Positions 1 to 64,000 of a stretch of DNA of 64,000 nucleotides are shown here, piece after piece. The stretch's first letter is position 1; each line of letters starts with the position of its first letter. The position numbers were made by a program, and so were the translations under genes. Below the pieces are notes generated by a model. It saw only the letters and a program-made list of their open reading frames with translations, did no database searches and was not told the DNA's origin. This DNA is from Microbotryum violaceum (Eukaryota): NCBI GenBank assembly GCA_001244265.2, contig CDLV01000005.1:992001-1056000 (forward strand). Direction: 5' to 3'.

Positions 1-2252
1 ACAGGTCGTAAGCTTGTTGCTGTCGGGGTGATAGCTTGGAGACTCGTGCAGTGGCCGGCGGCTTCGGAGTGGCGGCGGTCGACTTGGCGGTTCCAGTGAC
101 GGATCGAGGGGTGGCTCGGAAGGATGATGCGGTGCTCATATCGTGCGAGACTTGGGACATAATAGCATGTGCTGGTCCAGCTAGCGATTCGAGGAAGCGA
201 AAGACGAGAAGCGAAGCCCAGACATCATTTGCGGCATCTGCGGTTGCAGAAGAAATTGATTTGAGTAATGTACATACGAACTTGGACGATCGACGTAACC
301 CGAGACCTACAATGCTGCTGCTCGGCTCCGATCGTACCACTCCACTTGCCACACCTCACGGCCCCCTCCTTGGGTAAGTACATGTCCAAATACGTCCCCG
401 TCATCTCTTGCAACCCGATGAGGATCCGACCGGCATACCTCGGACCATCAACCAGCTTGCCAACGTTATTGAGCTCTAGAAGCCCACGCGGCGTATGACC
501 AAAATCTCTCGACAGCTTCCTGGCATCCCCAGCAATCTGGACCCCAAGCTTCACTTTCGTGGGGTCTTCGATGAAGTCCTTGAGCGCTTTGGGGAATGTC
601 GACATTCGGGCAATGTGAACGAGCAAGATCGTTTGACCGTCACAGACCTGGGCCAAAGCGGTCGGATTCTCCACCCCTCGCCTCTTGGACGGTTCCCACT
701 CGAGGTCGAATCCGTAGGGCCCGTCGTCCATTGCCTTCAAGACTTTGGCTACCTCGTCTGCCGAGTTCGTGTAGATCAAAGTCGGCTTCGTCCTTCCGCC
801 CGTGCAAGTAAAGTCGAACACGGTCTTGTGCTTTTCGCGCAGGCTTCGGTCGGCCTCGACTTTGCGCTTGTGTTGAGCCGCCTTTTGGGCTCGGGGGCCT
901 AATTTGGTTGGGGCTTCGTTGACAGGCGGCAGTTTCGCATTCGAGGCGAGAGATTCCTTTTGTTTAATCGAGTCAGGTTTCGCGAACCACCTCTGATGTC
1001 TCGTGGCGGTTGTGTTAGTCGATGTCGCTGAAGCAGCCACGGCAGGGGCGGAAGGCCCTGGACTCTTGGCCGTCTTCGGTTCGACAATTTGGATGGAGTC
1101 GTCGGACGCGAGACTAGACTCGATAGATACGTCGCTGCTGATGTCGATGAATTCCATGAAACTCTCCAGTCTTTCGGGCGACATCTCCGGGGCGAAACTT
1201 GACGATCGAGCACGCGAGGCTTTGTCCTCGTTGGCATCGAGGCTAGGGTGAGCTGATACCAAATAAGCGCGAGGTGGCGAGACACGCCTGTAAGTGGAAG
1301 GGTCGATGTTGATGCGATTCGACGTTGCCAACGGGCCGAGCAAGGTTCGTGGACGCGGGGCAAGGTCCCACTCTAGATCGGTAGCTTTACCTTTACCCTT
1401 CGCTTGACCCCTCGACGCCTCTTCCCTGCGTTTGGTGAGCTGGACCAGTCTCGAGATCTCGACTTCGAAGCTCGTTCCCGACTCCTCTTCGACGTCACTG
1501 AAGTCTATCCCTTCGACCAGTTGATCCATCTCGGCTTGCGATACGACTGCAGGTGATGCGGGGTAGGTGGACGATGCCGACGACGACGGTGGTGCACGTG
1601 CCGAAGAGGAACCTGCTTCGGATGAAGGTGTGATAGCACACACACACATGCTGTGCGGCGAATGCTGCGCTAGCCTGGTTCCGACCAAGTGGTCTCCCTT
1701 CTCCACGCGTGACGAAGGAAATGCCGCCACAGGGGAGGCATTCCATTTGTGAGCGAGGGGTCGATAAAAGCTCGAGGGAGGGAAGAAGGTCGTCCTGGGT
1801 CGATGTGGCGAGAGGTGAGCTATACCAGACGCCGAATGATCGGGGCATTTCTGCGTGAATATCATTTGCTGGGAGCTGCTCAGCATCCAGTTACCTGGAA
1901 ATTAGCAAACGCCCTGGAACTGAAGCATCGGCTCCCTGACGACCGCGACAGCGTCGTCTCTGCACACTGACCGGAATTCGCGGCTGGGACATTCAGACGG
2001 GGAGGAGCTAGGCGACGTCGAGCTCTCAAAGACAATGGCTTGACCTGGCTTCCATGCCGGCAACAATGAGCCCTGATCGGGCGTTGATGCGGCAGAGGAG
2101 GTGGCCCCTTCGGCTGATAGCGGTGTTGGGAACATCGTTGCCGTTGACTGTACAGCGTCGATGGGTTCGCGACGCGAGGTCGAGCCTTTGCGAGGCGATA
2201 CAGGGCATGTCCTCTTCATGGGCAGTGATGTGCGACAAGTTCGGCGCAACAT
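1..2252 (-). CDS. WRN-type (DnaQ/DEDDy) 3'-5' exonuclease domain protein, multi-exon, 3' end beyond window start
   Basis: ORF 225-1886 has GFDLEW (ExoI), KLGVQIAGDARKL (ExoII), LQEMTGTYL and VRCGKWS, typical of WRN-like exonucleases. The long low-complexity N-terminus probably starts at ATG 2252 (ORF 1902-2324). Confidence 0.8.
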
Positions 2253-2386
2253 CCTTCCCCCAGCGAGAGTCGACGACGGGTCGAAATGAGTCGAGTGTCG
2301 AGTGAAACAAAGAGGGGCAAACACAACGCGCGGCTAATTCTGAACCGGCGCGAGGTGCATTCTCAACAGCTCTCGGCCTCTCTCAA

Positions 2387-2510
2387 GCACCTATGCGGGT
2401 CAAAATAAGCCTAACAAATATACTACCCCGCGCGCGGCGAGTTTAGGGAGCTTTTTGAAGGGGGCTTTTTGAAAATTTGGCCCAGGAAAACGTTGGTGCG
2501 GGCTAGGTGC
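2387..2510 (+). repeat. Left terminal inverted repeat of KDZ element
   Basis: GCA...gcgggtc...caaat...CCCCGCGCGCGGCGAGTTTAGGGAGCTTTT...TTTGGCCC...GTTGGTGCGGG..GGTGCA aligns with the reverse complement of 11860-11971. Confidence 0.75.
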
Positions 2511-2652
2511 AGCATTGCCCTGCCGACCCCAAGCCCCCGGAGGCAAAAGTGGTCACTAATCCGGGCACTTGCTACTTATCCCCGCTACTGGTCCATCTGC
2601 CTCAGCACCACGAGTTCCCCCCCACTTCCCTCCAACCAAGGCCTTGCAGGCT

Positions 2653-5600
2653 CGCACCCATCGCTTCAAGCATGGACATCCTACCACACACACCACCACC
2701 TCTACAACCTCGCTCAGCATCGCCAGTCGGAACAGAGAAGGGAAAACGCCTGACAAGACCAAGCGCAAGAAGAGCACGACCGTGAGGAGGAGGAAGAAGA
2801 AGGTGACCAGCAGCAACAAGGACACGTGCGAGAATGGGGCCACGACGTCGGTCGGAACGGAGGAGGAGGCGAAGACGAAGAATAAGAAGAGGAAATTATG
2901 GACCAAGCGAGTACGGAAAAGGGAGCCATCGTTGTCCCCGGATAGCGAGCTGTTCGACAAGACGTTCGGCTTCAACTTCGGCATTTTCCGCTCTGCAACG
3001 AAGAGGCGTCCGAAACGTCAGCCGGGCCCTCCCCTATCACCATCAGTCCAGAGGTCAACGCGTCGTCGGAAGGAGCATTCGGAGAAATCCATTGCCGGCC
3101 TCCACAAATCATCGTCCGAGCCGTGGACTGACATTGCCGATGGCGCAACGGCGTGGCCTCTAGACACCGAGACCGGCGGCTTCGAGCACAACTTCAAGCC
3201 TAACAGCGCGCCTGACTTTGAGCCCGACTACGACTTCGGTCGCGACTTCGGCGGTGGATACTCATCTGGACCGGAGCATTCGCCATTCCACCCAGACGGT
3301 GCTTCTCAAGACCAAGCGCCCTCTTCCCTTAAGCGATCGCAGATCGAGAGGAACGCCAAGAAGCAGCGCAATCGTCGCCGGAATGCGAGGGCCGAAGCTA
3401 AGACTATGGCGTCAAAACGACCTGACCTTCTCCAGGCATACCTATTGATGAAGAAAAAGGCCAAAGAAGTGCTTCGACAGAGCGGGTTTGTCCCTTCCCC
3501 GGACGACGAGGAGTGGTGCGACGCATGTCATGAACGCCGAGTCACCAGAAAGGTCCGGGTTGTCGACCTGTTCTTTGCAGGTAAGTGCTTATGTTGCACG
3601 TATTTTGTCAATCACCCTTACGCTATCGTCTTGGACTGATTTGATATCCCCCAACCATGAGCAGGCGTGCGAGAACTACGATACTGCCCACGCTATTCCG
3701 AGATCCAAACCCTGGCAGCTCACGGTCTTCTCCCGACGTCGTCATCTTCAATCCGAAAAAGAGAAGGCATCACCGCATTCCTCTTTCGCACGATCGAATA
3801 TCTCGACGCCTACTGGGGGGTAGATCCTTTTGGTATCTATGGCATGTCCGAAGCGCTCATTCTCTTTTGGTCCTCTGAATCATCCTCGGAGGATCCTTTT
3901 AACAAGGTGGGCTCTTGGACAGGGACAGGCCGGAAACATTCACTGTTTTTTACAGAAAATATTGGAAGCTTCCCAGGGTCCAACCGTGCGTCAGCATCTT
4001 CAAGCCGCAATGGATGAATATCGATTTATGCAACAGCTGCAGGCAACTTTGACCGCCGAATTTATCGGCCTCTCCCCGCGCGAGCGTCTGGCCGACGTTT
4101 GTCCGGCATGTTTTGGGCCTCGGATCGATGAAGCCGGCAAGAGCGAGAATGACCTCGATGTCATCATTGCTGTCGACGGCAATTTTCAGCATCGACGATT
4201 CGCGCGGGCAACTGCTGATCCTCTCAAGTCACGTCCAGCGTTATTCCTGTCACCAGACAAGATTCGAAACGAGCAAGCTTTGATCGACGGATCGACTGAA
4301 GCGGGCGAGCAGGTACCTTGGTGCTGCTGGTGTCGGGTCACCCGAACCCAATAATGCGTTGACCCGACTGTCTGTGATTGCTAAACGGGCTATTCTATCA
4401 TATAGGACGAATGCACAGCGAACTGGAAGGCCGCAGATGGTGGTGTGACCTCCGCTTCGTCAAATGTAGTAGCCGACACAGGCCTCGTTGCTGCAGTTTG
4501 CCGTCATGATCATTGCCTGCGACTTTGCAACCTTCATCAATCAGGTGAAAAGCATGTGTGGACCGGCCATCTGTGACTCCAGGCAAGGACACTACTAACC
4601 GAATCTGGTCTGCCGCAGGTTAGTATATCCCGTGTCGCTGTTGAAATGGATTCTCGAAGAAGTTGAAGTCGGAGAAACGGATTGTACTACGGGGCCTGCG
4701 CGTACCAGTGACGTTACAAACGTCGGATCCAGCTCGGGATCGGGCTCCCACCAAAGTTCGAGTCAGGATCGAAGTCGCGTTGGAGTCGCGTATGATATCG
4801 CCTGCAACTTATCGTCGCACTTACGCCGTATGAGTTTGTTCGTGACACTCAGCCTGACGTTGGCTTAGTTCGTAGCTGAGCAACTCATCTCTCCCCGGTA
4901 TGCGCAGCGCAATCTTCTGGCAGATCACTTACCGCGTCTGAAATTTGCTCTCTCGTCGATGCATGCCTATGCGCACAAGTGGTCCTGCCAGATTGACTTT
5001 GATCCGCGCTTTCTACCCAATTTTGGTTTGACTGATGGCGAGGGAACCGAGCGCTTGTGGTCGCAGCTTCGAGGCATGATACCCATGAACCGATCATCGA
5101 GTTCCTCCCATCGGCTGGAGAACATCAATCGTCGAGCATCTGCTTATAACAAGCAGCATCTGGCCGAACTTGGTTCGCTTAAGCGTCCAGTCTTTCATGC
5201 ACTACCTTACCATGTCGCTGATCTTTGGCATATCGATCATGCCCAGTGACCAAACTTAATTCTCGACTCAAAAACGCAATCAAGCTTAAGGCCGAAGCCG
5301 ACAGAGTCATTGCTGAGGTCGTTAATCGCTCCGAATGGACGGTCGCTATTCTCCTTGAACAATGGCACGCGCAACGTGCAGCGTCCAAGCAGATCCCTCT
5401 GAAAGAGCAGCGCAAAGAGGTAGCCGAGATGCGCAACGTCATGTTCAAGCTTGAGCTGGTTAACAGAGACATCGCAGCATGCCGGTGGGTCTGAGCTATC
5501 GTCGTCGTTTGGGAGTGAGACACGAACCGGTAACCTAGCTTCGGTATTCATTTTTCGATTGACACAGGGAAGACCTAGCCTGCGTGAACACCATAGATAC

Positions 5601-6837
5601 GAACAAGCTTATAGAACAGTCGACTCAACTTCAACAGCTGGCCAAACAACGGCAGGTTCTTGATGATCGACTGAACTCCTTACGCACGTCGGACATAAAC
5701 ATCAGTGTCCTGGACCCTGGTACGTCACTCCCTTCTTCCATTCTGACCCTCTGGTGTGATCCCCGTTGTCCTCGCTTAAATATTTCAATATCTTTGATTG
5801 GCACAGACTATGAACCAGCCTGCACGTTGATGGTCGCATCTCGCTCGCTGTGGGACTTGGTCGTACAATATCGACAGGGAGCTGAGAGGCTGCGGCTCCC
5901 GCGCCTAGGCGGTAAAGCCCTCGGTAGGAAATCCATGGTACGAGTCTTCTGCGCCGGCAGAAGGAACGCTAATGTGTAGCAATGCCTGCTCATAGGTACG
6001 AAAGCGGCTGGTCTCCTGGTCAAGAATCTTAATTCTTTGCGTCCAAGACTCATGAAGGCAGTGGCGATGTATAACGACGAGGTGAAAAAGTATGCTGCCA
6101 TCCTCGCCAATTCTCAGGACTCCCATTCGATCTTGAGAACCCGAAGGGTACCGCCATCAGCCCCAGAGGATCTCAACGAACTGCTCAAACTCGACATCTT
6201 GGCGCCGCTCTGGAACAACGGATTATATAGTCATCCCACTGAGCCGTGGGCCTACGATGATGATGTTCGTGTCGGCATTCCAGCAGTATTGTCTCGCGCA
6301 AGATGCCAGCAAGAAATCAAGCGACTTGGATGGGAAGTGCGTCGCATTGGACGGTGGCTGATAAGCCGTCGCAAGAGGTGTCAGCAAGTTCGCCAGCAAT
6401 TACTCCAACGAGACGAGCAGGATTACTCTGCGATGATGATGCTCGAGCAAGAAGAAGAGCGTCTTAGAAATATTGCGCGCCGATGGTTTTCGAAGGGCGG
6501 CCTAGATCACCTATGGGAATGCACCCGGCAAACCAGCGAACCGCAAATGGAGGAGTGGGTCGAGCTTCGAATGTGGTGCACCAACGACGCTGATGTTTTT
6601 CAACGAACCACAACGGGTGGCTTGCCGGATCACACATGGCCAGACTGCATCAATGATGGGATGGTCGGAGAGTCGGACGACACCACCACGGATCATGACA
6701 CCCTTCTTGACATCAGTGATCATTCGAGCGATGATCTGAGTCATCATTCCGTCGACACTATCGATTACGGCGCCTTCAGTGACGAGATCATCGAGAATTT
6801 TGACGAAGACGATGGCGATATTTTTTGGGGGATTTGA
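2653..6837 (+). CDS. KDZ transposase with N-terminal CxC1-like cysteine cluster (multi-exon; start codon uncertain)
   Basis: Motifs across exons: WCDAC, LAAHGLLP, LADVCPACFG, IIAVDGNFQHRR, DECTANWKAA, GLVAAVCRHD, SGEK, VAYDIAC, MHAYAHKWSCQ, GLTDGEGTERLWS, EPWAYDDDVRVGI..RCQQEIKRL. GT-AG introns link the ORFs. Confidence 0.92.
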
Positions 6838-6992
6838 TATTGATCATATATAGTTGCAGTCTTTCGCCCAGTTGCTACTTGCAATAGTAAAGAGATCAAT
6901 GATGCGTTCATTTCGCTAGTAGTTCTACACGTTATACGACGCTTTGCCAGGAAGCGCAACAAGAGCGATCAGACATCCAAGACCCGGCATCG

Positions 6993-8270
6993 CTAAATCG
7001 CTCGATCTTGCGGTCGCTCGCCTAATGTCGCTCGAGTAAAGCTGGCAGCCGGAGCCCAACACGACCGGTAAGATTTAGAGGAAGAGCGCGCTACACTGAG
7101 GGAGTGAACACAAGCGTCCATTGCATCTTTGTTGCACTGACTGCACTGAGATCTCCTACATGTAGACCGCGCTCCCTGCCAGTCAGTCACATGCGCAGTC
7201 CGTGTCGTGCGTTGGGTTACACTTCCCAAGCAGGGATTGCAAAAGTACTTATTATATTCCAACACTGCCGACTGCATTTTGATGTATACTTGAACGAAGT
7301 CCTGAACCGGCTCACAGTCCCAACGTCGTACACAGGTCTTCTGTTGTGTTGCCACAGCCACTCCGAGCCTCACACTCGACCAGGTCCGTTGAGTGTTTGC
7401 CTCGGCACTTGGTTGATGACTTTTCAGACGCGAGGAACAGAAGTTGATCACCCCTAATATAACAGCCTTTTTCGGTATGATAATATGAATTATCCCTTTG
7501 GGCCCTAAAGCAGGGGGCTGGAGAAGCGTCCCATCTGGTAAGGTGAGGGATTTTCGTTGGGAGGTGAGGACCGATAATAGGGAGAGAGGGTTACGAATCC
7601 CTTGAGTGGCTATTGGTGGCACGTTAATGAACTCTTTGCTAAGTTGCTAAGAGCCAGCGTACTGCTTTGTCACAATTCCTTCCTGCGCAGTTCACACACT
7701 CACTGTAATCTCGACGCGAAGTACGTCGTCACGGGCGCTTGCGTTTCAACAGTCGAACTGCAGCAAGTCATAGTCACCCATGCCCAAAGTAATGCGCTGT
7801 ATATGTCTGAACGAAGCCACGAGCGAGTCAGACTCACCTTGATACACCCCTTTCTCTGTCGTTGCTCTACGTTTTCTCATCGCATTAGGCGGCTCGAGAG
7901 TTCTGCACGCTGTTGTGGCCTGGGCCTCCTTCTAATATCGACCGACCGACTGCCCCGCCGTGATTTTCGGCGATGGCAGGTCATATAGTCTTTTGTAACA
8001 CCAATCAGGGTTCAAACCCAAGGTGGACAACACGTCATGTTGGAGTCAGACTGAAAGTACCCAAACCTGGAGGGTGTTTTCAAAGTTCTTTTCGACGGGA
8101 CATACCGTCTTGTCATCATTGTGATGGTCATCTTCTTGGTCTTCAGTTGTGGTCTTCAGCTGGGTCTTATAGTTACGACGATGGGTGAATTCAGGATGGG
8201 ACAGGGAAGGAGAGGTCGAGCTGTCGTCTGACCCCTGTATTGCAGCCCCACCGAATGACCTCACAGTCAT
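6993..8270 (-). pseudogene. Degenerate cargo gene within KDZ element (weak TET/JBP-like dioxygenase resemblance)
   Basis: 209-aa ORF 6993-7622 plus upstream fragments with in-frame stops and GTGAGT donor sites. Segment GVINFCSSRLKSHQ...RLGVAVATQ. Confidence 0.3.
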
Positions 8271-9139
8271 CCATCGTCCGATTTTGCGGCGCGCAGGCAG
8301 TTAAGGGTTATGCAGTGGCAACCGGTCCGACCTGAAGGTGAAGTCAGATTGTATCTAAGGGAAGAAGACAATGGTAGTCCAAAAGGTCAAACAGAATTAA
8401 GCAACGAGACACGGTCAATGGTACGGCGCCTTCGGACGAAGCATGGATACAAGGATATGAGGAATGATTAGGAGGGATCGGTTCCAAAGTGTGTTTGAAA
8501 CGAGAGGCGCAAGAAACGGCGATGAGGTTGAAGTTGGAAAAGGTGTATGGCCATTTGGTTGTACATCACAACTTCAGAAGAAGAAGAAGGAGAAAGAGAA
8601 GATCCGTCGGCGCGAGAGCCATTCTAATTTCGTTGATCCAAAGGTAAATAGATGCGCAGAGATGTCGCCTTGCCTGGATGCGAGCGCCACACCGTTGTGC
8701 TGCGACCTATGCGGTGCGCCCCGATTCCCTGTAGGACCAAGGGGCGGAACGATTGGTTGTGAAGGAAGACTCCAGTGTAATCTCTGGAAGGGGGGCCGTA
8801 GATGAACGGGATGCCGGCGCCCGGAGCACACAGGGGCCCCCGGGCGCTGCGAGGGGGGGGGGGGGTCGAGTATGCCCAGTGATCTTGGCTGAGCCTGACA
8901 GAATGAGCATTTTGATCATATCCTGTTAAGATTAATTGCCACAATCAAGATGGCAGCTGAGACGCTGTATGCGTGCATGACAATCATCTGAAACTAAACT
9001 CAAGGATCTACACTGAAAGACGCGTCACAAACCACAGAGACATAACAAATATCGGTCATCTTGCAGCCGATTCAGAGCATAATATGCCCAAAGAAAGACA
9101 CAAGAACGGTCTCAATCCATCAACGATGTTTTGCTTCAT

Positions 9140-10849
9140 TCATCCTCCGGTCTCCTCCGCCACCCCCTCGGTATTTCTTTCTCTATCTTTTTCTCCGCTT
9201 TTTTCTCCGCCACGTACCTCTCCGCCTTCGTCCCCGGCTCCACCAAATCTTGGGCTCAGGGGTCCTCCGCCATTCAAGTCATTGTCGCTTGCCCCTGCCT
9301 CCGTGTTGTCGTTTGGGTCCGCCGAGGGTACGATAGCGAGGCGGCCGTGACGGAGGTCGTCAATGATAGCCTTGAGCTGAGCAACGGTTTGCTTGGGCGA
9401 TGTCTCTGCACTATGATGCAGAGCCATTTCGTATCTACTCTTCGTTCCGGGCTTGATCCGCAATTTGACACCCAGTGCCTTCAAGCCCTGGGTAGACCAT
9501 ATCATCTTCTTCTGAGGTGTGAAAGCGCCTGTCGATGATCCCGTGTCGGAACGGCGATGTATAGTCTCGAGGGTAGAGTCTGTAAAGACGGAAATGATTA
9601 GCACGGAGTCGAGCCCGATCAGATGTAGACTACTTACTGAGTTGGGCGCGGAACAGAGTGCCGTGCCATTTGCCAAGAACGCCACGAGTAGCACTGTCCA
9701 TCGAGCGAGTTTTTGCTGATAGATGAGACGAAAACATATGTCACATAATTGGTAACGGTAACTTGGTCTCATGCGCGTATAACTTGCGATGAAAGGCTCA
9801 CCCTCTTTCAGATCTGCCGCTTCATTGGCCTTGAGTGTCTCATCCCAGCTCATCTTGGAAGCAAAATTAGACAACAAGGAATTGCCGGATGGATCCTTGA
9901 AGTCGTTGCAGTGAGCTGCAAATCTGAGCCCACCTATCGAATGCACGGTCGCCTTCGTCGCTGGCGACACGTCGTCTTGATAACGAGGGACAATAAAGGC
10001 CAGGGTTTCCACTCCGTACAGCTTGGACATGCGTTGCGCCAGGTCTTGCAATTCTGCAATGTACTTTTTGCATTGCTCCATCCGAGTTGGGGAAGGAATG
10101 TCGGATGGCGACCGTGTGATGATGGTGGGTGGTACGATCGAAGTGAAAGTCGTATTATTTCCCGCCTCTGCCACTGCAAAAGCCGCGCGAACAACCTCTT
10201 CACCGTCCTCGCCAAGTTGGGCAGATCCGAGGCCCCCCTGGTCTCTCAGGAAGTTCCAGAGTTGAGCGGCAAGTTTGGTGATGGATTGCGCTTTCGACTG
10301 ATCCAATTCTGAGCACGTTTGACACACCCAGGGTATGTAAGAACAGACATTGCGGACGCAGCGGTAGGCATAAGCGAGAGCGTAGGAGAGTGGAGTGGGC
10401 ATGACCGGAAGCGCCCGGAGGACCGACTCACCCTTGCTTGCTCGCTGGTGTAAAACCTTGATTACAGGGTCCGAGAGAAATCTAGACCACGCATTGCCCT
10501 TCGAAGCGAGCTTGTTGAATTTTTTGACGGCCTGAACGAGCCTTGCATGGGATATGCCGAGTTTCGCGGCCATCTTGAGCTCCGAGTAATATCTTCGAGC
10601 GGCCCAGCGCTCCAGCGAGGTCCACTTTCTTTGACTCATACGACCGGTCGCGTTCCGATGCGAGCCATGTATGGCCGTCCAGAGCCTGATAGCTCTTCGA
10701 TGGTCGATCGCGATATCTTCAAACTCGCTCTCACTGTGACTGTGACTGTCACTTTCACTGTCACTGTCGTCAGCCGAGGATTGACTGGAATCGCCCAAAT
10801 TGGGCTCGTCAGAGTCGGAGTCGGACGAAGGGGTTTGGGGCACGGGCAT
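9140..10849 (-). CDS. KDZ-associated accessory protein with divergent HMG-box-like region
   Basis: 569-aa ORF inside the TIRs, convergent with the transposase. Acidic N-terminus, KGNAWSRFL...SITKLAAQLWNFL (HMG-like spacing), YIAELQDLAQRMSKLYGVETLAFIV. Probable in-frame introns. Confidence 0.6.
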   Translation of the reverse strand: MPVPQTPSSDSDSDEPNLGDSSQSSADDSDSESDSHSHSESEFEDIAIDHRRAIRLWTAIHGSHRNATGRMSQRKWTSLERWAARRYYSELKMAAKLGISHARLVQAVKKFNKLASKGNAWSRFLSDPVIKVLHQRASKGESVLRALPVMPTPLSYALAYAYRCVRNVCSYIPWVCQTCSELDQSKAQSITKLAAQLWNFLRDQGGLGSAQLGEDGEEVVRAAFAVAEAGNNTTFTSIVPPTIITRSPSDIPSPTRMEQCKKYIAELQDLAQRMSKLYGVETLAFIVPRYQDDVSPATKATVHSIGGLRFAAHCNDFKDPSGNSLLSNFASKMSWDETLKANEAADLKEGEPFIASYTRMRPSYRYQLCDICFRLIYQQKLARWTVLLVAFLANGTALCSAPNSVSSLHLIGLDSVLIISVFTDSTLETIHRRSDTGSSTGAFTPQKKMIWSTQGLKALGVKLRIKPGTKSRYEMALHHSAETSPKQTVAQLKAIIDDLRHGRLAIVPSADPNDNTEAGASDNDLNGGGPLSPRFGGAGDEGGEVRGGEKSGEKDRERNTEGVAEETGG

Positions 10850-11859
10850 GCGCCGCTTTTCTTCCGAGTCGGGCGTCGAGACGGTTCATCCAGAATTGTA
10901 CTGGCTTGTGAGGAGGCTCGACGGCTTTGATCGTCCCTCCGACCTGCAAGAGGTGTGAGAGAACTGAGAATTCTTCAGCTGTCCGTCAGGATTGAGTAGA
11001 TAGAAGGATGAGGTTGATGACTGGCACTCTGCTCTCAGCCCTGCTACAAGGGATCTCAGTTGGCACACCAGACAAGAGCACTCACTCGGATGAGCGCCAA
11101 AGGAAATAGACTCTGCTGGAGAACCTTCCCTAGATCCCACGCGTATGTCTGACGGTCGCGTCATGGTGGAGCAACACAATTAGGCCCATGAGGGAGATGT
11201 GAGGCGGGGAAACGCGTCCACATACCTCCAGACGGCAATAGCATCGATGTTTGTTCAACAGGCGCGGGGAGATTTCAATGTATTGAGACGCGGGGCGTGG
11301 CGTGGGTCAAGGGTGCGCGTTGTCGCGTTGACGTGAGTGCGCAGAGGTCAAAGTATTAACGCAGAGCGCTCGCCAATCTGAGCTCCGCGTGCGGCCCGCA
11401 CAGCCCCGCCTCAATTTTGCCTCTTCAATTACTCTCTAGGAATTGATGCAGGACTGATTGGCGCTGGACCCATGTCGACCGTCCGAAGGGGATTCACTAG
11501 ATATCCATTCTCTATACACAGTGCACACCATTCAGAATAAGCGTTTGTCTGCCGGGGACCGATCCAGGATTCCGGGGACCGGGACCGATCTCTCCCTCGG
11601 GCCCAATAGACGCGGTGTGTACTCCCTCCGTCGTATCCAAATTAACGAATATGAGAAAAGGTCTACACAGGATCTGTTGTACACATATCAGTTGATGGTA
11701 TACGGAACTACACGAACTGAATGGATGGACTGAGTACGACAAGCTGTATGACATTTATGACATAATTCGAACTTACGAGTCTTCGGAAAGTGTTATTCGT
11801 GATGATGGTGAGTCTTACACGAACTAGTGGCCCCTTATTACTTATGACCATTTGAGGTG

Positions 11860-11971
11860 CAGTGCACCCGACCTGTACCAACCTCCAACCGGGCCAAAAA
11901 ACAGAAAAGCTGCCTTAACTCGCCCGCGCGGGGAAGCTCATTTGGCTGGGTTAACGGACCTGCCGATCTGC
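11860..11971 (-). repeat. Right terminal inverted repeat of KDZ element
   Basis: Reverse complement reads GCAGATCGGCAGGTC...CAAAT...CCCCGCGCGGGCGAGTTAAGGCAGCTTTT...TTTGGCCC...GTTGGTACAGG..GGTGCA. Confidence 0.75.
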
Positions 11972-12216
11972 TCTCAACTGTGTCAGCCGGGGTGAAACGT
12001 GCCACGGGACCTATGCACGGACCGAGTCCTAGTAGCCTAGCAAAAGAGCCGCCATCTCGACGAACGAGGTCACATCATCTCATCTCGGTAATCCCAACAG
12101 CATGGAGATGAAGAGTGAAAACCTCATCATCGATCGCACCACTGCAGCGGTCTCGGAGATGACCGCGGGTATCTTGTACGCGATGTCAATATCCACTCCG
12201 AGCACATTAGTAAATG

Positions 12217-14050
12217 TTAATCTGCAGCTTTATTGGACACATACCTCCTCTCTACACTCTTGCGAGCTGTCCAAAAGCTCGCCGCGTATTCATGTCGTAG
12301 TGTTGATCTTTTGTTGGTTGTATAGCTTGTCCGGACTTCACGTTCGTTCTGAGACGGCCAACAAGAGCGGGTGCTCGCATCAATGGCCAAATAAAGTGAG
12401 GAAAACTGCCACTCATAGGGGGAACGCACCTCCAAAACAAAGCCTATCCTTTTAGCGAGTACCTTTACGTCCTCCAAACTCAATTCGATACTGTTGCAAC
12501 CCTCTGTGTTCTCGTAATGCCACAGCGTCGGTCCGCAGTTGATCCAGACCCCATCTTCTTTCAAAAGGCTCCATATCCGCTCGAGGTATTCGACGATATT
12601 TTTGGCCGTGTCGATGAAGAAACAGGTGACAATGACGTCAAAGTGAGCCTGCTGTGACGGTTGTGCGTATATTTCGAGAAAGTCGCCGGCGGCAAAGGAA
12701 AACTCGCCCGAGGATGTCGAGGCGATTGTCGAAGGATCGACATCGGGGATTTGGACCGAGCCTAGGAGATCGGCGTTCGTCCGAATATTTGAAAATGAGT
12801 GAAGGTACGGATGGATTGTGTGTGCGTTGATGGAGGTTGTACTGTGGAAAGAATTCAATACACGATTAGTCTCTGTTTAAAGATCTGCTTATACCGGCGG
12901 ATCTACTTGCTGGTTAAGGATATAGGATGAGACGATGAGCTGTAAACAGAGGTACAACAGGAAATGATCAGACGACTCCCCTCAAATCATCAGCAGCGCT
13001 CAGAGCTGACCATGTAGAGGGAGAACTCGTTGGCTAGGCCAGGAGGGGTGGCGACGAGTTGCTTCAGCTCAAGATGAACGTGCAGAGTCGCTCCAAGAGC
13101 ACAGGACCCACCTTGGCATGTATAACCTGATTTGTTGACGAATTCGACAGCATCAGTCCGCCGGTATATCATTAGCCGTGAACGCATAGCATCGCCTGAC
13201 CTGCATTGACAATCTCCCATGCGAGTCGACCCAAACCGGCTCCGGGGACGAGGACGTTCAACTTGGCCTTGTCCTCGGCTTCATAATGGCCGTACAACTC
13301 TTGGAAAGCATTCAGTATGGGCGTATAAGCGGCCTCCCTTTCGTGTGCACCCTATAAGATCGAGTTCAAGTTCAAATATCAATGGACTGAAGCCGGTGCG
13401 AGCGGACCCCGAATAGCTGACCTCGACACTCCAATCCCGTGCGACCGACCGCAATGTTGACCTCAGCCGCTGCGAGGAGTGGAGAGCAAGATAAGACTGG
13501 GCTATTACTCGGATGCGCCCGTTGATCCGTGTAGAAAAAGTCCAACCTCGTGATCAGGTTCCTGCGGAGCTTCTGCGTCGACGATGTGCTGCGCCGGTGG
13601 AAAAGGGTTGAGTTCGACAACAGCATGCAAGAAATGTGCGTTCTGGCTCAACAACCCATCGACCTTGTTCAACAACTCGGCGTATCCGGGCAAGAGGCGT
13701 CGGTGCTGTGTAGACAGTTGGAAGTAGTCTGCCCGTCGTCTCTGGTTCGCGGAGAGGGCGACTCGGCGATACGAGTCGAATGTCGCTACGACCGTCGCTT
13801 GGTGGTGCGCCTCGGTATCATTGTTAGGAGCTTCGGATTCGGATTCGGTGGCGGTGGTCTGGCTGTCGGGGTCTTCCGTAATGCCCTCATCAGTCATAGG
13901 TGCGACGCCGCGGGTGTAGGGCGGAGGAGGCGCATGTGGGGAGAGCGATGACGGGGAGTGCCCGTGCGAGTGCGAAGGCGATGGCCCGGCGTGTGAGTGC
14001 AAATGACCACCATGTGACCCATGCTGGTGCGAATGGGGATGCGAGTGCAT
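12217..14050 (-). CDS. CARNMT1: Carnosine N-methyltransferase / N2227-like SAM-dependent methyltransferase (multi-exon)
   Basis: IHPYLHSFSN, VQIPDV, AAGDFLEIY, FDVIVTCFFIDTAKNIVEYLERIWSLLKEDGVWINCGPTLWHYE and SIELSLEDV are N2227-family motifs. His-rich N-terminus. Confidence 0.9.
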
Positions 14051-16499
14051 GGCAGCTAGTCGGCGTAGCGTGCTGTGAGTGCGCAAGGAAGTCCTGTACG
14101 TCGCCCAGATTAGAGCACAGCACTTGAAGCTTGGCAGGTTAGGCTGTGGCAGGCAGGTTGCCGCGCCGAAGCTCGCGGAAGTAAAGCGCGCGGGGCGGGA
14201 CGAGGAGAATGCGCCAACAGGTGCTCGAGCCTCGTTGGTTCTCCGTCATTGATTAATCTCGTTCGCAGTCAACCCTAGTCAACCTCTCTCGCTGATGGTT
14301 TCTAAAACAAACAAAACCTTTCCCGGCCCCATCCCCGGTTTTGCCTCCCCTTGTTTACGCTGCCCCGCCGGTTTCTTCGGCGAGGCCGTGTCCGAGTCGT
14401 GGACTCGTGGCCCGGGGAAGCTCGCCCCGTAGCCCAAAGACACTTAAGAAACATTTCTGATACCGAATAAGCACAAAGTGTTGGTCGATCGACGAATTGA
14501 TCGCCAAATTGATAAGTCCGAGGATATTGACTCGCCTCGACGCTTTCGACGAGTCGAGCGGCGATAACCGCCTTGACAAGGTCACGTACGCGCGCACGCG
14601 CCTAAGGCCTCATGTGCGCGGCACGGCACACACGTCGAGTTGACTTATGTTATGAGCGAGCTCCTTCCACTGCACGACGCTCGTGTCCGCATTGTGTATT
14701 GATTGTCTCGATTCATTTCAGCTCTACTTCAGAAAATTGCCAGCCATTCTTTATGTGTCATCATGTTGAGGAGATCAATCCTAGATGATGGATTAGAGAG
14801 ATGGAGACTGTGCAAGAAAAGAGAGGTGAAAACGGACTTGGTCAAGGATCGCGAGCAAGCAAGTATGGATAGGGGTTGGCGTAGTGGGACGCAAGGCGTC
14901 GTTTTACCGTTCTACTGTGCCGTTTTACCGTTTTACCACCCAGAGGAGGTGAGAGCTCGTTTCGACCGTGACGGATCGTAGGTCGAATAAAAGCGGGTGA
15001 ATGACCCCTCCAGCTCGATCAGCACTGACTAAGCCCATGCGCGGTGAGGCCAAATGCATGCTGTATTGATCAAAGTAATGATTATGCACAGACTCGTCAA
15101 TAAAACTGCCTCCTACACACTGGGATGATTCGGTGCTTGTACTTATCGTGGTCACGGGTGCCTGTTCTAATCATCGTCACGAGTTCGAATCTGTAGACTT
15201 GGTCCCAGTTGACCCCTCGGCATGTTTCCCGCTGCCCCCCCATGAGCGTGTGCTGGCTGTACATGGATGTGCACATGGATTCATCGACAAGCATCAACAA
15301 GTTAGCAGACCCTGTGTTCACCTTGCATACAGTCTATGTCATATAGTTGCGTGCACCCCTGTACACCGCTTTGCACGAGTCCAATCGAGGCATCGCTGTC
15401 GCCCGATGCGGTGGTTACCACGAATCACAGGGGTCAGCAAGGCCACAATCCAAGTCGGTCTTTGTCATGAGTGCATAGCGGTGCAAGGGGATGCATTGGG
15501 GTGTATCTATATGCAACGTCGATCTCAAAGGTCTGTCGCTTTAGATAATATGAGAGTCAAATTCATGCACTTGTTTGTGTCCATGTACGGAGGTCCCTCG
15601 GGTGGCCAGCGGTCAGACGGCGGTCTCCTCGCATGGCTGCAAGCGTACCCGTCCACCGACGGTCAAAAGTTTGGTCTCGACCACGCGCTTGCACGTGTAC
15701 GGATGTGTTATTAATTTGAACGGAGGGTTCTCAACTTTTATCATCAAAACGCTCTCCGGCTGTGTAATGAGATGCAGTGTGCCCGTTTTGAAATCGTCGG
15801 CGCCGGCCAGCAAGCGCTTCTGCGTGATTACGGTGATGATGAGTCGCTGCGATGCCCCAGAGTCGGTACGCAACGGTGTGCATTGGATTGCGCACGTTTG
15901 AAATTTTATTTACAAGGTAGGAGCTTCGCTTTACAAGCAAGTGCATTGATGGCCTGTGCACACGCCTCCGAATCAGATTATCTGAGCGCGCGCCGCAGTG
16001 GTTCAGTCGGCGTCGACGTGCATGGGTGTGCATCAGTGTGAACGGGCATGCACCGACCTACTCTTGAAAATTCGTGTAGACCAATTTCTAAACCATTGGA
16101 ATGATCCACACGTCTGTGCAGGTTCATGTGTACGGGCCCCTAGGGAAAAGGAGATGACCGCTTGCGCCACCGAGTCAAAAGCCTCGAAGTGGAATGGCCA
16201 GTGTAGGTGTGGGTACATGAGCACGCATTGTGATACATGGTCGTGATCAGTGGCTTCGTATTAGTTAGGCGCCGGTGAGTCCACCTGACCATGTGCAAAA
16301 GCTCTGATACCTGGCGTTAGTAATAATTTAATCTCTACAGTCCCACAAGTCCTTTCACGATGGACCCGACCCGAAGCGGACATTGCTACACGAACTCCAA
16401 TGGTCAAGGCTATCGTCCCCAGCAAGGCAGAGCGTGGAAGAAGCGTGGCAAGACGAAGTCCACTGCATGAAGGCTGCCCAGCCTGCCTCCAACCAAGAG

Positions 16500-16800
16500 A
16501 CGGTGGTGTTCTCCATCATGGCAGCGGTCGGAGAGACGATCAAAACGCGATTCATCGCTGATACTGGTGCAGACAAACACCACGCCGACGGTGTCGCGAG
16601 TAGCCAATGCGAGACTCGGGTTATGATGTCGAGTTCCGAGTGGTAAGGACCATCGGAGGCGACAGTGTTGGCGATGAACTCTCCCTTGCGTGAGTTGATG
16701 CAGCTCTTGTCGGGTTCGAATGCAACGGAGAGGCCGTTGTTCGCCATTAGTCGAATGGAGAGTAACCCCACAGACGACCCAGGTATAGGGTAGATTGCTT
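16500..16800. mobile_element. Rearranged Ty1/copia protease-region fragments
   Basis: Plus strand FIADTGADKH (16551-16580) is a copia protease-type motif. Minus strand IYPIPGSSVGLLSIRLMANNGLSVAFEPDKSCINSRKGEFIA resembles the segment that normally follows it. Confidence 0.55.
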
Positions 16801-17755
16801 GGAAGGTCTGTACGTACCCGAAATCGTATACGGCAAGTTGGTCGAATGTCCGGGACACGAAATGCTCGTCATACACACCGCTAGTGGTCGTGAGATACTC
16901 CTCAACTTCAAATTGAAGTCTGCGTCAAAGACCCTCTCGGTTGCCGGCTCCGTCTTCGACTCAGGCTCGAGGGGCTTAGAGGTTGGCATGTATAACCTGT
17001 TCCGTTTGATGATGGGTGTCGGAAAAATGTCCTTGGAAGATGGGAAGCAAAGTGCAATGGGGCTCTCATTGGTGTGTGGGGCCAAATTCTTGTGGGGCCG
17101 TATCCGAGAACCTCAGCTGTCCCCTTTTGGTCACGCGGTCACGTTTCGGCTGCCTTAGGGCCAGTTTGCCTTGCAAGTGAAATGCGCCGAAGTCCTGGCA
17201 GCTATTAGACTTTGGCGCCACCTGGAACAGGGGACCGAGCCGAGCTCATTGTTCAATGCATCTGAGAGACTATGGCTGAATGCTTATTTGATGAAGGTGT
17301 TTCATAATGCAATATCTTAAGGAAGTGAGGACAGATAGCTGGCGCGAGAAGCTGAGCAGCGCGAGTTCGCTCGTTGACTCGGATGCACGACCTCAGACCT
17401 CGAAGCGAGAAAATCCGGCGACTCCGATCGATTCGTCATGTTTCGGTCATCGAGGCTACAACCAAAACAAATGGGATGGGACAACCTAGTGCTAATCAAA
17501 GTGAGCTATGGGCAGCTCGATCTTTCCTGTAGCTCAACGTCATGAATTCCCGACTTTAACCTTGATTGAACTGTTGCAGTGCAAGGCTGCAACGTCAACT
17601 TGAAGTTGTGTCGCGTGAAAGGACCGGCAATCTATTCGACGACTCGAGATTGGCCCGGCCGGATGGGGCCTTGAGCGCTCTTGAGCGCGGCTGCCGAGGC
17701 ACTTACCCGGTGCAGCTGTCCTTGCCTCCTCCCCCAACGCAACTTGTGGCCCACC

Positions 17756-20107
17756 ATGTTGTCCCGCTTCAGCACAGTGCCCCTGACGTCTACGATCGCC
17801 AAACGAACGGCGACCGTCGCGGGCACCACCCCCACCACCGCTCGTCTAACCCCCGCGATCGCTTCCCTTTCCAGCACCAACGCCAGCGCTAGCACCAGCG
17901 CTAGCACCAGCCGGACCTTCTCTTCTCAACGCACCGCCCAGCATGATTCTCTTCGCAATACCCAGCTGGCCTCGGCCATGATCTCCTCGGCGCGACTCTT
18001 CTCGACATCGGCACGCACGGCCCAAGCCACGCCCATCGAGGACGAGGAGGCCTTCGATCTGTCCACCGTCGAGCGCGTCGCCGATGAAGTCGATGTGTGC
18101 ATCGTCGGTGGTGGACCTGCGGGGTTATCGGCCGCCATCCGATTGATGAAGAAGGCTCAAGAGGAAGGAAAGGAGATTCGCGTCGTCGTACTCGAAAAGG
18201 GTGCCGAAATTGGTTAGTTTCCCCGCGCCCGGCTCCGAATGATCGATCCGTCGGCGAGTGGCGCTTGCCGCTCAGTTAGCTTTTGACGCTCGAGACTGAC
18301 AATACCATTTATGCTCACACATTCCCGATACTGAATAAACCTGCTTAATTAGGTGCCCACATCTTGTCAGGTGCCGTGATCGAGACGAGGGCCTTGGACG
18401 AGTTGATCCCCGACTGGAAGGAACTCGGCGCCCCGCTCAACCAGGAGGCGACGTCCGATTCGATGCGATGGCTCACCCCGACCGGCTCGTTCCCGATGCC
18501 GCACCCACCGCAGATGTCCAACAAGGGCAACTACGTCATTTCATTGTCCAAGCTCACGCGATGGCTCGCCGAGCAAGCCGAGGAACTCGGCGTCGAGATC
18601 TACCCTGGATTCGCCGGTGCCGAGATCTTGTGGACCGAAGATGGCAAGGGTGTTAAGGGTGTTGTTACCAACGACATTGGCCTCGACAAGAACTTCAAAC
18701 CCAAGGACTCGTTTGAGCCGGGGATGGAGTTCCATGCCAAGGTTACCTTGTTCGCCGAAGGCGCGCACGGATCGCTCTCAAAGAAGGTCATCAATAAGCT
18801 GAATCTGCGCGAGGGCAAGGACCCGCAGACGTATGGATTGGGGGTCAAAGAGGTGTGGAAGATCAAGAAGGAGAAGCACGAACCGGGAAGGATTCAACAT
18901 ACGCTTGGATGGCCGCTCAATAACTCGACCTACGGCGGGACGTGGCTGTACCATATGGAGGATGAGATGGTCTCGCTCGGGATAGTCGTTGGCCTCGACT
19001 ATCCCAACCCGTACATTTCGCCTTTCCGCGAGTTGCAGGTAAGTCGCCATGTTGCTGCGGTAGACACTCAGATCTGGGCAGAGCTGATGAAGATGCATTC
19101 ATTGAGACATGCAGCGACTCAAGCATCATCCGATATTTGCCGATTTACTCGAGGGTGGTGAATGCATCGCATACGGTGCCCGAGCGCTCAACGAGGGTGG
19201 CTACCAGTCGATCCCCAAGCTGTCGTTCCCTGGTGGTGGACTGATCGGTTGTTCAGCTGGTTTCCTCAACGTGCCCAAAATCAAAGGTCAGTTCTGCGTC
19301 TGTCGTCGCGCAATAGGTGTTCGTGCTGACATTTTTCTGGTCGTCAGGCACTCACACGGCTATGAAATCCGGTATTCTGGCCGCTGATGAAACGTTCAAG
19401 GCACTTTCCGCCCTCCCCGAGGACTATGATCAGTCTTCCGCCGAGTCTGTGGATATATCGTCGTACGAGGCCGTCTTTGAGGACTCGTGGGTCGCCAAGG
19501 AGCTCAAGGAGATTCGCAACCTGAGGCCATCGTTCCACAATCCGTTTGGCAACTGGGGTGGTATCATGTACTCGGGGCTGGACTCGCTGATCCTCAAGGG
19601 GCGTGTACCATGGACTTTCCATCACCCTCAAGAAGACTTCGAATCGACCAAGCCTGCGAGGTGAGTTTGACCTTAAACGACCGACGAACAAGTTTTCTCA
19701 CCCCCGAGCTGACCCTTCCTCTCACCGTGAGCAGGGATTTCACACCTATCGACTACCCGGCACCGGACGGCGTTCTCTCGTTCGACATCCTCACGCAAGT
19801 GTCGCGCACAGGCACGAACCACGCCGAGAATCAACCGGTGCACCTGCATCTTAAGGACTCGGCGCGTGCGTCGCATGTGCGCGACAACATAGAGCAGTTC
19901 GATGGTCTGCTCGGACGCGTGTGCCCCGCTGCGGTTTACGAATACCTCGATGCTGACGGAAAAGATGCGGATGCGGTCGGTAAAAAGTTGGTGATCAACA
20001 GCCAGAACTGCATCCATTGCAAGACATGCTCGATCAAGGTGCCGACGCAGGACATTGAATGGCGCGTGCCCGAAGGCTCGGGAGGGCCAAAATACAGCTT
20101 GACCTAA
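17756..20107 (+). CDS. CIR2: Mitochondrial electron transfer flavoprotein-ubiquinone oxidoreductase
   Basis: Mitochondrial presequence; [21 protein letters not shown] motif; [61 protein letters not shown] 4Fe-4S domain (ETFDH). Confidence 0.97.
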
Positions 20108-20567
20108 TTGCGTTTGAGTAGACGGCGCTACGCCATGGAATTGAATGTGAACTCTGGTCTTTGTTACTTCCTCTACTCGCGCGATCCGCTTGGACCTGTC
20201 CCCGCTTGATCAACGTCGGCGAGCTGGCGCAAATACCCTGACGGAATTTCGCTCTGGCGCTGGCAAATAGTTGGTAGCGGACAACCAATTTACCAATATA
20301 GGTCGAAGAACATTACATTAGGTCCTCGCTTGCGCCGGTGCGCCGCTCCTCTCCCTACTCACTACAGTCACATCCCCTGCAGATCGACCTTGTCGTTTCT
20401 TCATCGAGTTACACTTTCGACTGTACTCCTGGTGGTACAGACGCACTAGCCTAGGCCCGTGCAATCACTACCGTGTATTCTGGGTAGCTTTCGCGCGCGC
20501 CTCGACCAGAGTCGACTCGTACGATTGTCTCTGCTTCGGCCTGCTGGGTGACCCTCTGTCCCAGTCG

Positions 20568-23149
20568 ATGCCATCCTTCAACCCGCTCCCGCTCGATTCC
20601 CCGCCAGCCTCCCCTTTGCTCGACCAGATGTCGTCGTTCCAGACGCAAACCAATCTGCGTCGACCACAACACTCGCCGCTGAACCCGTCCAGCAACGGTC
20701 ACGGCGGTGGTGGCGATGGTCGAACCGAGCGCCAAGGCTCAGCCGGGTCCGGGTCGGCATCGTCCTCGGCGGAATCGGCGCACCATCCGATGCATAACAG
20801 TGGCAACCTCGCACGGATGAGCAGGTCCAGTACTGCACCGATCAATTCGATGGGCGTCAGGAGGGGCGATTCGTCTACGTTGGACCATGCCTCGCTCGGT
20901 GAGTTGCGCCCTTCGGATGTGTGTGTGTGTGTGTGTCTGTGCGCTGGGCTCGGTCGTGGCGCGTCCAGTTCACACGCGCGCGCCTGCGCCCGTTGGGAAA
21001 TGCGGTGCTGTTCGCTGGCCCGCCCTGACCGGCCGAGGCGTAGCCATGTGCTGCGATGTGTTTCAATACGCACTCGTCGTGGGGCCATCTGCTATGTCAT
21101 ACGGGCGTTAGGATCATTTTTGCGACTCAGATGCAACGGATGAGCTGAATCTTTTGAGTGATCACCTTCCACAGGCGTCCTGTCCGGCACGATCGGCGGA
21201 TCGTTCGGACCCTTCCCTCGATCATCGACCTTCTCGACCTACGCCGATGGCAAGGCCCCCTTCTCGCGACGTGACTCAATGGCCTCGTCCGATGTCGCAA
21301 TCGACCTTGTCGGTGGTGAACAGGCTTATCTGCCGACGTCCGGCTACCACTACTCTCAGTCGGACAACTCGCTCGCTCAACGCGCCGGGGCGCAGACCCC
21401 GCCTTGGCACGACAACTCGCCCCTCATCGATGGCCCTGTGGCGCAGAACGGCGCCTTCGCACGCCACAACGGAGACTTGCTGTGGACGAAGGAGAATGCA
21501 GCGGATGACGACTACCTCCACGAACCCGATCCGGCCGTCGAGGCGATGATGGACAAGCAGTGGGGAGCACCAAGCTGGCGCGGTCTGTTCAACGTCGGTG
21601 TGCTAACCATCGTCATCGTCGTCATCGTCGGCCTCTTCGCCGGATGGCCCATATACCAATACGTCCTCACGGGCCGCTTCCCGAACAGTGCATCTGGGAC
21701 TGGTATGGCCTGGGGCTGGGGTCCGGGTGGCATCAACGGCTCGGGCCAGGTGCCCAAGATCACCGGGTTGCCTTCGCTCATCGACAAGGATACTCCCCAC
21801 TCGGTCTACACCCGCAAGGGCCATGATGGCAATACGTACAACCTCGTCTTCTCCGACGAGTTCAACGTTCCCGGACGCACGTTCTGGGAGGGAGACGATC
21901 CGTGGTGGGAAGCCGTTGATCTATGGTACTGGGGAACCGTCGATTAGTGAGTCGCCTCGCTCTGGGCCGCCCGTGTCGACATTATACCATCGCCCGATAG
22001 GTAGCTGACATAATATCGACGCCTTCTTTGCTCCTTCTCAGCGAGTGGTATGATCCTGACGCCATAGTCACCAAGAACGGCAAGCTCGAGATCACTCTGA
22101 CGCAAGAACCAATCCATGGGCTCAACTTCCGTTCGGGCATGCTGCAAAGTTGGAACAAGTTTTGCTTCAGTGGTGGTGGTATCATTGAGGTGTCCATGTC
22201 GATGCCCGGTACGAGTAAAGCTATGGGTTTCTGGCCGGGTGTGTGGACGATGGGCAACCTCGGCCGACCTGGTTACGGCGCGTCCAACCACGGCATGTGG
22301 CCCTACACTTACAACTCGTGCGATGTCGGAACGTTGCCAAATCAGACCTGGCCCAACGGAACCTCTCCTGTCGCTGCCAAGACGTCAGGATCCAAAGACT
22401 ACGGTGGCGAGCTCTCGTACCTCCCCGGTCAGCGGGCCTCGGCTTGCACCTGCCCCGGCGAGGATCACCCTGGCCCGAACGTCGGCGTTGGTCGTGGTGC
22501 TCCCGAAATCGATATCAACGAAATGCAAGTCGACTACCGCGGCACGGGATCGACGTCACAGTCGATTCAGTTCGCTCCCATGGACGCTGGCTACCTGTGG
22601 AAGAACACGACCCCGGAGACGGTTATCTACAACCCGAATAAGACGTTCCAGAATCAATGGCAGGGTGCCGTCTACCAAGAGAGTGCGTCGGTCATCACCT
22701 TGACGGATGACACGAGCTACAACGATGCTGGGTACACTCGATTTTCTTACGAGTACACGACTGGACCCGACGGCTTCATCACTTGGGCTGTGAACGACAC
22801 GGCGACATGGACGATTAACGCCGCGGCGATCGGCCCCAATGCGGAGGCCGGCATCGGCCAGCGTCTCATTTCCGAGGAGCCCATGTCGATTATGCTCAAT
22901 TTGGCTATCTCGGACAAGTTTCAGCCTCCTGAATGGAACAAGATCGTTTTCCCAGGCGTGCTGCGCATCGACTTCGTGCGCGTGTGGCAACAAGGCAAGG
23001 GCGACGTCGGTTGCGACCCGAGCCACCACCCCACCGCAGATTACATCAACCGGCATCCCGACATTTACACGAATGCCAACTTGACCCTGTACACTCATAC
23101 CAACTACACGTGGCCCAAGAACCGCCTCAGTGCCACCGGATGCAACTAG
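20568..23149 (+). CDS. KRE6: Beta-1,6-glucan synthesis-associated protein KRE6/SKN1 (GH16)
   Basis: DDYLHEPDP, one TM helix, LIDKDTP, LVFSDEFN, FRSGMLQSWNKFCF, GNLGRPGYGAS, WPYTYNSCDVGTLPNQT, GRGAPEIDINE. Confidence 0.95.
20918..20936. repeat. (GT)n microsatellite in KRE6 intron
   Basis: tgtgtgtgtgtgtgtgtgt run. Confidence 0.8.
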
Positions 23150-23489
23150 ACGTGATTTGGCAGACTTCATTTTCCCTTGCTTTCTCTCGTTTGACTTTGT
23201 GCTGGCGGAATGACCGAACCGCTGTCCCTTGTCTACTCCTTTTTACGACCTCTTCCTTGTCTTTAGTAGTCAAATGCATTGTTCTGATATTCTCCTACTT
23301 TTCACGTATACTGTGCTCCTGCCGAATTGACACTTTCAGCTTCACGAACGCAAGAAAAGGAGATGTGTGGGTCTTCTCGAGGAGCAAAAGCGAGTGTGCT
23401 CGGCCGAGATCGCCGAGCTTGAATTCGATCAACTCCGCCGGTCCATGTGTCGTCTATGCGTTGCTCCCCCATCTCCCATTTTTCGTTCC

Positions 23490-25771
23490 ATGGAGTTCAA
23501 CGAGGGCAATGTCTTGTTGGACTTCGATACCGAAATGCCCGACTCTGAGGACTTGGCCGTCATCGAAGCTGTCGGGGACGTCGATCGCGCAGCAGCTTGG
23601 TCGTACGACATAGTTGGCGCCCCAGGGCGAAATCTCGGCAGTCCTCCCATGGAGAGCTCATTTCAGCAAGCTGGAACCCTTTCCTCTGGGTTACATCATC
23701 TTGAGAAGAATTTAGCGTGGACACTTAAGGCTCCTCGTGTTGCTGCCGACGAAGCTGCAGTCCCTCCAATTGTCAGCCTCGTCACGACCAACAGGCTGGG
23801 CTCAATGGCGGGGAACGATACTGCATTATGTCCCCAAGCCGAACTCCTCCTGATGGACGACTTACACGATTCCAACTTTAGCGACGGTTTGCATACCCAG
23901 AGCTCGTCCGACGCCACTTCATCATTTACGTCCCAGTCATCGCGGTCGTCGATCACTTCAAGCCCGATCGAACTCGAGCTCCTGCATTGCGTCCACAGAT
24001 TCGCGCCGTTCGAAGTGGAGCTTGAACCAGCCGGCCTAGTATCAACCGTCGCATCTCAACCCATCCAGCTTCAAGAAGTGAACCAGCGACGTAACAACTC
24101 CGCTCCTCGCAAAGTCCCTCGGCCTGAAGATTTTGATCCGGGAGGCACGATCTGCGGCTCGAAGCGAATGTGCGGGACAAACGACGGCAAGGTCAACGAT
24201 TACAACCCAAAATGTTGCACTCGTGCGCTAAGCCATCTACCCACCCTTCCGAGTACCCTGGTCTTTCCTGTGGAGCTGCCAGACATTCCTTACCCGAAGA
24301 CGCTGTCGAAGCTCGCCCAATTTCAACTCAGACCAATCGACCGTGGCTTACATGGTGAGGCCAGAAGGTTAGTGTAATTAACATTACTCGACATTGTATT
24401 TTGTTTGGGTCTGACACTCTCGCATCGTGCTCCCGAAGACGTGCAATTATTGGTGCACTCGAGCAGCTGGCGGTGTCGATTTTTGCGCAATTAGTGCAAC
24501 TCGCCTCGCGGGCTCCTTCCCAAATCATGCAGTCAAAGAGAGGATCTGCTATCCGCATTCTCCTCGCCAATCGCGACAAACTTCGGAAAAAAAAGGCTAC
24601 CACTTTCCCGCGCAACATTGGTCGCGATACTGAGCCTAGACTCGGGGGAAGGGAACTAGGTGGGCGAATTGAAGTATCAACGATCAGCGGTGAATGACTA
24701 ACCGGAATACTCTTGACAATTCTCAGCATCTGTCCTGAAAGTCATCGAGTACATTCTTGATGGATTTCACAGAAGCGTCCTCGCCTCCAAACGCGATTAT
24801 TACTACCGAGCCGTTGAGCTCTTCGGCAGGCAGAAAGTCGTGGACGAGGTGAGCTTCGAGCCACACGCACCGCCGACCACATTACGCCAATGCTCACCAT
24901 ACCACAGTATTTGTAGATAGTCGACGATATAGCGGCAACACTGTGCATACGGCGTTCCGAGCTCGGTGTTGGTTCTTCCCCGAAAGGGCTCGTTTCTGGT
25001 CAAATATCGCTCCTTATGTCGAACGCAACGGTGATGCAGGGGTCGACTTCGCGAACGGGAACGCTCATACCACCCATTGACCAAATTATCGGCATTCGAT
25101 ATCCCGCGGATGGGGCCGAAGACTACCCGGGACGCATACGATGGGTCTTGGTGGTCGAAAAAGAAGCCATCTTCTCGGCCCTCTCGTCATCTTCTCTACT
25201 TCTCGACTCTATACTGGGTCGCGGTGTGCTGATCACTGGAAAAGGGTATCCAGACATGGCTACACGACATCTCCTCAAGAAGCTCTCGGTAGATATGCCG
25301 CATACCCCAATTATGGCGCTAGTTGATGCTGACCCGCATGGGATCGAAATTTTGGCAACCTACGCGTGTGGGTCGAGATCATTGCGGCACGAAAAGGAAG
25401 AGCTCGTCATCGACCGTATGGAATACATTGGCGTCAAGCACGACGATCTTCATAACTCCAATATCGATCGGGACAATTTGATTGAGCTCAGTGCGAGAGA
25501 TCGGAAGAAGGCCTTGAATCTGTTGAAACGGGCGGACCTGAAGGATGACTGGAGGTGAGCAAGCCGAGCCGTCGACGAATGGCACAGCAAGTGAACTGGA
25601 CTGATTAGGTGAACCGATGACGATAGGAGAGAGTTGCAACATACACTTCATCGAGGGTACAAAGCAGAGATCGAAATTATAGGAAGCTCGTCGTCCGACG
25701 CCAATAACGACCAAGGACTGCTTAATTATGTGGTCGACCGTGTCAATAGCATGCTGCGCCATTACGCGTGA
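23490..25771 (+). CDS. SPO11: Meiotic recombination protein Spo11/Rec12 (multi-exon)
   Basis: SKRDYYYRAVELFGRQKVVD catalytic-Tyr motif (~24785); VGSSPKGLVSG; TOPRIM motifs WVLVVEKEAIF, LITGKGYPDMATR, LVDADPHGIEILATY; C-terminal GYKAEIE. Confidence 0.95.
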
Positions 25772-26750
25772 TCTGACCTGGGCCGAACATCCAAATATTC
25801 GGCTCGCAACCAAAGGTATCCAGAACACCATGATTGTACCAAGCAGAAACCCGGCCAGAATTGACTTTCGCAGAAGCCCCTACTAAGCGCGAAGCACGCG
25901 CCGATCCTGGGGAGCCTCCCGGCGCCGAGGCCGAACTTGTGTCCCCTGTTGGCCCCACCTAAATGCGAATCCGCTGGCACACGACTGCATGCCCAAGAGC
26001 AAGTCTCCGATTTGAATTTGCCAGCCTTTCACTGTTGCCCCTGGGGTTATCCGGAGGAATGGCACAAAGATGTGCCCACAGTCGTACCATCCAGCGGAAT
26101 CGACATTCTTCGACGAGTCGAATGCGCATTCTCGAAAATGTCGATGTTGACCCTCACGTCTGCGCGACGACGGAGCGGGACAGGGACGGCGGGCTCTCCG
26201 CCGCGGTAGGAGACGACATTCACGACCGGAAGTGCTCTACATCAATCACACGACTCGGCACGAGATGTGGAACAGGTTTCGGCCATCTTCCCGAGATCAC
26301 CGTGCGCTTCCGTCCTCGTGATCAGGCAATGCTCAACTGTCGGGGCGCGGTACGTACACTCATTTCGTTGGCTACGTCACCGGACGCCGCTTGAATCGCT
26401 GGCGTTGCTCTCGGATCGCGTTGCAGGTGATAGGCAATGTATTGCAGTGATTACTGTGAAGGAAGGAGGCATACAGTAGATATGTACCAGACAAACGACA
26501 TCCAGTTGGTCTGCTGTGTTGCTGTCAGTGACCAATGCCGGTATTGCTAGCGCAGTCATGAGGAAAAGTGGCTCGGAGTTTCCAAGCGTTGAACTCGACT
26601 GAGGGTGGCGACGTGATCAAGATTGCCCGAGAGAATGTGCCGTGGCACACCAGGGCCCTGGCTGGCGTGCTATCTTGGTTCCGGCCACTTCACTGCGTTT
26701 TGATTCGACAACATATCAAAGTACCAGGCAAGCGAGAAGTGCTCACCGCC

Positions 26751-27523
26751 ATGGGCAACACCTTCTCGCTTGCCTCCTCGCCCACACCGCCCAGCTCGTC
26801 AATGACATCGTCTGCCCCTCGCCCGGACCCGGCGGCGCGCTCGCTAGTCACGGCGCCGCGAGGATACCCTGAAGGTACCAGCGCTGGTTTCATGTCGTGG
26901 CTATCGCGAGGGCAATCTTTCCAAGCCGACGCGGCGGATGCGAACCGGACTGTCGACGAGTTGACGTTTGTCGGTCTCCCTCGGGAGCTGGCTCTTTACA
27001 TCGTTGACCTGGCGTGAGTACTTTCCCCTCCACTCTGAGTTGCCTAGGAGTCACTGCCTCTATCTCGGCCAAAAAAAAGAGGAGCAGCTGAGAAGTTCAC
27101 CTGAGGCGCCACCATGACACGACACATGTCGTGGCGCGAGCATGTTTACAGTTCTGAGTGCTGACTTGTCATGTGGAGCAGGGAATACTGGCCTCTCCAA
27201 GTCTCTCAGACTCAAGCCCACGTTATTGTGCGAGCAAGCAGTGCTCGCCTTGCCTCCGCCTCCGTCTTGATTTCGTCTCCAATCCCGGAGACCCCGTCTC
27301 AGTATCCAGTGCGCAGGTAAGTGCCAGGCCCAAAAACCAATTGACAAAGGAAATCTGGACAGATGTAAGAAGCACGTGACGTTGCGTGTTCACGTGATTT
27401 TGTTCTGTACGCCACCCCTCTCCACCTCCAGGATCCGCATCACCACCGAATCTCGAGACCAAGGTTCGTGCTGGCGTTAGCTTACTTACTATGTGACATT
27501 TGGGGTTGGTAGTGACTACTACT

Positions 27524-27565
<42 letters not shown>

Positions 27566-27945
27566 TTTGTACAGGATTCTCATCTTTTCCCCAGCTGCAC
27601 GGGACCAGGGAGGGCTCCTCGTCCTGGTTCGAGCTCGCTTTGATCAGGCCGGACACCGAAAGAGCCTCCTCGGAAGCGCCAGAACGGTTCTTTCCTCCTC
27701 CGATCACAGGTCCCTTGTCCAGCCCCTCCCAACCTTACGGCATCGTTACCTCGCAACACCTCTACTACAACATCCATGCGTCTCGCACCTTCGAATCGCA
27801 CATGGTGACATTGGATGCAAGACTGGACATCGTCGACAAGGCTCGAGCAGGCGACCGACTCGTGCTGTACGCCTGCGCGCAGTATCCCGCATGGACCAAC
27901 GAATGTCGAATGGCGAGGATCACGGTCAACTACAGTGCGCTATGA
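26751..27945 (+). CDS. Hypothetical fungal protein (possible N-myristoylation; LP.EL..I F-box-like motif; SRDQG..SWFE motif)
   Basis: MGNTFS start, GLPRELALYIVDLA, IRITTESRDQG|FSS..GSSSWFELAL, ACAQYPAWTN. GT-AG introns. Confidence 0.6.
27529..27564. repeat. Poly(T)36 tract in an intron
   Basis: Uninterrupted T run upstream of an intron acceptor (tacag). Confidence 0.85.
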
Positions 27946-28223
27946 CATTGACTCTCATTGACTCTTAGCCCCGCGTCGAACTCGACCCAACGAAAGCAAA
28001 TCTCCACGACAATCTTGTCCATCCCATCCTCCTTACGATGTTTTTTGCTGCTCTCAGCATTCGTAGTCCCACTGCGTTACGACTGTTTTGAAATGTAAAT
28101 GCAACAAGTAACTCTACTACTCGCACCAGTCCACCAAGCGTAAAACTCTTCCCGTGCAGACCCCAAGATCTATTTGCATGCGCGATAGCTTTCCCCGCAA
28201 ACCTATCGAACAAGCGAAAGCAT

Positions 28224-31200
28224 CTAGTATACTTCCAGAACATACGCCTCCTTCTCCTTGAGCTCCTCAATGTAAGCCTCAGCTTGCTCCCTCGTGCGAC
28301 CATGTTTCATAAACGCCGAACACAGCGCCTCGAACACGTCGGCGGCGGGCCAGGTCGGTCCGCAGAGGTAGAAGGCACCGTTCTCGAGCATCTTGGCCAA
28401 CATGTCGGCGTCCTCGTTCATCTTGTGTTGAATGTACACCTTTTGAGCCGTGTCACGAGAGAAGGCCAAGCCGGTCTTGGTGACGATGCCTTCTTGCAGG
28501 TAGGCTTCAATCTCCTCACTGTAGGTCAGACGATGGCAGTCAGCTACAGCACTCTTGCTTCCCTGAGAATTGTCTAGCAAGCGCGTACCCGTAGAGGTAT
28601 TCCTCGGAACGATGGCGCGAGCCAAAGTAGTAAAGCATGGGCCCCACGTTGTAGCCCTGTTCCTTGCGCCAAGCGCGCTCTTGGATGAAGGCACGGAAAG
28701 GCGCAGCACCTGTTCCGAGACCCGCCATGATGACGGGTGCCTCGTCGAGGGCCGGAAGCTTCATGACGGAGGGCTTGATCGAAACCATGACCTGGTCACC
28801 GGCCTTGAGTCCAGCGAGGTAACGGGTGCACTGGCCGAAGCGTTGCGAGCCTATACACCAAATCAGATTCGGACGTCAAATCAGATACGGACGTCAGCAA
28901 GCCAGCCTGGCACCAGACAGAGACAAAAATGAAAGCAAGTACTCACCCTTAGGCGTGTTCCATTCGACGGTGACCACGAGCAAGTGGACAGCATCGCCAA
29001 CGAAGTTCTGCGAGCTCGAAATTGAGTAGTGACGAGGGTGGATCGGCTCAATCTCACGCACGAGGTCGGCGATAGTCGGGCGAGCCGAAGGAAACTGGCG
29101 CAGCAAGTCAGCGTAGGTGACCGTGTCCATCTCGCTCATCTTCTTGAACGTGGCGTGACCATCGGCGCAGGCGATGAAGCGCAGAGCGCGCTCCTCGTTC
29201 TTGTTCGTTGCGTAGCGGGACAAGGTCTCGTAGAAGGACTTGCCGGGCTTGCCAAATATGTCAAGGTTTTGCTGGAAGACCTGGAAGACAGTGCGCTGCT
29301 CAATGCGCGAGGGGTCGAGACGCGAAGGGACCGAGATCACAGCGTCGGGGTCGAGACCGTACCACATGAGGAAGTCGAGCGTCTCCTCGCCGTCGTTCCA
29401 GCCATGAATACCAAGCGCCTCACCGATCGCGTACTTGAGACCCGTACCGGCGGTGTCAAACTCAAGATGGAAGACGTAACGATCGTAGTTCGAAGGGGTC
29501 AAACGACGGTTCTCAGAGATCGTAATGAGGAAGTTCTTCTCGGGGAGGTCGGGGCGCATCTTCCCATCGACCTTCTTCTCGAGCTCGTAGGACTCGGGAA
29601 ACAGAAGACGCTGTGCTGCGTTGTGCCACGAGTCTTTGGGCTTACCCACAATTTCGGCGACGGGGTCGGCGAACGTGCGATCGGGGTTGGGTCCGGCCGC
29701 GGTGGGGATGAGCGAAGTAGGGAGCGAGACGGGTGCGGCATCCTCGCCATCGACGGCCATGGGCTCCTCAGCCCACGAGCTCTCGACGGTGACCTGGGTG
29801 ATGGCGTTGCGAACGACACCGTTGACTTCGACGAGCTTGGCCTTCTCCCACGAGCCGAACGAGGGGCTCTGCACGAGCAGACCGACGATCTCCTTGGCTG
29901 AGATGGACGAGGGCAAGTACAACGACCAGAAGACGATCTCGGCGACGTCAGCCGAGCGAATCGAGTGCGCGGCCGCGATTTTGTCGGCGTCGATGACGAA
30001 GAGGTTGCTGGAGCCGGCAACGGCTGCGAGCGCCTTCTTGGCCGGGTGAGTGAGCTTAGTCGCGACCTCGTCGGCGGTCCAGTTGGCCGAGATGACGATG
30101 CACGTGTCGCGTCCAACCGAGGTCGAGGAGATGGGCTCGTAAGCCTTAAGGATAGCCGTCGGCGACGAGAGGAAAAGGAACGACGCCGGAGAGGTCGCGG
30201 CTACAGCAGCGACGGTGAAGTCCTTAGTCGCCTTACCGAGGGGCTCGAGCAACAGCGAGGCTTGCTGAATACCACCCTGGCGGAAGTTGTCGTAGGCGAT
30301 CGCAAGCTTGGCATCGATGCCGGTCGAAGGAGCGGCGAAAGCCGCGGCGAGCCGCAAGGGCACGGTCTCGGTCTGGCCGGTCGTCGCATCCAAGTCCCAG
30401 AAGACGGCGAGCTTGGCCTCGGCGGGGAGGAGCGACCTGAACTCGGGCACTTGTTGGTTCGACGAAAGCGCGACGACGGTGCTGATCCAGTCGTGGACGG
30501 ACGGCAGCGACGCAGCAGGGATGGGAACGGCGCGGACCTTGAGCTTGAGGTCCGACTGGATCAACGAGCCCAAAATGTCGTCGAAGAAGGGACCGCTCGA
30601 TTGCTCGTCCTGCTCCTCGGCAAAGACGTGCAACGACTTGACCGACGACGGGAGCGCGGCGTGGAATTGCTTGGCGTCCCACGGCTTGACGACGCGAACG
30701 ACGAGCAAGCCGACCTCGGCGCTCTGTAGCTGCGCGATCGCGGCCTTGACGGAGGCCGAGTAAGTCGAGGCGGGGATGACGAGCACCCGGGTCGCGTTGG
30801 CCGATCCAAAGTACGAAAAGTAAGGGATCGAGGCAGCGGTCAAGATGGGTGAGATGGCCGATTCACCCGCAGCCGAGGCTGAAGCCGAGTCGAGGACCGA
30901 GAGCTGCCTGCCGGCGGTGAGGCCGTCGAAAACGTTGACGAGGTCATGGCCGGCCAAGTTGAGTCGGTGGGCGACGGTCGTGCCAACAAGAGCAGCTTCC
31001 TCGGCGGTCTCGGACAAGACAACGGCTCCGGTCCATCCTGCTTGGTCGAGCGTCTTGACGGCTTCGAAGAGCGAGCCGAGCGCGGGGACTTGGGTGAGCG
31101 AGACTTCGCCTTGCTCGTCCGACGCAACCGACGAAATCTGCGCCGAGACGTGAATCGTCAAAGCGGGACGCACGCCGGCGCGAGGCAGCGACAACAACGA

Positions 31201-31650
31201 GGGGGTGAGGGCAAGGAACGAATCGGTCGAAGCGAGGACGACAATGGGCTTGTCGGCCTGCGAGACGGCCGAGGAGGAAGTCGCGGCCGAGGTGTCGACC
31301 GAGGTCTTGGCCTTCTTCTGCGAGTCGGTGCGAGCACGCGAATGGCGCTTGGACGGCACGGAGCTGGCCTCGGAGATTGTGGCGTTGCCGTCGGCCTCAG
31401 CTTGCGCCGACGAGGACGACGTCTGGGCACCCTTGGAGGTGAATGCGATTGACTCGACGAAACCGACGAGGGAGGATCCTGCACCAGCACGGGTCTGCAT
31501 CGAGTAGACCTCGGCCGGGGTCGAGTCGGAATCGGCGCGGCTGCGAATCAGCGACTCGCCGAACGCGGCCGAGGGCGTCGTGTCGTACACAAATACGGCC
31601 GACGACGACAGGGCGGCGTCAGCCTCGAGAAGTTGGTGCAACGACTGCAT
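28224..31650 (-). CDS. MET10: Sulfite reductase [NADPH] flavoprotein (alpha) subunit
   Basis: ENRRLTPSNYDRYVFHLEFD, GLKYAIGEALGIHG, IHPRHYSISSSQ, MAGLGTGAAPFRAF, AFSRDTAQKVYIQH, FYLCGPTWP, C-terminal YVLEVY. Confidence 0.96.
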
Positions 31651-32158
31651 AATGACGATGAGCCGATACGATGATACGTGAAAGGGAGTGCAGAGGGGGT
31701 TAGATGGAACAGAGAGCGATCGAGACTGCGGAACACGGCTCAAACCGCCCGCCGCGAAGGCGTGATTTCGCGCTTGCTGACCGTTGGGCCTACTGGGCAA
31801 GCGGCGATCGCCAATCGCTGTGGCCGCGAACCGTTGCGTGGGAGAGAGCAGTGGCGCGGTTGCGCGCTGCCCCCCTGCAGAATTGACGGAACTCCGGAGA
31901 CCGAGGACTTATGCGGTGCTCAGTTTTGTGGTGCTCAGTTTTGTGTTCAAGGTCAGTACAAGCTTTATAACAACTAGCAACTCCTCATGTCAAATCGAAG
32001 GAGGTTTCATAAAAGCCGAAGAGCTGTCGTTACGTGACATGCGGGAGAGAAATGGTTGGTTGGATTATAAACAAGGTTGCGGCTACAGTGGATGGTGCGC
32101 TACATGGGTGAGAAATGGTAGTAAATATTTTATGAAGATGTTCCTAAATCCTCGTAGG

Positions 32159-33142
32159 TCATGCGATCAGAAGGGTCGAACTATGAGCATAAAAAAAGAG
32201 CGAGAGCATCAGTTTCAATGTTGCCACGGACTGCAGCCTCAAATTCATAAGAAACTCATCTTGATAGTCGCCATAGTAGCCCGAAGCAGGTCCAGGAACG
32301 GGCAAAGTGCGGTACAACCCAAATTTGATCGAGGAGTTGGTCCCCGTGTCACCGGTGGCAGCGTAAGTCATGAGCCGCTTGCCGTGGTCCAAATCGGTCG
32401 CAACGTAACTGAGCGAACCGTTCGTTCCCGCCATGACCCAAAGGCGATGCTCGATGACGCGGCCTTGGAAACTACCGAGCGGGATGGTGACCTCTTGCTT
32501 GCGCACGTTGTCCATTAAGACGTACGAGTTGCCCTTGACGTCGCCGGTGCTGTCGCGACGGAGCAGTTGGAACAGATGGAAAAAGTTGGTCCCGACGATT
32601 GTCGAAGGAGCGTTCGTGAGATACGATCTCCAGATGTACAAGTTGCGGGACTCGGCGGGGACGGGAGGAAGCGAGAAGATCTCGATACCCTGGCGTGCCG
32701 ACGCTTGGCGCTTCTCGAGTGTTTGACCGGTCACGTCCTCCTCAAAGGTGTCCAAATCGTCGCCAAGAGAGTCGTCGTCGATCTCCCATCTGGGATCGGA
32801 AAGGTCGTAGGAGTGCGCGGCAGAAGAGCCATTCTCGGATCGTGTGGCAAGATTCCCAGTGGCGTTAAGGCCCATCTGCCAGCAGTCGCTGATGGCGATG
32901 TGACGACCGCACCCTCCGTAAATCAGAACCCCTGAGGATTGGTACCCGAGCTTATCGCTGATCTTGCCCGAAGTCATGCGAGTACCGGTCGACATAATCA
33001 CGACGTCCTTCTTTTGGATGTCATGGGCCGGCAAGGCGGACCCACAGGTGGCGAGGGTGCAAACGGCGACGACGGCGCCGATAAGGAGCGCTCTGATCGC
33101 GACAGGGGTCGCTCGAGCGGTGGAAGGAGAGTGGGCAATCAT
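32159..33142 (-). CDS. Putative secreted protein (polysaccharide-lyase-like beta-sandwich)
   Basis: Hydrophobic signal (ALLIGAVVAVCTLATCGSA), Kex2-like LEKR, FFHLFQLL...IKFGLYR. Confidence 0.5.
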   Translation of the reverse strand: MIAHSPSTARATPVAIRALLIGAVVAVCTLATCGSALPAHDIQKKDVVIMSTGTRMTSGKISDKLGYQSSGVLIYGGCGRHIAISDCWQMGLNATGNLATRSENGSSAAHSYDLSDPRWEIDDDSLGDDLDTFEEDVTGQTLEKRQASARQGIEIFSLPPVPAESRNLYIWRSYLTNAPSTIVGTNFFHLFQLLRRDSTGDVKGNSYVLMDNVRKQEVTIPLGSFQGRVIEHRLWVMAGTNGSLSYVATDLDHGKRLMTYAATGDTGTNSSIKFGLYRTLPVPGPASGYYGDYQDEFLMNLRLQSVATLKLMLSLFFYAHSSTLLIA

Positions 33143-33775
33143 GGGCGACGAATGGGTGGACGACAGTAAGCCGGAAAGGACAGGGTGGGGAAAGAGAGGG
33201 AGAGAAGTAAAGACTTGGAAGGCACAAAGACAAAGTTGTCCTGCATATTTAGGGAGAGGTCGAGATGTTGAGATAGCCTCGAATCTCGCGCGAGCGAGCG
33301 AGCCGCCATTGACTGCTGCGAACCACTGCCGACGCTGCAACACTAGTCCAAGCCGGGCGGACGGGGACTTGGAGTGCCCGGTCTCGCCGAGCAAAAGGTC
33401 GAGTGTTAATGCGCGGGGGCTCATGTTGTAGCGGTGGGTAATGAAAACGCCCGGACCGCAGTGAGCTTCAGTCCACCAGGAACACGCACGGGCCCTCTCG
33501 TCAAATGATCGGTGTCGTTCGGCGCTTACCGGAAACGGCAGAATCCGAGTTCGTTCGGGTAAAGCGTGCGCGAGCAGACGCGCCCGGCGCGCACGGGCCT
33601 GTCGCTTTCGTCATTTCATTGCTCCAAATTCCCTCGCGTGCGCTCGGCTGCTGGCGAAGGTCTCGAATATTGAGGAGGCGATACAGACGGTGTGGCATGA
33701 TGACATAATCTGCGGGGTTATAAACTTGAAGTAGGTAGTCGTCTTGACGAATGAAGAGTTGGACTCGGTGAGTTG

Positions 33776-33837
33776 AGCGCTGCACGACAATGCAGTTGTT
33801 TCGTTGTCAAAGGACAAACTCATCAGGCGCTTGCGCT
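33776..33837 (-). ncRNA. Type I hammerhead ribozyme (3' pLTR copy)
   Basis: Minus strand: AGCGCaaGCGC-CUGAUGA-GUUUGUC cuuu GACAAC-GAAA-CAA cugca UUG-UC^GUGCaGCGCU. All core nucleotides and stems I-III are present. Confidence 0.92.
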
Positions 33838-35053
33838 TCTAAGGCCTTTCACCAGAAAGAATTCGCTATTAGCTGCTAAATTCTATTAGTCAGGAGCTAA
33901 TGAGAGAATAGATTCTAATTCGAATTTCAGACTTAGAAGGAATTTCTCAGAGGCCAGCCATGACTAATAAGTGGAGGTCAGGTGGTCTGTGCGAGCTCAA
34001 GAGCTGGACAGCTGAGTAAGTACCCCTATTCCAGGGGTGCTCTGACCTCCAGCAGATTAATAGACATTACTAGGTCTAGTAGTGGAAGTTGTAATACCTC
34101 CACTTGGAAAAACAAATGAGTTTTGAATATTAAAATATTTTTGACTCAGTAACATCAGGTCGTGTTGATGCAAGTGGAGTTGATGTAATCCCATACATCT
34201 GAAAACCAAAAGCCACCGAAAATTGAAGAAAATTCTGGTGTATAACGCTGTCCAAGTCAAAAGACTTGGATGTACATGGTACACGAGTTATAATCAATCT
34301 AGAGTCGAAAAATTCTCAAATTTGAAAAAGAATTCTTCGAGCGTCTAGTACAACTGATATGAAACCGTGCTAAGGTTCTCAGTGTATCTAAGATGTTACA
34401 GCTCCTTCTGCCACCAGGAGAAGGAGCTATCTGTTATGCTACTACAGAGCCATAATGGACTCCAGATAATTTCAATCATAACTTCAAGTACCCTCTCACG
34501 GAAGATTCTCAATGATTCTCCGAGTAGAACAAGAGAGTACAAGACGTTATGATCTCAGTGTATCTGTTTAACGTAGTTCCACTTATTCACGGCATGAATA
34601 AGGTTTTAAGTTTTCTGGTGAATCTTTTCAAAGTCAGATCATCTGCTCCTCCCTGCTGGGGTCCCATTGCCGGGGTGCAAAGTAAGTTACACTAGATCTT
34701 TCAATCTAATGTAACATGTTATGCACCCAAGTCCAAGGATGTAGCCAGTAGTCAAAGGAGATCATCCGATCTCCAGCGTATTTGTGCCAAAGAGCGGGAC
34801 GAAAAGCTGAAAGAGGCTCTACGCTGGGAATCAGAAGACTATGACAATGTCAAGATGCAATACATCCTGTTGCGGAGATTGTGTATGTTAAGTAACATGT
34901 AGAGTCTCAAAGATGTTTAAGCAACATCCAGCAACAGATCAACGTTAGACCTAATCTTCTCAGAATGAGAGACCCAGTCTATTGTAAGAGCTCTTCCTTT
35001 CAGAGAGAATAGACTGCTTGAGGTATAACTCGCGATTAGAATTAGGGTCTAAT
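33838..35053. ncRNA. Candidate long structured RNA (3' region of PLE)
   Basis: AT-richer tract with no long ORF, packed with 7-11 bp perfect inverted repeats, nested stems and one long-range 11-bp pairing. Confidence 0.6.
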
Positions 35054-37805
35054 TCAAACGGCAGTTGATGATAATGTATTGGCCGTGGAGAGGACATTCT
35101 TGTTGAATCTATTCACGATCTCTCCCAAGTTACGAGTTCGGGAGCGTGCGTTGATAATCCTTCGGGACGAAGTCCCAGTGAGTTTGGTCCGAAGATCAGG
35201 ATTCCAATCTTCAACAGTCTTTGTCAGGATGAGACCTGCATTGACCTGGTTCCAAACTGGATTATAATCGCTGTGAAAGATCAAGGGTGTTTCCCCCGTG
35301 TTCTCAATTTGCTTCCTTTCAAGAGCAACTGGACGAACATCAGAGTACTGCACAACCTTGAATGCCTTCCTTAGCCATCGGGTAGGATATCCCCGAGCTC
35401 TCAACCTCAAATAGAAGCGAGTCATCTGATTGATGTACTCGTCTCTTGAGGAGGAGAGTCGAATGTATCTGATAAGTTCTCCTTTCACAAAGGCAGACTT
35501 CACTGATTCGGGGTGTTCCGATGACCACGGTATATATTGATATGAGTTGAAGTCCTTTTGGTACACTCTTGTAGAGAGAGACCATCGGGAACAGTCCTTC
35601 GGGTCGGGGTTCTTCGATATAAAGGCATCGAGGAAGGGTAAACCGTTGGAACTGACTTCAGCATCGAAGACTAAGGACGGGTGAAGTTGAGCAAGTGCAG
35701 ATATACATTTGTCAACATTCGACCGCGGGCCCTTTACTATAGCTATTACGTCATCGATGTATCGCCCATAGAATATGAGGTTAGGAGTTTCCATGAGACG
35801 AGCCTCTCTTTCAAGTGCTCCAACGAAAAGGTTGGCATAGGTAGGTGCAAGGGCAGTGCCCATTGCCGTCCCTGAGACTTGATGAAAGAGTTTCCCTTGG
35901 AATCCTAGGTAGCTGTTGTTCAACACAAACGAGACGAGCTCATAAATGAGGTCGCCGGCTGTTTGCTCCCTGAGTGTTTCGGTATTGAAAAACTCAGACG
36001 AGGGAGCAGAGCCGAAACCGAAGTTCTCTGAGCCCGAGTCAAGGAAATCCTCGAACATTGGGGCGAGGATCGGCGGCAATCTTTGAGAGAAAGGCAGATG
36101 CTCTTGTGTATAGAAGTGTGTCCCTAGCCATCGCATGCACCTTGCTCCCTCGTCTGAAGGGAGGTTGGTGTACATGCTTTGGATGTCAGCTGTGATGATC
36201 CACAGCTCCTCATTAACCTCTGGGAGTTCAAGGTCTGAAAGTCTTCGGAGAAGATCCTTCGAGTCTTGAATAATCCAGGGGAAGAGTTGGAGCATAGGCT
36301 GCAGTAGCCAATCAGCATATTTGGAGACATGTGATGTAACCCATGAGTGCGAGGGCACTATGGGCCTGCCAGCCAGCTTGACTTTGTGCATCTTTGGAAG
36401 CATATGAAATTCAGGAAGTTGAATTTGATCTTCGTTGAGTTGATGCACGAACTTCTCAGCGCTAAAAGGAGTGTATTGGTACAGTGACGCAAAGGAAAAG
36501 GCTTTGGAGATAAGTCTTTTCCTGCGGTACATCAAGGTTTTGATGATTGCGCGCAGCCGTACCATTTTCAGTTCAAGATACGTTGAGGAGTTCAAGATAC
36601 GTTGAGGCAACGTACCAGTCTTTTGGAAGGACTGTAAGACCTAGGTTTTTATCAGCAGCTTTAACAAGAACGTTATTGCTGTTCATAAATCCTTCCAACG
36701 ACGGTAAAGTAGCCCCGGCGAGGTTGGGTCGCCAACTTGTGGAATCGACACCATCCAAGGCCTGACGCAAGAGCAAGAAGCCCCGGTCAAGCCCTTTTTC
36801 GACAGTCTCATCTGCTTTGGGCCAGATGTAAGGTATGGTAGATTTGACATGAAGTCCTGGGACATATCTGTCTCTTCCCGTCTTCACTGGAGCATTGAGA
36901 AATCGGCTTCTTCGGCGAACTGTAGTTCTCAGTTCTTTAAAGGACTCCAGAGGAGCTACGACATTGATCTTGGGTCTGATAATGAACTTGAGATTGAGAG
37001 AAAGGAGCCTTTCGATTGCCGAAGGGATCTCAACCTTGAACGGGTTGAGAAGCTTTGGGCGTTTCATCTTCGTTTCAAGCCACAGCTCGTTTGAATGTAT
37101 GAATACGAAAAGATCACGTTGTTCTTTTGACAGAGCAAGAGTAGCAACGGGCCATGTAGTACCATCTCTAACTAGGAAGTGGAGTGGTAGATCTAAATCA
37201 ATGGCAAGAAGAGGAGAGGGATTCACATTCGTGAAGTCAACTCCAGTGGAGTTGAACCTCATGGATTGTGAGGGGTCATTGATAAATTCTCCCACAGATG
37301 TAATATGATTCGACCGAACAGGAAGTATCAATTGCCATCTATCCTTCCTCTTTCCTTTCCTCGAGATACTACGAGCATTTAGAATGGAATCACTAGATAC
37401 AGATTCCCTTAAGTGGTCTTCTGCTTCTTTGCGTTCCCTGCCTTTCCTCCTTGCGTCATTGCGCGTTTGCGACTGTTGACGTTCCCATTCTTCGAAAGAG
37501 TTTGGGTCTGAGGTTGAGGGCGAGCTGGGAGAGTCGAAGGACGCTTGGCAGAGTTGCCTTGTTTCTTCGAAGAATCTCCCTTCGCGGTCGAGGTTGAACC
37601 TCGTTGCGAAGTGCTCGTCTGAGTGCTCGTGGTCGGAGTGTTGCTCTTCTTCGATGGTTGTTTCGAATTGGAGCGACCTTGAGATTGTTGGATGCGCGGA
37701 ATGTTGTACCCTTTGAGCTGAAATAGCAAAAGGGAACACCGATTCAGTTCGATCATAGTCATCGAGCATGGTCGGACATTCAGACCGAGAGAGGGGACGC
37801 ACCAT
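35054..37805 (-). CDS. Penelope-like reverse transcriptase, frameshifted by a 19-bp tandem duplication at 36570-36607
   Basis: LLSLNLKF, KAADKNLG, LPKMHK..GRPIV, ITADIQSMYTNLP, QVSGTAMGTALAPTYANLF, YGRYIDDV, LPFLD, YQK..YIPWSSEHP..KSAFVKGELIRY..LRARGYP. Ends without an endonuclease domain. Confidence 0.93.
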
Positions 37806-38623
37806 GCCTTCAACTTATGAAAGTTTCTTGGACAGTTTGTTGATGTCATCCTTGTAGTTGTTGACTACTTTCTCGGTGACGGTAGAAGTATCTACTGAGG
37901 AGACGTCTAAGTCCATCCTCGCGGCGTCAAGGTTCTGCGAAGCTTGAGCCTTCTCGTCTTTAGCCATCTGTTTGCAAAGCTATCGTTACCGGCAGCATTT
38001 GAGAAATCCTTCCACGCAGCATTACACATACGAGAAATGATTCCCTGAGTGACATCGTCGAGAGATTCACCAGGAGTGACAGAGAGTGCGATCCTGCGAA
38101 GCTGAGGCTCCCAGGTCTCAAGTCTCATCTTCACAGCTAGGTGACTGAGGTCAATACCTAGCTTAGCTTGTTCTAAAGCTTCCTGTTTCTTCTCAATCAA
38201 CGTATCAAGTAGGTCACGACGACACTTCAAGATAGTTTGATCGACGATAGTCTGAGCGGCGCGTTGCAATTCCAAGCCACCTTTGTCGAAAGGGGTGCCC
38301 CCATCAATGGTAAAGGGTTTAATCGATACATTGATGTTGGTAGGGAATTGATCGGCTTCCCTCTGCTTTTGAAGCTTTGGGATCGCGCTGGTGCAAGACT
38401 CCTTCAAGTCATATGCACCAGTCCAGAGCTTGGTGGCATCTGGAATCAGACTCTCGGTCAGAACCTTGTAATAAGATCCTGAACCGATGCCTCCTTGTTT
38501 CAAAGCGTTGTCCAGGTTAGGAGTGGCTACGTTCAGAATACTCTGGACAGCAGCTACTCCATTGCCCTTCTGAGACGCTCGAGACTTGGAAACAGACATG
38601 TTGGCCTTCTCCAAGGGCAACAT
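37409..38623 (-). pseudogene. PLE ORF1 (helical/coiled-coil protein with basic tail), disrupted
   Basis: ORF 37907-38797 (likely ATG 38623); apparent frameshift near 37970; TAA at 37815-37817; putative intron 37718-37802; K/Q/S-rich tail to stop 37409. Confidence 0.6.
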
Positions 38624-39109
38624 GGGCAAGGGACCAGATGGGGGATTCAAACCAGGAAAGGGGGAGGGGGGGGGGGGGTGGAGTGGAAGGAATACGATGA
38701 ACACAAGAAGTGTGTGATAGGACTGGTGCCAGCAGTCCTCCCGGGGCTTGGCAGCTCGGCCAGAGAAGAGGGTGCTCACTATTGCAGATCTGGGCACTGT
38801 ACACGGTCAGGGCCTCAAATCTGTCCGGGAAAGGAAGTCTGTAGGTATGACAGTGGTGGGAAGGACTCGTGTTGATTTCAGTACGATGCACCTCGATGTA
38901 GCGGCTTGGGTTGAGTCGATGCGAAGGCTGTGGCACGGCTGCGAAGCTCGAGGCTGCGAAGGGGTAGGAGCGTCTCTAGTTACGTGACGTCGATAGATGA
39001 CCTATTGTGAGATAGTGGGTCGCTAAAGGTCAATCGACTGTAACAGAGCGACTAGGCGAGATGTGATATCGAGTGCGTGGTGGAGAAGAGAGAAAAACAG
39101 CTAGGCCAA

Positions 39110-39648
<539 letters not shown>

Positions 39649-40161
39649 TCATTCGTCAAGACGACTACCTACTTCAAGTTTCTAACCCTGTGGCCTCTAA
39701 ATTCGCCTTCATCGGCGCGCACAGGCACACGATAGAAGCCGTCTCATGCAATTGATCTTGTGCCTCGCGACCCCTCGCGGCCGTCGGCCGTCGGGCCTTT
39801 CGTAATCGAGAATAGCCGACAGAAAGCGGAGGTTCGCGAGGTCTGTGCAGAAGTTGCAACGGTTTGTGCCGCAAATCTGGCCGTCTGGATGACACGCGGG
39901 CTTTTTGTTGTAGTAATGAGTGCGACGGAGGATTATGGGGATCGGATCCGCAAGTTGTCGGGGTCGGATAGCTTCGTGCCTTTTATTTTTTCGACAATTC
40001 GCACAGTGGTTGGTAATGGCGCGATCCCACTGATCTCGATCGAGATTTTGATGAGCCATTACTCCTTGCTCTCACTACTTCTCGGAAGGAGATCACGAGA
40101 ACACGTCTGGATTCGGTTGCAGCGCTGATGTAGTTTGTGCAGATGAGAAAATTGTGCAAGC

Positions 40162-41888
40162 TTATTGTGTAGACCACAGAGGGCCGGGATATAGTGTTGC
40201 GATGGGAAGGACATAACGCCACGGGCCTTGCCAGTGTTGCGGTCGGGGTATACCTCGAGCGATGCCCATCTCGAGCCTGGTTCATGAAAATGAGTGCGGT
40301 CAGCGCCTAGACTTATAGAGAAACAATCAAGGCAACGCACTGACCAACAACTCGAAAGAAGCACTCCCGGCCCCGCGATCCAGAACAGCGTCCACACCGC
40401 TCCCAGGGTTTTTCCCACCTTTCGCTTCGTCATCGAAGTGAAAGCCCCTTCCACAACGACACCCACACCCTGTGATAAGAAGTAAATGACTGAGCCCCAC
40501 CGTGTTGTCCATGGGAGATGAGCGGGGTTAGAGATGTGGAAGGTGTGTAGCGCCGACCACAAGGCGTGTTCGTGCAGCCAAGCACTGATGGCGAATACAG
40601 CCATGACGGCGGCGGCTTGAGCGATGGTCTTCCCTAAAATAGGTGAGACGATAGCCATCGTTGGTTCGTATCCGAGGGCCTTGAAGGGCCGTGCGAAGAA
40701 ATAGTGCCACTGCTCCGACCAGAATTTAGCCACGCTCGTCGGGAGACGAATCTGGCACAGTCGGGGATACTGGCGCGGGTCGAAAGGTGGCGGTCGCAGG
40801 CGTACGGGTAAGATGGTGCGGAGTAGTCCAGTCAGCGTGAACAACATTAACGAGACGCATGTGAAGCCGAGGGTCAATCCAGCGAGGGCGGCCACGCCGA
40901 GCGAGAGCGCAGCACACGAAAAGGCCAATGATTCGACGCGGGCAACCGACAAGGAAGGGAAGTGACGTGCAATCGCGCTCGCTCGGGTCGAATGGGGCGT
41001 CAAGATGATGTACGAACATGTCACGAGGGTACAGTGGGACCAGACCAGGTCGAGTAGCACCCGTCGGAGGTACTTGGCGTGACTCATTGGGTGAGGTCGA
41101 GTCGAGCATCGAGGTGGGGGTCCGAACGCCCATCCTATCCCCCGCATCGACACGAGGAGGTGGAGTGTCCAGGACAGAATCTGAACGGGCGAGTCATTCT
41201 CTGCGGCCTTGCGACGTAATGCCTCGAGTTGTTCCTTGCGCTGGCGAGTCGGATCCACATTGCTAGGCTTGCCGTGGCCATGTTTGGAGCTCGTCTCGGC
41301 GAGAGAGTGTTGACGGGTATATCCTCGTTCGTCAAATCCAACCCATGTATACGGTGACAGGTCTTGTACAAAGGCAAACTCGAGGGCTGCATATGGGATA
41401 TTGAAAGTGATTAGGCCTGCACAACCTTCGGCTGCTCGATGGAATTCAAGATCCGCCAGACACTCACTCTTCATGATGGCGTAGGCCCCCATGACGCCGA
41501 CGACTCCGAAGTTGACGCCGACCGAGGCCTCCCTCGGCTCAAAGCCATACTCGAAGCTCAAGCGCGCGGCGTAGTAGAGCCCCAAGGGCAGTAACAGCAG
41601 CCTAGCCGGGGTTGAGATGGCTCTTGGGAAAATGGGGTGCAGCAGCAAGGCTTGGAGGGAGACAGGCACGAGGAAGGTGAGGAGGCCGAATGGTAGAAAT
41701 CGGGGAAGGGACGAAGGCGACGATGAGTGGGGCCGAGTGAGTAGATGGTGGGCGTTTGCGGTGCCAGGCAGCTCCAACAGCGACTGTAGCCAGCTCTTGG
41801 CGAGCGTCGTATCGAGCATGATGGAGCTCGACCCAGTCGTGCTGTCGACGGCTGTCGGGGGGCTGAATTTGGTCCTGTCTACAATCAT
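40162..41888 (-). CDS. Membrane-bound O-acyltransferase (MBOAT_2 / wax synthase-like)
   Basis: Multiple TM segments; SMRGIGWAFG, TSVAKFWSEQWHYFF, VFAISAWLHE (catalytic His), FLSQGVGVVVE. Confidence 0.88.
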
Positions 41889-42177
41889 GAGAAAGCGATC
41901 CCGTGACCCCGTCGATCAACGCTCAGGCCTCGGGCCTCAGGCTCAGGCTGTCGACGCGCGCGGCCGAGGTAGGGGCCGAGGTGGAGCTGATTTGTAATGG
42001 CGAAAATCCATCATCCGACAAGCAATGGTAATGCGCATGGTTTGGCGGTTTGGGCCCCCACAGTCTCGGATACCCGAGTCGCGGCTGTCCCCCTGTGTCG
42101 ACGCATCCCTTCCTATCTCGCTCACGAAGACTGCCTCACTCCCACGCCAACCTTTCATATAAACCACCCCGCCACCA

Positions 42178-43257
42178 TGTCCGACATCCCTACGTCTGTG
42201 CCTGTGCAGGAACCGGCTCTCGCGGCGTCGGCTCCGTTTGCGACGTCATCCGAGCCCCAAACGGCGCCGGTTGCCGCTGCTGGTCAGGCCAGCGCCTCGA
42301 GCGACGGCAATGAGAACAGTACCAGCGGCACCACCGTTACGAGCACTGAGGCCCCAGCCCCCTTTCAGACGGGTACGCCTGCCAACGAGGACATCTTGCC
42401 ATCAGGCACGGGTGCGATGGGCCACACCGACCTGGCTGCTCCCTCAGCCTCATCAGACGAGCTCGCCACCGGTGGCCCTACCACTGCTGCCACCCCACAC
42501 GAGGTCGTTCAGGAACCCAAGCCGATCCCCACCACGCCTGCGCCTGCGACCGAACCCATCGTCAAGTCGATCGAGAAGGCCCCACAACGCACGACTAACG
42601 GTTACGGTCACACCAAAGACGACCAGACCGAACCTGCAGTCGCTGCAGCACCCTCTGCAGCCACCGAGCCAGCTGCTGAGTCTCCCTCCGCTAGCGCAAC
42701 CGAGATTATTGCCGAATCAGGATCGGTCGTCGACAAGGTCGTAGACGTCGCCGAGGAAGTCAAGGACGCCGTCGTTGACAGGGTTGAGCAAGTGAAGGAA
42801 TTCGTCGTCGACACCGTCAGCAATGGAGAACCCACAACGGGCGACAAGCGGCCCTTGGACGGCGCCGAAGCACAGGAGAAGGTGAGGTTCAACGGCTGCC
42901 ACAAGAGGATCAATGAATGAAAATACTAAATGAGCTTCTTGCTGACGTGCATTGATTGCACTTATCTAGACTACCGAAAGCGAGGGCATGGCGGTCGATA
43001 CCCCCGAAAAGGCTGAGCCTTTGTCCGAGGCCACCCCAGCCGACCCGGCCCCCACTGCCGAGGCAGAACCCCCTGCCGAGACGGTGAGTTTGCCACAACC
43101 CCAGCCCCTTTCGACTGGCTTGACCAACACATTATCACCACACCAGGGCGAACCCCCCGTGAAGAAAGCGAAAAAGGCCGTTCCCGAGAAAACGGCCGTT
43201 GCTCCGACTCGTCGCTCATCACGTTCGACTCGATCAACGGCCAGTCTCGCCGAATAG
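42178..43257 (+). CDS. Hypothetical low-complexity Ala/Pro/Thr/Glu-rich protein (2 exons)
   Basis: ORFs 41997-42920 and 42988-43257 joined by a GT-AG intron. Basic C-terminus PTRRSSRSTRS. Confidence 0.6.
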
Positions 43258-43489
43258 AGCAAGCTCAGACACAAAAATCACAAGCCTGAACGGAGGGTAG
43301 AAACATAAACCCAATCTCTAAAACCACCAACCTTTTTCTTTTTAGACTGTAATGAATTACAAGGAATATCAGTGTCGCGCTCTTTGTCGTACACCCTATA
43401 AGCGCATACACCCATATCCAGGAGCCATACCCCACAATGTCTCTTGTTACAATGAGTTCCCTGAGTGTACCCTACAAAAGCCCTAAGAC

Positions 43490-46300
43490 TCATGATGCGC
43501 CCTCCTCAAACTCAAACTCTTGCCTTTCATCATACTCCCACGTCCGAATTAGCCCATCCGATCCATGACTCGCCAACAAGCTCTGCTTATCGTTCCACAC
43601 CGCGCCGTAGACAATCCCACGGTGCCCTTCGAGCGTTTGCAACACCTCCGAACTCTCCCGATCCCACATGTACAAAACGCCATCTTCGGATCCGGAGACG
43701 AGCAGACTCGCGTGAGCGAACGACGCTCGAACGAAGTTGTGTGATGTGTTGGAATGGGCTTTAAAGCGTTTCAAGGGCCGTAGCTGTCCAGAAGAGATTT
43801 TCCTGCGTCAGATCAATATTCACCGAGTCCGTATTCGGTCGGCTGACTTTCCACTCACCATCCTGACATCCCACAATCGCACCGAGTTATCCCTCGACGA
43901 AGTGAGCAGATACGAATCACTCATATCGACGGACGTGACCTCTCCAAGCTGGGCATTGAGCGTTCGGATACACAGGCCTGAGACAGAATCCCAGAAGCGC
44001 ACATTCGAGTCCTTGGACCCGCTGACGATGAGGTTGCCCAACGGGTTGAACATGACTGATGAGATTGAGAGCGAGTGGCCTGCACGTGCGAAGCATCAGA
44101 GACGTTCAGCCAGTAGCTCCTAACGAGTCATTGATGTCCGGCTTACCTGTGAAGGTTTTGAGTATCGTCCCTGATTCAACATCAAATAGTCGAACGATCT
44201 TGTCGTATCCACCCGTGACAAGGTGTTGCTGTGGGCCCAGCGACAGAGGATCAGCTCCAGGCACCTAGGTCAAACGTGCTTTCTCGGTCCCACTTACTCC
44301 ACTAGGGTGCCACCGTGCCGAGTAAACATCACCATGATTCCCTTCCAACGTCGTCACGCATCGCTCCGCTTCAACCTCGTCCCGCCAATCCCACACCTTG
44401 ACCGTCTTGTCTCCACTCGCACTCAGTAGCCGCTCTCCATCCTGCGTCGCGTCAACATCCCATACCCGACTTCGGTGACCCGTATAAACCGCCAGACAAC
44501 GCGCCGAACGGGTCTCCCATACTCTCACCGAGTTGTCGGACGAGCCCGAGACGAGTTGTGCCCCTTCGGCCCCGATGAATCGTACGGATTTGACGTTCGC
44601 ACGGTGGCCTTCGAACGTGCCTGCGACAGCGTTCGGCACAACAAAAGGGGTGTAATCTTTCAAGAGACTTTGACGATGGTCAAAAATGGTGCGTGTCAGT
44701 CGACGAACAGCAACACGGTTCTTCCGGGCTGCGCACTCACGTGCGTATGACAGGAGCCTGCCGAGGTCGAAATCGAGACAGCTCGAGCTGGAACGAGACG
44801 GCTTGTTCGAGCATCGTCACAAGGCGTCCGGGTGGGACGTATGCACTCTCTGTAGAACGGATTCGGGATTAGCATTGAGCATCCTCGGACCATCATGAAG
44901 TTTATGAAGTGCCGAACGTCAAAACACACCTTCCTCTTTCTCATCCCGCTCTCTTTCGACCATCTGCTCAAGCACATCACAGAGCTTCTCGCGCGCAGAG
45001 CTGACCCCTTCCCATGCTTTGAAGGAAGGAGCGTCGTGAACCGATTTGGCAGAAAGCAGATAGCACAAGTCCTTGAAATCGGCAGGGGTCGGTTGATAGT
45101 GCTCAAGGGGTTTGAGGCGCTTGTTGAGTAGGGTGAAGGCCTGACCGAAAGTGGAGGGGACTCGTCAGCTTGGGTTCAAAGAGAACTCAGGACTCAGACA
45201 GCTCCGCGGACGCACCTTTTGCAGCTCGCGATATTCGATATCTGCAAACGGTGTGGGGGTCGAAGTCCGCATCAGTATTGCCAAAAACGATATGCGGCTC
45301 AGAGCTCTGTATGGTTGAGGGCTGGCTCACGTTCAAGGAATTCTATCACATCACATACAAAACCATTGTCAGCAAGTAGGCAACACTCGCACAGCCGTGG
45401 AATGATTCACGTTGGCGGTAGAGAGAATAGAGCAGAGCATTCTGGGTCCTGACGAGCGGCCCTTTGCTAACGATTTGATCGACTTCGGCCCAATCTCCCT
45501 CTGTCAATCACGGAGGCCATCAGTATACATGGCTATGCCCAATGCAAACATCAGTTCGAGAAACTCCCACCCAATATGGCTCGCTTGAGGTTCCTGGTCT
45601 GTACTTGGCGCTCGCCTTTTTCTTTGGCTTTGAGGTTGGCTTCGTCGTGCAGGACCAACTTGGTCGCCATGTAGCCTTCCTCGCTGAGGTACTGTTCTAT
45701 CAATCGGAGGATGTCCTGCGGGTGAGGATAATGCGAAGTGCTTGTCAGCGACGAATGCATCTCCCTCCCGCAAGCCCGGCACTCCCTGCGGCCAATCTCA
45801 AGTGGGGGCGGAGGTCATCGACGGCACATGTGGGACGCACCCCCTTGATCTTGGGGTCGTCCTTAGGCAGGGAAGTTGAGGACACATCCAGAGGTGATCC
45901 AGCATCCTCAAGTGCTCGAGCCTTCTGCAACAGTCTGTAGGGTCATCCCAAGTCCAACAAGTTCATCTCCCAGGGTCAACTACGGTTTGGTCACTTCGAC
46001 TTGTAGCAGCACTTGCACTTGTCTCCTTGAGAGTGGTCTTGCCGTGTTCCTTCTCGCAGGCGGGTAAGCTTCACGTGAAGGAGGAAGCTGCTTGAGACTT
46101 TCTGCGAAGCGATTGGAGCCACTGGTCGAAGCCACCGGAGCACTTGAGCCTGTCGTCGTCGTCGCCATCTCAAGGTGGTGTCGAGGCCGTTCGTCATCGT
46201 CATCGTCATCATCGTGAAGCTGTGGCAATAGACCCCGTTGGATTCGGTTCGAAGGTCGGGGTGTCGAATGCCCTTCTTCTTCGCCCGCGAGATGATCCAT
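43490..46300 (-). CDS. LisH/CTLH and WD40-repeat protein
   Basis: ILRLIEQYLSEEGYMATKLVLHDEAN (LisH), LKRAIL.GDW (CTLH), several GH...WD repeats (FEGHRANVKSV, YTGHRSRVWDV, LEGHRGIVY). Confidence 0.88.
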
Positions 46301-46701
46301 CGCCAGCGACGGTCGAAGCTCTCGCGCGCAGAGGGAGAGGAGAAGGAGAGAGCGAGCTCATCACCCGACAAATTGGACGACTGGTCCGGACAAGATTAGG
46401 CAATCCGAGACAAAAGCGTGATTGACAAGGGAACATGGGCCACCCTGGGGCATATAGTGCTACGACCCGGACATTAGAGACAAACAAGCACGCATGAAAT
46501 AGTGTATAATAGGCGAGCATCCCGAAGGTGGCATCGGCGACGGGAAAGACCGAGCGCCTTGGTAACGTGTATGGGGTGGGTGGCGGGAAAGTGGCTGACA
46601 GAGGACGATAGCGATAGGAATACAACAGCAGAAGCAAACTTGAGGAATAAAAGGATCATCGTCATCGATATACAATGGGCCGCCGACGAAACGTCGACTC
46701 C

Positions 46702-49191
46702 TCAATACCGCTGCTGCCCGTTCGGTGCCAGATTTTGCACCGATGATCCTCGACGGTCGGCACCGCTAGCGACAGGGCAGTTCGCATGAGCTTGCAGGAT
46801 GGCACGAAGGGATTGTATCTCCTCCTTGAGGTTCGTCACAGTTGCCTGGAGCGTGTCGTTATCGGTCGTAAGCGACTCGACCTTGTACTGCAGGTTCGCG
46901 AGCCACGTCTTTTTTCGCTGGCGACATTTGAGTGCCGCTGCAAGGGTGAAGGGCCGAGTTAAGGACAGTCAGAAATCATCTTCGGACGAAGATACTGATA
47001 TAAGCTCACCTTGTCGATTCCTCTCAAGGAAGTTCTTCCGCTTCTCCTCTTCCGTCTCGTTGGGGTTCGATGGTGCAGGGCTGGGATTGCTCTGCCCCTC
47101 CCCCTCAAGCTGATCCATGTCGTCATCCATGTCGTCGTCCATCCCGTCCAACGAGACGGCCTTGGCTGCCGAAGCGCGCTTGCTCTTCTTCGCAGGCGCG
47201 ACCTTGGGCTTGGTCTCCTCAGCCTCGGCCTTTTTTCGCTTGTTCGCTGCAGCTCCGCCACCCGCCGCTCCGCGCTTGCTCTTCGCCGGGGCAGCTGCCC
47301 CATTCCCAGGTTGAGAACCTCCGTTCGCCGAGGGCGCGGGAGATTCCGTCTGGGTGGGATTCGACACTGAGGTCGTCGATGTAGGTGCACCAACCGAGGT
47401 CGGGGCCACGATGCCAACGGTCGTACCACCCGCCTGCTTCAAAGCCGCCGCCTTCTCCTGGGCGATTCGCTCCAACGGAGTCGTGTGGCCGTGGAAACCG
47501 GGTGTGGCGAGGCCTGACAGCGCTGCCGCAGCCACGAGGGCATCGTCGTTGTGAGAGTCAGTTTGCCCGAGGTTGTAAAGAGCCTCGACGCCGTTGTTGG
47601 GGGGAAAGCCGGCTGAACCAAGGTGCAGAGGGCCGGGTCCAGGATGGTGGGCACGTTGCGAGTAGCTATTATTGAAATTCGACTGAGGCTGTCCGTACGG
47701 AGTTTGTTGTGGGTAGAAAGCGGCCTGAGGCGGATGCACCTGATTCTGGAGATGCGAAGGGTGCATCACACCGTGCCCTACTCGGCCATTGGGACCCATC
47801 TGAGATTGCCGATGGTGAGACGAGAAGTCGGGCGCTTGCACAGAGCCACCTTCGTGCTTCCCCGACGCCGCTCGTGCAAAGCTGGCCTCGAAGTTGTTGG
47901 CCTCGTTCGGGCCTTCGTGTGGCCTAGGTCCTCCACCCACCAACCCTGCCGCCGCTGCTGCCTCGGCCGTACCAGGGGTGTTGTTCGTCATCATTGCGAA
48001 CAACGCCGCCGTCGCCGGGGAGGGCGGAGGGAACGAGACGCCTCCGCCAGACGAGGTCTCACCTCCGAGGGGCGTCAAGCCAGTCCGCATCATTGAAGGG
48101 TCAAAAGGCGCACCGCCCATCATTCCCGGCGTGAATGATTGCTGTGGCCAGCCGAACTGAGAGAGGTCGTTCCCCGGGGTCGGGATCATAGGAAAGTGCG
48201 CAATCTTGTTCAAGCCGCCAGGGGTCTGACGGTTCGCGAGACTGTTGGGACTGATCGAGCGAGCTCGACGCGACACGTGCCCCGCGAAAGATGGCGTTTG
48301 GCTACCGTAGCCACTGCGAGAGATGATGGGCCCCGGAGGCTCCGGACCCGAGAAGGACTGCTCAAAAGGGTTCGGCTCCTGGTCGAGTTGGTGTCCTCCA
48401 TCCGGATCGAAAGCGCCGCCGCGCGAGATAGGGTCGGAAGATGCACGCATGTGACGTGAGTGTCCTGATCAAGATGGGGTCGCGAAGATTGGCCTTTGGG
48501 TTAGCTACGGTGCTATCATAGATAATGGGGTGTGACATCCAAAGGATAGTGCGCCAGTCCACACTAGGACCTAAGCGGGTGCGTGAATCGACTTCCCGAC
48601 GCTTCCTGCCCGAGAGCGCGGTGGACGCCATATCTGGCTACCTGGATAGGGCCCATTATTCATCACCTCGAGCTCGCGACCCATAGAAGGACCATACTCG
48701 AAGCATCTGTTTCCAAGGACCGAACGTTCGAGTTCGGCGATATCACAAGTGGAGCGCTGCTCGCCTCGGATATCAATTTGACAGGAAAGCCTCCGCAGCT
48801 GACATCGAGAAAGTTGGCGCTGATCGGCACACCACAGCAACAATCGGCATGCGCGCCAGCCTTTGACCGGACGAACGAAGCAGAGGCGCGAGACACGAGA
48901 CGCACCCAATTGCTCACTCTCCTCGCGCTTGGGCATGCCGTTGTCCATGCCATGAAGCTGAGGTGGGTACTGATAGGATGCGGGCGGTCCTACGGAATGG
49001 TGGTGTTGCTGGTGCAGATGCGCTTGAGGGTGATGCTGCTGCTGCTGAGCTTGAGAATGGTGCTGGGCGTGAGCGTCGGTCGAAGGCGTGCCGCCTTGGC
49101 CGCCGTGGCCGCTGTGGGCGTGGGTATGGGCGTGGTGCGGCGCGGGGTTGGGCGCTGCGACCGGGACTCGTCGAGATGAGCGGGTCGTCAT
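46702..49191 (-). CDS. ATF1: ATF/CREB-family bZIP transcription factor Atf1/AtfA
   Basis: LDQEPNPFEQSF (Aft1 OSA), MRTGLTP, FPPPSPATAALF, EEKRKNFLERNRQ|AALKCRQRKK bZIP. Confidence 0.92.
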
Positions 49192-49860
49192 CGTGACGAG
49201 GCAGCGTCGTCGTCGTGCGTCGTTGACCGAGGCGAGAGTGACTAGGCTTCAGTCGAGATCGCGCCAGGCCAAGGTCGTATAGGGGTCTAGGCTCTGCAGG
49301 AGCTATGCCGAGCGATCGCGAGAGGGTTGGTGGGCTCTACGGGCTGCCGTGCTGGCAGTGACGTCGATTTTTGTCGGGCGGCGAGCGGGCGGGCGAGGGC
49401 AGGTCGTCAGGGACGGTGGCGAAGGGGTGGCGAGAGTCGATGCACCAAACCGCGAAGAAGCGGTGTGATCCCAGACCGTCCTTTCGGCGTCGAACACACC
49501 TCGATCAAGCGTCGAGGCAAGTGGGGGTTGACGTTGTGGTGCTTTGCGAGGCCCACAGGTCGTCGATGAGGTAATCGTCCAGAGGGCAAAACCCACAATG
49601 ACGTTGCCCTTCGCCCAGAGGTCTGCGGGCGCTTGCGGGCTCTTGCGGGCGCGCGCCAATCTTTGCCTGTGACCTTTCTGAGCGGGCGTTTTCTGAGAGG
49701 GCGGCGAGCCGGCCGGTCCCTGCTAGCTCTGCTGGTGGCCTGCTCCTCGGGCGGGGCTTGGAGCCGAGGACGGCGCGGGGCCTGTGGCGCATTGCGAGGC
49801 TCAGCCTCCGTACGCCTACAGCCACCCGTATCGGCGACTTTGAAACCCCACAACGATTCG

Positions 49861-51320
49861 ATGTTTCGAAGATCGACCAATCCGAGCTCCAGATCCTACC
49901 CCTACAACAAGGGCCCATTTCAATCGCCGCAGAACTCGGTTTCTCGAGCGTCGACCGTATCGGGTTCCTCACGTGGGGCGGCTGTGGGCTCCAACAACCC
50001 CTATACCGCTGCTGCCACGAGTAACACACGCTCTGGCAATGGGACCTTCCCGGAATTGGCTGCGCTGAGTCTCAACGACGACACACCTCCCCCACCGACC
50101 TACCAGACCGCCGTCAACCAGGGTTTTCGGCAGTCTCAGGAGCTGGAACGTCATCACCCACCACCCCCACCTCAACTGGCGCCGAGGACTCCGGCCTCGG
50201 CTTCCTCCAACACCGGGGGTACGCAAGCTCACCGGCCCACTTATGGCTCTCCAACTTCCCAACAATACACCGAACACATCAGAGCGCCGTCGATCGCCTC
50301 ATTGGACCGGAGATCGAGCCTAGGAAGTGTCGCCGACAGTCCTTCGACTCTTGCACAGCCTTCAACGACCACGGGCTCTCTCGTCCATCCATCTCGAGTC
50401 GCCAGCACGTCTGCCCCCAATCGTCGCTCGAGTATCGAAGATCCTCTCGCCCCATTGGGGAAATACGACCTCTGCATCCTGTTGGACGACTCGCCGTCGA
50501 TGACGGAGCATTGGTACGAAGCTCGGGATGCTCTGATCGGCGTCGCGGAGCGGTTCGTCAGATACGACAAGGACGGCATCGACCTGTGCTTTATGAACAA
50601 TGACAATCTCAATCTCAAGAACGTGGTTGATGCTTCGACTGTCCGGGAAGCATTTGAGAATATTCAGCCGTTCGGGTCAACGCCGTAAGTTTGGGACCGA
50701 GCCAGATCTTACGGTCTTCCTGGTTCTCCGTCTAAGCCGCCCTTCGTCCCTTGCTTTCTAGAGCGGCCATGGTACTAGACGACATTCTACGCGACGTCGT
50801 CGACCGGATAGAAGATGCCAAAGCGGGCAAAGGCCCCAAAATCAAACCCCTGATCTGTATTGTCCTAACCGACGGGCGAGCCGACGACACGGACGGGTTA
50901 CGCGACCTACTCGTTGAAATGGCCAGTCGTCTCGACGAGGTTAGGGCACCGCCATTCCAGTTGGGCGTGACGTTCTTGCAAATTGGTAGCGATCCGGATG
51001 CGACGCAGTTTTTGCAGCAGTTGGATGATGATCTCAAAGCGGAGAGTGGGGTGAGGGATATCGTCGACACGTGAGCTTTACTCTTGTTTATTTTCCAACC
51101 TTGTGGGTGTGAATATCTAGCTAATGTCCTGTCACTTATCTTTGGTATAGATTAACATATCAGGGTCAACTGACGCCGGAGTTCGTGCTCAAGGTGGGTT
51201 CGCATACATCGAGGTCAGACCCCTTCTCGTCTCGCCGGTCGCTGATACCTCCACTTTCAATCACTCTCGATCTTCTCGCAGGCCGCTCTCGGATCGGTCA
51301 ACAAGAGGCTTGACGGTTGA
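49861..51320 (+). CDS. von Willebrand factor A domain protein
   Basis: LCILLDDSPSM (MIDAS), YDKDGIDLCF, PFGSTP, IVLTDGRADD, VTFLQIGSDPDATQFLQQLDDDL, RDIVDT. Confidence 0.88.
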
Positions 51321-51677
51321 GAGGAGATTACAATCGAAGGAAACCGGACTTGTTGACACAGTAGTCGATGTACTTTTTGACGAAGCCATCCGTTCATGCT
51401 ATAGTCTTCCCTGCCGCCACCCCCTCCGCGACGTATGAGTCCCCGCCTTGCCTTTTTGACCTGGAGAGTATGCTTGGCGAGCGGTGGCTCGAGCCTTTGA
51501 TGGTAATTTTGTTTGTTCGTCTGTCTTGAAGCGTTCGGCTGACTCGAGGCGTGTGTTCGCGTGACCTGTGACGCGTCGGTCGACCGCTGACGCGTGATGC
51601 AATGCCCGACACCGCATCACCGCATTCTCGGATGGTCCCCACTGTCCCACCCCATCGCTATCTATTCACTGCCCTCC

Positions 51678-52049
51678 CTACGCAGGCTCGTGCAACTCGC
51701 CCGTACTCTCAAGGTTATGGCGAGTCCCCCTCTGCAACGAGGTCCACAGCTCGACCGTCTCCGTCACTTTGACGTTGTACGTGTTGGTTTCCTACGCGTC
51801 GATGGGAAAGTGGATCAAGGTCAGCGCAGTTGGATGGGAGAAGAGGCGGAGGGATAGGTCGACTCACCGAAATAGCGGAATTGAGATGGATCATGGACTC
51901 GTTCAACTTTGCGACGGTTGACAGGATGCGCGCGATCGTGGCTGGTGGGGTATTGAAGAGAAAGGAGATGGTCAACATGTGGGGACGAGAGCTGGGGCAA
52001 AGGCGAGGTGCTAGATACCCTGTTGCTGTTCCTCGTAGGGGTTCTCCAT
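51678..52049 (-). CDS. DAD4: DASH/Dam1 complex subunit Dad4 (3 exons)
   Basis: MENPYEEQQQ|..IARILSTVAKLNESMIHLN|ETNTYNVKVTETVELWTSLQRGTRHNLESTGELHEPA*. Confidence 0.85.
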
Positions 52050-52482
52050 TGCTGAGGGTGTTGTGAGTTGGGGCGCGTGGAGGGAACGGAAAGGACAGGG
52101 GAGGACGCGACGTGACGAGCTCGTCGGCTCCGTCTGTCTGTCTGTCTCGGCGGTGATTAATTGATTTCCGCTATTAGTTTCCGCAGGCTTACGCTCTGGT
52201 TCCAGCTGTCGGCCTCTGAAGGCTTCTGAAGGCCTTCGCGCGCGCTTTCGTGTCGCCAGAGGCTGCTGTCTACAGCTCTCTCCGCTTCCCCTCTCGCTTG
52301 CTTCTGCGCGCCTAGTTAATCTCATTGTCAAGGCTTCGGTCCTCGCCTCGTCATCCTACGGCGTGCGCTGTCGAAACTCCCTCGCAGCCCGTCTTGGATC
52401 CCGCTGCTCCGACCCCACCGCCCGTACGACGTCTCAACGTAGCCCTCGTATGCGGTGACATCTCGGTCCTGTGGAATGGAGG

Positions 52483-55400
52483 ATGCCTAGTCCCGGTCTC
52501 GACTCCTACCTAGCACCGCTTCAACACCAACACGACCCACCATACTCACCGCCGAGTCAATTCGTCTCGCTCAGTCAACTGCACTCCGCACCCGCTGGTA
52601 TTCAGTTCACGAATATGAACATGACCGCTACTACGACCAACAATACCGCCGATTCTACCGGTCGATGTGCCAAAAATGGGTCCGAGACGCCCTCCATCTC
52701 GTCCGTCGCGTCCTCTTCGGCTTTGTCGCTCGATGATCCTCCTCCGAACGGGGACGCCCACGACGACGGCGACGAAGACGATGACGATGACGGCAACGAG
52801 GAGTTGTACGTCGTCGAAAAAATCATGGATGACATCCAATCATCGAATGGGGAATCCCTCTATCGTGTAGCAAGTAACACGTTTTTCCTTGCACGGTTTT
52901 GTGTTCCGTGGAGCTGACCTTTCTCTGGCCGCGCCTCCAATAGAGATGGCACGGGTACGGACCGCAAGACGACACGTGGGAACCGGCCATCAGTTTTGCT
53001 GGTACTGCCGATGCCATCCTCACTCAATACCAACGTACAAAGGCCAAGAAAACAAAGATGTCTCCGGCAGCTCTCACCCCGAGTTCCAAGACAAGTCGGA
53101 AATCGACCCCAGCCAAGACGACGACGACCAAGAAGAAGGCCATCAGCCCAGCAACCGCCAAGGCGAAACAACCCGCACGACCAAGAGGACCACCAAAAGG
53201 GGGCGAGGAAAAGAGCGTCGAGGCATCCTCAGAGGTCAACACTCGTCAATCGAGCGGCTCTCAACCTCCTGAACAACCATCGAGCACCCTGCGTGTTAGG
53301 CTTAAGAACCAGCAGCAAAGCGCATCACTCGAGCCTTCTTCGAATACAACCCCTTCTGTGTCGAAACAGGCTGTGGCTTCGAAACCCAAGAATGTACCTC
53401 CTTCGTCGGAAGATGACACGGCCTTCTCCCGACCGTCAGACGGGCTTGCTCATAGTCAGAGGGAGAGGGAGGAGCAAGCTGCGGGCATACAAATCAACGG
53501 TGATGCACGGCAGCAAGCGGGAAACATTGGAATTCAGGTACCTGTACCAGTAGAAAATCTGCCTGTTGTAGCGATGAAGAATGGCACGACTTCGGATGGG
53601 AAACGGGCCAGGAATGAGAGCTCAGAGGAGCCTGAGGAAACACTGGTGCGTCCGTCGCGTCCAGAGATCTCAAGTGTGCTGCGTACTGATCCTGTGGGTA
53701 TGCTGATCAAGCAGCTGGTAGCTAGCAAAAAGTCCAGACCTGCACCGAGCAAGGCTGGGTCCCGAGAGGTTTCGTCGTACGTGTAGGCTTTGACGTATCT
53801 TTGCGCCAGTGCTAACGATCTGCCTATTTCACAGATCTTCGAAGGCGCCGACACCGTCAACCATGCGGCCGAGCGCACAAAACCCACCCAGCGTTCCCGC
53901 TCCACCAGCTTCCCCCAAACTCGCTTCTGGTGTACAGGCAGGCTCAAAATTTGCACGACGACCGGCACCTACCGAAGCGCCTCGGGCCAAAGCCCCTGTG
54001 CCAGCCCCTGTCCGGACGGTCTCCTCGTCCTACGAACGCATGATGCAGCAATCCACGCTATTCAAGCAACTACCGAAAGCCAAGAAGAATCCGACATGCG
54101 CCCCACCCCCACCCCCAGCTCCCGCAAGCACAGCCGCTCCAATTGCGAAAGGGCCTCAACCAGTGCAGCCCAAACAGGGCTTGGGGCTGGGACCGGCCTG
54201 GTCCATGCCACCTCCGAGCCTGACGGCAGTAGCAGGTTCCATGTTGCGACCTTCGGCCTCCTCCGGTGAGGTTGCGGCCCCACGGCAACTGTCACCGGCC
54301 TTTCGGCAAGACTCGCCTGGCCTCCTGCTTTCACCCGGACGGGACTCGATCAACGGCGTGCAGCGCCGGGTGGCAGGACCTTTCAGTGCCGATGCGGCTG
54401 CTGAGAGAGCCAAGATGGCGGAAAGAGCGGTTGATCCAAGGCACCGCGGGTCCACGGTACCGCCTCAGGGATTACGAGCAGGTTCCGTTGCGCCGACCAA
54501 CAGCGCTACGAAACGAACTCGATCTCGGGAAGAGTTCATAACGAACATTACGGAACAGCTTCGACCTTTTCAGGAGACGCGCGTGTATCGATTCCACGCG
54601 GAGGCGTTCGAGAACCTTTCGATTGAGGCCGCATGTGCCAAGATGATCGGCATGGATTTGATGCTGGCCAGTATGCTCAGAGGGTGGGCCGACTTCCTTC
54701 GAGCGTGATGAGCGTCGCTACAGAGTGCTGACTTTTTGCGGGAGGCGTCGTCTACCAGACGAATGGTTTTGGCGATGACCACTCGACAAAATGATCCCGA
54801 GGACAACGCCGAATGTCAGGCCCTGTCTAGTCTCCTCACTGCGAGCGGATGTCAAATGCCGCCTACGCTCCCTGGAGGCACGCTTGGTCCCCCTGAATAC
54901 GTGTTCGTGCATCGCAACCAACCGTTGGCGAGACCAGAGCTGTCGGATTGGGTCAAACGCGTGCCGTATATACCCATTTACCTATTCGGCGACAGGAAGC
55001 CGACGGTGCCCGTGCTACTGGGCGGCTTTGAGATCACCCCGAGCTTGGCGGCGCTAAACGATACTGGAAATCGTGACACGTTCATCAATTTCTTCGCGAT
55101 GTATGCTACAACGTCGACGGTATTTGTTCACCCTTTGACGTTACTGTGGTCACGCGCTCACAGTCCGCTGCTGTGAGTAGGATCTTCAGCGTGGTAGATC
55201 CGAACTGGTGCTGACCTTGTTCAACGAGGCCCTCTGTCTCAGTGCCCTACGCACCCTCTCGATGATGCACAACAACTCCGGAGTCGAGTTGACGGAGGCG
55301 AACCGAATTGAGGGCGGCTCTATCCTGCGTGAAACAAACGAGGACAAGTTTCGCGAATCGTTGCTTTGGTCCAAGCCCGGTCCGAGTGATCGTGAACTCG

Positions 55401-55781
55401 CGCAGGAGATCTTTGAAGGAGCGGGTCAGTCGGGGATCTCGATCTCGTCCGGCGTGTGCACCGCTGACAGAAAAGGGTTGATGACCATTCGACAGGTGCT
55501 TCCTTTTCTGCCGAAATGGAAGCGAAGGAGATCTTGCTCGCTTTATCCCCGATGATCTCAACCGAACGCTTGCAGTCGGCGCATCGTCGCAAGGTGCTCG
55601 TGTGTGATCGGAGTACGACCAAGCTTGAGCAGGACGCCCGTAATTATGCGGCAAGTCAGCCGTGCAAATAGTTCACTTGGATGTAAAGGGACTGATTTAT
55701 TTACTCCTGTGGCCTCCATTATAGGTGGAAGTGATGACGTGGACGCAGCTGCGCGCGGCGATGGAGGAATCGTTCTTCTGA
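52483..55781 (+). CDS. Chromodomain protein (multi-exon)
   Basis: ELYVVEKIMDD..LYR|.WHGYGPQDDTWEP chromodomain, long disordered middle, folded C-terminal region. Confidence 0.8.
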
Positions 55782-56071
55782 GACGCTTATCATCGTCCCG
55801 ATACCTTGTGTTGTTGATTTAGATCAGCGTTCTTGCATCGCAGTTGGAAATTAAGGCTGTAAGCTGTAATGTATACCACCTTATGCCATCCTTCCGATAT
55901 CCAGCCTGACTCGGCTTGGACTTGGACCGGCCGCTGGAACTCACGCGCACGGTGACAGTACGGTGACACTACGGTGACGCGCGCGAATCCAGTTCGGTCA
56001 GGAGCACGACGGCGGGTGCTTTCTTCCCTTCCGGCCATCCTCGTCGTGCAGCACACTCGCACTCGGCCAGC

Positions 56072-58275
56072 ATGACCGACCCCACCCACGCTACCCTTCG
56101 AAGACGAAAGGACGAGCCTCTCGATGGAGCACAAGCCAGCACGCGCCAAGAAATAGCTGTGGGAGACGCCGAGTCGAGCAGCACGGCCCCAGCTGACGCG
56201 ACGTCATCGTCACCTTCGTCCGAGCCATCGACGCCCTCGTCGCCTTCGTCGTCGCATCATCAACCGCACTACGGCGCACCTCTACGACCGACCCTATCCC
56301 GCTCAGCAACGAACGACTCGCCCACAGCCTCGTTCGAGCTCTCGGACGACGAGCCCATCTTCTCCGGTCTGCCCCTGCTGGACCTCTTCGTGCTCGTCGA
56401 CGCCCACCTCGAACTCTGGACGCGCGGGATCCGCCGCAAATCCGCCGACTGGCGTTCCAAAGCGGACAAGCTCGTCGAGGAATCCAAAGCCCGAGCTCAG
56501 AGGATCAAGTTGCCGCGAGTCGCGAGCGAGACGTTCCTCAATGGGATGAGGAGCGAGGAGAGTAATGGGGTGCTGAGCAGTCGCGATCGGGAACGACTGG
56601 AGAAGAGGGTCAGGGAGGTCAGGGCGAATGCCAAGGAACAGATGAGGAGGTTGAATCAGAAGTGGGAGCAGGAGTAAGGGCTTTCCATTCATTTTCCAGT
56701 ATCGCGGGCAGTGGGCTGCCGTGGTCATCGAAGCCGAGACGGATCACTCTGGCGCAGACAGCTAATCGCTGGCGGTTTACTCTTGATCCTCGCTGAGCAG
56801 GAAGACTGTCCGGCTACGTGACAAGGTAAGGACCATCTCACGTACTCACGCGTCAGGTCACTGGGGACCGGGCAGTCAGGGCTTATCTATCGAGGACCGA
56901 GTTTCCAAGGCGCCGAGGTGGTCAATTTGCTAACCCTCTTCATGGCCTACCGCATCAGATCTCCTTCTTCTCAGGTGTCATGAATGTTCTGATCTCGGCT
57001 CTGCTTCTTGGATTCGAGCCGACCTGGATTCCCGCATGGTATAGCGCCCAAGTGATGGCCTATCTGCCCTTGCGCGTCTACACGTACAAGAAGCGGTCCT
57101 ATCACTAGTCAGTTGCCAGCGAATCCCGCCCAGTCGAGTGATGTTCGCCCGAGCTGACTTCACTTGTATGTTCCCAGCTTCCTGTTCGATCTGTGCGCTC
57201 ATAATCATCGTTCACTCGCGATGAAATATCTCGGCTGGGTGTGTTCATGTTTGAAGTTTTCTCTTCTTCTTCTCTCAGGTGCTACGCCATCAACGGCCTC
57301 TGCCTTGTTTATGTAAGTCATTGAACCTCCTCCCGGTCACCTCTCTGAACTCAACAATATGTGCTCTCCTCCCAGCTATGGATCTTGCCCGGGAATGTAT
57401 TCCTCTTCCAAGCTTGTTATGGCTTAGCGCTTGGCTCGCTTGGAACGGCGATCGCTACTTGGCGCAACTCGCTTGTGTTCCATTCGCTCGACAAGGTCAT
57501 CTCCCTCGCCATCCACATTTTTCCTCCCTTCGTCTTCACGACGATCCGTCACTTTTACCCCAATGCCGAGGCTCGATACCCAGCGCTTGTCCACCTACCC
57601 GATCTTCAGTCGTGGTCTGCGCGATGGAAGAGCATGGCCGTGTGCATGTTCACCTATCTCATCTGGCAGGCGCTCTACTTCCAGTACATTATCGTCGCTC
57701 GCAAGGAAAAAATTAAGCAAGGACGCGCGACCTCATTCACGTTCCTCATCAACGACCGCAAGCGGTTGATCGGCAAGATCGCGGCCAAGGTGCGACCCGA
57801 ACGACGCGAAGCCGCTTTCATCTTTGGTCAAGCCGTCTACACGCTCGTGACGCTCCTGATCCCCATTTTTGGGCTCTACGACTCCAAGTTCTGGTCGTCC
57901 ATCTACCTGCTCACGCTCTTCGCGGTGTCGGTATGGAACGGCGCGTCGTTCTACATGGAGGTGTTTGCGCGCAAGTTCGAAAAGGAGTTGATCGCGTTGC
58001 GGCGCGAGTTCGAGGCGCAGCAAGAGATCTTGTCCAAAACTTCGAGTGGGATCTTGGGGGCGGGAAGTGTCGACATGTCGAGGAGTGCGAGTCAGGCTGA
58101 CTTGCCTACGACGGTTGCCGAGGTCGACGACGAGGTCGACGAGCGTGAAAAGGCAGACGGAGCAGAGATGGATGGGGAGGCTTCTGGAGTGTTGGTCGAA
58201 GGTGTAGCAGGTCAAGACTTGGTCATGGTCGATAAAGAGGCCACCGCTGCGCATGAAGCTGCCGATAGGGGGTGA
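56072..58275 (+). CDS. GPC1: Glycerophosphocholine acyltransferase (DUF2838)
   Basis: LGSLGTAIATWRNSLVFHSLDKVISLAIHIFP, YLIWQALYF, RATSF, SVWNGASFYMEVFARKFEKEL. Confidence 0.9.
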
Positions 58276-58579
58276 GTGATTATCCATGAGCCCCTATTCA
58301 TCCTGATTCTGTTGTATATTGGTTCGGGAGGACTTGACTGTTTCGAGGCTTGCTTTGCTACCTGCTGTGAAAATATTGGCCATGTGTCTCCATCCTTCGG
58401 TCCTTCGGTGCTGAATGGTGGCAGAGAAGAATTAGAGCGACGTCTGTGCCGGACTGGTGCGACCAAGGCCTGCTGCCGGAGAAGGTTCGTGCGAGCAGCC
58501 AGCCCGATCTGAGCAGTCGGCGGGCACTTTGACGGGCTTCAACTCATCCCCCACCCCGGCACCACCTCATCTCCTCGTC

Positions 58580-59565
58580 ATGGCCGTAAGCATCTTCTCC
58601 GCCGAGCATGTACCACCAATAACCACCACCACAAGCTCATCCTCTGCTGTTGATTCCTGCATGCAGGCTCGTGTCGTTCTTTCGCAAACGCTCGCTCGCG
58701 TCGCACCGGCCTCAACACGGTACATTGGCCCGGTCTGAAGGGGTTTCGCTCACTTCGATCGGTACTGACCAGCTGCATCTCATCATAAACTTCCCCCAGG
58801 ACACTCGCCCCTTGCTGGTCCGCAGCGCGATCGTTCTGCAGCTCTTCCTCCTCGCGAGCCGAAGCGACCTCGACCGCCGCTTCCTCGACACCACCGCCGC
58901 CGCCTTCCAACTTGTCCCCCAGGATCTCGCAGATCGTAGACCAGATCTCGACTTTGACCCTGTTGGAGGCCGCCGATCTCGTTGATGCTCTCAAGGTGCG
59001 ATTTCGCAATTATCGAGCCAGGCCAGGATTCTGCTTACCCTGCTTCTGCACGCTGCTCGAGTGATCCCTTGAACTGAGCATCTCTTCTCCAACGCTGAAC
59101 CAGACACGACTCAACATCACCGACGTCGTGATGCCGACCATGGCCGGACCCTCAGCGAGCGCCGCCGCTGCGCCCGTCGCCGAGGAAGCCGCTGCGGCCG
59201 CACCAAAGGAGAAGACCGTGTTCAACGTCACGTTGAAGGCGATCGATGCCGCGCAAAAGGCCAAGGCAATCCGTGAGGTCAAGGCCTTGATGCCCAACAT
59301 GAACTTGGTCGAGGTCAGTCTCGAGGCGTTCGATGCAAGAACTTCCCGATCTTGCGCCAAACGACCGTGGTTCCGTATTCCATCGGACGGGACGGCCGAT
59401 ACTGACCTCAGATATCTTCGCTTCTCCCCTGTCTCCCTCGATCCACAGGCCAAAAAGTTCGTCGAGTCGTTGCCTAAGGTGCTGAAGGAAAATGCGACCA
59501 AGGAAGAAGGTGAAAAACTGCAGGCCTTGTTCAAGGCGATCGGCGCCGAGGCGACGCTCGAGTAG
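58580..59565 (+). CDS. MNP1: Mitochondrial ribosomal protein L7/L12 (bL12m)
   Basis: IVDQISTLTLLEAADLVDALK, EKTVFNVTLKAIDAAQKAKAIREVK, NLVE|AKKFVESLPKVLKEN..GAEATLE. Confidence 0.92.
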
Positions 59566-60211
59566 ACGCGTGGATCGGTGCACGGAGCCTTACTTGTAAT
59601 AAAGAGATATTTCGATTCTCAAAACCTGCCGTTATGGTCAAGCTTAGAGTTTGGTTCGGCCGGCCAACACATGGCGCGGTGATCGCGATCAGGCAACCGG
59701 AAAACTTGCTACTTTAGTGACGCCTCGCGCGAGACGGCAGGCTTGCGAACACACTTCGCTTACTTTCGCCTCTGGTATATATGCAGGACGAAGCTCGACA
59801 TGAAACGGAATCTCGTCTGTCATCTTTCGGCGCCAGAGGTGCCTTCGAGAGATTCTTCGGTCCCTCTCTGAGCCGAGCAAGAAGAGGGGAAAATAGGGCG
59901 GTCACACATGGTCATAACCAGAAGAAAGCTATGCTACCAAGCTAATGACGGTAGAAAGGTCTTTTAAGAAAAGCGATAAATGAGAACGAGAACGATAAAC
60001 CGGTGGACCTAAAGAACCCAAATTAACAAGACACGAAAACTACGTTTGCGAATGCGATGGAGTAAAAGAGAAAGGAGAAAGTGGACTATATACACAACAA
60101 CGAGCCCTTACAAGGGGCAATGCGATGCGAGGTCGGAATAACCCAAGAGGGTGAAGAGTCTGGGGGATGAGGGCTGGTCGGAAGAGAAGTCTGCAGCAAA
60201 GGTAGGGTAGC

Positions 60212-62342
60212 TCATGCGCAGCACCATCCTGCGGTTGCAGGGTTGGGCGTGTCATCCCGCAACATGATTGAGCCGCGGCTGCGCAGGATGCGAGCCGATT
60301 CGATCTGCGCTTTGCGTTCCACCAGTCGCTGTGTGATGTGAACAAACATCTCCTCCACGCCTAGAAACATATTGTAAGTCGTCGTTCGTCAGCATCTGTT
60401 TGGTCCACACCTGACTGACGGAGCCGTATTCGGGAATGACTCACCGATGTCATCCTTGGCGCTGACTTCAGTCACTTCGATGGGGCAGTCATTGACGAGG
60501 CGATCGATACGAGCCGCCTCTTCCCTCTCCACGTCTTCGGCAGCCCGGCGTTCATCATCCTCGTTCCGACTCCTGCTTCGACCGGCGAGCCCCAATGATC
60601 CTAGGCTCAGGCTCATCTTGCTGCCACTGCGACTCATGTTCTCGCTCGTCGGCGCCAACGAATCGTGCACACTCAGCGTACTCGAGCTGTTCGTCCCGAG
60701 ACCGATGGTACCTCCTGATGGCGCGTTGGTAGCGGCAAGCGTTGCGACGGTTGGTAAACTACCCAGCTTTGTGCTCATCTTGCGAACCCGTGCACCCAAC
60801 GAGTCGTGGACGGGCTGGGCAGTCGACAGTGGGCTGAGGGGTGATGTCGTTGCGATCGTGGAACCGTTGGGGATGAGAGGTCCTGGAATACTTCCCTGTC
60901 GTGCTCGTGTTGACGCTCGGGATCGATTGGGCGACGAAGGTGAGCTCTCCCGCTCACGAGCGTTTAGTGGGGTGTCGTCGTCGCCGCGATCGAGCTCGTC
61001 GGCCCACTGTGCGATTTGGCGCTGCGCATCGACGAGTTTGACTTGACGTTGGCCTGTCAAATCCAGCTTCGACCCAACCACGTGGATGATAAGATCCCGG
61101 GCCATGTTTCTGCGCAGTTCTGTACGGGGCAGAGCATGGGTGTGAATAATAAAACCGAGTATTGATCGCGCCGACGCTGTCTCTTACCATCCATCCATAA
61201 CCGGATGTCCAAGAAACTTTTTTCGTTCGTGATATCGTACACCAATATGGCTGCTAGTGCGCCTCGATAGTATAGAGGAGCTGTGGACATCCACAAGTCA
61301 GCATTGCGCGCCATCCAACCTCCACATCCGGTGCGTACTCACCCATGCTACGGAAGCGCTCCTGCCCGGCCGTGTCCCAGATCTGCAACCGCACCTTGCA
61401 GCCTTCAACCACCAATCGCTTGGCCAAGAAGCTTGCACCGATGGTCGACGTGAGCGAGTAACTGAAAACACCCGTTGTGTACCGGTGGACGAGCGAGGTC
61501 TTGCCAACGCCTTGGCTGCCGACTGATCGTGGGGGAGCAGTGGTCCCGACGTCAGCCATGACCTCCCGTTCACACACTCGGCTGCACAGCGTATGAGACT
61601 CACGGATTACGACTTTGGCCTCGAGCTGGTTCGCTGGGTCTCCACCAGGTGGGCTCTGCGGGTTGCCAACTGTGAGCGAGTTGGGCCCGTAATTCTTGGT
61701 CGACTGCCGCCTCGCGCGAGGCGGTCTTGCATGGTTCTGCACGGCGGGGGAGGTGACGATGGTGGGGGGAGAAGGTGTTCGTGACAGACTCGGCTGTGTG
61801 CGGTGTCGCTTCGAGGTCGTCGGCGTGCCTTGCTCGTCGATGTCCTCAGGCGCGCTATGTGGGGTGGCAGAGGTCGACGCTGCTGAGGGGTCTGCGGGGA
61901 TCTCGGCGATGGCAGGGAACCGGAACGTGGTCGGGGAAGCAATGGTGACGGATACGTTGGAGTCGATGGTGGGGAAGAAGGGTTGCGGGTTCGCGTTCGA
62001 CGTCGTGGCCGATCCGACGAGTTCGGAAGGCGACTGATCGATCGCGACTGTTGGAATCGCAGTCGTCCCAAGCTCCGAGATGGCCGGTATGAAGCGTTCC
62101 TGTGCCTTGAGGGTCGCGGTCGAGAGGGACAGCGACGTGACGGGGGTTGGGGATGCCGGTATAGGTGCAATACGAGGCGATACGGGCGAGGCGTCGTCAT
62201 CGTCGTCGGTAGTCAGTGAGCCGGACCCGCTGGTCGAGCTAGAACGCGAAGACACGCCGCTGGGATTCGCGGCGGCCCAGGTCGGTGAGACCGAGACCGG
62301 CACCGACACCGGCTGCAATGGCGCATCGAGGAGGATGGCCAT
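60212..62342 (-). CDS. Atypical Rab-family GTPase (Rab5/Rab21-like) with long N-terminal extension and internal insertion
   Basis: GSQGVGKTS, STIGASF, IWDTAGQERFRSM|APLYYRGA, VVGSKLD, EVSAKD, C-terminal WCCA* prenylation motif. Confidence 0.88.
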
Positions 62343-63412
62343 CGTGTGGCACAACAAAGCCGGGTGAGTCACGTTCTAGTAGGTAGATGCACGGGGGTGA
62401 CACGTCCGGGTGGAGATCACGCTCGGTCCAACAGCTGCACTTGTAACTCGATCTGGAGCACCGCACCCGAGTCGCACCCGCGCCTGTGCAAGCTCTACTT
62501 GGCGAACGCGGTGTCGCGCGCGATCAACGTGGCGCACGCAGACGGATCGCAAGTGCACACGAAGGAGAGGTTGTGAGACCCGAAGGCGGTGGGTGTGGCA
62601 GAAGTGAGATAGGGTATCGAGCGTCGAGGGACGGCAAGTGGGTACACGTCTCGTTCCCAACAGCGGCGGCGATCTGCCCTCAAAGAGCAGCACGCACGGT
62701 CGTCGGCTGTGAACGTCCGGCACGCGTGACGGCAATTTAGCACGGGGTCCTCACCGCTTCGAGAAGATCGATGCAACTGTAGCGCCTACCTAGTGCACCG
62801 TCGCGATCGTCAGCCAAAGCAGAACCTGTAGCAAAGGTACCTGCTACCCGAAGTACCGAGGTACCGAGGTACTGGACTCGAGCGCGAGCACAACGCCACA
62901 AGGTGGACGAGGTGGGAAGGAAGGAACCCACCGCCGTTCAACGTTCAACGTTCAACAATGCCCAGCGACGGCTCCCAGCGCGATATTATTGAAAAGAGGC
63001 CCCTGCCAGCCGGCCAGCGTGGCCAGCCCCTGCCCAGCCCAGTCGACCTCGAGCTCGTCGGCGTGTCAACAGTTCTTTTCATGGGCGCGGGCGCGGCCTC
63101 GTAGGCGCCCGAAGCTTTCGAGGATTCTGATTGCTCCTTTGCAAATTCAGCGCCCGAAAGGCTACGGGGCTGATTGGTTTTCTTCTGCTTCTGTTTTTGG
63201 CTCCAGCCGGCCATTGGCAAGCTCGAAGAGGAGCGCGTTGCGCTCTGGCGCATTCCAAGTTCTGCGTTAAGCTCCGAGATGCACCGAGTGTCAACTCGAA
63301 TCCACTATGCGCCGATAATCAGGTTTCCGGCGTGGACCTCTGACTCCGTTCAGAGCACATAAGGACCTTTGGCTGCCACCCTTGAACATTCGGACGTGTA
63401 CGTTTCTCACGC

Positions 63413-63736
63413 CTAATCGAACTTGCGCGTGCGGCGCACGCCGGCGGCAACTGACGTCACTGCACCTTCGTCAAAGCAGGGGCTGTCGGCGTCGGTCCAC
63501 CGTCCCAGCTGGCAGCAGGCCAGCAGCCACGCACGTGCTGGGAGCGACTCGGAAGGTCGCTGAGGGGAGGATGCAGTACCGAAGCAAGTCAAAAGCCATG
63601 ACATAGAGGGTCTTTGTTTCCGGGTATGCCCGCACTCTTGATGTTGAATCACTGGCCCAAGGCCCCAAGCAACCGCCTGGATCAACTCCGGTGGCAACGA
63701 CAACAACAACGCGCATTCAATTCGGACTCCAAACAC
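63413..63736 (-). pseudogene. Possible F-box-like gene fragment
   Basis: LLSLPPELIQAVAWGL; no convincing continuation. Confidence 0.3.
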
Positions 63737-64000
63737 GGATCTCGATCGCGATCAGCGATCTTGATCATGTGACCCGCTAGCGCGCGCGCACACAGGCCAG
63801 GCGCCAAGGCGCCGCAGTTCAGCACCTCGCCACTGGCCCGTCATCGTCGAGGGTTGATTACTCTTGGGGAGAACAATCATTACAGATGCAAGTGAATAGT
63901 AAGGTTATTGACTATTGAATAGGCACAACAGTGGCCACAGAACCTGCGAGAACCTAGTTGGGTTCAAAGGACGACCTATACTCAAACAAACAAACTTCTG

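What the first reader, a model, noticed from the sequence alone, without database searches (positions are those of the whole stretch)
33838..35053. ~1.2-kb hairpin-dense non-coding RNA between a telomerase-related RT and its hammerhead/telomeric end
Seen: an AT-richer tract with no long ORF that begins right after the RT stop codon and is unusually self-complementary. Perfect stems include 33972-81/34042-51 (10 bp), 34098-106/34171-79 (9), 34251-58/34263-70 (8), 34400-09/34419-28 (10), 34582-89/34595-602 (8), 34673-79/34722-28 (7), 34773-80/34820-27 (8) and 34975-83/35008-16 (9). An 11-bp long-range pair 33848-58/34612-22 closes a ~770-nt domain, and many stems are nested as multi-way junctions. 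A 13-mer TCTCAGTGTATCT occurs twice (34377, 34553). Known: PLE RTs are the closest relatives of TERT, and EN-less PLEs prime at telomeric DNA. Inference: this could be an RT-binding scaffold that presents the TAACCC end, i.e. a telomerase-RNA-like module in cis. I do not know of a described structured RNA of this size in fungal PLEs. Wobble pairs are mixed between strands, so the functional strand is not settled.
Basis: partly seen in the sequence, partly recalled or inferred. Interest (0 to 1): 0.85.

Follow-up and report, generated by a model that had tools for sequence, protein, structure and literature searches.

The report
Hairpin-packed 3' tail of fungal retroelement
The 1.2-kb stretch is the non-coding 3' end of a telomerase-related "Penelope-like" jumping gene in a smut-type fungus, and it is far more self-complementary than chance allows, but what the folded RNA does, and whether it acts like a telomerase RNA, remains unproven.

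Summary
All nine listed stems and the 13-mer repeat are exact. The tract folds about 10 standard deviations better than dinucleotide shuffles on both strands. It has 9 perfect local stems of 8 bp or more, against 1.9 expected.

It is the 3' UTR, on the minus strand, of an endonuclease-less Penelope-like element (Coprina-like, Microbotryum-type host). It lies between the RT stop and a hand-recognised type-I hammerhead, a 71-nt tail and TAACCC. No decayed ORF or known RNA family lies in it. Contigs from four organisms carry it joined to the RT, and 5'-truncated copies end inside it. The three relatives with a clear hammerhead far from the stop also have 1.1-1.7 kb spacers, and downstream tracts are strongly structured in 12 of 28 loci.

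Selection on the structure is not shown. Natural variants and a relative's alignment give only weak or ambiguous signals. The telomerase-RNA-like reading has no direct support: the hammerhead would cut the UTR away from TAACCC, and no telomerase-RNA family matches. My best reading is a cis-acting folded 3' domain. Interest is moderate.

The parts
33715..33721 (-). Single telomere-like unit TAACCC(C) at the 3' boundary of the element (sense strand)
   Evidence: GGGTTA at 33715. Other copies switch to different flanks exactly here, and one copy reads GGGTTAGGG (loose ends at 33715 and 33724).
33715..33785 (-). 71-nt 'tail', the downstream copy of the terminal direct repeat (pseudo-LTR). It runs from the predicted hammerhead cut to TAACCC.
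   Evidence: family D1: 100% identical to 39500-39570. Cut site read from the sequence.
33777..33836 (-). Type-I hammerhead motif: helix I GCGCAAGCGC / GUGCAGCGC, core CUGAUGA, helix II, GAAA, helix III ACAA/UUGU, and GUC with the cut after C at 33786
   Evidence: the core pattern has only 2 hits in 64 kb, at the two element ends, against 0.48 expected; 18 canonical pairs can be drawn, but the fold is -12.1 against an alternative MFE of -19.7 kcal/mol; the natural variant at 33786 gives GUA, which fits the NUH cleavage rule as I recall it. Rfam does not call it.
33838..35053 (-). Hairpin-dense 3' UTR (the finding)
   Evidence: structure potential; no protein similarity; joined to RT and tail in other copies; 5'-truncation junctions at 34082, 34175 and 34744.
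35035..35048 (-). Telomere-like motif ACCCTAATTCTAAT, 5 nt after the RT stop. It is conserved in the closest relatives.
   Evidence: the window, L001 and L002 share ACCCTAATyCTAAT; the L004 family has (CCCTAA)3 at the stop; the only blastn similarity to L002 is the first 33 nt of the UTR, at 79%.
35054..36640 (-). RT ORF, C-terminal frame (RT core to the natural C-terminus)
   Evidence: RVT_1 at E 2e-6, 28.1 bits, just under the 29.6 cut-off; 93-97% identity to three Microbotryum silenes-dioicae proteins; relatives align up to residue 518-525 of 528.
36573..37814 (-). RT ORF, N-terminal frame, with the DKN motif (KAADKNLGL)
   Evidence: residues 250-409 align to P0004 residues 1-168 at 48% identity.
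36569..36606 (-). Two tandem 19-nt units that shift the RT reading frame. This copy is defective.
37907..38806 (-). Upstream ORF (299 aa), no Pfam match
39156..39391 (.). Long hairpin (107-nt arms, 98% complementary) in the 5' region
   Evidence: pair I2, z -8.0.
39500..39570 (-). Upstream copy of the 71-nt tail plus TAACCC (upstream pseudo-LTR)
   Evidence: family D1.
39567..39688 (+). Inverted, 5'-truncated copy (hammerhead plus tail plus TAACCC) abutting the upstream pseudo-LTR
   Evidence: pair I1: 98% complementary to 33715-33836; hammerhead core at 39577-39605 (+).

Best explanation
The tract is the 3' untranslated region, read on the minus strand, of an endonuclease-less Penelope-like retroelement of the Coprina type in a Microbotryum-like basidiomycete. 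This copy is defective. Element layout on the sense strand: 71-nt leader with TAACCC, 5' region, ORF1, RT, stop, ACCCTAAT motif, 1.2-kb UTR, hammerhead, 71-nt tail, TAACCC.

The UTR is transcribed with the RT. It folds into a dense, mostly local array of hairpins.

Most likely it works in cis as a compact folded 3' domain of the element's RNA. After hammerhead processing, that RNA would end just downstream of the domain without a poly(A) tail. The domain could then (a) keep the ribozyme and the 3' end in a defined fold, (b) protect the end from degradation, and (c) serve as the platform on which the element's own RT assembles. This would resemble the structured 3' UTRs of R2 and stringent LINEs.

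Shown here: element identity, structure potential far above chance, physical membership in the retrotransposed unit, and the same long spacer in close relatives.

Inferred, not shown: transcription, the actual fold, hammerhead cleavage, and any protein binding or function.
For: Structure potential:
- z about -10 on the whole tract and -11.5 on 1000 nt of the sense strand.
- 9 perfect stems of 8 bp or more, against 1.9 expected.
- In 200-nt windows the UTR has mean z -4.1, against about 0 to +0.4 in host flanks and -1.7 in the element's ORFs.

Identity:
- RT homologues are 93-97% identical in Microbotryum silenes-dioicae. More distant PLE-type proteins include some with GIY-YIG.
- The DKN motif is present.
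- There is no EN and no protein remnant in the tract.

Membership in the mobile unit:
- Contigs of four organisms bridge tail, UTR and RT.
- 5'-truncated copies end inside the UTR.
- The 3' end has about 3 times the depth of the body in run X1.

Relatives:
- The distance from stop to hammerhead is 1151 nt in L002, 1248 nt in L019 and 1707 nt in L036.
- Mean z per 300 nt, downstream tract against RT, is -2.85 against -0.25 (L002), -3.4 against -1.65 (L019) and -4.4 against -3.0 (L001).
- The downstream tract is more negative than the RT in 18 of 28 loci, and at or below -2.5 in 12 of 28.

Variants:
- Natural haplotypes of two other organisms (31 and 25 substitutions) fold at -404.4 and -411.6 on the sense strand.
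- None of 41 random sets of the same substitution types goes below -390.2.
Against: - Selection on the structure is not demonstrated. Of 35 natural substitutions, 19 hit paired sites of the sense-strand MFE, and 10 of these keep the pair while 9 break it. On the plus strand the figures are 21 sites, 8 kept and 13 broken.
- Variants are not significantly depleted in stems.
- The result is also what neutral drift from a structured ancestor would give.
- Both strands fold equally well, as expected for DNA-level palindromes.
- In the one alignable relative family (5 sequences), covariation is weak: 6 double changes against 3.2 expected, matched or exceeded by 36 of 500 shuffles.
- 10 of 28 related loci show no extra structure downstream of the RT, including L036, which has a clear long spacer.
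- The element's ORFs are also somewhat over-structured, so part of the signal may be a general property of the element.
Confidence: 0.55

Rival explanations
1. The hairpins are a mutational by-product. The element's RT, or repair at insertion, makes snap-back or template-switch errors, and the unconstrained UTR accumulates the resulting small inverted duplications. The hairpins have no function.
For: - Both strands have the same z.
- Many stems are perfect Watson-Crick.
- The element demonstrably makes large inverted duplications: 107-nt arms at 39156-39391, and an inverted 122-nt copy at 39567-39688.
- Covariation and variant tests are inconclusive.
- 10 of 28 relatives lack the feature.
Against: - The same long, over-structured tract recurs in relatives whose UTR sequences cannot be aligned.
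- Haplotypes about 2.5% diverged, found in three other organisms, keep or improve the sense-strand stability.
- The structure is spread over all four 300-nt windows rather than being a few recent palindromes.
Confidence: 0.22
2. One reading: a telomerase-RNA-like scaffold in cis that binds the TERT-related RT and presents TAACCC as a pairing or template site for G-rich chromosome ends.
For: - The PLE RT is the sister of TERT, and EN-less PLEs use reverse-complement telomeric repeats next to a hammerhead (passages of PMC8557442 and PMC6431247).
- The domain is bracketed by two telomere-like motifs: ACCCTAAT after the stop, and TAACCC after the tail.
- Other copies end at TAACCC, and one has GGGTTAGGG.
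Against: - The hammerhead cut separates the UTR from the tail and TAACCC.
- The terminal repeat starts at that cut, which suggests cleavage occurs.
- There is only one telomeric unit.
- No telomerase-RNA family is hit at the gathering score or at E up to 10.
- No pseudoknot, template boundary or three-way junction was identified, though I did not search for these specifically.
Confidence: 0.07
3. The tract is a hairpin-RNA source. Long near-perfect hairpins in the transcript are diced into small RNAs, so the tract serves host silencing or self-limitation of the element.
For: Dense stems of 8-13 bp and larger composite hairpins. The element's other long hairpins have z of -7 to -8.
Against: Most stems are shorter than a typical Dicer substrate. 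No small-RNA data were available. The property recurs in relatives, which is odd for a feature harmful to the element.
Confidence: 0.06
4. The tract is a separate, retrozyme-like non-coding module (structured RNA, hammerhead and tail) that joined the RT unit at the telomere-like motif after the stop. It may propagate as processed or circular RNA.
For: - GC drops at the stop, from 0.48 to 0.41.
- A telomere-like motif sits exactly at the junction.
- The 3' part is several-fold more abundant than the RT part in runs X1 and X11.
- Retrozyme circular RNAs are highly self-paired and derive from PLE pseudo-LTRs (passages of PMC7761336; abstract and passages of bioRxiv 10.64898/2026.07.22.740005).
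Against: - No contig ends or switches sequence at the stop or motif near 35045.
- The truncation points lie at 34082, 34175 and 34744, as expected for ordinary 5' truncation.
- Only one sense hammerhead flanks the tract.
- There is no tandem array.
Confidence: 0.06

Closest known systems
EN-deficient Penelope-like elements (Coprina in fungi, Athena/Terminons in rotifers)
   Same: - TERT-related RT without GIY-YIG.
- A hammerhead motif near the 3' end followed by reverse-complement telomeric repeats.
- Short terminal direct repeats.
- An inverted 5'-truncated copy next to the upstream repeat.
- 5'-truncated copies.
Sources: passages of PMC8557442, PMC6431247 and PMC4209133; here.
   Different: - This copy sits inside a gene-bearing region, at least 33 kb from either end of the window, not at a visible telomere.
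- It has one TAACCC unit only.
- There are 71 nt between the hammerhead cut and the repeat, rather than the repeat lying 'immediately downstream'.
- The 1.2-kb hyper-structured UTR was not mentioned in any text I could read.
Structured 3' UTRs of non-LTR retrotransposons that their RT recognises (R2; stringent-type LINEs)
   Same: A non-coding folded RNA at the 3' end of the template, placed where reverse transcription starts. The stem-loop recognition idea appears in the abstract listing of PMC5135761; the R2 case is recalled, not read here.
   Different: As I recall them, those elements are much shorter (tens to about 250 nt) and RT binding has been shown. Here the tract is 1.2 kb, binding is untested, and a ribozyme follows it.
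Retrozymes and viroid-like hammerhead RNAs
   Same: Non-coding, highly self-paired RNA next to type-I hammerheads, with an evolutionary link to PLE terminal repeats (PMC7761336 passages; bioRxiv 10.64898/2026.07.22.740005 abstract and passages).
   Different: Retrozymes are flanked by two sense hammerheads, occur in tandem and make small circles. Here one sense hammerhead follows an RT-linked UTR, and there is no tandem array.
Telomerase RNA
   Same: It would be a long structured RNA working with a TERT-family RT and a C-rich telomere-complementary motif.
   Different: There is no match to any Rfam telomerase-RNA family. The motif lies beyond a ribozyme cut. No defining TER substructures were shown.

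Membership tests
Penelope-like element, EN-minus (Coprina-like) | PLE-type RT with the upstream DKN/DKG motif | tested here: met
   KAADKNLGL lies in the N-terminal frame. RVT_1 scores E 2e-6, at 28.1 bits just below the 29.6 cut-off. There are 120 homologues, many carrying precomputed PF00078, PF28514 and PF26215.
Penelope-like element, EN-minus (Coprina-like) | No GIY-YIG endonuclease | tested here: met
   No Pfam EN hit. Relatives align to residue 518-525 of 528, so the C-terminus is complete. tblastn of 120 PLE proteins, including GIY-YIG-bearing ones, finds nothing inside the UTR.
Penelope-like element, EN-minus (Coprina-like) | Placement of the RT inside the Coprina clade in a tree | not tested
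   No named Coprina reference sequences were on hand. The nearest named hits are fungal: Microbotryum, Rhodotorula, Armillaria, Mucor and Rhizopus.
Penelope-like element, EN-minus (Coprina-like) | Reverse-complement telomeric repeats at the 3' end, next to a hammerhead | tested here: met
   One TAACCC(C) lies 71 nt after the predicted cut. Another copy has GGGTTAGGG. Relative L002 has (CCCTAA)5 about 74 nt after its cut.
Penelope-like element, EN-minus (Coprina-like) | Location at or near a chromosome end | tested here: not met
   The element lies at 33.7-39.7 kb of a 64-kb window with host-like high-GC ORF-bearing sequence on both sides. No telomeric array occurs in the window; only scattered single hexamers are found.
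Hammerhead ribozyme, type I | Conserved core (CUGANGA, GAAA, NUH cut site) and three helices in type-I order | tested here: met
   A hand-drawn fold has 18 canonical pairs. The core pattern is found only at the two element ends. Relatives show the same core with a different, complementary helix II.
Hammerhead ribozyme, type I | Match to a curated covariance model (Rfam) | tested here: not met
   No hammerhead family is reported at the gathering score or at E up to 10 on 7.2 kb and on 201 nt.
Hammerhead ribozyme, type I | Self-cleavage | not testable with these tools
   There is only an indirect hint: the 71-nt terminal repeat begins at the predicted cut, within 0-4 nt.
Telomerase RNA | Match to a telomerase-RNA family, or a template of about 1.5 repeats with a boundary element, pseudoknot and three-way junction | tested here: not met
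   No Rfam telomerase family is hit. There is a single 6-7 nt telomere-like unit. The substructures were not searched for individually.
Retrozyme (hammerhead circular-RNA retroelement) | Non-coding unit flanked by two same-strand hammerheads, usually in tandem | tested here: not met
   Only one sense-strand hammerhead is present, and the second lies on the opposite strand 5.7 kb away. No tandem repeat is found.

The most novel reading that the evidence does not exclude
Endonuclease-less Penelope-like elements carry a selected, 1-2 kb hyper-structured 3' RNA domain bracketed by telomere-like motifs: ACCCUAAU right after the RT stop, and UAACCC after the hammerhead tail. This domain is the RNP platform of their TERT-related RT. 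It would be a living analogue of how a retroelement RNA could have become a telomerase RNA. The hammerhead would define the RNA ends, and the 71-nt leader would be copied by a template jump or from a circular RNA.
Probability: 0.1. Interest if true: 0.85.

Novelty: new variant of a known kind. Interest (0 to 1): 0.5.

Why it matters
PLE reverse transcriptases are the closest relatives of telomerase RT. How they recognise their RNA, and how they start synthesis at chromosome ends without an endonuclease, is unknown. A large, unusually ordered RNA domain sits exactly at the 3' end of the template. It recurs in unalignable relatives and is bracketed by telomere-like motifs. That makes it a concrete candidate for the missing cis element. 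It is testable by probing, binding and deletion experiments. If the structure turns out to be a by-product of sloppy reverse transcription, that would itself say something about how these elements replicate.

Tried and rejected
- Rfam: no family at the gathering score in the whole window. In E-value mode on 33000-40200 and 33700-33900, the only hits were chance miRNA-like matches on the big hairpins.
- tRNA scan: none found.
Replaced by tblastn with 120 PLE proteins, which gave only noise plus the RT's own last 14 residues.
- Own-genome search: no genome is held.
- Other copies in the window: none.
- blastn of the UTR against 80 related metagenome loci: only the first 33 nt after the stop resemble L002, so no cross-family alignment or covariation test of this UTR was possible.
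- Tandem or periodic build of the UTR: a few short direct repeats are spaced 176-203 nt apart, but TRF finds nothing and autocorrelation shows no peak. Rejected.
- Expression: no RNA holder is listed among the sequencing runs. The one run guessed to be RNA (X17) is held as contigs and cannot show transcription.
- Per-site variant test and stem depletion: not significant.
- Earlier findings of this scan: nothing was returned.
- Papers: PMC1890498 (Gladyshev & Arkhipova 2007) is not held, and Arkhipova et al. 2017 was not found in the library. Supplements (for example the PLE consensus files of PMC8557442) are closed. A description of long Coprina 3' UTRs there cannot be excluded.

Full report
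**What is at the site.** The window carries one retroelement on the minus strand, at about 33715-39688.
- Its RT is read in two frames, 37814->36573 and 36640->35054.
- The second frame has a weak RVT_1 match: E 2e-6, 28.1 bits against a cut-off of 29.6.
- It has 120 homologues. The best three are 93-97% identical proteins of Microbotryum silenes-dioicae. Next come M. lychnidis-dioicae (51%), Rhodotorula toruloides (47%) and other fungi. More distant hits include proteins that also carry GIY-YIG.
- The first frame ends with the PLE-type DKN motif, and it aligns to the N-terminus of the M. lychnidis-dioicae protein.
- The two frames are separated by two tandem 19-nt units at 36569-36606 that shift the frame. 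This copy is therefore defective.
- A 299-aa ORF without a Pfam match lies upstream.
- No whole genome is held for the window.

**The element's ends.**
- A 71-nt direct repeat (33715-33785 = 39500-39570, 100% identical) and a 122-nt inverted copy (33715-33836 against 39567-39688, 98%) mark the ends.
- Read on the sense strand, 33836->33786 spells a type-I hammerhead. It has helix I GCGCAAGCGC/GUGCAGCGC with a small internal loop, then CUGAUGA, a 6-bp helix II, GAAA, a 4-bp helix III, and GUC. All 18 pairs are canonical.
- The core pattern occurs only twice in 64 kb, at the two element ends, against 0.48 hits expected.
- Rfam's hammerhead models do not report it at any threshold tried. The thermodynamic MFE prefers another fold, -19.7 against -12.1 kcal/mol. 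The call is therefore by motif only.
- Three things support it. First, relatives have the same core with different, complementary helix II sequences. Second, the natural variant at 33786 changes GUC to GUA, which fits the NUH rule as I recall it. Third, the 71-nt terminal repeat begins at the predicted cut, within 0-4 nt.
- The tail ends in one TAACCC(C). Other copies change flank exactly there, and one reads GGGTTAGGG.
- A short direct terminal repeat with an inverted 5'-truncated copy beside the upstream repeat is the layout described for PLEs (passages of PMC8557442). A hammerhead followed by reverse-complement telomeric repeats is the described mark of EN-less PLEs (passages of PMC8557442 and PMC6431247). 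Hammerheads in fungal PLEs are on record (passages of PMC4209133).

**The observation itself.**
- All nine stems and the repeated 13-mer are exact.
- The tract has no ORF longer than 75 aa, and GC is 0.41.
- Folding energy of the 1216 nt is -397.2 (plus) and -395.6 (minus) kcal/mol. Dinucleotide shuffles give -309 and -306 (sd about 9). That is z -10.1 on both strands, with 0 of 60 shuffles as good on either.
- The tool's own run on 1000 nt of the sense strand gives z -11.5, 0 of 20 shuffles as good, and a centroid close to the MFE.
- Perfect local stems of 8 bp or more number 9, against 1.86 (sd 1.29) in shuffles, with 0 of 300 shuffles reaching 9. Equal-sized RT and host segments are at chance.
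- The signal is spread out. All four 300-nt windows have z of -3.9 or lower.
- In 200-nt windows, host flanks average about +0.4 and 0.0, the element's ORFs -1.7 and the UTR -4.1 (means are my arithmetic).
- About two thirds of bases pair, mostly locally, with a median span of 29-35 nt.
It is not improbable by chance.

**What it is not.**
- No Rfam family matches.
- No tRNA is present.
- There is no protein remnant. tblastn of 120 PLE proteins, EN-bearing ones included, gives only noise inside the tract. Relatives align to the last residues of the RT ORF, so no C-terminal domain has decayed here.
- It is not a foreign insertion. Contigs from runs of four organisms bridge tail, UTR and RT without any joint.
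- Ordinary 5' truncations end inside it, at 34082, 34175 and 34744. In one run the 3' end has about three times the depth of the body.
- It is not a tandem array.

**Is the structure selected?** This is the weak point.
- Of 40 variant sites listed for 33600-36000, 35 fall in the UTR, 4 in the flank, tail or hammerhead, and 1 in the 947 nt of RT. The divergent pieces are the more abundant, probably older, 5'-truncated copies, so the rates are not comparable.
- Of the 35 UTR substitutions, 19 hit paired sites of the sense-strand MFE, with 10 keeping the pair and 9 breaking it. On the plus strand 21 hit paired sites, with 8 kept and 13 broken.
- There is one double change in a pair (34482/34546), which is about what chance gives.
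- Applied as haplotypes, the substitutions of two other organisms give sense-strand energies of -404.4 and -411.6, better than the window's -395.6.
- By contrast, 41 random sets of the same substitution types average -380.3 and never go below -390.2.
- This fits maintenance of the fold. It is also what two neutral descendants of a structured ancestor would show, so I do not count it as proof.
- The UTR cannot be aligned to any of the 80 related loci beyond its first 33 nt.
- In the one related family that can be aligned (5 sequences, 682 columns), covariation is weak. There are 6 double changes against 3.2 (sd 1.5), matched or exceeded by 36 of 500 shuffles. The covariation score is 0.084 against 0.075, matched or exceeded by 13 of 500.

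**Relatives.** A profile of the RT pulled 80 metagenome loci.
- The three loci with a clear hammerhead far from the stop also have long spacers between stop and hammerhead: L002 1151 nt, L019 1248 nt and L036 1707 nt. Two more distant loci (L042, L047) have about 220-250 nt.
- L002 repeats the whole layout: stop, ACCCTAATCCTAAT, UTR, hammerhead, about 74-nt tail, (CCCTAA)5.
- I scored 300-nt windows downstream of the stop against the RT region in 28 loci. Six were scored and 22 of 29 planned; seven were not reached before the time limit. Loci were chosen by hand from the 80 for having enough downstream sequence and for not being near-duplicates.
- The downstream tract is the more structured of the two in 18 of 28 loci, and has mean z of -2.5 or lower in 12 of 28. 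Examples are L001 -4.4, L002 -2.85 and L019 -3.4.
- It is near zero in others, and L036 and L035 go the other way.
- The 'hammerhead' hits of L025 and L027 look doubtful.
- So a long, over-structured 3' tract is common in this clade but not universal.

**How it most likely works.** I read the tract as a cis-acting folded 3' domain of the element's RNA.
- If the hammerhead cuts, the processed RNA ends about 50 nt after the domain, with a cyclic phosphate and no poly(A).
- A compact, nuclease-resistant, protein-binding fold at that end would make sense. It would parallel the structured 3' UTRs used by other target-primed retroelements.
- This is inference. No tool here can show transcription, cleavage, fold or binding.
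- The telomerase-RNA-like version is not excluded but has nothing specific in its favour. The cut would separate the domain from TAACCC, there is one repeat unit, and no telomerase-RNA model matches.
- One sequence-level point deserves follow-up. The terminal repeat runs exactly from the cut to TAACCC. That is what would arise if synthesis started at TAACCC near the 5' end of a processed RNA and then jumped to the 3' end of another, or if it ran round a circle.
- A second telomere-like motif directly after the RT stop is shared with the closest relatives.

**Novelty.** The element type, its hammerhead and its telomere-like end are known. In four literature searches and the passages read, I found no mention of a kilobase-scale, hyper-structured 3' UTR in PLEs. 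Two key papers and all supplements could not be read. I therefore rate it a new variant of a known kind, of moderate interest.

Noticed in passing
window 36569-36606 (minus strand): Two tandem 19-nt units (18 of 19 identical) shift the RT reading frame, so this element copy is defective. Relatives read straight through this region.
   Followed up: partly
window 33715-33785 and 39500-39570: The 71-nt terminal direct repeat runs exactly from the predicted hammerhead cut to TAACCC. This fits an RNA whose 5' end is made by the ribozyme, and a template jump or circular template during copying.
   Followed up: partly
window 35035-35048; L001, L002, L004, L010, L023, L044 just after their RT stops: A telomere-like motif sits within 0-80 nt after the RT stop in 11 of 34 sequences printed, including the closest relatives. 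It reads ACCCTAATyCTAAT in some and (CCCTAA)3 in others. Its role is unknown.
   Followed up: partly
window 39156-39391: A near-perfect hairpin with 107-nt arms (98% complementary, 22-nt loop) lies in the element's 5' region. This region is GC-richer (0.52-0.56) than the rest of the element.
   Followed up: no
window 35038-38837; RT regions of L001, L004, L035, L055, L061: The coding parts of the element and of several relatives also fold better than shuffles (mean z about -1.7 here, and -2.7 to -3.5 in these relatives), while host flanks are at about 0. This hints at element-wide ordered RNA structure.
   Followed up: partly
window 34175 and 34744 (contigs of runs X11 and X17): Two different 5'-truncation points are joined to nearly the same foreign sequence (...TATACGTATCATAGGTGGGG...). 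This suggests recurrent joining to one partner sequence or array.
   Followed up: no
window 33786: In two other organisms the hammerhead cut-site base is changed (sense C to A, so GUC becomes GUA). By the NUH rule as I recall it, this would still be cleavable.
   Followed up: no
window 38660-38680: A long G run (poly-C on the sense strand) lies between the upstream ORF and the 5' region. By my arithmetic from contig lengths, long contigs of two runs end near here. That stopped confirmation of the element's 5' boundary from other copies.
   Followed up: no
L050, third 300-nt window downstream of the RT stop (stop ends at 3633): One 300-nt window has z -21, presumably a large inverted repeat downstream of that relative's RT.
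   Followed up: no
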